A stretch of DNA of 64,000 nucleotides, taken from contig OX597818.1 in assembly GCA_951406725.2 (NCBI GenBank), forward strand, positions 104,780,001 to 104,844,000, in the 5' to 3' direction. Shown piece after piece: positions 1 to 64,000 of the stretch. A model generated the notes under the pieces. It saw only the letters and a program-made list of their open reading frames with translations. It made no database searches and had not been told where the DNA came from. The translations under genes were made by a program, and so were the position numbers. Each line of letters begins with the position of its first letter. Within the stretch, counting starts at the first letter, position 1. The stretch comes from Octopus vulgaris. Its lineage: Eukaryota.

Positions 1-2064
1 ATGCCGACACGCTCGTCCCGCAACCCAGTTCCCGTGGAACGCCCCTCAATGTCGCCAGCTTCCGCAGTAGCGGCTCGAGAGTCAATACATGCAGAAGCGC
101 CGACAGGGGACACCCCTGACGGACCGAACGCGTGATGTCAAACGGTTTCGACAGGTGACCGTTCACCCGAATCACCGATCGGATGCCGCTATACAAGGCA
201 GCGATCCAACCGCGGAAGACGGGACCGAATCCAGCCGTCTTGAGGACGGCCGCCAAGTACCGATGGTCGACCTTATCGAAGGCTTTAGACTGATCCAAAT
301 TGATCAGCGCCCCACCCATGTCAGGATCCTTAACTACCCTGTCCACAATGTAGCGCATCAGATGGAGGTTGTCATGTATGGTTCTGCCCGGCACGGCGCA
401 TGTTTGTGCCCTGTCGACCAGTTTACCAATGACAAGCGCCAACCTCTCGGCTATTACTTTGGCCAAAATTTTCAAATCTGCGTCGAGCAGAGTGATGAGC
501 CTGAAATTATCTATAAAATTCCCCTTGTTTGGATCTTTCTTCAGCAACGTCACTGCACCTCGGCTCACGAAGCCGGGGATTCTCCCGTTTTGTTGCCAGT
601 TGCAGTAGACTGATGCCAAGAGGTCGCCAAACAAGTCTGGCATTTGACAATACAGCTCGTAGGGTAAACCATCCAATCCAGGCGACTTGTCCCTCGCGCA
701 GCCCGCCATCGCATCCCGCACTTCAGCGGCCGTGATGGGACTTTCACAACACTCCGCTTCTCTTGCCGAGAGCCGCGGCAGGTCGGTCAGGTAGGCACTG
801 AAATCCATCCCGCTTTCCGACCCACCACTCGCACCAAACAGTCGAGCAAAGTGTTGTTGAAAGGCCTCACACATCCTTTCGGGTTCGCGTAAACTGCATC
901 CCTCTAAATCTATTAGAGACCGAATGGTGGCTCTGTTGCCACTCTGCGCCTCCGCTACCCGGGCCTCTCACGCAGCTTCGATCCCTTCGTTCCTTAAGGC
1001 ACGCATTTTAGCTCTGACGACGCAAACTTCGTGCTTGGCGTTGAGGTGTTGGTCGAGGGCCATCCTCGCAGCCAGCACGTTGGTTGCGCTGCCAGTGGTA
1101 AGTGCCTCTTCTAGTTTCTTAACCATTTCTCCCTCTACTCTATTTCGATCTATCGCTAATTCCTTGCTAAACCTAAATGATTCCGATTTTATTGCCATTT
1201 TCAGGGCGAACCACCAGCGGTTGTTAACGACGGCTCCCACCAGCACCCTCTTAATTAACTCGCTAATCCGGTTCCTGTAAACCTGTCGCGCTAAGTGCGA
1301 CGTGTTCAGTTTCCAGTAACCGGGACCCTGTCTATGTGTCTTATCTAAGTCGAGCGTACACGTCACAAATTTGTGATCTGTGTAGCTGACTATTGTAAAT
1401 TGTGGACATCCTACACTATCCCTATCCGCTGTCCTGCATAGAATTCTATCTAGATAAGATCTCGACGATCCGACGCGGTTTGTCCAAGTTCACGTTGACA
1501 CGTTCGGATGGTCGAGTCGGAACCTGTCAGACAAATGGAAACGTCTGAGTAGGTCTTTGAGGCACTTACACCCCCTTCTATTCCTATCCATTTCCACATA
1601 ATCTAGATGCGTGTCCAAGGTAGCTTTCCAATCCCCTACTAACAGTAAAGGTCTAGACGTACCCAGGAAAACCTCTAGACGTCTGAAGAAATTCGCCCGA
1701 CCCGTTAAGGACGGTGAATAAACTGCCATCAGACGGAATGCACACCCATTTCTGCCATCCACGTCCAAGACAACCAGCCTACCCTCCGGGTCTAGGAATA
1801 TTGTTCTTACTTTTACATTTAGATTCTTTCGAAAAAATAACCGCGGTACCTCCACCACCCATGTTCGGCAGACAGGGAGAAAAATAAAATTTCGAATTGA
1901 TCGCCAAACATGGACGCGAGGGCCCGCGGCTTGCTGAGTCTGGTTTCACTGATAGCTACTATATCCACGTTCAGTGACTTGATGTCGTTCAGAAGGTAAC
2001 CTTGTTTCCAAGCCGACGCCAAGCCACGCGCATTCACACAACCTAATTTAAGCATAATTGACAT
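1..2064 (-). pseudogene. LINE ORF2 (APE endonuclease + reverse transcriptase), disrupted
   Basis: APE motifs: CVNARGL, DIVAISETRL, EGRLVVLDV, LLVGDW, GPGYWKLN. RT motifs read on the minus strand: KSPGLDGLPYELY, NFRLITLLDADLKILAK, LDQSKAFDKVDH, SVRQGCPLS. Frameshift near 1860 and stops near 1490 and 968. Confidence 0.93.
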
Positions 2065-2121
2065 TTAAGAAATTTTTGTTTCACACACTACATTGGAAGA
2101 GATAAGAGGCAAGAGGGAAGG

Positions 2122-4056
2122 TCACTTACTCATTTCGAAAGTTTCAATTTTTTCTTCTTCTTTTGTAGTGTCTTTGAGGAGGTGTTTGAATAGTTTTTTG
2201 GAGTGGTATCTTTGAAACCCCCCTACCACATTTGGAAATATGGTTTTCTGTGTATGGTGTTGTGTTTGTGTTATGTGTACAATTCTTATGTGTTTCGGTG
2301 GTGTGGTGCGCGGATGATTATTTGTTTTAAAGTCATCTTCGCAGATGTTCGTGTTGGATGCAATGTAATCCATTAGTTTTTTTATTGTCTGTGTCTATTG
2401 CTGTTAGTTGTGTGTGTGGTTTTGCGGGGTCATTGATTTTTTGATTGTCTAGGAGGATGCTGTCCGGAGTTAAATATCTCCCTGCTTTACTTACTTGCTT
2501 GGTGGGCTTTTTTGATCTTTTCCTTTTACCCCCTGTGGTTATTTGCCATTCCGTCAAACCTTCGTCGTTGGACGACGAGTCCGACGAATCAGAAGGGGGT
2601 AAAGGCAAAGCATTTGCGTTAATATGTATGTTTGTAGAAATTGTTGATGTTTTGTGCGGTGTTTGTGTTGTTGTGGTGTTAGGGGTAGAATTTGTCTTCT
2701 CGTCACTGTTTTCTGTTTTTTTAGTTGTTGTCCTTAGTGCTGGTGTTGGTCTATCTTTTGGTGTTAGTTCAGTATGTTGAATTGGTTGCGACGTCAACGG
2801 TGATTGTGTTGGTGCTGTTTCTTTTCTTGGTGATGTTGTTGGGGTTTGTTTGCTGGATTGTTGTTTTTCTTTGCATTGTTCCATAATTGATTGTGTTGGT
2901 GTTGGTGTTGGCAACAAAGGTTTTTTATTTGTTTTCTGATTTGTTCTTTCTTGTTTTCTCTGTCCCAGAACGCACTTTGCAATTAAATGTTCTGGGCTGC
3001 CTCAGTTGTAGCATCTTGGCTTTTTGCCTTCTGCTACAACATATAGGCTTTGCCCATTCTCTAAAAGAATCTTATCAGGAAGTTTCTCGATAGAGAACCC
3101 ATCAATCTGGATGCTGACTTCTATCGATTTACCACCCCAATTGTCGTTTTTGTATACGGCAATTTCTAATATGTTTATTGCTTTTAAATGGTAACATATC
3201 GCTTCTGTTATCCATTTGTTAGGTATCTCCGGTGATACACTTTTTATTTTAATGTTACTGACTCTTTGGTTTCTGTAATAAGGAATCATTATTAGTTCAT
3301 CGTTTTGTAAAGTTTCTGTCGAGTGGGCTTTTGCCACTTCCTGGTTAGGGAAGCGGACCACCACTGTATTAAACTGGGGACCCCAGTTTATATATTCTTT
3401 TTTTTTCATGATGTTTTTTGCACACTTTTCTATGTCCGTTTTTGTAATCTGTTCATTTTGTTTTTTGGTTTTTTTTTATAATTTTATATATAATCGTTTT
3501 GTTTTCTATTTGTTCCTTTATGTGTTGAGGTGTATGCAATACTAACTCCTGCCCTTGGGTTGTAAAGAGTGCTCTCGTTTCTATTAACTCTTCATTTGTA
3601 AATTCTATTATTTCTTTTTTTCTGACGCAGGGTGTCAGCGAAGTTTACTGTTATATTCTGGCAGTTGTTGTCGTTGTGTGTTATTGTTGTTGTATCCGAA
3701 ATATTCTTGGACGTGACTTTTTCAGGTGCTGTTGATTCTGTTATGTTAATATCTTCACTATTAGATGATAAAATATTTATTTCATTTTTGTTGTTGTTCT
3801 TGTTGTTCTTGCTGTTAATTGTATTTGCGTTATTTTCATTTTTATCATTTATGTTGGTGGTGGTGGTGGTGGTGGTAGTGGTGACAGGGCTGTTAACGAA
3901 AGTGGTTGCAGCGTTCACTTCCACGTCACTCAGGTTTGTCTTTGTCGAATGTGTGTGCGTGCAGAAGTTCTTTTTTTCTCCTAGCGTTTCAAGGCTAGGA
4001 AAATGCTGATCCATAAAGGAATTTGACCAGCGTTCTACAATAAAATTTCTCGACAT
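2122..4056 (-). pseudogene. LINE ORF1 (Gag-like, CCHC zinc knuckle), disrupted
   Basis: Fragments 4056-3592, 3409-3002, 2917-2333 and 2373-2122. KKPRCYN*GSPEHLIAKC is a CX2CX4HX4C knuckle with the second Cys mutated to TGA. A low-complexity T/P/S tail follows. Confidence 0.8.
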
Positions 4057-4254
4057 TATTTAATGTCGAGAAGAAAAATATACAATTTAATTAGGGCTGA
4101 AACTGCCCCTAGGGGCGAATTCCGCCCTTGGAAAAGCACTCAAACGAAAGTTGGGTGCTTTACACACCTTATTTACAAAAATGTACACAAAATGTGGGCT
4201 ATAAATAGTCAAAATAAACGATTACCTTCGGAGCCGATGTGACAACACGTCAGT

Positions 4255-4590
<336 letters not shown>

Positions 4591-4594
<4 letters not shown>

Positions 4595-5183
4595 TGCCCT
4601 GATGCAGTACCAGGCAGTGGCTCTAAAATGCCCTGATGCAGTACCAGGCAGTGGCTCTCATGGCTTCTGATCTTAACTGATTGGAAGTGTTATCATGTAC
4701 ATTGTTTTGTCTTGGTATAAAAGATGGGCTACAGCAAATATTCTGCTCAATACCACAGATTTGCTTGTCAGTTGTTTGACCATAACCAGTTGAGCATGTC
4801 CCATAGTGGCTGACGATATGTGCATCTCTGATCACGAGCAGAAGTAGTGGGGGAGCATCATAGCCATGTGTTGAGAGGGATTCTTTGGGGTTTGAATAGT
4901 TCACCTCTGGAAACATGGGTGGTTCTTTCAACATCCTCAAACAACCCTTATTCAGGGACCGTTTAAGCGGGATGGGCTACTCAACCTGAAGAAAATTCTA
5001 ACTGGGCCCCACCTGCAAGGTCATGTGCTGTTTATCTTGATATGAGATCACCATGTCGCGCACATATGGTTGTGATGCATGTGCCTGGTGTACCTTTATC
5101 AGACGGGTAGTCATGATGGGTATATTGGGCTTCGTATAGTTTACCCCAGTGTCACTTTGATGGCATGAACTGCTCTCTCACTC

Positions 5184-5184
<1 letters not shown>
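4591..5184 (+). mobile_element. About 600-bp non-coding interspersed repeat embedded in (AAT)n, copy 1
   Basis: Highly similar in reverse complement to 11230-11757. Flanked by (AAT)n on both sides. The first ~35 bp are tandemly duplicated. Confidence 0.8.
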
Positions 5185-5242
<58 letters not shown>

Positions 5243-5560
5243 GGGAGACAAGAAAACTACTTGATCGTGTGTACCTACCTAGAAGGAATGGGAGAAGAGA
5301 AATGATGCAGATAGAACTGTGCTATAAGAGCTCCACAATAGCAAGAACAAGTACTTATCCAGTACAGAGGACTGGACGCTGCGACTTGTGTGAAAACACG
5401 AAAGCAGAAAAAAGTAACATTGTATTGTCAAGGGAACTTGGCATTAAGCCTGAAATATTTGAAGAACCTGAAACCACTGCCACAAAACAAGCAAAATGGA
5501 TCAACCAGGATGCAAAAACGAACGGACAGAAACAAATTGAGGAGCGACGGAACCAGAAGT
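5243..5560 (+). pseudogene. R4/Dong-like (RLE-type) LINE fragment, post-RT region
   Basis: LDRVYLPRRNGRREMMQIE resembles the D-RLYLPR-GGRGL motif of R4/Dong ORFs. It follows (AAT)n. Confidence 0.6.
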
Positions 5561-5585
5561 GAGAAAATCTCGGGAAAGTGAGGAA

Positions 5586-5628
5586 GTCTTTTACGTTTCG
5601 AGCCTACGCTCTTTCTTCAACAGAAAGG
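5586..5628 (-). ncRNA. Degenerate minimal hammerhead-like motif (PLE-type relic)
   Basis: Minus strand reads cttt-CTGTTGA-agaaa-gagc(gtag)gctc-GAA-acgt-a-aaag. The core is non-canonical. A related copy lies at 49424. Confidence 0.4.
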
Positions 5629-5772
5629 AATAAGAGAAGATAAAGAGAGAAAGAATTTTAAAATATGTGGATTTAGTGATGAAGCATGGCGACTGGTTGG
5701 GAAAAAAATGGTTTGACAGGAGCGGTAGACAGAAGGAATCGAAGGTGCGTTTTGCCTGTGTGAATTTGAGAA

Positions 5773-5831
<59 letters not shown>

Positions 5832-6058
5832 CTGTAATGTGTGTATGTGGATGATGGGATGTGGGTGTACGGTTGATGGTGTGTGGTGTAGGTGCTGGGA
5901 CGTGATCAGTGCTAGTGTGTGTGAAGTGATATTGGCTGGTGTGATGTGGTGTGGTGTTGTGTTGTGTGGTGTGGAGGTACGGAGATGTGTGGGTAGGGTG
6001 TGGGAGGGTTAGGTGTGGGCTTATTGGGTGGTTATATATATATACATATGTATATATA

Positions 6059-6452
6059 GGCGCAGGAGTGGCTGTGTGGAAAGTAGCTTGCTTACCAACC
6101 GCATGGTTCCTGGTTCATTCTGACTGCGTGGCACCTTGAGCAAGTGTCTTCTACTATAGCCTCAGGCCGACCAAAGACTTGTGAGGGAACTTCGTAGACG
6201 GAAACTGAAAGAAGCCCGTCGTATATATGTTTATATGTATGTGTGTGTATTTGTTTGTGTGTCTTTGTTTGTCACCCAGCATCGCTTGACAACCGATGGT
6301 AGTGTGTTTACGTCCCCGTAACTTAGCAGTTCGCCAAAGAGACGGATAGAATAAGTACTAGGCTTCCAAAGAATAAGTCCTGGGGTCGATTTGCTCGACT
6401 GAAGGCGGTGCTACAGCATGGCCGCAGTCAAATGACTGAAGCAAGTAAAAGG
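6059..6452 (+). mobile_element. SINE family A (tRNA-like head, internal (TA)n/(TG)n, tail ...gaaacaagtaaaagag)
   Basis: Head ggcgcaggagtggctgtgtgg with A/B-box-like segments. About 15 copies in the window. Confidence 0.9.
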
Positions 6453-6453
6453 G

Positions 6454-6535
<82 letters not shown>

Positions 6536-6893
6536 TGTGTGTGTGTATGCCTGTATAATAATTTGTTCGTCTATTTTCTTGCGCCAGTATAGTCACCATT
6601 ATGTCCATTTTCAAATGCTACTTAATTTTGGGATCCCCAATTATTTCCTGGAAGCCTGCGAGAAATGATGACTTTATGCAGCTCTTAGAACTCCTGTGAT
6701 TGCATCTAATTACTCATTAAATCCCTCTTGAATTAACGATTATCAACCAATAAAGATTGATAGTCTTTCTCTTTCTTGGATCTCTTCCCGATTGATCCTG
6801 TTGCATGGGTTAACAAGTGCCCATTATCACAACCTAAACGCATAGGTGCTCTTATTGTTGTTGTTGTTGTTGTTGTTACTATTGAAGTCGTTA

Positions 6894-6938
<45 letters not shown>

Positions 6939-7169
6939 GTTTAGCTCAAGACGAACTGTGAATGAGATGAGCTACGACCAAAGTGATTCAATCTCGACCA
7001 TATCACAATCTGTTCAGACATTGTACATCGTGGACTATAGTATTTCAATGTTGCTTTTCCTATTTTTCTAAGAGGTTAGGGTAATTATGTGAGGGAGATT
7101 TGGCTGTTATTTCTCACATGCTGAATGATCACTTAGAATCACGCTACGTGGTTCGACATAGTGCCAAAC

Positions 7170-7453
7170 ATCGACCTGTGGGAAAGGGCCAACCAGGAGC
7201 CCATACATGTTCAGATTAGACGAAGGAAATAGAGATGGATCGGACACACACTGCGGAAAGAACCCTCAAATGTGATACAACAAGCACTTGACTGGAATCC
7301 GCAGGGGTAAAGGAAGCGAGGACGCCCGAACCAGACATGGAAGCGGTGCATTTTGGACGAGCTCAGGACCGCCGGCCTGACATGGGAAGCAGCCAAGAAA
7401 CTGTTGAGGCCCTATGCTCCATAAGTGGCAAAAAGTATTAAGAAGAAGAAGAA
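7170..7453 (+). pseudogene. RTE-type LINE 3' fragment
   Basis: Translates as DLWERANQEPIHVQIRRRK*RWIGHTLRK...ALDWNPQG*RKRGRPNQTW, a typical RTE C-terminus. Ends in an (AAG)n tail. Confidence 0.85.
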
Positions 7454-7917
7454 CTCTTTGAACATACGACGCGAGTACGCTTTTGTGGGCGCAATTTTGT
7501 TTGAATATATCCCTGGAAGAAGGAGAATCTGCCATCCACATAGGTTTTGTTCCACGGCTGAAAATCCCATTCTGCTTATTAGTGAACCGTAAATATTAAA
7601 CCATGGGGCCGCACACTTTTGCGTCTTTCAAAAGTTTAGTGAAAGATAATTAATTAAAGCATAATGTGTTTGGAGAAAAGGACACGTTAGATAATGTGAT
7701 CGTCAGTTATCTGCGTAATCGAAAAACGGGATGGTTACGGTTGAAACGTCTTTAACCATAAGTCGTTCTACGTCTGCATGCACACATACGCACACGTACA
7801 CACGCATGCGCGCGCACATACACACACAGAAACACACACACATCGAAGAATAAAATGCAGCAGTGTATAAGGTGGAAGAGTAAGTGGAAAGAAGAATTCA
7901 GAGGAACACCAAATTGA

Positions 7918-8400
<483 letters not shown>

Positions 8401-8744
8401 CGGGAGAGAGTAAATTCGAGGTGCAACTCTGAACACAAACAACGCAAACACTTGTATGTCTTCTTTGAAATTCGAAAAAATCATATTGAATATCAGTGAC
8501 AAAGAGAGAATTTAATTATACCCCGATACCCTTTAGGTATCAGCCTACAGTTCCTTGTTGTAAACCCAATTATAACTAGAATTTCCTTTTTATTTCATTT
8601 ATATATATTTTTTTCTGTCTTTACCAAAATGAGATAAACAAATTAAGTATTACAACTTCACAACTTCATTAGTGGTTGGTGTGGGTTCGGTGGGGGTTTA
8701 GCGACTAGGGAGGGGCGAGTAACAGCAGCACCTAAGCCTCTGTT

Positions 8745-9284
8745 GAAGTAGTAGCAGTAGTAGTAGTTGTTGTTGTAGATAGTTGCAGTAGTAGTAGTAG
8801 TAGTAGTAGTAGTAGTCAACTGATATTGGGCGCGGTTAGTAGAGTGATGTTACTTTGTTGCTGCTGCTATTGTTGTTGTTGATGGTGGTGGTGGTGATGG
8901 TGGTCGTCGTGGTCGTCGTGGTCGTCGTGGTGGTCGTCGTGGTCGTAGTGGTCGTCGTCGTCGTGGCGGTGACGGTTCTGGTGATGGTGTTGGTGATGGC
9001 GGCGGCTGCGGTTGCGGCGAAGAGGATTGTGCTGGTGGTGTTTGTGGCACAGGTGATTGATTTTAGTGGTGGTGGTGGTGGTGGTGGTGGAGGTTGTGGC
9101 CCCTACTGCTGCTGCTGCTGCTACTGCTGCTGTCGCTGCTGCTGTTAGGCTTGTGTTGGTACAGACGATTTTAATGAATGATTTTTGAAAATGGTTCTGA
9201 TTGTTGTGGTGATAATCTTAGTGATGGTCATGGTGATGGTAGCGATGATCGTCATGGTAGCGGTGGTAATGGTGGTGTTTATGT

Positions 9285-9331
<47 letters not shown>

Positions 9332-9335
9332 AGGA
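8745..9335. repeat. Mixed trinucleotide low-complexity tract (GTA/GGT/GTC/GCT)
   Basis: Directly visible. Confidence 0.9.
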
Positions 9336-9704
9336 TTGTAGTCACAATATTGGTAAACAATATGTGGTTTTTGTGGGGTCCGGGATCGGCAAACTGAAGG
9401 GCCGCCCTGGAGGGTACACACTTCATCTACACTAGTGATTGCACGCGAGACAGCGGCATTTCATCCGTGTTTAACTTCTGGGTTGAAATTCCGCAGAAGT
9501 CGACTTTACTCATCATCCTTCGTGGTCGATAAAATAAGTACCAGTTGTTGAACGCTGAAGGTTCATGTCGTCGACTTTTTCCTCCCACGAAGTCACAGCT
9601 TAACATCTTAACTCCTAGTTCTTAACCCCTAATTCTTAACCCCTAGTTCACGCCGTTTATAACATATATTTCTGGTGTGCTCGCTCATGCGTGGGAAAAA
9701 GAAC

Positions 9705-9890
9705 CGCGATGAAAGTGTGGTCGTCATGCTGGAGCACCACTTTGAACAATTTTAGTCGTAGAAATCGACCCCGGGACTTATTTCTTAATCCTGGTACTTA
9801 TTTATTGGTCTCTTTTGCCGAACGGCTAAGTTAAGGGGACGTAAACACATCAACACCGGCTGTCAAGTGGCGATGAATAGACAATTATAG
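9705..9890 (-). mobile_element. SINE family A, diverged 3' fragment
   Basis: Contains catgctggagcacc ... tcttttgccgaacggctaagttaaggggacgtaaacac. Confidence 0.75.
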
Positions 9891-10436
9891 ATGCAAACAC
9901 ATGCGCACACACACACACACATACACACACAAACACACACACACACACACACACACATAATTGTTAAAAATTTTCTTACCTTTGTAAGGTATTTCTTTCA
10001 TGCTGGCCACTTGATAATTTCGACACTTAAATATCGATATTATCCTCATATATAAATTTATATAATTCGTTATTATATTCACTGCGGTGCTTATTTTAAC
10101 CATATCGTACTTATGCGGTGATTTGGCGGGCGATTCAAACTGGCTGTGTCCATACGTGCATATGTATGTATGTGCGACGCTCGTATATGTAAGTATATCG
10201 TTTGCTGTGCATATATGTATCTGTATTTATGTACCCTTGATATATTCAATTGATGACGGTAAAGCTTATCTAAAGCAGAACCAGAAATCCTTGGATCTTG
10301 AATTATTCAATAATTTTTGCTTGTATGTTTTGTCCCTCCGCTTTACCTCATGGTGCGATATGAACATTTAACGTGGTTTTATAGTCAGAATTTCGACTGC
10401 TATTTTGGCATGTTGGTGTCTTTTAGACACCCTCAT

Positions 10437-10493
<57 letters not shown>

Positions 10494-11101
10494 TACATGT
10501 AGAAAGTTTTATATGTAACTACATATATATATATACATACATAGATACATATGCACACACACATACATACATACATACATACATACATACATACATACAT
10601 ACATACATACATACATACATACATACATACGTACATACATACATACATACATACATACATACATACGTACGTACAGTGAAGGAAAGAGTGAGGGATTGAT
10701 TGCGAAGCTGGTATGGCAAAGCGACCCGATCAAGCTGCAGTTATTAAGAACATTACCGAAGACCTCCAGTTATCTAAAGTATCGTTTCACCAATAATTGT
10801 AATTAACTCACCATTTTGTATATGGCAGGATTAATTTAAACATATTTTAATGTATGCCTTTTATTCGTCAGAGTGCCTCTAGATGATAATTATAGTTATC
10901 TTCCTCTATACGTAGGTGAAACCATTCCTTCTAATTGTTCCGAAATGGATTTTATAGAAAGAGAGAGATCATTCAGTGCGGTCAAAAAGAACTCCGTTTG
11001 TTTTCGCGTATATGATCCCACTGATGCGAAACTTCTCGAAACTGCCATAATAATAATAATAATAACAACAGCAATAATAATAATAATTATTTATATTATT
11101 A

Positions 11102-11162
<61 letters not shown>

Positions 11163-11182
11163 CATTGTTATTGTTATCGTTA

Positions 11183-11228
<46 letters not shown>

Positions 11229-11229
11229 G

Positions 11230-11755
11230 ATTGAGTGAGAGAGCAGTGCATACCATCAAAGTGACACGGGTAAAATATACGAAGCCCAGTGTACCCATCA
11301 TGACTACCCGTCTGATAAGGGTACACTAGGCACATGCATCACAACCATATGTGCCCGACATGGTGATCTCATATGAAGATTAACAGTATATGACATTGCA
11401 GGTGCTGGCCAAGCTAGAATTTTTTCTTCTGGTCGAGTAGCCCATCCCGCTCAAAAGGTCCCTGAATAAGGATTGTTTAAGGATGTTGAACAAAACACAC
11501 ATGTTTCCAAAGGTGAATTATCCAACCTCTAAGAATTCTTTTCAACACACAGCTATGATGCTCCCCCACTACTTCTGCTTGTGATCAGAGATGCACATAT
11601 CATTAGCCACTAAGGGACGTGCTCAACTGGTTATGGTCAAACAACTGACAAGCAAATCTGTGGTATTGAGCAGAATATTTGCTGTCGCCCATCTTTTATA
11701 CCAAGACAGAACAATGTACATGATAACACTGCCAATCAGTTAAGATCAGGAGCCA

Positions 11756-11757
<2 letters not shown>
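11230..11757 (-). mobile_element. (AAT)n-embedded non-coding repeat, copy 2
   Basis: Reverse complement of about 4657-5184. (ATT)n on both sides. Confidence 0.8.
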
Positions 11758-11809
<52 letters not shown>

Positions 11810-11844
11810 CATCATCATTATTATTATCATCATTATTATTATCA

Positions 11845-11912
<68 letters not shown>

Positions 11913-12350
11913 ATCAGGCTTGTGTAAGATGGAAGATTGCAAAGATAAAGCACTGTACAAGGACTTAAGAGAAAATGAAACTTAAAATAGGTGTATAAAG
12001 AAAAGAATGCATGGACAATTTCATAGGGATGTTGAAGATGAAACAGACAGAAAAAAAAGATGGCTATGGATGACTAAAAGTGATTCAAAACCGGAAACGG
12101 GGGCTGTAATCTGTGCTGCTCAAGAGCAAGTGCTAAGAACGAATTACATCGAATAGAGAATAGACAACACATCAGAAAGTGATAAGTGCAGAATTTGTGG
12201 ACACAATGGTGGACCCGTATGGCATATTACCAGTCAATGTACTACACTAGCCCAGAAAGAATAGAAGAGACGTTATAACAATATAGCAAAGTTTGTCCAT
12301 TGGACACTTTGCAACAAGTATAGACTTGACAGCAAAAAAATGGTTCGTCA
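11913..12350 (+). pseudogene. R4/Dong-like LINE fragment with CCHC zinc finger
   Basis: Translates as KRMHGQFHRDV...KPETGAVICAAQEQVLRTNY...DKCRICG...VWHITSQCTPLAQKE*KRRYNNIAKFVHWTLC. Confidence 0.85.
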
Positions 12351-13259
12351 ATACAAATGATAATAATAATAATGGTTTCGAATTTTCGCACAAGACCGCG
12401 CATATCGTGGTAGGGTGTAAGTCGATTATATCGACCCCAGTGCTCAACTGGTACTTATTTATCGACCCCGAAGAGATGAAAGGGAAAGCTGAACTCGGAA
12501 GAATTTGAATTCAGAACATAAAGACGGACGAAATGCCGCTAAGCATTTTGTGAGGCATGCTAACTAATATATTGTATATACAGTTGTGATGTCATTTCTT
12601 TGAGTTAGAAAAAATTGTTTCATCTGTCTCATTTGAAGGCGCGTGGATTAGTGGATAGGGTGTTGCATTCACGATCTAGCGATCGTGGGTTCGGTTCCTG
12701 AACTGGGCGGTGTTTTGTTTTCTTGAGCAAAACACTTCGTTTCATGTTGCTCTATTCAAAGAATAAACCCAGCGTTTCTTCTGCGTGTTATATGAGGCGA
12801 CTAAAAGGTTGAAGTGAGACTTGACCTCCAACCACGTAAACCCTCACCAGCAATGATCACCCAAACAGACCCATGGTTTGGAGAGTTGTCAACTGAGTGG
12901 CGCAAAGGTGTCATCTACCAGGTACAGCAGAAACTCACCAACAAATGATGGATGCATGGACGCGCTGTGAGAGCGCATGTCTCGATGCTTCAACTATCGT
13001 TTGAACTTGTTTGTGTCGCTCTGTTTCTTATGCTTTTTGACATATGAGTGACTTTTGTAGCTGTGTTGCAGTAAATTCTTAGTATTTTTTTCGTACCCCT
13101 TGCTGGTGACCTTCGTTCCTGTTACAGTATTTTTAGAGGAAGGTTCTACGTTCATGCAGTTGAACAGAAATATAAGTAGCAGTCTTTCAATATTATGTCT
13201 GTGTTGTTGAGTGAGACGGTTAATCGTATTCAAAAATCTAACAGAATTAACAATCATTC

Positions 13260-13303
<44 letters not shown>

Positions 13304-13307
<4 letters not shown>

Positions 13308-13418
13308 CTACGTCTCGTCCCTTGAAAGGAAAATCATGTAAAAATAAGCCCCAGGTTTTATATAAAACCAGGCTGCGGAGTAATATAGCATTGTCGAGTG
13401 TTGTAGAGTGAATTCAGT

Positions 13419-13491
<73 letters not shown>

Positions 13492-13620
13492 CATAGCTAC
13501 GTCTCGTCCCTTAAAAAGAAAATCATGTAAAAATAAGCCCCAGGTTTTATATAAAACCAGGCTGCAGTGTGGAGTAATATAACATTGTCGAGTGTTGTAG
13601 AGTGAATTCAGTAGTTTCCA
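13304..13620. repeat. Local tandem duplication of a ~120-bp unit separated by (CA)n
   Basis: atagctacgtctcgtccctt...gaattcagtagtttc occurs at about 13304-13424 and 13493-13618. Confidence 0.9.
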
Positions 13621-14509
13621 CACACACACACATGAGCTCTTAGCGGATGCTCTTTCCTTTCTTTATTACACCGTCTAGTCGCCAATGCTTTCCATATTGC
13701 AGTATTTTCGTTTTAACCATTTGGTTTGTTTATCTCGAAGGAGTTTAATTTTCCTGTCTGACACCAAAGTTGAGATTTACATGTTCTCAGTTTATGCAGT
13801 AATTCTTGGCGTACCATTGATTATGGTATTTATGTTGTTTGGGAATTGCGGATTCTGATTTGACTCAAAATGGCATCTAGTTATATTGATTCTATATAAA
13901 AATAAGAAAAATAAAAAAGCAGTTTTTCTAGTCTTACTCTAAAACAATTTTGAGGTTATAATCCTGAGTAAGAGAGAACATGAAGCTATAATAACTGAGA
14001 GATTACGATTACAAACTAGTTGTATATCAGGAAATGCAGTGTAGTGAAAACCACGCATACTTTCTCTAGAAACACTGCTTATGTATCGGTCGATAATCAT
14101 AATATATCATCTGGGGTGCAAATTTGACATTTACTGTTCGAGGGATGCTAAAAATATTTCATGTATAGAATTAATTAACCTGTGTGCTGTTACGTAATTT
14201 CCTTCGAATATTAATTGCTAAATCAACACCATCACAAAATGTAATCTAAATATTGGTTGATTCATAAATAGTGTGACGGAGAGTTCATTTATGGTTCCAA
14301 CCGCACTGGAGATAATGAAATCGCAATCGTTTGTGTGTTAGAACCACGTGTCTTTGGATTATCGCCCTAAACTAGCTAAAACTGTTTAGTCTCCCAGATC
14401 AGACTTGATCGAACAATTCTATACTCAAAAGGATCCCAGCAATAATCATCCCATTTTTTCCAGCCTTGTATATATATTATTTTCTTTTTTTACAAAAAAA
14501 CGCTTTGTG

Positions 14510-14598
<89 letters not shown>

Positions 14599-14770
14599 TG
14601 CTCTTTTCAGCAAGTTGAACGATCACAAAAGATGTTGTTTTTTTTTTTATTGGCTGACCTTTAAACTTGTATTAAAGCAGGTTTTCTTTACTTTTTTCTG
14701 GCTTTCCTCATTTTACTTAACTGTTTTGGTTTCTTTCCCTCTACTTCACCCATATATGATATGAAAAAGT

Positions 14771-15183
14771 AGAGTGGCTATGTGGAAATTAGCTTGCCTA
14801 TCAACCACATGGCTTGCTTATCAACCACACGGGTTCACTCCCACTGCGTGGCACCTTGGGCAAGTGTCTTCTACTATAGCCTCGGGCCAACCAAAGCTTT
14901 GTGAGTGGATTTGGTAGACGGAAACAGAAAGAAGCCCGTCGTATATATGTATATATATATATATACGTGTGAGTATGTTTGTGTGTCTGTGTTTGTCCCC
15001 CCATCATCGCTTGACAACCGATGCTGGTGTGTTTACGCCCCCGTAACTTAGCGGTTCGGCAAATGAGACCGATAAAGTAAGTACTAGGCTTACAAAGAGT
15101 CCTGGGGTCGATTTCTTCGACTAAAGGCGGTGCTCCAGGATGGCCGCAGTCAAATGACTGAAACAAGTAAAAGAGCAAAAGAG
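14771..15183 (+). mobile_element. SINE family A
   Basis: Matches the other family A copies. Confidence 0.9.
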
Positions 15184-16639
15184 CTCATGTATCACATAGT
15201 TTCAAGACGCAACGAAAATTTTAGGAAAATAAAAATAAGAAATAAGTGGAAAATTTACCGGCGAGTGTGTTACATTATAAGACACAAAAAGAAAACGACT
15301 CTCCCCAGACACAACAGATTAAGAACCTTAATATTAATTTAACGTTAAAGTTCTTTAAATCTACATTAAGGGAAATAATCCAAGCACAAAATTAGTGAGA
15401 AAAGTTATGAATAATTTTTCACCCAGAACAAATTTCTCTACTGGAATCCTCGAATTTCTCTTTGGAATCCAGAAATTTTACTACGGGGGTAGAAATTCCT
15501 TTCGTTTTCCCATAAGAAATTTCTCCGTAAGAATTTCCGTTTTAGAACAAAGCTAAAAATTCTTTTTTTTTTTTTATATATATTTATACGGTGCGTTACG
15601 TAATTTTCCAGTTATATTAATACACAACACATCTCGAATTAATAAAAAGAAATATTAGTAATTCGAAACAAAATCTGAAGGGCTTTCAGCTATGTCCGAT
15701 GCTCATCCATTTGTAACAATTCACATCATTATATATCTTCAGATATTAAGGATTAGAAGGCGGTAGAGTGCCAGAAATGCTAGGGTTTTGAATGAGATGC
15801 CTTGTGGTATTTAATTACGACTCATTACGCTCTCATTTCAAACTACCCCCTACCGAAGTTATAGCTTTAATTTTCATTCCTCTCGAATCGTTATAATAAT
15901 TATCACTAAAATAAATACCATGATTATACTGTAATCGCCATCGTCATCGTCCTCATCATTTTCATCGTCGTCGTCGTCGTTGTCGTCGTCGTCGTCGTCG
16001 TAGTCATTATCATACTCCTCAAGATTATTCTGATTTGTAATTCAATCAGTGACACAAAAGAAATCAACTAAAAACTACTACTACTATATATCTGCTGGTG
16101 ATGCCCCTGTTGTTGTTGATGACACAACTACAGCTACAGCTCCTTCTTCTCCTCCTCATACTAATAATGATAATATTAATAATGATGATGATATTGTTTC
16201 TACTATTTCTAATGTTATTACTGCCAATACAACAGCCGTATCTCCGGTTACCCCCTCCCCTGCCATTTCATTATAATTTGAAATTCTGAAAACTCTCCAC
16301 TGAACATGCCTTTACATTTATCGTAATGTATAATTGAAGCATTGGAGACAGGTTGGATGCATGCGAAGATTATGATGAAGCCTTAAAAATGCACGAAATT
16401 ACAGGAAAGCAAATATAAATACGGCGTTATTAACAGCGAAGCCGAGGTCACGTCATGCTGGCTAAAGTTGGATAAATATATGCGGTGTTTGACTAGATTT
16501 TGTAAGGATCATAAAGAGAAATTCACCTCTAACCTCAAATGCAGACTTATTAACCTTTCTATGAACGATTTTGTGAGGTTCTGTGAACATATCCTAAATA
16601 GTATTAACTGCAAGACTAGTAAAGTTTCTAATCCACAAC

Positions 16640-17330
16640 ACTGAAATAAAACTAGAATTATACATATACTGGATCCACAAGATCAAAACAAATGTAAATT
16701 CACCCATTTCAATAATGTTGATTTCCACTCGTCTATTTCCAAACCCCCCAACACCAGTGTATTGAGATGTTAACAAATATATAGTACTAAGAACGACAAA
16801 AATATTCGTGCCTGAGCAAAGCTGCTCTTTAACAAGTATATTACGAAGTAAAAGAAATATTTCAATGATTATTTTATTAAAGCAGAGCAAAAACATGGGA
16901 AATTGCTGGTTGAATAACTTAGATATACTCAAATTTAACTTGGAAACCTTAGCCATAGGGTTGTACAGAGATGACGATTTTACTGTCTTGTACATTATTA
17001 ATAGATACAGGTTATATAGCATCAGGAAAGACTTAATCAATATTTTCAAATAGCTGGATTAATATTATAGCATAAATATTATAGCATTAATATTATAGCA
17101 GCTTCGTACATGTGCATAGTCAAGTTCTTAGAGACTGGCAAATATAAATTTCACAGAAACCTTAATAAATAATTTATGTATAACTGCAAAATGTCTAACG
17201 AACCCTTATCATTTTAGAGAATTGTACAACATATACAAATTTCTAACAGATCATTAAGTAAAAATTACGAGGTAGAGTAGATAGTTAATATAAGACTTTA
17301 GAAAATGATAGTTCCGAAGAAAGAGAAATA
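16640..17330 (+). pseudogene. Highly decayed Penelope-like (Naiad-like) RT fragment
   Basis: Contains IGLYRDD, the same catalytic motif variant as the element at 27684-28304. Many indels. Confidence 0.6.
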
Positions 17331-18340
17331 GTTTTATATCTAAGAATGTGAAATCAACGAAGAATATAAACACCAAAGAAAACGTAACTGTAACCGAAAT
17401 ATTATCTATTTCACATATACTCTTTCCTTTGATCTTAGGGAGAATTTTCCAAATTTTCTTAATTATATTTAAAATGGCTGCCTTGTTGAGAATAAACATT
17501 GCAATCTTTCTAACCAGCATGACACCAAAGAAAGTTCTAGTTCATTTTCTAATAGCTGCAATATCATTGCAAGAAGTAACAGTTCTAAACATGGAGATGT
17601 ACCTAATGACACAATGCAAGAAGCTACCCTGCACATGATATTCAGATTGGAACTCAACCATCCAAACTCGTAAGTAGGAGAGTTAACAATGGATGTGATT
17701 ATAAATTTGGCGAGGTAATGCCTTCTAACCGTCATGTAATATAGACGCGGTAGTTTATCCAGTAATGACTCCTTTTCCCACGTAGTGGAACACATTGTGT
17801 AATATGGCCAAAATAAGGAAGGTGGGGAAAACATTTCAAGACTTGTTATGCAAATCAAAAATCTACTTTGAAAGAAGCAAGAAAGGGGAATGTTACAGCT
17901 TTGTCTGGTTATATACAGCAACTAAAGAAGAATCACATTAATTTCTGTATAAATAAATTTCCGAATAAATAAAATTTCAGATACAGCATCCTGTTAATTC
18001 TGCTTCATCTGATAGTATTGAAGTTTTGAAAAATGTATTGTAGAGCTTTCCGAGTACGTTCCAAACCAGATTTGGAGTATACGGTAGCTGCGATGTAGAG
18101 AATCGTTTCTGTGAAAACACAACCAGAAATTCACTCATAAGTTGGTAAAACATTTATTTAGAGCTAATAGGAAAAAGCCTGGCAAGTTAGTGACATGCGC
18201 AGAATTGTGTATAATCTATAACTAAGAAATTTGAATTTATTGGAAACACGCACACTACTTTTTTAGCCCCTCACTTTCTCTTTGGTAAGTATACCGTTTG
18301 AGATATTTTCTTACAAATTTTTCGTACATATTTCATACAT

Positions 18341-18538
18341 ACTCTTTTACTTGTTTCAGTCATTTGACTGCGGCCACGCTGGAGCACTGCGTTTAGTCGA
18401 GCAAATCGACCCCAGGACGTATTCTTTGTAAGCCTAGTACTTATTCTATCGGCCTCTTTTGTCGAACCGCTAAGTTACGGGGACGTAAACACATCACCAT
18501 CTGTTGTTTAGCGATGTTGGGGGACAAACACAGATACA

Positions 18539-18626
<88 letters not shown>

Positions 18627-18788
18627 CGACGGGCTTCTTTCAGTTTCCGTCTACCACATCAACTCACAAGGCTTTGGTCGGCCCGAGGCTATAGTAGAAG
18701 ACACTTGGCCAACGTGCTACGCAGTGGGACTGAACCCAGAACCATGTGGTTGGTAAGCAAGCTACTTACCACATAGCCTCTCCTGCGC
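18341..18788 (-). mobile_element. SINE family A
   Basis: Full-length reverse copy. Confidence 0.9.
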
Positions 18789-18987
18789 ATATGCATGTAT
18801 ATATTTTGGATATTTCTAAATGTATTTCTTTACACGTCCTTCAACGTTCTTTGAAGACCTTATATATATATTAAAATATCGTTGGTGTTTTGTTTTTTTA
18901 ATTTTATATCTCTCCTTACATGAATCGATTCTGTTGTCTTTGTCGCTGTAAAAGTATATAACGTTTTTTTTTTCTGAACTTCTACTA

Positions 18988-19223
18988 CAGGGTTTTCAAA
19001 AAGTCTCTCCGCAGTAAGAATTTTATTGTTTTGGGGCGATTCTTGCACACTGATTCTTTACTTGCTCCCCAGAAAAAAAAATCTGGCGGTGATAAATCAG
19101 ATAATATTGGTGGCAAAAGTCCCTTCGAAATAATTCATACACCGAAAAACTCTTGAAGTAGGACCATGGTGATGCGAAGGATGAAAAAAAAATTCACTGC
19201 GGAGAAACGTTTTGAACACCCTG
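18988..19223 (-). mobile_element. Internally deleted Tc1/mariner-superfamily element (MITE-like)
   Basis: TA-flanked TIRs cagggttttcaaaaagtctctccgcagt and actgcggagaaacgttttgaacaccctg. The internal minus strand reads LPPILSDLSPPDFFFWG, similar to WPPRSPDLxPxDFFLWG. Confidence 0.8.
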
Positions 19224-20090
19224 TACGGGTAATTCTTCTTCCATCTTCATTGCTACTCTTGGCCCCTTTTTAAATCTATGCGAGACGCTTATCCTAGGCC
19301 AGGTCGTTAACAAGTTGCTGCGTTTTCTTTAAATGCAGTAAGCGGTCTTCTTTGTCTAACTTTCCCTCTTTTTATGATGGATGATTACACTTACTCTCCG
19401 ACCCGTCTTTTCTCAATACTTGGTTTTATAACTTTTCCTTGCAGTAGGTCAGACCACGTACATAAATCGGCACGGAACTTGCATATTTTTATATCATTAT
19501 CTCGCTTTCTTTACATCTCTTTACACACTAACACTACCTCGTCTTCTCCTGTGCCATTACAGCTCATTCTTTATTTCCTTCCTTTTTACCTAGCAACATA
19601 TTTCCCTTTTCCTTATTCTTCATATCTTATTTTCTAGTTGATGCATTTACTTCACGTGACCTTGAGTTCTCTCTTCTACATTTTAAAATAACTCTCCGTT
19701 TACCTTATCTTACTCTTCACTTAGATTTCTTTACATCAACCTTACATTTTGTCACTATTTATTCTTGGAAATTACTTCTTCCTTCGCATTTGGCAGTTCT
19801 TATACGGTGTTTGATGCATGAAGTTACTTAAGTATCATCATACATGTATATTGATATTACGGTTGCTTGGTACGATTCAGTAATATTGTCGTAAGATGTT
19901 TACAACTTATTGAATATTAAGCATAATAATATTCACAATTCAGATGATATATCGAAACAGCTGTGAAGATTTGATTATATTATGGAAGATAAAGTGACAA
20001 CTTGTATAAATATATTACATCAATAATTGTTTGTTTTTCATTTCTCTGTATGAGTGTGTGTGTGTGTATGAGCATAAATGTACGTGTGTA

Positions 20091-20130
<40 letters not shown>

Positions 20131-20356
20131 TTTTCCTTGCAGTAGGTCAGACCACGTACATAAATCGGCACAGAACCTGCATATTTTTATATCATTATCT
20201 CGCTTTCTTTACATCTCTTTACACACTTACACTACCTCTTCTTCTCCTGTGCCATTACAGCTCATTCTTTATTTCCTTCCTTTTTACCTAACAATATATT
20301 TCCCTTTTCCTTATTCTTCATATCTTATTTTCTAGTTGATGCATTTACTTCACGTG

Positions 20357-20417
<61 letters not shown>

Positions 20418-20450
20418 TACACACGTACATTTTTACATTTATGCTCATAC

Positions 20451-20516
<66 letters not shown>

Positions 20517-20527
20517 ATATATATATG

Positions 20528-20558
<31 letters not shown>

Positions 20559-20637
20559 ATACTCCCTAATATTATTATATATATATATATATGTATATAT
20601 ATATACATATGTATATGTAAATATATATAAATATACG

Positions 20638-20705
<68 letters not shown>

Positions 20706-21249
20706 AGTGTATGTGTGCGTATATCATAATTGTATATATTTACAGTCATATAGCCAAACTTACGTACATACGGCTACATTCTTAAAAACATACACGTAAC
20801 ACACATTCACATATTTTGGCGCCTCTAAGCCACTGACAGAATCACAAAGGCTTGCATCAACTTATGTAAACACCAATGTAGAGAAGCGAGCGCATGCGCA
20901 CAAAAGCGCATTCACAAGCACACATCATGACATCATTACATTGAAAGCCTACTAACACGATAGGAATGTTGAGTCAACGCGCAGCATAAAATAGCAAACA
21001 AATCCCCCTCAAATCACATCATGAATAATGTAATCACAACTAACAGATAATTAATTCATGCGTTCAAACTGGCGATAATAACGAATTAGATTAAATAGAA
21101 GCAGAGTCATGGCTGTAGAGTCGATAAGATTGCCTGGCAGGAACATGGATTTGCTTTCACTACAGCCTTGGACTAATCGATGACTTATCAGTGATATGTA
21201 TGTGTGTGTATGTACGTATATGGGCATGTATGTATTAGAAAATCAAAGG

Positions 21250-21492
21250 TTCTTCCCGAGTCAAAGGTTTAAAAGGCAGGTTTCCCGGATCCTGAGCCGT
21301 ATACAAACCCCCATTCTGGAAGGGACGCCGATCCCACCCACCATTGCACCTTTTTTGCCAAGTGAGTGGACTAGAATAGCGTAAAATGAACTGTCTTGCT
21401 CAAGAACTCAATGTATCCCCTGGTCCAGGAATCAAAGCCACAATCTTACGATCATGGGCGCAACACCCTAATCACAAAGCTACATGCCCCCG
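21250..21492 (-). mobile_element. SINE family D, diverged
   Basis: Similar to 31259-31505. Confidence 0.6.
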
Positions 21493-21633
21493 CACACACA
21501 CACTGGCGCGCACGCATATATATTTATTAGTGACGTGTATATATGTGTGTGTATGTGTATACATATATATATATATATATATATATAGGAAGAAATGGAG
21601 CTGAACGAAGATTTAACAAAATTCCTTTTTATT

Positions 21634-21719
21634 ATTTTCTACATATGTTTCAAAAGCTGCAAAATCCCTAATTCGGATTGAATAAGGAGTCCATTTTGCA
21701 GCCTTCTCTTCAGGAAAAT
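21634..21719 (-). ncRNA. Type I hammerhead ribozyme, mirror copy on the minus strand
   Basis: Exact reverse complement of 21889-21974. Confidence 0.85.
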
Positions 21720-21888
21720 CCAGGAACTTAATTCTCCAACAAAATGCACAGCAAGCTTTTCTACAAACGCTCACGAGGAGCCCATGGGATTAAAAAAAAA
21801 AAAAATTTTTTTTTTTAATCCCATGGGCTCCTCGTGAGCGTTTGTCGAAAAGCTTGCTGTGCATTTTGTTGGAGAATTAAGTTCCTGG

Positions 21889-21974
21889 ATTTTCCTGAAG
21901 AGAAGGCTGCAAAATGGACTCCTTATTCAATCCGAATTAGGGATTTTGCAGCTTTTGAAACATATGTAGAAAAT
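21889..21974 (+). ncRNA. Type I hammerhead ribozyme (PLE minimal type, long stem II)
   Basis: Stem I attttc/gaaaat, core CTGAAGA, 14-bp stem II gaaggctgcaaaat/attttgcagctttt, GAAA, palindromic stem III acatatgt, cleavage triplet GUA. Confidence 0.85.
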
Positions 21975-22178
21975 AATAAAAAGGAATTTTGTTAAATCTT
22001 CGTTCAGCTCCATTTCTTCCTACACTAAATATATAAAACTTCAAATTTCCGCACTAAGGCACGGGTTTGAGACCCCATGGTCGTAACCTCAACCGTGATT
22101 TTTCTGTTGTGATTTTTGCTACCCCGGTATCGGTTATCATTTGAATAATCCGTAATAAGATAATTCATTTATCTACTT

Positions 22179-22226
<48 letters not shown>

Positions 22227-22232
22227 CTACTT

Positions 22233-22300
<68 letters not shown>

Positions 22301-22526
22301 GATGCGATGCGTAAATTGTTGCCATATTACATTTTTAATTTCGCACATGCGCTTGTTTGTTTTTGAATTTCTCGACTTTATCGTAGGGTTAGTTGGGCAC
22401 CGTCTATGAGAAGACCATCACCATGACGCAATTCACTCAGTCAGAAATTTCGAAACGGCATACTATACTAATGCTCGATGTACGTACGCATGTATGTCAT
22501 TATTCAGTTTATTTCAAGAATAGAGA

Positions 22527-22655
22527 AAGCCTAGTACTTACTCTATCGGTCTCTTTTGCCGAACCGCTAAGTTACGGTTGTCAAGCGATGTTGGGGTAAC
22601 AAGCACAGAAACACAAACATACACACACACAAACACACACACAAACACACACACA

Positions 22656-22725
<70 letters not shown>

Positions 22726-22887
22726 CGACGGGCTTCTTCCAGTTTCCGTCTACCAAATCCACTCACAAGGCTTTAGTCGTCCCGAGGCTATAGCAGAAGA
22801 CACTTGACCAAGATGCTACGCAGTGGGACTGAACCCATGACCATGTGGTTGGTAAGCAACCTACTTACCACACAGCCACTCCTGCGC
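22527..22887 (-). mobile_element. SINE family A, 3'-truncated
   Basis: Matches family A. Confidence 0.88.
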
Positions 22888-23549
22888 ACTGAACTGTGTA
22901 TTCTTTTTTTTATTATCTTTATAATTTGTATATATTTATCTTATTATAAATACAAAACAACATCACGGAGGAATCGATGTATGCTTAAACAATATACCGC
23001 AATAGGTGAACCGCGATGTGGCGAGGGATTACAGTAATCAGAATTTATAACAGTTCCCCGCGACCTCTTAGACTTAATATAAATCGGAACTAATTCGTGA
23101 TTTATGGATGCCAATGCATCTAATTTTAGCTGCAATTTCGAATCATGAGTCATTTAATATTGGTGCCTCCGACATATATCAACTGAAACCTTGATTAGAC
23201 TAGAAGAGCGTCTCCACATTTAATTTGTTGTAAAAAATCTCAACTTGATTATTCATAAAAAAAAATAATTTGTTTAGAGGGGGAATAGCAGATTTTATGA
23301 CCTGTTTGATTTGGTCTCCAAATAGTGTGAGAGGAAATAATTGGCACGTACATATCAACACATTCAAAGGCATACGCGTTTGAATAAGCAAATGTAAACG
23401 TAGACACAGACACACACACACACACACGCACGCACGCACACATTGGAAACTCATATACACACTCAGATACATACATACATACATACATACATACATACAT
23501 ACAGACAGACATACATACATACAGACAGACAGACAGACAGACAGACATT

Positions 23550-23612
<63 letters not shown>

Positions 23613-23662
23613 GATAGATAGACAGACAGACAGATAGACAGACAGACAGACAGATAGGTAGT

Positions 23663-23756
<94 letters not shown>

Positions 23757-23795
23757 CACAGACACACAGACACACAGACACACAGACAGACAGAC

Positions 23796-23858
<63 letters not shown>

Positions 23859-23892
23859 CAGACATTTTCATTATTAATTTTTGCGAAGGAAA

Positions 23893-23985
23893 GGTTAACA
23901 GTGACTTCGAAGTTTCGGCTTCCTCGCCACCATCAGACACTCAGATGACGGAGAGCAAGCCGAAACTTCGAAGTTACTGTCAACC
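23893..23985. ncRNA. Two degenerate hammerhead-like motifs back to back in a short inverted repeat
   Basis: Minus strand: CTGATGG-t-ggc(gaggaa)gcc-GAA-acttcgaagt-c. Plus strand: CAGATGA-cgg..gcc-GAA-acttcgaagt-t. Inverted arms are 24-29 bp. Confidence 0.5.
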
Positions 23986-24088
23986 AGCTTCTTCTAAAAC
24001 TATTTTCAAAATATATGCAATAGTAGTTTTAAGTAATCCTTCAGTAAATGTTAAACTGTTTTTAAGTAAATCTTGACAAAAAACATTA

Positions 24089-24138
<50 letters not shown>

Positions 24139-26453
24139 TTGTGTGTGTGTGTATGTGTGTGCGTGTGTGTGCGTGTTTGTGTATTGCAATGCATCAAATG
24201 TTTGCCCTCTTCTACTAAAGCATTAGTTTAATAAGCTAAGGTCATTCTTATAAATAGCAATGAATCAAGCAACAATATAATGATTACAATAAATCTCAAA
24301 GATGAGCTAACACCCACTTCTCTGAATATATTTGGAATTTAAAAGATAACTATGCTACCAATTGTAAAACATGTTGTTTTAACACAGAATTCGTGTCCCA
24401 TAATTATGGTCTTGGGGTGTTTGATCTTCATTTTTCGGAGAACTCTAACACCCTGGTATAGTCTTATTTTTTAAAATTTTCAACTAAATCGGAGTTGCTG
24501 ACTTCTCACAGATACTTCTATTTATGTTAATTGAGAAATTTCCAAATACTGAATATAATAATAACAACTACATTCAATCATTCATCAGCATTAAAGTTTC
24601 ATTAATAATAGCTACCTTCCTGGCTTTCGTGTGTTTCACACATATGATACTAATGACACGAAAATGTCACGTATTTTTGTACACAAATAGAATATAACAC
24701 ATGTTTGGTGGGCGTTACTTAAATGAATGTGTGATCCCTTTCCACAAGGTTTTTTTTAGGCAATAAAATCTCGATGAGTAATCATGCTTTTAGGTGGTCG
24801 CAAATATCTTTTCTTATATATTGTTAAGCTGTTTGCCTGTTTCTTTCATTTGAATAATAGGAACCGTGAAATTTAGTGCTATGATTCAAGAAGCTTCAAG
24901 TTTTAATAAAATACGTCCTTAGTCTTTTTTCTAGATACAATCGTTCACCAATATATATATACACATTTATGTATATGTATAAATGTGCATGTCTGTATGA
25001 GTGTTCTTGAGTGAGTGTATGTGTCTGTGTGAATTTTTGTATGTATGTGTGTGTTTTTGTATATGTGTATGTATGTTTTGCTAACCACAGGAGAAAAGCA
25101 GTCAATACCAGATGAAAATTTAATTGTATTTATTCGCCTGGTGCACGCTTTCTGGATCTATCTGATTTTAATGGTAATCTGTTATGAAAACGACACTAAT
25201 AAAATCCATGATGGCACCAGGACCTCGCCGCTTGATTGGTTAAGAGTTACAGGGTAGGTTTGGCAATTCTTAGCAGAAGAAAATTACAGCTGAAGGTTGT
25301 TCATAATTGGTAAAGGCAGAAAAATATTTTCATTATAAAGGAAAACAATTTTATTTCTCTTAAGATAAGAGTAATCTACAGTTTGGTTTGAATTTTTTGT
25401 ATGGAATTTGAATATAGAATTCCTCAGTAACTCAAGTATCAGTTGTAGATGCAGCCAATTTCCAATACCAAATTCACTCGTGCAACAATATGTTTAAACG
25501 CTTGGAGGTCGTATGTTTTTGATTAAGACAAGAAGAAAATGTTTTGGTTTTCATGTTTAGAATATCACCGGACATGATCAGAAAATTGAGCTTCTTGATT
25601 ACGCATAGATGATAAAAGCTACAAACGACCGCTTTATCCCCTTCCCTTTGCGACAACAGTCTAATTTATCGTGTAAATATGCCTATATTTTTTTCATTCG
25701 AAACAAATTTTGAAAGTAATGCAGTATCGCTCTTACTTCAAGGTGTAAAACTATGTATGCAGTTTTAAAAGTATTGTGTATGCAGTTTTAAAAGTATTCC
25801 TGGTTAAAATATGGATGTGCTTTGTGTATGCAGTTTTAAAAGTATAACCTGGTTATATATACTTTTACTTCGTCATTCTCCTCTGCTCTGTATATCATCC
25901 ATTCAACAAGCAACATAGGTGGGGTCGTTAGACCAGAACAGGAGGAAAATAGTGAACGCTGGGAGAAACATGTTTTGAATATAGAAAAGATAGAAGAGAC
26001 AGAGAAATACACGTCCGTTCGATTAAAAGTCCGTGCAGGAAAAAATATGCTCACCTGAAGAAAAGAAAGATTGACGATGGTCACGTGTGAGGAACGAGAG
26101 AGAGAGAGAAAAGAGAGAAATAACGGGAGAGAGAGACAGATAGAGAACGACGAAGGAGGAAGGAGGAGAAAAGGGGAATTAGAGAAGGATGGAGGAAGAA
26201 AACAGTATAGAGTAGAGATTGGCATCAAAAAAGGTGACGATAAACTTACTTGGAAATGTATGTATCGCGTTCAATTAAATAATATATAATGTATATGCAT
26301 ATATGGGTATAGGACGTCACAAGCGGTGCAAATAACATAAAATACGTAAACAAACGAGGGAAAAACGAGGGAAATATTTAAACAACGAGAAAAAAATGGA
26401 AGGCAGGACAAGTTAACAGAGAAAGGACTCTATATGTACATATATGTGTGTGC

Positions 26454-26599
<146 letters not shown>

Positions 26600-26642
26600 T
26601 AAATGAAAGAATGGAGTCGAACGACGATTTAACAAAATTCTT

Positions 26643-28330
26643 TTATTCTCGACATATGTTTCGAAGATGATTGGAAATCCTCTGGGATAATTTAGAAGCA
26701 GTCGCCCCAACATAGAAGAAGACACCGGTACCGGAAGAAACCCTACACTGGTAAATGGAATTTCTAATTTTGGAATTACTGGACAAGAACTTTAATCTGT
26801 TAGGGTTTACCTCCGAGACTAAGACGAAGTTTTTATTGTTATGATTGCTGTTAATATAACTGCTAGCACTGACCACTATATTATTTCTATTATTGTTATT
26901 ATTATTATTAATTGTACTATCGCCTGTAATATCCCTGACTATAGAAATGCTGCCGTTGTTATCATCAATACTACCACTGTTATTAGAAATGCTGTCGTTG
27001 TTACCACTAACACTACCACTTTAAATGCCAACGCTGTTATGAATGTTGCTATTATCAATACTATTTCTATTATTATTATTGTATGTTTGGTTGGAATTGT
27101 TAAGAATAGTGTTGTAACTCCCGGGTGAAGAATCCTTGTTTAGCAGCTTGTTATTATGGGAGGCAATAATTTGCAATAGATTTCTAGTGTTGGAGAATGC
27201 AATCCTTACCTTATGCGAATTGATAGTAGAGTAATACCTAGAATTCCTAGGAAAGTTCCTAGCTACGGCTTCACGGAACTGCAAAGGAAGGTTTTACTTG
27301 ATTTGTTTTCCGAAAGGTATGACAAACCAGATATAGTTTTTAGTGGACTTAGAATCGTTCAAAGTGTTACCAGTTACATTAAAGGGATTATTTCTGTGCT
27401 GGAAAATTGGGGTTGGTTGCCGATTGCCTCCCCTGGTTCGTAAATTATTTTTCTTAAATATAGTGGTGCCGACGTTGTTAGAGCTGAAATCATTATTCTC
27501 ACTATTTCTATTGTTATTAGTTTTCTTATCCTGAGAAGTATATATAGGTTTAGAATGGGCCGGGTCGTTATATGATATTTTATCTCTATAACCGGCTTTT
27601 GACAAGGCGGCGTTATAAAATTCCGCTTTCTGGTTAAAGATGTCGACATTAGCAGATAATTTTAACAGTCTTAAGGAAATATTTTAAACTAAATTATCGG
27701 TAATATTTTTGGCATGGTTACTGAAAATGGTGATATATTTAAGATTAGTAGAAGGTTTATGATAAGGAAAGTATGAATTATTCTGCAGATTTAGGGTAAC
27801 ATCTAAGAAGTTGGCTTTAGTTAATTCGTCGTCAAAAACTATGCTCAAGCCCATTCTGCTAAAAAATCTAGCTAATCTGTTCTTAATCTTCTGTATCCTA
27901 TTGTTTGGAGCATTCTGGAGGTAAAGTAGACAATCGTCTCGATATAGACCGCCACAAATGTCCGGAAATTGGTCGGACAATTCATAGAGAATATAGATTC
28001 CGACCAAATCTGCTATCTGGGCGCTGTCTGTACTTCCCATGAGCACATCGAACGCGTTGGGGGTATCTCTGCGGACCCACAACTTATTATCGAACTGTAT
28101 GAAAGATTTTCTAGCTGCTAATATCACGTTAATATCTTCCCTGGAGAGGCCTGCCTTATTATGTGCGTGCCATAGGGCCTTATTGAGTACACTAGGGTTT
28201 ATCGAAGGGTAGAAACTAGATATATGGAATTGTATAAATTTTGTGTTGTCCTTATTAGTAATAGAAGTAAACCACTCTACGACCTGAGTGGAGTTAGACC
28301 ACAAGCTGAGTTTTAACTTATTGATTAAAA
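26643..28330 (-). pseudogene. PLE reverse transcriptase + GIY-YIG endonuclease, single frame with three TAA stops
   Basis: RT motifs: LWSNSTQVVEWF, FHISSFYPSI, VLMGSTDSAQIADLVG, GLYRDD, NFLDVTLNL. GIY-YIG: SIYQC...FFYVGAT...RISNH. The ORF pieces at 28304, 27605, 27284 and 26876 share one frame. Confidence 0.9.
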
Positions 28331-28385
28331 TAGGTAGTCATCTAAAAGTTTTTGTTCGTCATGATGCTGACATAAGTTCCTTGTC

Positions 28386-28466
28386 TTTCCTGATGAGAAG
28401 ACGGCATAATGCACCCTTTATTCCTTCGGAATTAAGAATATGCAGTCTTCGAAACATATGTCGAGA
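28386..28466 (+). ncRNA. Type I hammerhead ribozyme in the PLE terminal repeat
   Basis: tttc-CTGATGA-gaagac(g)gcata...tatgc(a)gtcttc-GAA-acatatgt-C-gaga. Cleavage triplet GUC. Confidence 0.85.
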
Positions 28467-28721
28467 ATAAAGGAATTTTGTTAAATCGTCGTTCGACTCC
28501 ATTCTTTCATTTATCTATAAAAAAAACACAAATTTCCACACGAAAGCACGTGATTTCTGCCCTTGGCATGTAGTTTCAACCGTGCTTTCTGACGTAAATT
28601 TGCAACCCGGGTATCGGTTAACCGAATTATCCATACTAGGATAATTCATTCAACTACTTAAACATATATATATATAAATATATATATATATACATATACA
28701 TATATATATATATGCATATAT

Positions 28722-29132
28722 ACTCTTTACTCTTTTACTCTTTTACTTGTTTCAGTCATTTGACTGCGGCTATGCTGGAGAACCGCCTTCAATCGAGCAA
28801 CTCGATCCCGGGACTTATTCTTTTGTAATAATATTCTATCGGTCTCTTTTGCCGAACCGCTAAGTAACGGGGACATAAACACACCAGCATCGGTTGTCAA
28901 GCAATGCTAGGGGGACAAACACAGACACACAAACACACACACACACATATATATATATATGCATATATACGACGGGCTTCTTTCAGTTTCCGTCTACCAA
29001 ATCCACTCACAAGGCTTTGGTCGGCCCGAGGCTATAGTAGAAGACACTTGCCCAAGTTGCCACGTAGTAGGACTGAACCCGGGACCTTGTGGTTGGTAAA
29101 CAAGCTACTTACCACACAGCCACTCCTGCGCC
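28722..29132 (-). mobile_element. SINE family A
   Basis: Full-length reverse copy. Confidence 0.9.
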
Positions 29133-29168
29133 TATATACAAAACATATATATATATAGCGACGTTAAC

Positions 29169-29214
<46 letters not shown>

Positions 29215-29691
29215 CCGTCAACATCAATACTTATATTTCCGTTTGTGTGTATTGCAATATATATACCCAACTGTACACGTGCCTAGTCTATTCATTTCTG
29301 GGTTTGTTTCTTTTCTGGTTGGCGTTAATTTTTTTTGGTTCATAATAAGAATGACTGTTTGTAAATTAACTTTCCTTTATTATATTTCCACACAAAACTC
29401 TAAAGATTCTTATGTCTTCTTAGATCACCATTTCATTATATGTCCACATCAATAGTTTTGTCGTTCTTTGCTCTTCTTTTTTTTCAGTTTTCTTTTTTCT
29501 TTCTGTTTTGTGTAGCATTTGATGTCTTCACTTTTTGTTCCGTCTGTATTTATCCAAAATTTATTATTCTCATCATCGCATCCTCACTAACATCGTATCC
29601 CCATGTCCATAATCACCGTCGCCATAGTCGTCGTTGTCGTCGACATGACTGATAATGTTGTCATTCTTCTTGTTGCTATTGTTGTTATTAT

Positions 29692-29728
<37 letters not shown>

Positions 29729-30065
29729 ATTCCTGCTACTGGTATTTCTATTCTATTATTTTTCTCTCTCATACGACTAAGGTGTAAACTTGTAAGAGTT
29801 GAGTGTATGTCACCGTCCGTTCTATGAAGCAGTACACACCTTACGGATGTTGCACATGAACGTTTTACGCTTACTTCCGCTTAAATATTCTTCACTTAAC
29901 ACAATAGTGTTGTATGACTGATTTGAATTGTTAATATGTTTTTCCTGTAACGTTTTATAAGATGTTTTTCAGGGTTTTATTATTCACAAGAAAAGACATT
30001 CATGAATTAATTCATCCACGTAAAACATCTATTGTCATTTCGCTATTAGCACACCTAGGCATTCA

Positions 30066-30121
<56 letters not shown>

Positions 30122-30648
30122 TATATACACTTGCATAGATAAGTATGTTCCTAAGAGTATATATATATGGAAATATATAAGTATATATATATATATACAT
30201 ATATATATATAGATACATATATATACATGTATATATACACACACACATATGCATATACATGTATGCATGCATACGCATTTAAATATATATATATATATAC
30301 ATGTATGTATGCATATATATATATATATATATATATGCATACATGTGTGTATGTAGATATATATATGCATATATATGTACATAGCTCCTTATATACGTGT
30401 GTGTGTATAGGAAGACAGGCATAGACATAGTGATGTGGTTACAGGAAAATATATGCTTAATACATTCAGAGAAACTACATAGAATACATATATATATATA
30501 TACGCACGCACACACACGCGCACATATATATATATGTGTATGTGAGAGAGAGAGAGAGAGAGAGAGAGTATGGTTAGGGTGGAAGTGAACATATAAGTAT
30601 ATATAAATACTTAGGTATTTATATATATATGTATATATATATATATAC

Positions 30649-30691
<43 letters not shown>

Positions 30692-30841
30692 AACCAAATA
30701 CAATTTTACAGCTATATAAGCATTATATATACATGAAATATATATGACATGATAAGTATGTGTCTTTATATAAACGTACATAGATGCGTGTACACACATA
30801 TTTATATATATATATACTTACTTGCATATACAAGCATGGGT

Positions 30842-30926
<85 letters not shown>

Positions 30927-31258
30927 CACTCAAATAGAGGGACAGACAGTCAGACAGACACAACAGCAAGATAGGCTGCCAAACGAGCGTACAACAGTCG
31001 GACGGACGAAGGCAGACATTTTGTACACACATTCTCTTTGACTTCATATATTGTCCTCTGTCGTTTTGTGCATGTAAAGAAAGGCCGGTATTTTGTTTTC
31101 CCCTTACACACACACACACACTACCACCACCACCACCAGACAACCACTCACGCATACATATATATGTATGCATATACATATATATACAGAAACATATATA
31201 TATACGCACACACACACAAAGCACATATATATTATACAGTATATATATATAGAGTAAA

Positions 31259-31503
31259 TGCGCCTTTTTAAAGCCTACCCAGGCTCATGGGCCAGGTTTC
31301 CCGGTTTTTATGGCGTATGTGTTCCCCAGCTGGACGGGACGCCAGTCCATTGCAGCGCTATTCATTTTTGCCAGCTGTGTGGACTGGAGCAATGTGAAAT
31401 GAAGTGTTTTGCTCAAGAACACAACGCGTCACCCGGTCCAGGGTTCGAAACCACACTCTTACGATCATGATGCAGACACCCTAACCACTAGGCCACGCAC
31501 CTC

Positions 31504-31505
<2 letters not shown>
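31259..31505 (-). mobile_element. SINE family D (tRNA-like head ggaggtgcgtggcctagtggttagggtg)
   Basis: A-box and B-box-like segments on the minus strand. Related copies at 21250, 43045 and 48920. Confidence 0.75.
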
Positions 31506-31556
<51 letters not shown>

Positions 31557-31606
31557 TATACATAAACATATACATATGTGTGTGCGTGTGTATGTGTGTG
31601 TTTGTG

Positions 31607-31658
<52 letters not shown>

Positions 31659-33420
31659 TAGATTATTATTATTATTATTATTATTATCATCATCATCATC
31701 ATCCTCATCATCCGCTGATAGTGTTATGTCTACTACTGAAATGGAAATAAGACAAATAAGACTCGCAAAAAACTAGCTCTGTTCACTATTTCCAAATACT
31801 GCAAGAGAAACAGAGAGCGAAGAAGGGATAAATACATTGTTATACATTTCTGAAAGATCTTAGAAGGATTATGCAAGTCGTCAAATCAGGTGACCAAAAT
31901 TGTATTTCTCTAGCGTGGGTTGCGACTACATTCCTATTACTCTCAACGTTGCAAGTTTTCTTTAATAAAATTCCTATGGAAAAATAAGCTATTAGTTGTG
32001 GTACACACGTTAAGCACACTTAGACAATCTGTTAAGTTACGAAATGAAACTACAGATAATGACAGCATCAGTGATGAATTATTAATAATTTCTCTAATTA
32101 TCGAGCAGAAAGCATGTTGATGTCACTTCGCCGGCAGTTGTATGTTGGGAAAGTTGAAAGCAGGAAAACAGAGTGAACGTGCACAATACATGTGTGTGTG
32201 TGTTTCAGATATTTAAGTGATCTTTGGACCTTGAGGCATCAGAAATGTATTTCCACCTCTTGTTAGAGAAAGTAGATTATTCGACGTCTAATTCAGATTT
32301 TTGAATAAATCGTACCAAAATCTTCCAGAATTATATTTCTGTGTAATTTATAATTCCTTCGTTCCTTATTTCTCTCACAATAGCTTAAATGATAAATAGA
32401 GCTAATTCCTTCGAACAAGACCGTGTCGTAGCAACAGATATAACATTACGAAAGGATCATCATCATCATCATCATCATCATCTTCATCATCATGTCTTTT
32501 CTTTGTTACAATTTGTACGAGCTGCACCCAAGTCTCAACCAGAAACATCAAAGGACAGGGATTTGCATTTCCTGATACAGGCAAGAAAGGTGCCATAAAA
32601 TTGAAATATCGATGTTTGCTTTAAAAAAAAAGTGTTTTAAAAATCCTTTTCATAGAATTTATTGTAAAACTTTATTACCGCTATTGTCATCCAAGCAACA
32701 GTCTTTGAAATCTGCTCCTAAGTTTATTGTTTTCATTTGTATACTTAAAAGGCCCGCTTTCTTGATAGTTCTCTCTTCTTTTCTTTTTTGCGTTTTTACT
32801 TTTTTTTTGTTTTCTCTTTTGTTATTTAGCCGACCAGGTTTCTGGAGAGTTGGACGGTTTCCGCATATATTAGCCTTTGGGGAATATTTTATTTTTGAAA
32901 AGAAAATTAAATATTTTTAAAAAGTATTGTGTTTAGGGAAGGGAAGAGTGACAGTGGTTGTCTGAAAGAGTTGCTATGAACAAAATGTTACATGCTCTCC
33001 TCTTCCTATCACCTCTGTGAACACAAATACACGTAACAATGATGACGACGACGGCGACAACAAAAACAGCAAAATCGACTGCAAAGAATTCCAATAGGAA
33101 AGGTCAAGTGGCACAAGAAGACAATATCAAGAAAACACTAACCTCGCAACTACCACGCGATAATAACCACAATTCAAGGTCAACTCAAATTCAAGCAGTT
33201 GTTATGGCAACACCACCGCCACGACTTACACTACAAAAACAGATAACCGTCAGCTCAAAAGCAGCCTTTTTAACAACCTACAATTCCACAACCATCATCT
33301 CCTCTGCAATGGCCGGATCTATTAACTGTTGTGAGCAATAGCAGAAGCAATGCCTTCAAGAGGAAAGTTAGGGTGACTGGGGTCTTGTAAGGTTCCTTTG
33401 ACTGGTCCTAAGCTAATGTA

Positions 33421-33651
33421 CCTATTTCTTTACTACCTACAAGGGGCTAAACACAGAAAGGACAAACAAGGACAGACATAGGTATTAAGTCGATTACATC
33501 GACCCCAGTGCGTAACTGGTACTTAATTTATCGACCCCGAAAGGATGAAAGGCAAAGTCGACCTCGACGGAATTTGAACTCACAACGTAACGGCAGCCGA
33601 AATACCGCTAAGCATTTCGTCCGGCGTGCTAACGTTTCTGCCAGCTCGCCA
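33421..33651 (-). mobile_element. SINE family B (head ggcgagctggcagaa..., core gcctttcatcctttcggggtcgat)
   Basis: Flanked by a ~15-bp TSD taagct(a/g)atgtacct. Related copies at 39765 and 63778. Confidence 0.88.
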
Positions 33652-34076
33652 TAAGCTGATGTACCTTATATTGGGAAATTTTGTTTACTCGAATTTTAGT
33701 ATAACTTTTTTTGGTTACCCTTATTTTTAGCAGTCTTGCCCAATGAAAATAGCCTCGCAGGTGCGTCGAGGACTCAACAACAAACATTTAATAATAGTGA
33801 TTGTAACTTACGTGCGTGAAACTCCGGCTAACAATGGCGTGAATAATCAATTAATTCATGATAAATATAAACTTTATACCATCACTAAGTGCTCTTTTCT
33901 TTCATTCGTAAATTTAAATGTACATATACTATATATATATATGTGTGTGAGTGTGTGTGTGTGTACATGTATATATATACATATATACACACACATATAT
34001 ATATACATATACTTAAATATATGTGTGTGTATGTATATATGTATATATATATACATATATATATATATTTATATAC

Positions 34077-34138
<62 letters not shown>

Positions 34139-35150
34139 TGCGTGTGTTGATTAGTGGGAAAATATCTCGATTTAAATAAGGTAAAAAAAAAAGGAAATTA
34201 AGGTGTAAATATTTTTCCTATAAATTATCGTTCTATTTTCTTTGCTAAGTTTCTGCTTTATTTGGTTTCATTTTAACTTATTTAAGGATTTTTGTCTTTT
34301 ATTTTTTGTGGTGGATGGGAAGGAAATGTTATTGTTATTTTATTTTAATTTGCTTCTGGAAGAAGGTGGTTTGTTTGTTACAATTCGCTGGTGATTCTTT
34401 TGGGGTTTTTATTTTTATTTTCTCAGCAAATAAACACCAAGACGGATTTTGTTCTTGTTGTTGCTACTCTTCACTTGTTTCAGTGCTTTATCTATTTCTC
34501 TCTCTCTCTCTCTCTCTCTCCCTCTCTCTCTTTCCGTTTTAGCCTTTATTTCCTCTTCTTGAATTAAGAATGGTTTTGTTACAAGGTGTGAACATTTGAG
34601 GTAACATCAAGTTTGTAAACATCGTAATCATTATCATCACCATTAAATCATTCTCAGTAACATCATCACCATTACCATCAACATCATCATTATCATCAAC
34701 ATCATCCTCATCATTGTTCTTAGTATCGTCGAGATTTCTCAACTTGCACTCTACCGGCGTAAAAAAGGAAATGACAAGAGGTATTATGTTGTCCAAGATA
34801 CACTATGCCAAAAAAACAAAAGACGGAATGGCTACAGCTGGAACATCTGTAATAATATGTCTGCTGGGTCAGACTTGATTCAGACTAAGTAAAAATAACA
34901 TGATTTTTGCTTGATTTATACATTTGACCTTGTTTGTTTACAAATGTCTGAACTCAACATAAATATTTATTCACTGCATCTATCATTTCTCATACATGTC
35001 AATCATCTGCTAACGTATTGTCTGATTTTTTTAATAATTGGAGTAAACTATGTTTTATCTTCCAAGTATTTCCCTTCTTGTTTCTGTTATTGCTTTTCTT
35101 TTTCCTCCGGTGTGAGTAACAGTTATATATTTGGGGAATGTGGTAAATAG

Positions 35151-35266
35151 CTATAGGCATAGGAGTGGCTGTGTGGTAAGTAGCCATAGGTGTAGGAGTG
35201 GCTGTGTGGTAAGTAGCCATAGGTGTAGGAGTGGCTGTGTGGTAAGTAGCTTGCTAACACACATGC
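35151..35266 (+). mobile_element. SINE family A head, with its 33-bp start triplicated; interrupted by the element at 35271
   Basis: (cataggtgtaggagtggctgtgtggtaagtagc) x3. The rest of the SINE resumes at 37514. Confidence 0.85.
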
Positions 35267-35270
35267 GCAG

Positions 35271-35307
35271 TTAGTCAGTTGCTTCCTGTTCAGCCAGAGT
35301 AGACGTG
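35271..35307 (+). promoter_or_regulatory. Putative internal Pol II promoter (Inr-like TTAGTC/TCAGTT plus downstream AGACGTG)
   Basis: Motifs lie at the element's 5' end, with AGACGTG 24-28 nt downstream of the Inr-like A. This resembles LINE internal promoters. Confidence 0.45.
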
Positions 35308-35955
35308 AGTCAACCAGCTCCGTCCAATTAAAGAAAAAAGACCAAAAACGGAATTTGTCGAGGTAAGTGATTTTGTTTATTGTGAGTTGGGCATAATTTA
35401 TTGCGTGCCAATTATTATTTCAGTAAGTTGTGTCCAACTCTGAGACAATTTCGCCTGCTCTCGGCGGCTGCCGTTTTTGTGTTCATTGAAAAAAAAAGAA
35501 AAAACAGTGGAGGGGCGTATCCTCGGAATTCAATACAGTTACTGTTAAAATTACCGTTGGCGGTAGCCAGTGCTGTGTTTGGGTTTGTTGAATTTATTCC
35601 CTTGTCAGAGTACTTCGCAAGAAAATTATAAAAATAAGCCACTATTGGATTACCTTTCGGACCCATTTTTGTGGAGGTTGTGTTGCAGTTGCGGCGTTCC
35701 AGGTTCAACCCAGGCCGGGAGTACCGCAAGGCCAGAATATTTTTGCTGTGTTTTTTCTGTTTATTAACTTTCTTTTGAACTTCATTTAACCCCCCCCCTT
35801 TTGTTTTTTTCTTTATTGCGACTTTCCGTTGATTTCTTCCCTTCTGTTGTGCTTTGTCCTTTTTGTTTTTTCAAAAATCTATCAAATTTTATTTGGACTT
35901 TTGAACTTTTTTCTTCTTGCTTTTTGAGTTTAATTTGAATATATTTAAAAAAAAC

Positions 35956-36672
35956 ATGGCAATGAAAAATAACAAAATTTTGGAGTGGAAAATCATACCA
36001 CCTAAAAAGTGGTTAAAAGACCGTGAAGATAGGACGGTGGTGTTGAAAACCTACTCCAAGGCACTCGACACCATCGCCCTATTCGAAAAGACGGCAATTG
36101 AAAAGGAGTTGGAAGAGTATTTGCCAACAATTAAATTCATTTCCAGGGGTGTCAAATATGCAACGGTGTGGTTGCTATTTGACACCCCTGAAGAGGCTTG
36201 CAAATTTGCTAGCAAACCCCTGGAGGGTAAGGAAATCTTATTCCTGCCCACGTACAAAAAAAAGAAATTGATGAAAGCTTGGATCTGCGGGCTGCCACCC
36301 GACATAGAACTCGAGTGGATAGAGGAGACTATCCGCCGGGTTCTGGGTGGCAGCGAAACTAAGCTCCTTAATGTAAAAGTTCTTCCTGCGGCTGCTTGGG
36401 TTGGGTCAAAAGCAATTTTGACCCTGTGGACCCAATCAGCCAATCTGGTTCTTCCAGATTTTTTGAAAATGGCCGGGTGCAGGTACCCGGTGATGCTTGA
36501 GGGTCGCTCCCCTAAGTGTCATCGGTGCTTGGAGTCCGGCCACATAAAGAAGAACTGTCCCCGGGAACAAAATAGGATCCCGGAACAGTTAAGTAAAACC
36601 CCTCTAGAAGAGGGAATGATAGCGGCCGAGAAAGCAGAGGACTCCTCAAACAGAGGCCGAAGAGGAAGGTGA
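35956..36672 (+). CDS. ORF1/Gag-like nucleic-acid-binding protein with CCHC knuckle; probably continues by frameshift into 36669-37196
   Basis: Aligns by eye with ORF1 of the LINE at 3002-3550, for example FISRGVKYATVWLLF vs YINWGPQFNTVVVRF, and MLEGRSPKCHRC vs VAEGKKPRCYN*. Confidence 0.75.
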   Translation: MAMKNNKILEWKIIPPKKWLKDREDRTVVLKTYSKALDTIALFEKTAIEKELEEYLPTIKFISRGVKYATVWLLFDTPEEACKFASKPLEGKEILFLPTYKKKKLMKAWICGLPPDIELEWIEETIRRVLGGSETKLLNVKVLPAAAWVGSKAILTLWTQSANLVLPDFLKMAGCRYPVMLEGRSPKCHRCLESGHIKKNCPREQNRIPEQLSKTPLEEGMIAAEKAEDSSNRGRRGR

Positions 36673-37513
36673 GCAACAATGGGTGCTCACCAAAGGATAA
36701 TAGGGATGAGGAGAGGAAGGCGAATCTTCCGGCCACGGAGGAGACGCACCCTCCCTCAGTTGAAAAGGGAAAAAAAGAGAAAAAGAGGAAGAAAAATGGG
36801 ACATTGCCGGCTGTCAGTGACATAGCACCGGAATGTCCCGGAACTACGTCGGTTGGGGTTGTGCCACCGACAAGAGAAGGAATACCGTTGGCGGGAACTG
36901 TGCCGCCAACGAAAGAACTGAACGTATTGGTCCTCTTCTATAGAGGAGGCGAAATTGAAAAGGTGATGGAAGAGCACCACAAGGGAGCACCTTTAGCCTT
37001 CACACAGGACCCCGAATGGCCTCCGCAGGTAGCTGTGGAGGCCGTGGCGTTCGACGTGACGCTTGGGCTAAAGGAGCTCAATGAAGATTATAACTTGGTC
37101 CCGGGCGACGCAAACTCGGAACTTGATTACGTTCTGAGGGAGGCGTGGTTGATGGTGGAGGGCGCGGGCACAAGCTATTTCGAGGACGATATGTAATTAT
37201 TGAACTGTTATTATTAGTAATGGACTACTAAGTTCAAAAATTGAAAAATTGTAAGAGGTTTAATACCTCGTTTTGTAATAATGGACTGCTAAGTCCAAAA
37301 ATTTGAAAAATTGTAAGAGGTTTAATACCTCGTTTTGTGTTTATCTTTAAAAAGAACAATGTTTTAGAGAAGCGAAAGTCGGCGGGCGCTTTTTGTCTTC
37401 TCCCATCCTTATCATCTTTCTTTCATTATCATTCACTTCATTAATGTCCTCGTCCAGCCCGCAAAGCTAACTTAATCTGTGTACTGCCTTTATGGCAAAT
37501 GTTTTGAAATAAA

Positions 37514-37660
37514 GTAGGTTGCTTATGAGGCACAATGTTCCGGGTTCAGTCCCACTGCGTGACACCTTGGGCAAGTGTCTTCTACTATAGCCTCGGACTG
37601 ACCAAAGCCTTGTGAGTGGATTTGGTAGACGGAAACTGAAAGAAGTCTGTCGTTTATACG

Positions 37661-37706
<46 letters not shown>

Positions 37707-37717
37707 ACGTTTATACG

Positions 37718-37766
<49 letters not shown>

Positions 37767-37990
37767 AGTATGTATGTGTGCGTATATATGTTTGTATGTC
37801 TGTGTTTGTACCCCCAACATCACTTGACAACAGATGCTGGTGTGTTTACGTCCCCGTAACTTAGCGGTTCGGCAAAATAGACCGATAGAATAAGTACTAG
37901 GCTTACAAAGAATAAGTCCTGGGGTCGATTTGTTCGACTAAAGGCGGTGCTCCAGCATGGCCACAGTCAAATGACTGAAACAAGTAAAAG
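37514..37990 (+). mobile_element. SINE family A, remainder of the copy begun at 35151
   Basis: Begins gtaggttgctta...gttccgggttcagtcccactgcg and runs to the family tail. Confidence 0.88.
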
Positions 37991-39400
37991 ATAATGGGAT
38001 ATCTGTCTGAGACAGATATCCCATTATTTCTGTCGTCGGGATTTATCTCAGGTCAAGAGAGTCAACTCTCACCGATGTGGTTCATCTTTCTGTAAATAGG
38101 CAACTTGAATGGAGTACAGCTCGCAGCTCCAAGAAATAGAACTTTATATTGAACAAATGTTTCGCTTAACTTTCAGTAATGAGAAGGAGATATCCTTTTG
38201 GGTCGAACTATGACACAATAAAAAAAGACACACAGCTTTGATTCACGTTGATACTTTTTAATGAGAATGATCACCACCCATGTAAATGATATTTTTTCTT
38301 ATAACTTCATTTCATTTTGAAAATGAACACTCTGATTTGTTTATTTTAATGGTCATCAATCTATACAGTGAGTTTATTGCCTTAGGTCTCGGGAAGGCAC
38401 TCAGCAAGAAGTGAATCAAACTTGGAAGAAGAAAAAAACTAATAATTATATCTTAGACACAAAGCCATCAATTTTAAATGGAATAATTAGCTGATTAAAT
38501 TGATTTTAGTATTTGACTGGTACTTTATTTTACCGAGCCCCCAGAGATGAAAGGAAAGGCTGACTTCGGTGGAATTTGAACACAGAATCTACAGCCAGAA
38601 ACAAGGCCACAAGACATTTTAACTATGCTCTGACGGATCTGCTAATCCAGTGTTTTGATCCCTTGGCATTAAAACTGTTTTATATTCAAACTGATCAGAT
38701 CCGACCTCTCACCCCTACCCTACACTATCATGTTGAAATTACATAATCGCAATTCACATCATCCAATTTCGAAGCTACGAGATAAAGCGTGATTAATTTA
38801 AAACAATGTGAATAAATAAGCATTTCGTTTGACAGGGTAATCTGAATGTTCAAGGTTAAGGCGTAATATAAGAATAAGAACGAAGGAATGAGCAATAATT
38901 AAAACATGACACCTGTAGGAGATTTGAAAACATGCGAGTATCTATTTACAGGTAAAACAATACTTCATCCACGCGGCCCACATGCTTCCATAGCTAAGCG
39001 ACAATTCTAATTTGTTCAATGCTTCAACACAGTGGATTTTTAAGCTACTGTTGTTGTTGTTGTCGTTGTTATTGTGTCGTTGTTTTTCGCTTTCTCCGCA
39101 GCTGACGATAAATTGGTTACGTTAGAGACATTATTGGTTATTAAATGCTTCATTTCAACGTGTGAAGGTGTCGACATAAATATTTGAAAATTCAAAGGAA
39201 ATTGCTCAAGCAAGAAACCAATCAAGTGAGTACTATTTATACTTTCATCATCATCATCGTCATCATCGTCGTTGTCCAGAGTGACTTGCCTAGACCAGCG
39301 CAATTTGTCCACGCCTGATGTCCCGATCAAGCGATGAGATATGAATATCAACCTTGGGTTTTAGTTATCTTGAAATAACCCATCGGAGTACGCCACCACT

Positions 39401-39556
39401 ACAGACAATAGACCTGCTATTGTCTGCACGACAGACGATAGGCCTGCTAGCGTCTGCACGACAGACGATAGACCTGCTATCGTCTGCACGACAGACGATA
39501 GTAGATGCCTACTGTATTAGGTACCTACGGTAGTAGGCACAGACGATAGACCTGTA
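39401..39556. repeat. 30-bp tandem repeat of hairpin units (3 full copies plus partials)
   Basis: Unit acagacgatagacctgctatcgtctgcacg, with a 10-bp stem and 5-nt loop. Confidence 0.85.
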
Positions 39557-39764
39557 CCTACTATCTGAACTAGTTGATCCTGGCCGTAGACCGTTACCTT
39601 TTCACCTGCTCAGCATCTAGGGATATTTGCCATTAACTCAATAAGCTCATCTACCGAAATAGTTCACATCCACCATGTTGCATCTCTGATTTGAACACAC
39701 CTTGGCCCAGGTCGTTACATGCTGTTTAACCTATAGCTGGGACCTTAATAGGTATTAGTACTAA

Positions 39765-40360
39765 GACGGCGAGCTGGCAGAATCGTTAGCACGCCGGGCG
39801 AAATGCTTAGCAGTATTTCGTCGGCCGCTACGTTCTGAGTTCAAATTCCGCCGAGGTCGACTTTGCCTTTCATCCTTTCGGGGTCGATTAAATAAGTACC
39901 AGTTACGCACTGGGGTCGATATAATCGACTTAATCCGTTTGTCTGTCCTTGTTTGTCCTCTCTGTGTTTGGCCCCTTGTGGGTAGTAAAGAAATAGGTAT
40001 TTCATCTGTCTTTACGTTCTGAGTTCAAATTCAGCCGAGGTCCACTTTGCCTTTTGTGCTTTCGTGGTCAATAAATTAAGTACCAGTTGCGTACTCAGAT
40101 CGATTTAATCGACTGGCCCCCTCCCCCAAAATTTCGTGCCTTGTGCATAGAGTAAAAATAAGAATCTTTAGCACGCTGGGTAAAATGCTTAGCAGTATTT
40201 CGTCCGTCTTCACGTCTTGAGATCAAGTTCCGCCAAGAACGATTTTGCCTTTCAGCCCTTTCGGGGTTGATGAAATAAGTACCAGTTTAACACTGAGGTT
40301 GATCTAATAGACTTATCCTTCCTTCGAAATTGCTGGCCTTGTGTCAAATTTTAAAACAAT
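39765..40360 (+). mobile_element. SINE family B cluster (one full copy and two partial copies)
   Basis: The core gcctttcatcctttcggggtcgat..aagtaccagtt recurs three times with divergence. Confidence 0.85.
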
Positions 40361-40632
40361 ATTATAATGCGATCAGAGATAATACTGTGATAACTTTTGA
40401 ATAACAATATTATTTCCAGTTAGCATTTCAGTGTTTTCATGCATTAAATATGTTGACATTACTTTAACCCATAGCTTCTCAAAGTGGACTCTACTGCCCC
40501 CTGGTGGCCGTTGAGAGTGTCCAGGTGGGCGCTGGTTTCTAAGGGGCGGTGCTGTGAGGTTGTAGAGAAAAAGGAAACATTGGGAGGAAGGAAGTGGATT
40601 GGGGAGTATGAATTTATAACATTATTATAGTA

Positions 40633-40789
40633 GGCGCAGGAGTGGCTGTGTGGTAAGTAGCTTGCTTACCAACTACATGGTTCCGGGTTCATTCCCACTG
40701 CGTGGCACCTTGGGCAAGAGTCTTCTACTATCGAGCCGACCAAAGCCTTGTGAGTTGACTTGGTGGACGGAAACTGAAAGAAGCCCGTC

Positions 40790-40830
<41 letters not shown>

Positions 40831-41041
40831 TGTGTATATGTTTGTGTGTCTGTGTTTGTCCCCCACCATCGCTTAACAATCGACGGTGGTGTGTTTACGT
40901 CCCCGTAACTTAGCGGTTCGGCAAAAGAGACCGATAGAATAAGTACTAGGCTTCCAAAGAATAAGTCCTGGGGTAGATTTGCTCGACTAAAGGCGGTGCT
41001 CCAGCATGGCCGCAGTCAAATGAATGAAACAAGTAAAAGAG
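40633..41041 (+). mobile_element. SINE family A
   Basis: Full-length copy. Confidence 0.9.
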
Positions 41042-42060
41042 TATTGTATACAAATTATATAATATATTCAATATCAAATGATTCATAGTATATATAAATT
41101 AGTAAAATATAAAATATTTATTTATGCATAAAAATAGGGGTGGGGCGCCGAGGGTATTATGTGGCCATGAGGTGGGCGGTAACCCAAAATGTTTAAGAAC
41201 CTCCGCCTTAACTTATTGCTTCAAACAGCTTACTTATGAGTTGATAGAAAGCCGCTAAATGTTCGCTTAATCTTCTAACGCAATAGCAGCTAAATCATCC
41301 TCAAATCACACCCTGCTGTCTCTGAGAGAAAAAAATAGGATTCGTTAGATCAATGATTTTTCAACCATTTTGACTTTGTGGTGGATTGGAGATCAAAAGA
41401 AAATCACTAACACTCAACGCGTGGAAAGTTAAAAGTTACTGGCGCACTTCGCATTGAAATTCTTTTAAAGAAAATACTGTTTCAAAGTTTAAAATTTAGA
41501 AAAAATACAGAAAAAATATTTCTTACTTTGTTTAATTAATCACTCTTGCGTAAAAAAATATTAATGGCACGTTTTTCAAGAAACTTAAGCATTAGTATAG
41601 ATTTTCTAAAGACATAAATTATTTCTTATTTTTTTAAAATCCGCAACATGTCGTTTGAGAACTCTGCATTCGATACTGTAATTTAAGATAAACTGTGGCG
41701 GAAGCAGAGATGAGATGGTTGATGTGGTTGTTGGAGCAACTGTTCCTTCTAACTGTGCACATGTGCGCGCGCACACGTATTTTGCTCCTAGGAAAGAAAA
41801 ACGATGCACACACAAGGCTTTTAAGATGAAATCGGATTTTTGTTTTTATTCAAGAAATTTAAGCGATAGATATTCACACGGATGCTCACAAAGTTTACAA
41901 AGAAAGAAAATTTGCACAAAAGAAAATGTCTGAGCGTGATCACACACATAAGCACACACGCACACAACTTCAACGGAACTTTAGTTAGAACACCCATGAT
42001 CATAGAACGATCAAGGTTGGTCAAGGATGATACAACAGCAACGACTGCAGCAACAACAAT

Positions 42061-42420
42061 GGAGGCGCAATGGTCCAGTGGTTAGGGCAGCGGACTCGCG
42101 GTCGGAGGATCGCGGTTTCGATTCCCAGACTGGGCGTTGTGTGTGTTTATTGAGCGAAAACACCTAAAGCTCCACGAAGCTCCAGCAGGGGGTGGGCGAC
42201 CCCTGTTGTACTCTTTCGCTCCAACTTTCTCTCACTCTTTCTTCCTGTTTCTTGTCCCCGACTTCCTACGCAACCACTGAGCCTGGATGCGCATTCATCC
42301 ATCCGTTGATGCTCTCGGTGTCGGGGGTTGACCTGCTTTCTCTTTCTGCGTGTCTTACGAATAGCAAAGGACCACGTTTCGGACTTCTCCCACTCTAGGA
42401 CGAAGCCTGCTTCGCTCAAC
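42061..42420 (+). mobile_element. SINE family C (head ggaggcgcaatggtccagtggttagggcagcggactcgcgg)
   Basis: tRNA-like head with a TCG anticodon-like loop. Related copies at 43541 and about 56480-56788. Confidence 0.8.
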
Positions 42421-42618
42421 AGCAACAGCAACAGAAGCAACAACAACCTCGTGGTTGACAGGAAGTTGCATTGTTTCAATGATATCTGCCAACCAGGAGA
42501 AATTTCGTCAGCAGATTTTTTTATGTAGACATTGCTATCCTGATAATATTTTCAACCCTGGGCCGCAAACCTCTGCATGTTTGCTTGATCCACTAGAAAC
42601 CAATAGTAGATTCTATTT

Positions 42619-43028
42619 TCTTTTACTCTTTTACTTGTTTCAGTCATTTGACTCCGGCCATGCTGGAGCACCGCCTTTAGTCGAGCAAGTCGACCCCAGA
42701 ACTTAGTCTTTGTAAGCCTAGTACTTATTCTATCGGTCTCTTTTGCTGAACTGCTAAGTCACGGGGACACAAACACACCATCATCGGTTGTCAAGCGATG
42801 TTGGGTGGACAAACACAGACACACAAACACACACACACACACACATACACGCTCACATATATATACGACGGGCTTCTTTCAGTTTCCGTCTAACAAATCC
42901 ACTCACAAGGCTTTGGTCGACCCGAGGCTATAGTAGAAGACACTTGCCCAAAGTGCTACGCAGTGGGACAGAACCCGGAACCATGTGGTTGGTAAACAAG
43001 CTACTTACGACACAGCTATTCCTGCGCC
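42619..43028 (-). mobile_element. SINE family A
   Basis: Full-length reverse copy. Confidence 0.9.
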
Positions 43029-43540
43029 TAAGAAAAACTAGTTCTCAGGGAGATTCAGCTTGACACAGAATGTGACAAGGCCGGCCCTTTGAAATACAGG
43101 TACAACTCATTTTTGCCAGCTGAGTGCACTGGAGCAACGTGAAATAAAGTGTCTTGCTCAAGGACGCAACACGTCGCCTGGAATTGAACTCACGACCTTA
43201 CAATCGTGAGCCGAATGCCAATAATCACTAAGCCACGCCTCTTCTGAAATTTTCAGATCATATCCTGTCTTTCAAAAGTAAGGGAGAAATAGACATTAGG
43301 TAGTATTGTCATGGATATATAAATATAAATGTAGTGGTCGAAACTGGAAAGGTATTAAAGATCAACAACAATGGTGATGATGAGGAAGGTTAGAGTAACA
43401 ACGTCAGTGACAAAACAACAACACAACAAAATCAATGGCGAAACCCTCAGTAACAACAACCAGCATTGACAACACCAATACAATGCAAAAACAACAACGA
43501 CGTCGTAGGCATCAACAACAACAAAGGCATCAAGAACAGT

Positions 43541-43666
43541 GGAGGCGCAATAGCCCAGTGTTTAGGGCAGCGAACTCGCGGTCGGAGGATCGCGGTTTCG
43601 ATTCCCAGACCAGGCGTTGTGTGTGTTTATTGAGCGACAATTCCTAAAGCTCCACAAGGCTCCTGC
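43541..43666 (+). mobile_element. SINE family C head, cut off by the satellite
   Basis: Near-identical to 42061-42185. Confidence 0.8.
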
Positions 43667-45787
43667 ATCAAATTTTTGAAAAGTTTTTTTACATATTTTC
43701 ATCAAAATTTTTGAAAAGGTTTTTGAAAATTTTCATTGAAATTTTTCAAAAGTTTTTTGAAAACTTTCATCAAAATTTTTGAAAAGTTTTTTGAAAATTT
43801 TCATTGAAATTTTTCAAAAGTTTTTTGAAGATTTTCATCAAAACTTTTGAAAAGTTTTTTTGGACATTTTTACCAACATTTTTGAAACTATTTCTCAAAA
43901 TTTTCATCAAAATTTTTAAAAGGTTTTGCGAAAATTTTCATAAAATTTTTTGATAATTTTAATCAAAATTTTTCCAAAATTTTTTTTAATTTTCATCAAA
44001 GCATTATGAAAAGTTTTTTGAAAATTTTCATCAACATTTTTGAAACTATGCAAATTTTCACAAAATATTTTCAAAAATCTTAATGAAAATTTTCAAAAAA
44101 CATTCCAAAACTTTGATGGAAATTTTCAAAAAATTTTTCAAAAATCTTGGTGAAAATTTTCAAAAACTTTTCAAAACTTTTGATGAAAAAAAACTTTTCA
44201 AAAATGTTGATGAAAATTTTAAAATAACTTTTCAAGAAATTTTGATGAAGATTTTCAAAAAACTTTCCAAAATTTTGATGAAAATTTTCAGAAAAATTTT
44301 TTTTTAAATTTGTGGGAAAAATTTTCAAAACTTTTTAGTGAAAATTTTCAAAAATATTTGGTGAAAATTTTCAAAATATTTTTCAAAAATTTATGGTGAA
44401 AATTTTCAAAACTTTTTGGTGAAAATTTTCAAAAATTTTTGGGAAAAATTTTCAAAAATTTTTAGTGAAAATTTTCAAAAATATTTGGTGAAAATTTTAA
44501 AAGATTTTTTGGGAAAATTTTCACAAATTTTTGAGGAAATTTTTCAAAACTTTCTGGTGAAAATTTTCAAAAATTTTTGAGGAAAATTTTCAATATCTTT
44601 TTCAAAAATTTTTGGGAAAAATTTTTAGTGAAAATTTTCAAAAATATTTGGTGAAAATTTTCAAAACTTTTTTGGGAAAATTTTCACAAATTTTTGAGGA
44701 AATTTTTCAAAATATTTTTCAAAACTTTCTGGTGAAAATTTTGAAAAATTTTGGGGGAAAATTTTCACAAATTTTTGAGGAAATTTTACAAAAAATTTTT
44801 TCAAAACTTTCTGGTGAAAGTTTTCGAAAATTTTTGGGGAAAATTTTCAAAAATTTTTCAGGAAATTTTTCAAAAAATTTTCAAAACTTTCTGGTGAAAA
44901 TTTTTAGTGAAAATTTTCAAAAATATTTGGTGAAAATTTTCAAAAATATTCTGGGAAAACTTTCATAAGTTTTTGAGGAAATTTTTCAAAAAATTTTTCA
45001 AAACTTTCTGGTGAAAATTTTGAAAAATTTTTGGGGAAAATTTTCAAAACTTTTTGAGGAAAATTTTCAAAATCTTTTTCAAAAATTTTTGAGGAAAATT
45101 TTCAAAAACTTTTAGGAAAAATTTTAAAAGAATTTGTGGGGTAAATTTTCAAAAATTCTTGTGAAAATTAAAAAAAAATTTTTGGGAAAAATTCTCAAAA
45201 CTTTTTGAGGAAAATTTTCAAAAAATTTTTCAAAAATTTTTGGGGTAAATTTTCAAAAATTCTTGGGAAAAATTTTCAAAACTTTTTAGTGAAAATTTTC
45301 AAAAAAATTTTGGAAAAATTTTTTTTTAAATTTTGGGAAAAATTTTCAAAAATTTTTAGGGAAAATTTTCAAAAATATTTGGTGAAAATTTTCAAAAATT
45401 TTTGGGGAAAATTTTCACAAATTTTTTCAAAACATTTTTCAAAACTTTCTGGTGAAAGTTTTCGAAAATTTTTGGGGAAAATTTTCAAAAATTTTTGAGG
45501 AAAATTTTCAAAATCTTTTTCAAAAATTTTTGGGAAAAATTTTTAGTGAAAATTTTCAAAAATATTTGGTGAAGATTTTCAAAAAATATTTTGGGAAAAT
45601 TTTCACAAATTTTTGAGGAAATTTTTCAAAAAATTTTTCAAAACTTTCTGGTGAAAATTTTCAAAAATTTTTGGGGAAAATTTTCAAAACTTTTTGAGGA
45701 AAATTTTCAAAATCTTTTTCAAAATTTTTGAGGAAAATTTTCAAAAATTTTTAGGAAAAATTTTAAAAGAATTTGTGGGGTAAATTA
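43667..45787. repeat. A/T-tract satellite (about 10-11 bp and 21-23 bp subunits, ~640-bp higher-order repeat, internal orientation switch)
   Basis: Built from ggtgaaaattttcaaaaattttt variants. Rare variants recur 638-639 bp apart (44811/45449 and 45130/45769). Confidence 0.92.
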
Positions 45788-45789
45788 TG

Positions 45790-46660
45790 TAATAAAAGGT
45801 TATAATTCTAAGTTGGTCTATAAGGTGAAAATTTTAGGTTATTCTCATTTAGTTTTGGACAAGAGTAACACTATTTAGTTTGTTATTCCCTATGCTATAC
45901 AATTAAAAAGTGACTTAGTTGGGGCAGTGTATAAATTGTTTTTAAAGTACTTCAATAGAAAAAGTAGATATTATGAGATTTTGAATCCGAGATCCATTAA
46001 AGTTGCTTTTTCGGTCTCTAGGAATCTATCTTAGATTTTTTCTTCTATTAATGGAAAGAAATTATCCAGATTGTATCTTCGAGATAACTTGGTTAATTTT
46101 AGCGAGACTGATTCCATGAGTATCAATTTTAATGATTTTCCTAATAGCCAGTTTGGCTGGGATGGTTTGAATTCTATTTCTAATATAAGTTTCAATAATA
46201 ATGGAGGTAATCGCCTTTCACTTAATGATGAGGGTGCAACTAGGGGTGGGACTTCCATTTGTGATTGTAGAAACAAAGAAAATTGTTTACTTGGTAATTT
46301 TTGTAAGCGTAGGGAAGTCGTCTAACAAGCTAAAGTTATTTCTGAAGGTAATGATTACTTTTATATTGGTTCTTCTGCTAATTATAATGAGAAAAGGGTT
46401 TCAAATCATTACCATTCCTTTAGGAACAGAAACAGGGCTTCTTCTACTATTTGTAAGTTCATCTGTAATCTTAAAAATAATAATAATACGTACTTTATTG
46501 AAGAAGCATTTTAGGGACGGCTCCGGCTTATATCATTGGTACTAGGTTCTGCTCTCTTTGTTCTAAGGCTACTAAACTCTAATCTGGAAGGGGTTTTTCT
46601 GTTTTCATAAGAATAAACGCGTGTTTAAAAATTTTAAATATTGTAAGTGTTTTATTAGAC
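45790..46660 (+). pseudogene. Penelope-like (Naiad-like) C-terminal fragment with Cys-rich motif and GIY-YIG
   Basis: Translates as FVIPY...IKVAFSVSRNL...CDCRNKENCLLGNFC...VV*QAKV...FYIGSS...RVSNHYHSF. Homologous to 26643-27330. Confidence 0.82.
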
Positions 46661-47363
46661 GATTTAGTGGGTTTTGAGAGTTTTATAATTTCGGTTTCAC
46701 TCTTTGGTTTTTTACTAATCTAGTTGGTTCCTCTAGCTCAGTTTTATTTTAATTTAATTTTTAAGATATTGTGAGTATTCTAATTTTGGTCCATCTGCGT
46801 TTGTGAGACGGTGGATTTTTACATTTAATTCATTTAATTATCTTACTACCGTTTTGTTATCTCTATTTATTTATTAGCTGACCCCGTGCCGTTTATATTG
46901 ATGGCTAATTGTTATTTAAACAAGATACAAAATGAAGTACAGAACAGTCATATATACAAGCACTCAAATATTTCCCAATCACACACATACATACACATAC
47001 CCAAAATTGGAATGATCTCAGTTGTCTTGTACGTATCCATTACACACGCATGGAAGCGCTTCCATTACGTACGCACACACTCACACATTCCCACACATTC
47101 ATTCACGCACAAACATTCACATACCCCATCCTTTTCCTATATACACGTATATACATATACTCACACAGAGGTGAATGGCTGTCTTTTACTTTATTCGCCC
47201 CTTCCTTTCTCATTCATATGCTGAGAATAGCAGATACACTCCGCGCTCTTCTTCCTCAAACGGTCATTACTTTCCCTCTCTCTCTCAGTCATTGCTATTA
47301 CTCTCTCCGCCTCTGCCTCTCCTTCACTGTATTACTTTTCTCTCTACTCTCCCTTCACCGGTA

Positions 47364-47408
<45 letters not shown>

Positions 47409-47495
47409 CTCTCTCTCTCTAGCCGTTCTACTGTATTACTTGTAGGAGGCTGTTTAATTTTGCTATATTATTAAGTTTAAATTAGGACATATATT

Positions 47496-47688
47496 ACTCC
47501 TTTACTCTTTTACTTGTTTCAGTCATTTGACTGTGGCCATGCTGGAGCACCGCCATTGTTTAGTCAAGCAAATCGACCCCGGGACTTATTCTTTGTAAGC
47601 CTAGTACTATCGGTCTGTTTTGCCGAGCCGCTAAGTTACGGGGACATAAACATACCAGCTGCGGTTGTCAAGCGATGTTGGGGGACAA

Positions 47689-47723
<35 letters not shown>

Positions 47724-47879
47724 CGACGGGTTTCGTTCAGTTTCCCTCTACTAAATCCACTCACAAGTCTTTGGCCGGCCCGAGGCTATAGTAGAAGACA
47801 TTTGCCCAAGGTGTCACGCAGTGGGACGGAACCCGGAAACATGTGGTTGGTAAGCAAGCTACTTACCACACAGCCACTC
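47496..47879 (-). mobile_element. SINE family A
   Basis: Reverse copy. Confidence 0.9.
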
Positions 47880-47996
47880 ATATATTCTAGTTTGGAATAT
47901 TTGGCGTTCTTGTTATCTTTCATTTATTTGTTCACGTCTGGGGTACGAACGGACTTTGTATATTTTTGTTGGTCGTAATCATTCATACTAGTATGT

Positions 47997-48090
47997 AATT
48001 CCTGATGAGGAATCTAATTTGTATTTCATGAAGAGTTTTTCATCATTGTCTTTGGAATTAATTAGACTCGGAAGCAATTTGTAGACTGTA
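47997..48090 (+). ncRNA. Degenerate hammerhead relic, probably the 3' repeat of the PLE at 45790
   Basis: CTGATGA-g-gaatctaatt...aattagactc-gGAAG. The GAAA core is mutated. Confidence 0.4.
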
Positions 48091-48167
48091 TAATGGTTCT
48101 CAACCAACTTGGATTTGAATTTAATTAAAGTTCGTCTACACTTACAATTTTTTTTCTTTTCCTTATA

Positions 48168-48464
48168 CTTTAGCCATCACTGATTTTTGCTACAACATCA
48201 TTAATGTTTACATACCATCCCCCAGGAATGCGTCTAATATGTAAATTGGTATATCTAATAACTTAACAGCGCTGTATGCGGTGGCTATATATAAGCAATG
48301 TGTTCGGAGGCAATAATGGACGAGATGAGTGCTGAGGAAGAGGCAACAATTCCCGAAATATAACATACACACTCATTACCCATTTTTGTCTTCGATCACG
48401 TTGTTTGTTTACATCTAACATCTCGATACGAAACGTTGTAGCAAAAATCAGTGATGGTTTATAG
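48168..48464. mobile_element. MITE with ~29-bp TIRs
   Basis: TIR cores ccatcactgatttttgctacaac and gttgtagcaaaaatcagtgatgg. Non-coding interior. Confidence 0.75.
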
Positions 48465-48790
48465 TTCCATAGAATATCTGTAGAAATAACCTTAACAAAA
48501 TAATGTAAGAAGCACTGTTGATGCAGTAGAACGCGGTTCTGACTTATAAAAACATTTAGAACTCCTTATAGTATATAATGGTTGCATAACGAAGTACTAG
48601 GTACCTATAAATCATTAACTTTGATATAATGTTCGTCTCAGTCATCTGGTATACTTCACGGACATGATTTGATTCGCAGATGCAAGACTGTTCACTTCTT
48701 TTTTATATTTTTACTGTCCAACTCAGTCGTTATATAAGGAATTATTTACAGCCCTGTTCATATTCTTAAAGCGTCTAATTTCACAACCAC

Positions 48791-48845
<55 letters not shown>

Positions 48846-48919
48846 TACATGTGTGTCTGCATGAATGTGTATATTTGCATATATATGGGTATATGTATGT
48901 GTATGTATATGTATAGTAA

Positions 48920-49250
48920 AGGCACATGGCTCAGTGGTTATAGCGTCGAGCTTACGATCGCGAGTTTATGAGTTCGATTTCCGGACCGGGCTAAGTGTTG
49001 TGTTATTGAGCAAGACACTTTATTTCACGTTGCTCCAGTTAACTCAACAGTAGAAATGAGTTGTGACGTCACTGGTGTCAAGCTGTACCGGCCTTTGCCA
49101 TTCCCTTGGATAACATCAATGGTGTGGATAGGGGAGGCTGGTATGCATGGGCGACTGCTGGCTTTCCATAAACAACCTTGCCCGGACTTGTACCTCGGAG
49201 GGTAACTTTCTAGGTGCAATCCCATGGTCATTCATGACCGAAGGGGGTCT
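48920..49250 (+). mobile_element. tRNA-headed SINE (related to family D)
   Basis: ggcacatggctcagtggtta...gagttcgatttcc...ttgagcaagacactttatttcacgttgctccagt. Confidence 0.7.
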
Positions 49251-49423
49251 CCTCATGTATGTGAATTCCCTAGACATGAAGCCATGTTCCTCGAGAATAT
49301 ATACATATGAGATTATATATACATACAACGGAGTTACCACTAAACACAAACTGCCGTAGAAATAGATTACTGGGTATATGGTCATTGATAGCCTCTTCTC
49401 ACTTTCCATTATTTCCTTTCATT

Positions 49424-49462
49424 CCTTTCTCTCGAAGAGCGTAGGCTCGAAACGTCAAAGAC
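49424..49462 (+). ncRNA. Degenerate minimal hammerhead-like motif
   Basis: cttt-ctctcga-a-gagc(gtag)gctc-GAA-acgt-c-aaag. Same family as 5586. Confidence 0.35.
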
Positions 49463-49564
49463 TTTTCCATTCTTCTCAAGCGTCAAACTAATACACCTGC
49501 TTCTTGTTCTCTTACCTGTCTTTGTCTTTTGTTTTCTGTATGTTTGAACTAGAGACAGACAGAT

Positions 49565-49707
<143 letters not shown>

Positions 49708-50202
49708 TTCTATATGATTTTCCCTGAATATAGGCACAGGTTTCTAACAAACATATGCATATAAAACTATTCATTCATACAATACCGTCATCACCAGGCA
49801 CAGAGGACAAAAGTAATCGCAAAGAGGACAACAGAAATAAATATTCTGCATATTGTTATTACAATAACCACCTTCTGAATTAATTTTTCATGGTGAATTT
49901 CGAAGGTGTATCACTTTCATTGTAAAAATTTGCATGAGAAGAGGATGCTACTGAATTACACGACTATTTGGCTGGGCATGATATAATCTGTTTCTACTTT
50001 ATGGCGCTACTATAGTGCATAAAAGTATAAAATTATTAAACTTCTCGTGGTGTAATCTTTGTACATAGACTCAATGGCGTTACATGCATGTATAATATTG
50101 TATGCAAATGTTCAATAGTAACGTGTGCAGATAAATTGTATGGAATATATTTCAACAGACTCTGTATTTGTCGCTCTCTTATTAGAATTACACTTGTAAG
50201 AA

Positions 50203-50933
50203 GTTGAATCAAAAGTTTTTCGAATTGCACCAAATGCAAAACATAGCCTGTTCAAAGAGCTCTTATTTGAAAACAGGTTCTGAAGTGGCCGGAACGAAGC
50301 CATTGATTTCGTTTATTGGGATAACGAAACTACATCCATTTCTCATGCCCTGTTACAATTCAACACCAAAGATGGGCATCTCGAGGATTTTCCAGCAGTT
50401 ATTTGCAATTGCTCACACGTCATTGAGTTTGACCATTGGTCAGTCCATGAGTATCTTCTTCATAGCATCTGTTCACAAATCTGAGTTTTTGGAGGTGTCG
50501 ACTGATGGTGTTTTGTGAAGGACAACGTACGAGTGCATTTTCTTGGTTGTTGTTGAACTATTCCAAGCAAGACTTCATCTTCCACTATAGAAGATCTCTC
50601 TGTACTTGTTTTGCTTTCGATGTTGGTGTCAGCTTCGTTGAAACGTTTGAACCAACTTTTGGGCTACGTGTTTGTTGACGGTTCCTGAGTCTTCCACATT
50701 AATCTTTTTACCGCTGCCGCTCTTGCACCAGTGAATTTTCCGCAGGTGGCGTACAATAACTCTAACCGTAATGTTTTCACCACTCATTATCAAAGCTGCA
50801 TATATTATACATAAAAATAAAGAATAAACAATGCAGCAACGACTGGACAAGTTGTATCAAATTAATGAAACAACATGGAGATGCAAGTTGCCCAAAATCA
50901 TCAATGAAAATCAGAAACAACTTCTGATTCAAC
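50203..50933 (-). mobile_element. Decayed, internally deleted mariner element
   Basis: Imperfect TIRs gttgaatcaRaagtt. The minus strand reads IVTGHEKWM, similar to VTGDEKW. Confidence 0.7.
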
Positions 50934-51149
50934 CAGGTCTTGACCCAGGCTAACAACTTTGAGTTCTTTGGTTAGGGTGGAAACTGTACTTGTATTGGCA
51001 AACACACATGATTTGTATATGTGTGTATATTTGTATGTATGCATGTATACATATGTATGCATGTATGTAGGTATTCAGGATATTTTTCACTAGACATGGA
51101 CGCATTTTTCTCGTGAGCATATGCATCTAGAATTCTAAATTTACAGCCA

Positions 51150-51735
51150 CAAAGAAAGAAAATTACTAATTTCATAGACCTTGATAGCACCATAAAGCAA
51201 AACCAGAATATATTATAACCAGACGAAAAGTCATGAAATTTACTAGTTTCCTCTTCGTGCAGAAATCTTTACAGTTAAAATGCTCTACCGTCGAAATTTA
51301 GCATTAAAAATTAAAAATCGGAAGGGGTTTATTATAATAGCAATAAAAATAAATATTTCACAAATATAACGGCAATATTACTTCCTGTAAAGTTTGGAAA
51401 ATTGCTCAAAGAGATAGAATATAATCAATTTCAGAACGGTAATATAATAATATATGAAATCAATATAATCTACTTCACTGAACACCTTTCTAAACTTCGG
51501 ACGAGGAAGTATTCTCGTTAAAATTGCGAAATATTCATTTCTATTGCTGTTATAATAGTCCTCTTCTTATTTCTAAATTTTAATGTTAAATTTTGATGGT
51601 GGAGCGCTTTCACTATAATGATTTATATGTACAGAAAAATCATTTAAAATTTACGAATTTTAGACCAGACGAGTTATGCTCTCTTTCGACTTCATGGCAA
51701 TGTCATTGTATTTCAAATCAATAATTTTGTACTAG
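51150..51735. mobile_element. Old fold-back MITE (long diverged inverted repeat)
   Basis: About 51255-51425 is complementary to about 51462-51632, with weaker complementarity extending outward. Confidence 0.65.
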
Positions 51736-52004
51736 TCTGCTTGCGCTTGCTGATGACGGCATTGTATGTATGCATAGTTTCATATACATTAGTCTACAAG
51801 AAATATGGATTATATCTACGAAAAATATATTGAATGCGTGTGTGTGTCTGTATGTTTTACTTTACCTATATGATTTGGGTTACATCATTTTATATGATAT
51901 ATGTTCCCTAGGAAATTTAATATATTCTATTTTATATGGTTCTTTACTAAACTCTAAACGAAGTAACCTCTTTTTGCTTGCGAAATATTAATTTCTACTT
52001 ATAT

Positions 52005-52070
<66 letters not shown>

Positions 52071-52074
<4 letters not shown>

Positions 52075-52135
52075 AGTTTAACGCAGATGTATTTCAAATT
52101 CTTTTACTTCCGACACATGTTTCGAAGATATCACT
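52071..52135 (-). mobile_element. PLE terminal-repeat fragment next to (TA)n
   Basis: atggagtttaacg...caaattcttttacttccgacacatgtttcgaagat resembles 26610-26668 (3' half of the hammerhead). Confidence 0.6.
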
Positions 52136-52269
52136 GATATTATTCCAAAAGAATAAAATAGTGTAAATTTGAACTCAGAACGTAATGGCAGACGAAATAC
52201 GACTACGCATTTCGCCCGGCGTGCTAACGGTTCTGCCAGCTCGCCGCCGAATTGTTGCTACATTACGAA

Positions 52270-52685
52270 TGATGCTCCAGCTTTAGCAACAGTGTAAAAG
52301 TGGGTAGCTGAGTTGATGAGGTGAATGGACAGTGTTGAAGATGACGCAAGTTTTGAACGTCCTGAAATGGCCACCATCGAGGAAAACATTGATCGCTTTC
52401 ACCACTAGTGGTTGACTATAAATCAAATAACCAAAGCTATTAGCACATCCAGTGAGAGAATTACTCTTTTACTCTCTTACTTGGTTCAGTCATTTGACTG
52501 TGGCCATACTGGAGCATCGCCTTTAGTCGAACAAATCGAACCCAGGACTTATTCTTTGTAAGCCTAGTACTTATTCTATCGATCTTTTGCCGAATCGCTA
52601 AGTTACGGGGACGTAAACACACCTGCATCGATTGTCAAGCGATGTTGGGGGACAAACACAGACACACAAACATATACACACACAC

Positions 52686-52756
<71 letters not shown>

Positions 52757-52915
52757 TACGACGGGTTTCTTTCAGTTTCCGTCTACCAAATCCATTCACA
52801 AGGCTTTGGTCGACCCGAGGCTATAGTAAATGACACTTGCCCAAGGTGCCGAATTGAGAATATTCTGCACGATTAACTTGACATGATAAAGGTTTCTGCT
52901 CGGTAGGTACCACAT
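52270..52915 (+). pseudogene. Mariner transposase N-terminal relic split by a SINE
   Basis: Reads APALATV*KWVAE...VEDD...RP...EENID, then after the SINE ENILHD*LDMIKVSAR*VP (WVP motif). Confidence 0.75.
52463..52850 (-). mobile_element. SINE family A, head-truncated, nested in the mariner relic
   Basis: Flanked by a gaatt direct repeat. Confidence 0.88.
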
Positions 52916-52989
52916 ATAAATAGACAGACAGTTAGACAGACAAGAAATGTATGTATCATCATAGAGGTCAGCTGATCTCAATTATTTGA

Positions 52990-53228
52990 AAATCAAAAAG
53001 AAGATAACTATGGACAACTACTTCGAAACCTCAAGCTTCTATATCCAGATTGCGAATTTATATTTATACCAATTATAATCGAAGCACTTGGTTTTGTAAG
53101 TAGACGCCTGTCAGTCTGGATAAACTTGGATTTTCAGAAAAAGAAATAAACCAACTGATTAGCATATTACAAATACGATCTGTAAGCGAAACAGTGAAAC
53201 AATGCGAAACTTTCCCCAGGTTTAAAAT
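52990..53228 (+). pseudogene. C-terminal fragment of an RLE-endonuclease non-LTR retrotransposon
   Basis: KEDNYGQLLRNLKLLYP...FIPIIIEALGFV resembles the K--KY--L...P-I-GALG motif. Confidence 0.55.
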
Positions 53229-53250
53229 GTGACATTGATTTCGCTATCTA

Positions 53251-53668
53251 GCCGTAGGAGTGGCTGTGTGGTAAGTAGCTTGCTTACGAACCACATGTTT
53301 CCAGGTTCTGTCCCACTGCGTCGCATCTTGGACAAGTGTCTTCTACTACAGCCTCGGGCCGACCAAAGCCTTGTGAGTGGATTTGGTAGACGGAAACTGA
53401 AAGAAACCCGTTCTATATATGTATATGTATGTGTGTGTGTGTGTATATGTTTGTGTGCCTGTGTTTGTCTCCCAACATCGCTTGACAACCGATGCTGGTG
53501 TGTTTATGTACCCGTAACTTAGCGGTTCGGCAAAAGAGACCGATAGAATAAGTACTACGCTTACAAAGAATAAGTCCTGGGTTCGATTTGATCGATTAAA
53601 AGGCGGTGCTCCAGCATGGCCACAGTCAAATGACTGAAACAAGTAAAAAAGTAAAAGGATAAAAGAGT
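53251..53668 (+). mobile_element. SINE family A
   Basis: Full-length copy. Confidence 0.9.
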
Positions 53669-54260
53669 ACGCTCCAAAGATGGAGATTTGTATCTTTATT
53701 AGAAACTAGCTCCTTCTTCAGCGGAAGAATTTAAATGATTAAATATCGAAGAAACAAACATACATCGGATAAAGATCCTTCTAACTTCATATAGACACAT
53801 ATAACTGGTTTCTGTGGTGCATATGTTCCCGAACTTGGACGGGATGCCGGTCCGTCCCAAGATTACTAATTTTTGCCAGTTGAGTAGACTTGGAGCAACT
53901 TGAAATTAAGGACACCAACGCTCAAGACCAATAACGCTTCGCACGGTTCAGGAATCAAAATTACAGTCATACGATTGTGAGTCCAACACCCCAACCAGCA
54001 AAACGCGAAGCTAAAAGCAATAACATATGCCAACATTTGCTCAAACAAACCTTAGTATCGTCGAAAAAACACCGCCCACGAGTAAGCGACGGAAGATGGT
54101 GACAGAGTAGAATAGAAGAAACGATTTGGAAAGGTATTGCAACCGAGAAGCAGACGAATAAACTGTTGCAGGTCAAATAAAACATTGGCATCATTATAAT
54201 TAGGTCTGATCACACGTTGATGTTTATCTCTAATCAACAAAAAGAAATATAATTGACTCT

Positions 54261-54476
54261 TTATTTACATTATTTACATTCGACGGATATTCGTTCTCAT
54301 CTTGTTTGTTGTTAACACAACGTTTCGCCAGATATACCCTCCAGCCCTCTTCAGGTGTCTTGGGGAATATGCCCACGGGCATATGGCGTAGTGGTTAAGA
54401 GCGCGGGCTACTAACCCCAGGATTCCGAGTTCGATTCTAAGCAGTGACCTGAACAATAACAATAATAATAACAATA

Positions 54477-54537
<61 letters not shown>

Positions 54538-54698
54538 GGCGTAGAAGTGGCTGTGTGGTAAGTAGCTTGCTTACGAACCACATGATTCCGGGTTCAGTCC
54601 ACTGCGTGGCGCCTTGGGCAAGTGTCTTCTACTATACCCTAGGGTCAACCAAAGCCTTGTGAGTGGATTTAGTAGACGGAAACTGAAAGAAGCCCGCC

Positions 54699-54752
<54 letters not shown>

Positions 54753-55012
54753 ATATGTATGTGTATATATATGTTTGTATGTCTAACAATAGATGCTGGT
54801 GTGTTTACGTCCCCGTAACCTAGCGGTTCGGCAAAATAGACCGATAGAACAAGTACTAGGATTACAAAGAATAAGTCCTTTTGCTCGACTAAAAAAAAGT
54901 GGCGCTCCAGCATGGCCACAGTCAAATGACTGAAACAAGTAAAAGAATGAAAGAGTAATACTACTACTACTATTGCTGCTGCTGCTGCTGCGCTCCCTCT
55001 TACTACTACTAC

Positions 55013-55072
<60 letters not shown>

Positions 55073-55267
55073 TAATAATAATAACATCGAAAAATACCTT
55101 AGGAATGAGAACCCAGGTTCGAAATTTCCCCAAGACACCTGAAGAAGGCTGGAGGGTATATCAGCCGAAGCGGTGCGTTAAAAACAAACCAGATGAGGAC
55201 AAATATCCGTCGAATGTAAATAATGTAAATAATGTACATAATTCCTCATCTCTAAAATATAGAACTC
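54261..55267 (+). mobile_element. tRNA-headed, hammerhead-bearing non-autonomous retroelement with an inverted 5' arm
   Basis: 13-bp TSD tataattg(a/g)ctct at 54248-54260 and 55268-55280. 54261-54368 is inverted relative to about 55125-55232. tRNA-like head at 54377-54450. Hammerhead core in both arms. Confidence 0.8.
54538..54955 (+). mobile_element. SINE family A nested in the (AAT)n of the element at 54261
   Basis: Full-length copy. Confidence 0.9.
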
Positions 55268-55654
55268 TATAATTGGCTCTATTGCACAGTAAAAGTGTAT
55301 AGGAAAGTAATTCGTAAACATTAGATCTTTGTTCCATATTTTATACTATTTTATGTCAGTTTTGTGGCTTTGTAAGTCATTTCTTATTTTCATTAGCAGG
55401 AATGTTCCCGCTAATAGCTTAGTGTAGTATATGATCATTATAAATGTTGAGCATTTAACTATCAATTTCTCTGTGAGTAATTCTAGCTTTTTAATTTTCT
55501 GCCTTTACTCCTTGTCAACTGTCACTTTTAATTTATACACACACACACACACACATACATATATATAAATATATATAAATACATATATACATATATATGT
55601 GTGTGTGAATGTGTATCATTCATATATGTGTATAGCATAGCATAGATAGATATG

Positions 55655-56053
55655 ATTCTTTATTAGCCACACAGGGCTGCACACAGACGGGACAGATTAC
55701 AAAGTAGAGCTTTTCTTTTAGGGGAGTGAGAAAAAGAAAGTTGGGTAGGTTTTCGATCAAAAGGGATTGTAAAGGGGAAAGAAAAAAAGGAAAGAAAAAA
55801 AGAAAAAAAACGATCAATAGGGATCGTGTATCACAGAAATGACATGATGTAAAGTGTAAAGGGGGAAGCAGATAAGGTTTATCCGTGGAAAGAAAAGCCT
55901 AAGGAAAATGCCACAGTAACCTCGGTCAATATTGTTACATGTTACCACATTTGTTTGCAAGTAGGTAACCCTCTGTTTTAATTTTTTCCGGGTTCATAGG
56001 ATTATGCTCAAGCTGGCTTCGTCATTCATACGTGCCATCCTTGCTACATTCAC
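55655..56053 (-). mobile_element. 5'-truncated LINE 3' end (Tx1-like) within GATA repeats
   Basis: Minus strand reads VNVARMARMNDEASLSIIL*, then a pyrimidine-rich 3'UTR and AATAAA at 55659-55664. catagata/(GATA)n lies on both flanks. Confidence 0.6.
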
Positions 56054-56479
56054 ATAGATATATAGCTAGCTAGATAGATAGATAGACAGATAGATAGATA
56101 GATAGGTTTTGCAGATGCAACAGAGTGACGCACGGCCCGAGAATTTTGTGTTAGCAGATGTCAAACTAGCTGTAGCTGGTGAAAACTTAATAGTTCCCTG
56201 AGTTATTTTGGAATAAATTTTAAAATAAACACTTACATTGTCACTTGGATAATTCTAATTTAACAAATAGTTTGCCCGTTATGTCGTTCAACAAGTAAAT
56301 ACATGAACAAACGAATAAAGGAAATTTTACGCATCTTCACACATACACACACAGACGGACAGTCACGATGGGGATACTGGGCTTCGTGTACTTTACTGAG
56401 TTGCTTGTCACTTGTTTGACCGTAACCAGTTGAGCATGTCCCTTGGTGGCTGACGATATGTGCATCTGATTAATAATAA

Positions 56480-56788
56480 TAATCCCGTGATCACGTGACC
56501 GACCAGGCATGAAGATGTTGCAACACATCGCTGGTCACAATGCGCTTCGCATTGTTTTAGCCTTCAAATGACGCCACCCCGCTGTCTAAGCGAGCAGGTC
56601 AACAGAAGAAGGAGTGAAAGTTGCGGCGAAAGAGTACAGCAGGGATCGCCACAACCCCCTGCCGGAGCCTCGTGATGCTTTAGGTGTTTTTGCTCAAGAA
56701 ACACTCACAACGCCCGGTCTGGGAATCGAAACCGCGATCCTATGACTGCGAGTCAGCTGCCCTAACCACTGGACCATCGCGCCTCCAC
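56480..56788 (-). mobile_element. SINE family C
   Basis: Reverse copy of the family C head and core. Confidence 0.75.
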
Positions 56789-56824
<36 letters not shown>

Positions 56825-56825
56825 A

Positions 56826-57084
56826 TTACTCTTTACTCTTTTACTCTTCTACTTGTTTCAGTCATTTGACTGTGGCCATGATGAAGCACCGCCTTTAGTC
56901 GAGCAAATCGACCCCAGGACTTAGTCTTTGTAAGCGCAGTACTTATTCTATCGGTCTCTTTTGCCAAACCGCTAAGATACGGGGACGTAAACACACCAGC
57001 ACTGTTGTCTAGCGATGTTGGGTGGACAAACACAGATACACAAACATATAAACACACACATACATACATACATATATACATAAA

Positions 57085-57181
<97 letters not shown>

Positions 57182-57343
57182 GACGGGCTTCTTTCAGTTT
57201 CTCTCTACCAAATCCACTCACAAGGCTTTGGTCGGCCCGAGGCTATAGTAGATGACACTTGCCCAAGGTGCCACGCAGTGAGACTGCACTGGGAACTATG
57301 TGGTTCGTAAGCAAGATACTTACCATACAGCCACTCCAACGCC
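56826..57343 (-). mobile_element. SINE family A
   Basis: Reverse copy with an expanded internal microsatellite. Confidence 0.9.
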
Positions 57344-57406
57344 TAATAATAATAACGACAACAACAACAACAATAATAATAATAATTATTATTATTATTA
57401 CTATTA

Positions 57407-57450
<44 letters not shown>

Positions 57451-57730
57451 GCAACAACAACAGCAACGGAAACAACGGAAACTGCAACAACAACGGAAAC
57501 AAAAACAATGATAACAATAACAGCAACAATAACAACAACAGCAAGGCGAATATGATGATGATGATCATGATGAATGACACCGCTATTCATGAAGCTGTTT
57601 CCTGAATCTTTATTTTTAAAACATCAACCAGAAGGAAAAATTGAAAGAAAGCTATAACTGAAAGACATCAAAAGCATTATGTATGTATTATGATAAAATA
57701 TACCACTACTGTAACGACACAACTACGGCG

Positions 57731-57802
<72 letters not shown>

Positions 57803-58338
57803 ATTACAATAACAATATCAACAACAACAGCGGGCACGAAAAGAACAATATTAACAACTCCAGCAGCGTTAATTCTTTATATTCTTACAAATACTGATTA
57901 ACTCGAAATGAAAATTGATCGAGACAGGCTATCCGATGCAATTTGCATTTAATATGTCTTTTCATCTTCTTACACATCTCTTAAGTAGGTCTTGAGAATA
58001 GCGTACGATTATGTTCAAAAGATACATGTAATTTAGTGCATACACACACACGCGCACACACACACACAAACACACACACAAACACACACACAAACACACA
58101 AAAATATACATACATATACATATACATATACAAATATATATTATATATTTACACACACTCACACACACATATATATATATATTTATATGCATGTATGTAT
58201 CTATATGCCTGCATTTATCTATCTCTCTATCTATCTATATATATGTATGTATACATATGCCGCAGTTCAATAACTGAAACCAGTGTAAGTGTAGGTATAT
58301 ATGTGTGTGTCTGTGTGCGTGTGTATGTGTATATAACG

Positions 58339-58375
<37 letters not shown>

Positions 58376-58477
58376 TTATATGTGTATATATGTATATATA
58401 TATATACATATATATATATACATATATATAAATGCATATATATATATATATATGTATATATATGTATATATATATAC

Positions 58478-58508
<31 letters not shown>

Positions 58509-58514
58509 CATGTA

Positions 58515-58547
<33 letters not shown>

Positions 58548-58871
58548 ATATATATATGAATATATAATATATATGCATGTGTATAGGTGTAGGTGTATGT
58601 ATGTGAGTGTATAGGTGAGCGTTCGTGTCTCTGTTTATGGTTACAGCGATTAACAGATGTTTCGTTTATCTAGTTCTGCTATATGTATGTCTAGTGTCTT
58701 AATCTTAACGGCTTAACAAAGAGAGATCGATAGAATAAGTACCAGACTGGAAGAAATGATGGGGTCAATATGCATGACTCAAATCCTACACTGCCGCAGT
58801 TCAATAACTGAAACCAGTGTAAGTGTAGGTATATATGTGTGTGTCTGTGTGCGTGTGTATGTGTATATAAC

Positions 58872-58920
<49 letters not shown>

Positions 58921-59048
58921 CTTTATTTAAAGCAGCAGAAAATTCAACAAATTTTCTGCTGCTTTAAATAAAGCATATTACTCTACCACTGGTATTTGAG
59001 TTCTCTTTTTTCCACCTTGTTTCACATTTATGTGTTTACTCCGGTAAA
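58921..59048. mobile_element. Miniature fold-back insertion inside (TA)n
   Basis: Perfect 24-bp arms at 58921-58944 and 58950-58973, plus a ~75-bp unique tail. (TA)n-rich sequence on both sides. Confidence 0.55.
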
Positions 59049-59199
59049 CATATACACATGCACACATACACACACACATACACATATATATACATATATA
59101 TATATATGTGTGTGTGTGTATATGTATGTAAACATATATATATATATATATATATACATATATATAAGCATGTGCATACAAATCTTCTGTAAATTTGAA

Positions 59200-59264
<65 letters not shown>

Positions 59265-59829
59265 TACACATACACACACATATATATATATATTGTCATA
59301 AAGAGAGATAAAGGGAGAGATCAATAAAGAAAGTGAAAGATAGAAACATGGAGATAAAGATAGATGGGTTTACAAAGTAAAGACAAGTACACTCAATACG
59401 TTTGTAAGTTAAAATTTATATGCAATGAGTTTCAATCAGAATCACATTTCTTAAAGTTTCACAGAAAAAATGTCCTACTTGTTCGGATGCTTCAGTCATA
59501 GTTAAAAGGCATTTACAGCTTCAAAGTACAGCTCGTTGTCAATAAATGATGAGCAGCGTTCGTTCTTATCACGTCATGCGATCAAAACCAACCAGTGAGA
59601 ATAAGTCGTTGGTGACCAGAACCAGTCAATGAGGACGACCCTTGTTCATCATCCACCGAAATTTCATGAATCGTAATTCTGAATTCCATGGTACTGGTTA
59701 CTCTAAATGTTTCGAACTACTAAATCCGCAAAGTGAGATTGGGAAATTCATAAAAATAGTTTAGATTCCAAATTTTTAACATTAAACTAGTCACTTCTCT
59801 TCTGTTATGAAATGAGTGCAAACGTGTGT

Positions 59830-60215
59830 ATGTGGTAAGTAGCTTGCTTCCCAACCAAATGGTTTCGGGTTCAGTACCACTGTGTGGAACCTTGGGCAAG
59901 TGTCTTCTACTATAACCTCGAGCCGACCAATGCTTTGTGAGTAGATTTGGTGGACAGAAACTGAATGAAGTCCGTCATATATATATATATATATGTGCGT
60001 GTGTGTGTGTCTTTGTGTCTGTGTTTGGCCCCCCACCATAATTTGACAACCGATGCTGGTGTGTTTACGTACATGTAATTTAGTGGTTCGGCAAAAAGAG
60101 ACCGATAGAGTAACTAATAGGCTTACAAAGAATAAATCATGGGGCGATTTCTTCGACTAAAAGCCTTTAAGGCGGTGATCCAGCATGACTGAAGCAAGTA
60201 AAAAAGTAAAAGAGT
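59830..60215 (+). mobile_element. SINE family A, diverged
   Basis: Matches family A. Confidence 0.85.
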
Positions 60216-61567
60216 ATTGATTGGAGAGTATCGTAACATTATATAAGCAACAATATACACTAACACATTGAAATATGATTGCTCTTCAAGTTTTAATTGG
60301 TTTCCGAAAAATCGCTACATATTCGTTTATTCAATTAGGATGACATGATTCATCTGTTCACCTGAACAAACATGGCATGTAGTCGAGCACTATCCATAGA
60401 CAGAATTACAAAAGCTGGAAATATAACAGCTGATTCTGAAATTTTCTGCAAATATATTGTCTCGACACCAGACACATTGAGTATCTAAATGAAAGGACCG
60501 AAGATCTAATCAAGATATTTTTTTTTCCTCTTTTAATAATGTAACACGGGTACCACAAAAGAAAACAAGTTTGGTTTTCCTAATTCAAAGGAATGGAACA
60601 TTTTGAAACTATTCATTTAAACATAAAAGAAAGTTTTAAAATATCATTCAACTACTTTTAAAACACTCTTGAGATTTAGCAAAATTAAAGAAAAGAGGCT
60701 GAGCACAAGTGTGTTTCTTGGCAAAAACTACTATACCTACGGAAGTGATAGCCACGAATATTAGATATAGTGTTTTAATACATCACTCTAGTACTTCGTA
60801 TGTTATTAGTTTAGAAATAAAAAAAAATAACTAATACGAAAAGGTAGACATTTCTGTAACACGTAATCCATACATTACATTTAAAGATCATAACGAAAAT
60901 TTTCTTGCCAACTCTAAATTCAGATTAATAAATCCGCGATAAAGTGATATACGTACACATACATCACACATTACATTTAAACATCATTAAGAGAATTTTC
61001 TTGAGAACGCCAAATGTAGATTGCTAAATCCACGAAGTAAGATTGGTAAGTTCATAAAAATATTTTAGATTCCAAATTCTTAACATTAAACGAGTCACCT
61101 CTCTTCTGTTAGGAAATAATATATCACTTATTGAGTGATTCAGCAACAGAGAATTGGCACGTTTAAACATTTATGTAGCTCGACGTAATGAAGTTCCATT
61201 TGTCTATAACATAGGTTGCTTATTCAGAAAGATTAAGAATTAGTTAGAGATGTTATTCCAGCAAGTGATTCGGGCATTAATTTTATTATGTTTGCTTGGA
61301 GATCTTAGCTACTTTATGATAATTCATTTTGAATTAAACACTGCTACGAGGAATTGTTTGATACAGCCATGGGATTGAACGATGGAGCTGAGGTTTATGA
61401 ACTGATAAAGTTATACATCTTAAATTTACTTCAGAAGACATTTTACTGCACAAAGTTTGGTATTTTGCAAATTATGAATGGATACCCTCGGGAAGAATTT
61501 CTTTGACATATTCAAAGTGATCTAAAGGTCACAATTGATGCGAATCTAAGTATAGTTCATTTATGTA

Positions 61568-62579
61568 TTGGGTTGGCAACTAAGTTCCCGCCGTTTGTTT
61601 TTTTAATTTAAAATTTTTAAAAGGTTTAATAAAAGACAACATCTAATTAATCAATAATGTATTCACCCAAGTTGTTTACCGATTCTTCCTAACGTTCAAC
61701 AAGATTCTCAATACCTCGTTAGTAGAAATCACCCGATTTCCACTCGAAAAATTGATCCTACCAAGCTCTCAATTCTGCATCAGTATTGAATGAAACTCCA
61801 CGTATAGCATTTGAAAGAGATCGAAAGAGGTGGAAATTCGTTGGTGCCAAATCAGGAGAGTACGGCAGGTGTGGCAGCACTTCCTAGCCATGCGTTTGAA
61901 TCGCTTCCTTGGTCATATTGGCGATATGAGATCGGGCGTTGTCGTGCAGCAGAAGAACTCCATGCTGCCGATTAGGTCTTTTCTCTTGAATAGCCGTGTT
62001 GAGTCGTTCCATCTGTTGAGCGTTGACCGTTTGGTTCTGTTCAAGCAATTCGTGGCGGATAATCCCTACCCAGTCCCACCATACGCACAACATCGTTTGA
62101 TGAAGATCTTGTTTCACGCGCGGTGTCGCGTGTTTACCGGGGCTAAGCCATTCTTTACGCTGCTTCATATTGATGTACTGGCACCATTTTTCGTCGTCCG
62201 TAACGATTCGGTAAAGAAATCGTTGCTTGTATCCATGAGTTGAGTGGTGACCAGCAAGCAAACCAACAGAGATTGTGGCTCGTTGATTTTTGTTGTTGTC
62301 ACTTAAAGCATGCGGAACTCATGCTTCCTACTTCTGAACCTTTCCTATCTATAGCAGTGTGGGAGGTGTCGAAAATACTCGTTTTTCTTAACTTGACATT
62401 CCATTTTAATGATCTTAAAATAAACAAAAATTAACTAAAATCAACTAGAAGAAAAGATACAAAATAGATTCCAAAATGATTCAAAAATAGAATTCTCGAA
62501 AAAAATAGATTCTGAAATTTAAAAACGCAATAAATTCCAAAATAAAAAAAAATCGGTGGGAACTTAGTTGCCAATCCAA
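61568..62579 (-). mobile_element. Mariner DNA transposon, internally deleted and inactive
   Basis: TA-flanked TIRs ttgggttggcaactaagttccc and gggaacttagttgccaatccaa. Transposase motifs RIVTDDEKW, LLLHDNARSH and YSPDLAPTNFHLF. Stop at 61884. Confidence 0.95.
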
Positions 62580-62949
62580 TAGTATAGCTCACGATTTAGG
62601 CACTAATAAATAATACCCTCATAATAAATCTCAATGCAAATTTCAGCCATTACTTTAAACATTTAGTTAATAATATTAATAAACTCTTATCCAGCTTATG
62701 TTCTGACAAGAAGTCCCTTAACGGTAGTGCTTGCAATATTTGGCAGAGCAGCATTAATATGCAAAAATGGGAATTAGTATAAGATACAATCCTCTGTTGC
62801 TGTTATGTTATTTCCAATGTGTGTAGGTTTTTTTATAAAACTTGTCAGAGATTTGCTTTTGTTGCTTGCGGTTGACTCGTTGTTCTTATCGTGACTGCTA
62901 ATGCTACTGCCCACCACTTCCACCGTTTGTTACGACCAATCTCCTAAAT

Positions 62950-63480
62950 GAGTGCTGATATCTAGCGCAAAAGGAGTATAAAGAAAGGTATGACTGTGTC
63001 GATAATAAACTGGACTGGGATGTTAGCTAAATTTGTAAATTCGAAATGACAGAAAACTAGTATGAACAAGAGCCAGAGGCTGTTATGGTGAATGATAGTT
63101 AAAGGAATATGTGAGATTTCACCATAGAGACTGCCCTTACTATTAAAGCAAGCAGACCAGATATGAAAATAGAAGGGAAAAAAAGAAAGAAAATCAAACA
63201 GTATACGATCATAGGTTATACAATACCATATGAAAGTATACTGGGTATCAAAGAAATTGTGAAAATTGATAAATAGCAGAATCTAGTCAGTTGAATGAAG
63301 AAAATTGTTTTACACAAAGGTGAAAATTGTTCCTGTGGTAATTGGTGCACTCGTCATAATTGAACTGTTACTTGAGAAGCTGAAAGGTACTGGAACTGAG
63401 GTACTTTTTGTTGATCTGGAAAGAAGTATCATACTGTATTTTGTAAAAACCCTAAGAAAGGTGCTTCGGATTTAAAGAGG
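62950..63480 (+). pseudogene. R4/Dong-like LINE RLE endonuclease relic
   Basis: Reads IKASRPD...KEIVKIDK*QNL...VKIVPVVIGAL. Confidence 0.7.
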
Positions 63481-63777
63481 CTTGTTGCTGTTGTTAGAAT
63501 AACTCAGTGTATCATCTCTGAAAATTAAATTAATATATTATAGCTTTTGATTGATAATATCAAGAACACTTTCTAGTTTTGGCAGAAGACCAATAAATTT
63601 TGAGGCGGAGAAGTCAGTTCGATCGATGTCAGTACTCAAATGATATATTTATTGTGTCGATCCTGAAAGATGAAAGGCAAAATCGACCTCGGCAGCATTT
63701 GAACTTAGAACCTAAAGAGACGAAAGAAATGCCGCTAAGTATATTGTCCAGCACGGAATAAAGATATTAATCCTTTC

Positions 63778-64000
63778 TTATTTCTTTATTGCCCACAAGG
63801 GGTTAAACACAGAGGGGACAAACAAGGACAGACAAACGGATCAAGTCGATTACATCGACCCCAGTGCGTAACTAGTACTTAATTTATCGACCCCGAAAGG
63901 ATGAAAGACAAAGTCGACCTCGGCGGAATTTGAACTCAGAACGTAACGACAGACGAAATACCGCTAAGCATTTCGCCCGGCGTGCTAACGTTTCTGCCAG
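63778..64000 (-). mobile_element. SINE family B, reaching the window edge
   Basis: Near-identical to 33421-33645. An older copy lies at about 63590-63760. Confidence 0.88.

Follow-up and report, generated by a model that had tools for sequence, protein, structure and literature searches.

A 64,000-nt stretch of Octopus vulgaris contig OX597818.1 (hereafter, the window) contains a 2.2-kb unit with a CCHC open reading frame, lying between the two halves of a SINE. How does an element encoding only an ORF1-type protein come to occupy this position, and what copies it? The initial annotation proposed a HAL1-like family that may target SINE or tRNA heads. According to our analysis, the window element belongs to a non-autonomous, ORF1-only retroelement family inserted at a fixed base of the SINE head, and its own reading frame is shifted.

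The unit spans 2258 bp (35254–37511), with the SINE head on its left, the SINE body on its right and no ORF2, as first described (Table 1). The head is triplicated. Its motif GTGGCTGTGTGG is what we take to be an A-box-like element, and GGTTCAGTCC at 37543–37552 in the SINE body is presumably B-box-like. The sequence duplicated at the flanks is AAGTAGCTT(G), the right copy of which is mutated. A longer duplication had been proposed. The left bases after AAGTAGCTT (CTAAC..CACATG) follow the element family and are discordant with the host SINE in 18 of 53 scorable full-length loci; they are therefore the element's own look-alike of the target and lie outside the duplication. The terminal AATAAA is present, but it consists of the element's final AATA and the target's AA, and is not wholly element sequence.

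Table 1. Features of the ORF1-only element and its host SINE in the window.
Feature	Position	Strand	Evidence or remark
Host SINE head, three 33-bp tandem units	35153–35243	+	The rest of the window has ten SINE heads without interruption; 82,585 pattern matches genome-wide
Target-site duplication, left copy (AAGTAGCTTG)	35244–35253	+	Truncated relatives have 15–16 nt duplications with shared rare variants (L232, L190, L317)
5′ UTR, type A; opens with a look-alike of the SINE's following bases	35254–35955	+	Splice-donor-like site at 35360–35368
Single ORF1-like gene, frameshifted at 36659 in the window copy	35956–37196	+	Encodes two predicted RRMs (aa 14–103, 101–185), a CCHC knuckle with codons from 36517, a basic linker and a C-terminal part that is conserved
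3′ UTR with 62-bp tandem repeat at about 37215–37338	37197–37511	+	
GC word, complementary to the box at 37455–37462	37381–37388	+	Possible long-range pair
Word AAAGCTAACTT, complementary to the target; a bulged version of AAGCTACTT (AAGTAGCTT reverse-complemented)	37463–37473	+	
Terminal hairpin TGCC-N5-GGCA, common to the partner LINE	37485–37497	+	Closing pair T-A, C-G or G-C depending on family
AATAAA spanning the element/target junction	37508–37513	+	
Target-site duplication, right copy, mutated (AAGTAGGTTG)	37512–37521	+	
Host SINE body with AT microsatellite and tail	37522–37991	+	

The 5′ UTR is a candidate location for an internal promoter. It contains a splice-donor-like AGGTAAG (window 35360–35368). 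This motif recurs in 47 of 54 copies (within L061–L120), 80–120 nt from the start of the 5′ UTR, and is kept across 5′ UTR types that are otherwise unlike each other; no spliced form was identified. Contigs assembled from four runs presumed to be RNA, which may be DNA, cover the element piecewise; of their 129 joints, the 15 listed included no GT..AG splice. The complementarity between the GC word and the box at 37455–37462, located just before the target-complementary word, is conserved across families. ARAGORN detected no tRNA in the window, and Rfam returned no family at gathering score within 35000–38100. Features of an LTR element or provirus are lacking: there are no long direct repeats at the ends and no RT inside, and the partner described below is a non-LTR LINE.

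A 26-nt pattern of the 3′ end gave at least 215 exact matches in the genome (reversed control, 0), 187 of which run on into GTAGCTTG. A DNA search, with 40 of 3309 candidates scored, recovered copies 94–98% identical to the window element. Flanks were sampled for 60 copies, drawn in genome order from the first 67 listed end matches. All 60 ended at the target 9-mer, with up to 2 mismatches allowed. The insertion sites are therefore not random, and the same SINE position is hit each time, as had been suspected. The right flank was the SINE body in 57 copies and another element in 3; the left flank was a SINE head in 50, the end of another element in 7 and neither in 3. The SINE head is the target, and no tRNA-gene target occurred among the flanks read. 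A poly(A) tail, which is a feature of L1, was absent at all 60 3′ flanks.

From junction to junction, 56 of the 60 copies measured 1.9–2.6 kb. ORF2 homology was detected in 3 of 90 loci, each time outside the element. The expected size of about 2.2 kb without ORF2 is thus general. With at least 215 copies of one structure, encoding an ORF1-type protein only, the proposal of a HAL1-like, ORF1-only family was borne out. An ORF1-type protein without EN or RT, fixed ends and purifying selection on ORF1 place the element in the class of multicopy ORF1-only elements. Three 5′ UTR types exist, together with mosaics of them. The 5′ UTR, ORF halves and 3′ UTR are also swapped between families (L075, L079, L080, L085, L086, L087, L094, L106, L125), which suggests template switching or recombination inside stacks.

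The reported homology of the CCHC frame to ORF1 of another LINE in the window was recovered (26% identity over 148 aa, E 3e-13; LINE ORF1 at 3005–3475). Intact copies carry one such ORF, of 412–414 aa, but in the window copy a one-base gap splits it into a 238-aa and a 199-aa frame. Since intact copies read one ORF, we rejected a programmed frameshift as the link between these two frames. The ORF was intact in only 7 of the 30 best copies and broken in 23. Positions of the frameshift recur among these copies (L001–L030), with a truncation at 238 aa in 3 of 30 and at 288–289 aa in 9 of 30; broken masters may have been copied, or slippage may occur at A runs.

Sequence searches against Pfam and PDB returned the zinc knuckle only. 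A structure model of residues 1–215, built from an alignment of 101 sequences, reached a pLDDT of 90.6, while the single-sequence fold (pLDDT only 36) was unusable. In Foldseek, the model matched tandem-RRM proteins with a best E of 5e-5 and low whole-model TM-scores. The single RRMs matched known structures at aa 14–103 (Z 8.8, rmsd 2.8, 80 aligned) and aa 101–182 (Z 8.2, rmsd 2.6, 75 aligned). The protein is thus predicted to bind RNA through two RRMs and a CCHC knuckle. Transposase_22 was absent among the Pfam families matched by the 101 aligned proteins. The combination of RRM and CCHC is described in PMC5203782 as type I ORF1p.

Purifying selection, raised as a possibility together with an intact frame, was supported. 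In the N-terminal part, dN/dS was 0.10–0.26 (six ORF1-only proteins, 15 pairs, counting method, with dS near saturation in far pairs), and two close pairs gave 0.14 and 0.16. Constraint was weaker in the C-terminal part, with dN/dS of 0.23–0.73 where computable. ORF1-only proteins of other families share 62–68% identity with that of the window family vs. 25–28% with the partner ORF1. The octopus gene models LOC115225585, “EPM2A-interacting 1-like” and LOC118765946 (P0004, P0127, P0128) match the ORF1 profile; they are likely retroelement-encoded and were mistaken for host genes in annotation. The nearest named proteins come from Octopus sinensis, O. vulgaris and Argonauta.

Among 13 neighbours of sampled copies, we found other ORF1-only families and, in 3 cases, a LINE at the same SINE base. 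In one such LINE, L127, ORF2 is intact and encodes 1133 aa, including endonuclease, RT and zinc domains. As in the Tx1 clade, the partner ORF2 combines an APE endonuclease, an RT and a C-terminal zinc motif, and the partner has a type I ORF1 and inserts sequence-specifically into a repeat. The closest solved structure to its ORF2 is human L1 ORF2p (E 8e-66), and no Tx1-named reference occurred among the relatives or cluster members of this ORF2. The partner is likely an L1/Tx1-like LINE, as judged by domain content and behaviour.

The tail pattern of the partner has 159 matches in the genome. Nucleotide alignment of the L128-type partner with the window element is limited to the last 40 nt (80%), which include the terminal hairpin TGCC-N5-GGCA or its variants CGCC/GGCG and GGCC/GGCC; at the protein level, the two ORF1s are about 30% identical. 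A pattern of this shared end occurs at 1122 places, of which 853 continue exactly into the target: 698 into AAGTAGC and 155 into AAGAAGC. Mixed tandem stacks are common; L126 comprises five 2-kb units and a window-type copy, and a stack on C1 has seven ends at 2-kb spacing. From the shared site, the shared tail and the mixed stacks, we infer that the partner LINE supplies EN–RT activity to the ORF1-only element in trans.

The window LINE with the related ORF1 (3002–3550) is a relative, and was rejected as the partner because of its location in TATC repeats and because its tail and site both differ. It occupies positions 1–4250 (minus strand) between TATC microsatellites, its RT is 65% identical to that of the partner, and a second copy adjoins it outside the window (L323). 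It likely represents a sister family that targets microsatellites and ends in another tail.

The explanation that best fits these sequence data, and that we hold with high confidence, is target-primed reverse transcription of the ORF1-only element at the fixed SINE base by the partner ORF2p acting in trans. The element would be transcribed from its own 5′ end and read through into the target, which completes AATAAA. The partner ORF2p would then bind the shared terminal hairpin and nick the bottom strand at GGT|AAGTAGC. Annealing of the read-through bases to the freed DNA end would let copying start exactly at the junction, with no poly(A); the completion of AATAAA only by the target's AA and the absence of poly(A) at the junctions fit such annealing of read-through RNA to the nicked strand. 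Within the RNA, the upstream antisense word would base-pair with this read-through segment; the displaced top strand is a possible second partner. The duplication would recreate the target site, at which further elements could stack. The encoded ORF1-type protein likely packages the RNA, alone or together with the partner ORF1p.

Two other accounts of the copies were weighed against transposition in trans. The element could have arisen from an autonomous LINE by an internal deletion, either recent or confined to this one copy, and its ORF1 and last 40 nt are indeed homologous to the partner. In that case other copies would retain ORF2, yet the at least 215 copies share one structure and no ORF2 lies inside any of 90 loci. 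Moreover, ORF1-only proteins are 62–68% identical between families vs. 25–28% to the partner ORF1 and evolve under purifying selection. They therefore represent a protein-coding lineage of some age; we regard the probability of a fresh deletion as negligible. Alternatively, the composite of SINE head, insert and SINE body could have arisen once and been moved as a whole by the SINE's own LINE. This would accommodate the 3 of 60 copies that have a SINE body but no head (L066, L077, L117), as well as the similarity among host SINE bodies, which at 0.90 exceeds that of 30 free SINEs (0.79). However, the elements themselves are more alike still (0.97), and identical pairs numbered 2 of 1431 among hosts vs. 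175 of 1431 among element UTRs. The SINE head is retained in 12 of 13 5′-truncated partner copies (8 of 9 in one set, from which three internally deleted copies were left out, plus L234, L241, L140 and L146), therefore pointing to site-specific insertion rather than hitch-hiking. Several truncated ORF1-only copies also retain the head. Rare host variants occur on both sides of the insert at L232, L190 and L317, with duplications of up to 15–16 nt, and different families stack at one site. Movement of a ready-made composite is thus very improbable.

Upstream of the terminal hairpin, both kinds of tail contain AGCT(A/T)C, which corresponds to the target core in reverse complement. This word lies 39–46 nt from the end in ORF1-only tails and 77–79 nt in partner tails, and the surroundings of the two do not align. 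Its best match was 6.1–8.4 nt over the 16-nt flank vs. a mean of 5.2–6.2 nt over 330 nt of upstream UTR; with the lower upstream match, an internal pairing partner in the UTR was rejected. In the window family the word is bulged, and the mean perfect match of non-autonomous TAC ends is 6.1 nt. Among 82,585 intact SINE heads genome-wide, 4,933 (6.0%) are of the AAGAAG type; the 15% obtained from the first 100 SINE matches is a local figure. None of the 215 window-family ends lies in an AAGAAG host.

The correspondence between word and target was examined in a blind test, in which loci were chosen on the word alone (the first 30 of 409 and the first 30 of 973) and unparsed rows were judged by eye. 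Of 30 AGCTTC tails, 25 had an AAGAAG-type junction and 1 had such a host in mutated form; the flank was non-SINE or unclear in the other 4. AGCTAC tails (n = 30) had an AAGTAG junction in 28 cases, three of them in one stack, and 2 were unclear. The opposite SINE variant was found in neither set, although copies within a family are not independent. Among partner LINEs, the count of A to T targets was 3 to 0 for the TTC word and 1 to 29 for the TAC word. Mismatches were found among loci chosen by their AAGAAG flank, as a TAC-tail subfamily of six non-autonomous ends.

In a UTR tree of 71 representatives with the word removed, seven changes were counted (bootstrap 7–8), four of which are forced by starred branches; an earlier tree of 44 rows forced only two switches. 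Independent pairs (n = 4) gave 3.3 changes in the same direction and 0.0 in the opposite one, an underpowered comparison (p = 0.25). The covariation is confounded by the age of the SINE variants and by recombination between UTRs. Predicted folds of eight ends show the word paired to read-through bases in seven; the z-score falls below −2 in just two of the eight and is weak in six. The window copy itself does not form this pair because its flank is mutated. As the tail word is complementary to the target and changes with it, RNA pairing likely takes part in insertion. On these sequence comparisons, pairing of the antisense word is probably functional, most plausibly with the read-through bases, whereas a contribution of the pairing to the choice of insertion site is doubtful.

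Such a contribution would mean that RNA helps to choose the DNA target in an APE-type LINE system. Both target strands, as antisense word and read-through, would be present in a 3′-end stem that undergoes strand exchange with the nicked SINE, and a one-base change would retune the element and its passengers to a new SINE subfamily. We put this forward tentatively, as a possibility and not as the favoured reading. It competes with a scheme, to which we give about an even chance, in which the partner endonuclease alone chooses the site. The word would then only close a hairpin with the read-through RNA, giving the 3′ end its shape, and would track the target as it changes with time. The predicted pairing with read-through bases, the TAC-tail copies in AAGAAG hosts and the older appearance of TTC-type partner copies (ORF2 fragments 69–87% identical to P0003) agree with this scheme, as does the statement in PMC4494074 that target choice is set mainly by the endonuclease. 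Alone, it does not explain the association of the left-end variant with the host SINE subfamily (p = 0.018); otherwise, endonuclease choice and RNA guidance are inseparable by sequence alone. The covariation may also be functionless, if the word acquires flank sequence by template switching at an imperfect inverted repeat, or if element families and SINE variants were merely contemporaneous. The word and flank do form an inverted repeat of 7–10 nt, 40–80 nt apart, and the tree test was not significant. Nevertheless, the position of the word is kept in tails whose surroundings do not align, the six mismatched TAC tails stay uncorrected, and coexistence alone would not switch that base 4–7 times. 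Furthermore, upstream 25-nt windows match the flank over at least 6 nt in only 92 of 2301 cases. We therefore consider a functionless origin improbable and retain a functional pairing as the preferred reading.

HAL1, HeT-A and Ag-Sponge are described as non-autonomous LINEs in which ORF1 is present, with an ORF1p thought to assemble with partner proteins (PMC5753468, PMC5786205). The octopus element resembles them in keeping ORF1 only, in its LINE-like ends and in its many copies. In contrast to mammalian HAL1, with its type II ORF1, it has a type I ORF1 (RRMs and CCHC). It further differs from HAL1 in the lack of poly(A) (0 of 60 3′ junctions), the one strict SINE base, the many parallel families in mixed stacks and the mollusc host. 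By ORF1 type and poly(A), it is not a member of HAL1 in the strict sense.

Target-specific LINEs of the Tx1 clade described in PMC4494074 include Tx1 (targeting Tx1D), Keno (U2), Kibi and Koshi (microsatellites) and Tx1-Mar, which is accompanied by SINEU-3. The octopus system is like them in that an APE-type LINE is directed at a repeat present in many copies, insertions lie in tandem around a duplication, and a non-autonomous passenger uses the target of its LINE. Tx1-Mar with SINEU-3 is the closest known pair among those given in this source. Here, unlike in these systems, the target is a tRNA-like SINE head, between the A- and B-box-like motifs, and the passenger encodes a protein. The Tx1 targets named in the consulted portion of PMC4494074 are DNA transposons, LTR elements, snRNA genes and microsatellites, with no SINE among them. 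For SART1Bm and R1Bm, target sequence in or after the 3′ UTR is reported to anneal to the cut bottom strand and to set the start of copying (PMC7265360), and similar annealing is proposed for the read-through bases of the octopus element. In contrast to those sense words, the octopus word is antisense, lies upstream and changes together with the target; its pairing partner would be the read-through sequence or the top strand. The CORE-SINE OR1 and other SINEs derived from tRNA in octopus are described in PMC4824008; the host repeat is likewise a tRNA-like SINE in octopus, set beside OR1 by description only.

ORF1-only LINE parasites and target-specific Tx1 LINEs are thus each known. No such combination at a SINE promoter region, here that of a repeat exceeding 80,000 copies, was found in the openly accessible literature searched, Repbase entries aside. 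Each insertion separates the A- and B-box-like motifs of the SINE, and the elements can therefore be called parasites of a parasite. The families provide natural variants for two questions: the role of ORF1p in an element without ORF2, and RNA–DNA pairing in the site choice of non-LTR retrotransposition, for which two tail words, two target variants and an intact partner ORF2 are at hand. If RNA-assisted site choice is true, the community of LINE and passengers would have followed changes in its host SINE by switching several times, and the system would bear on programmable insertion by LINE proteins.

Several smaller features of the junctions were also recorded. Head repeats occur in 33-bp units, each stopping at the target site (window 35153–35250), and similar repeats are found in L318 (G000:C10, near 87.58 Mb). 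As the latter directly follow the end of a partner LINE, these repeats may be by-products of the same nicking. One ORF1-only copy (L157/L269, G000:C1:68300492) lies in the opposite orientation in a SINE head, at the quasi-palindromic AAGCAAGCT. Finally, at some 3′ junctions (L139, L333, L380) the AAATA end is duplicated over a short length, which fits slippage as copying starts.
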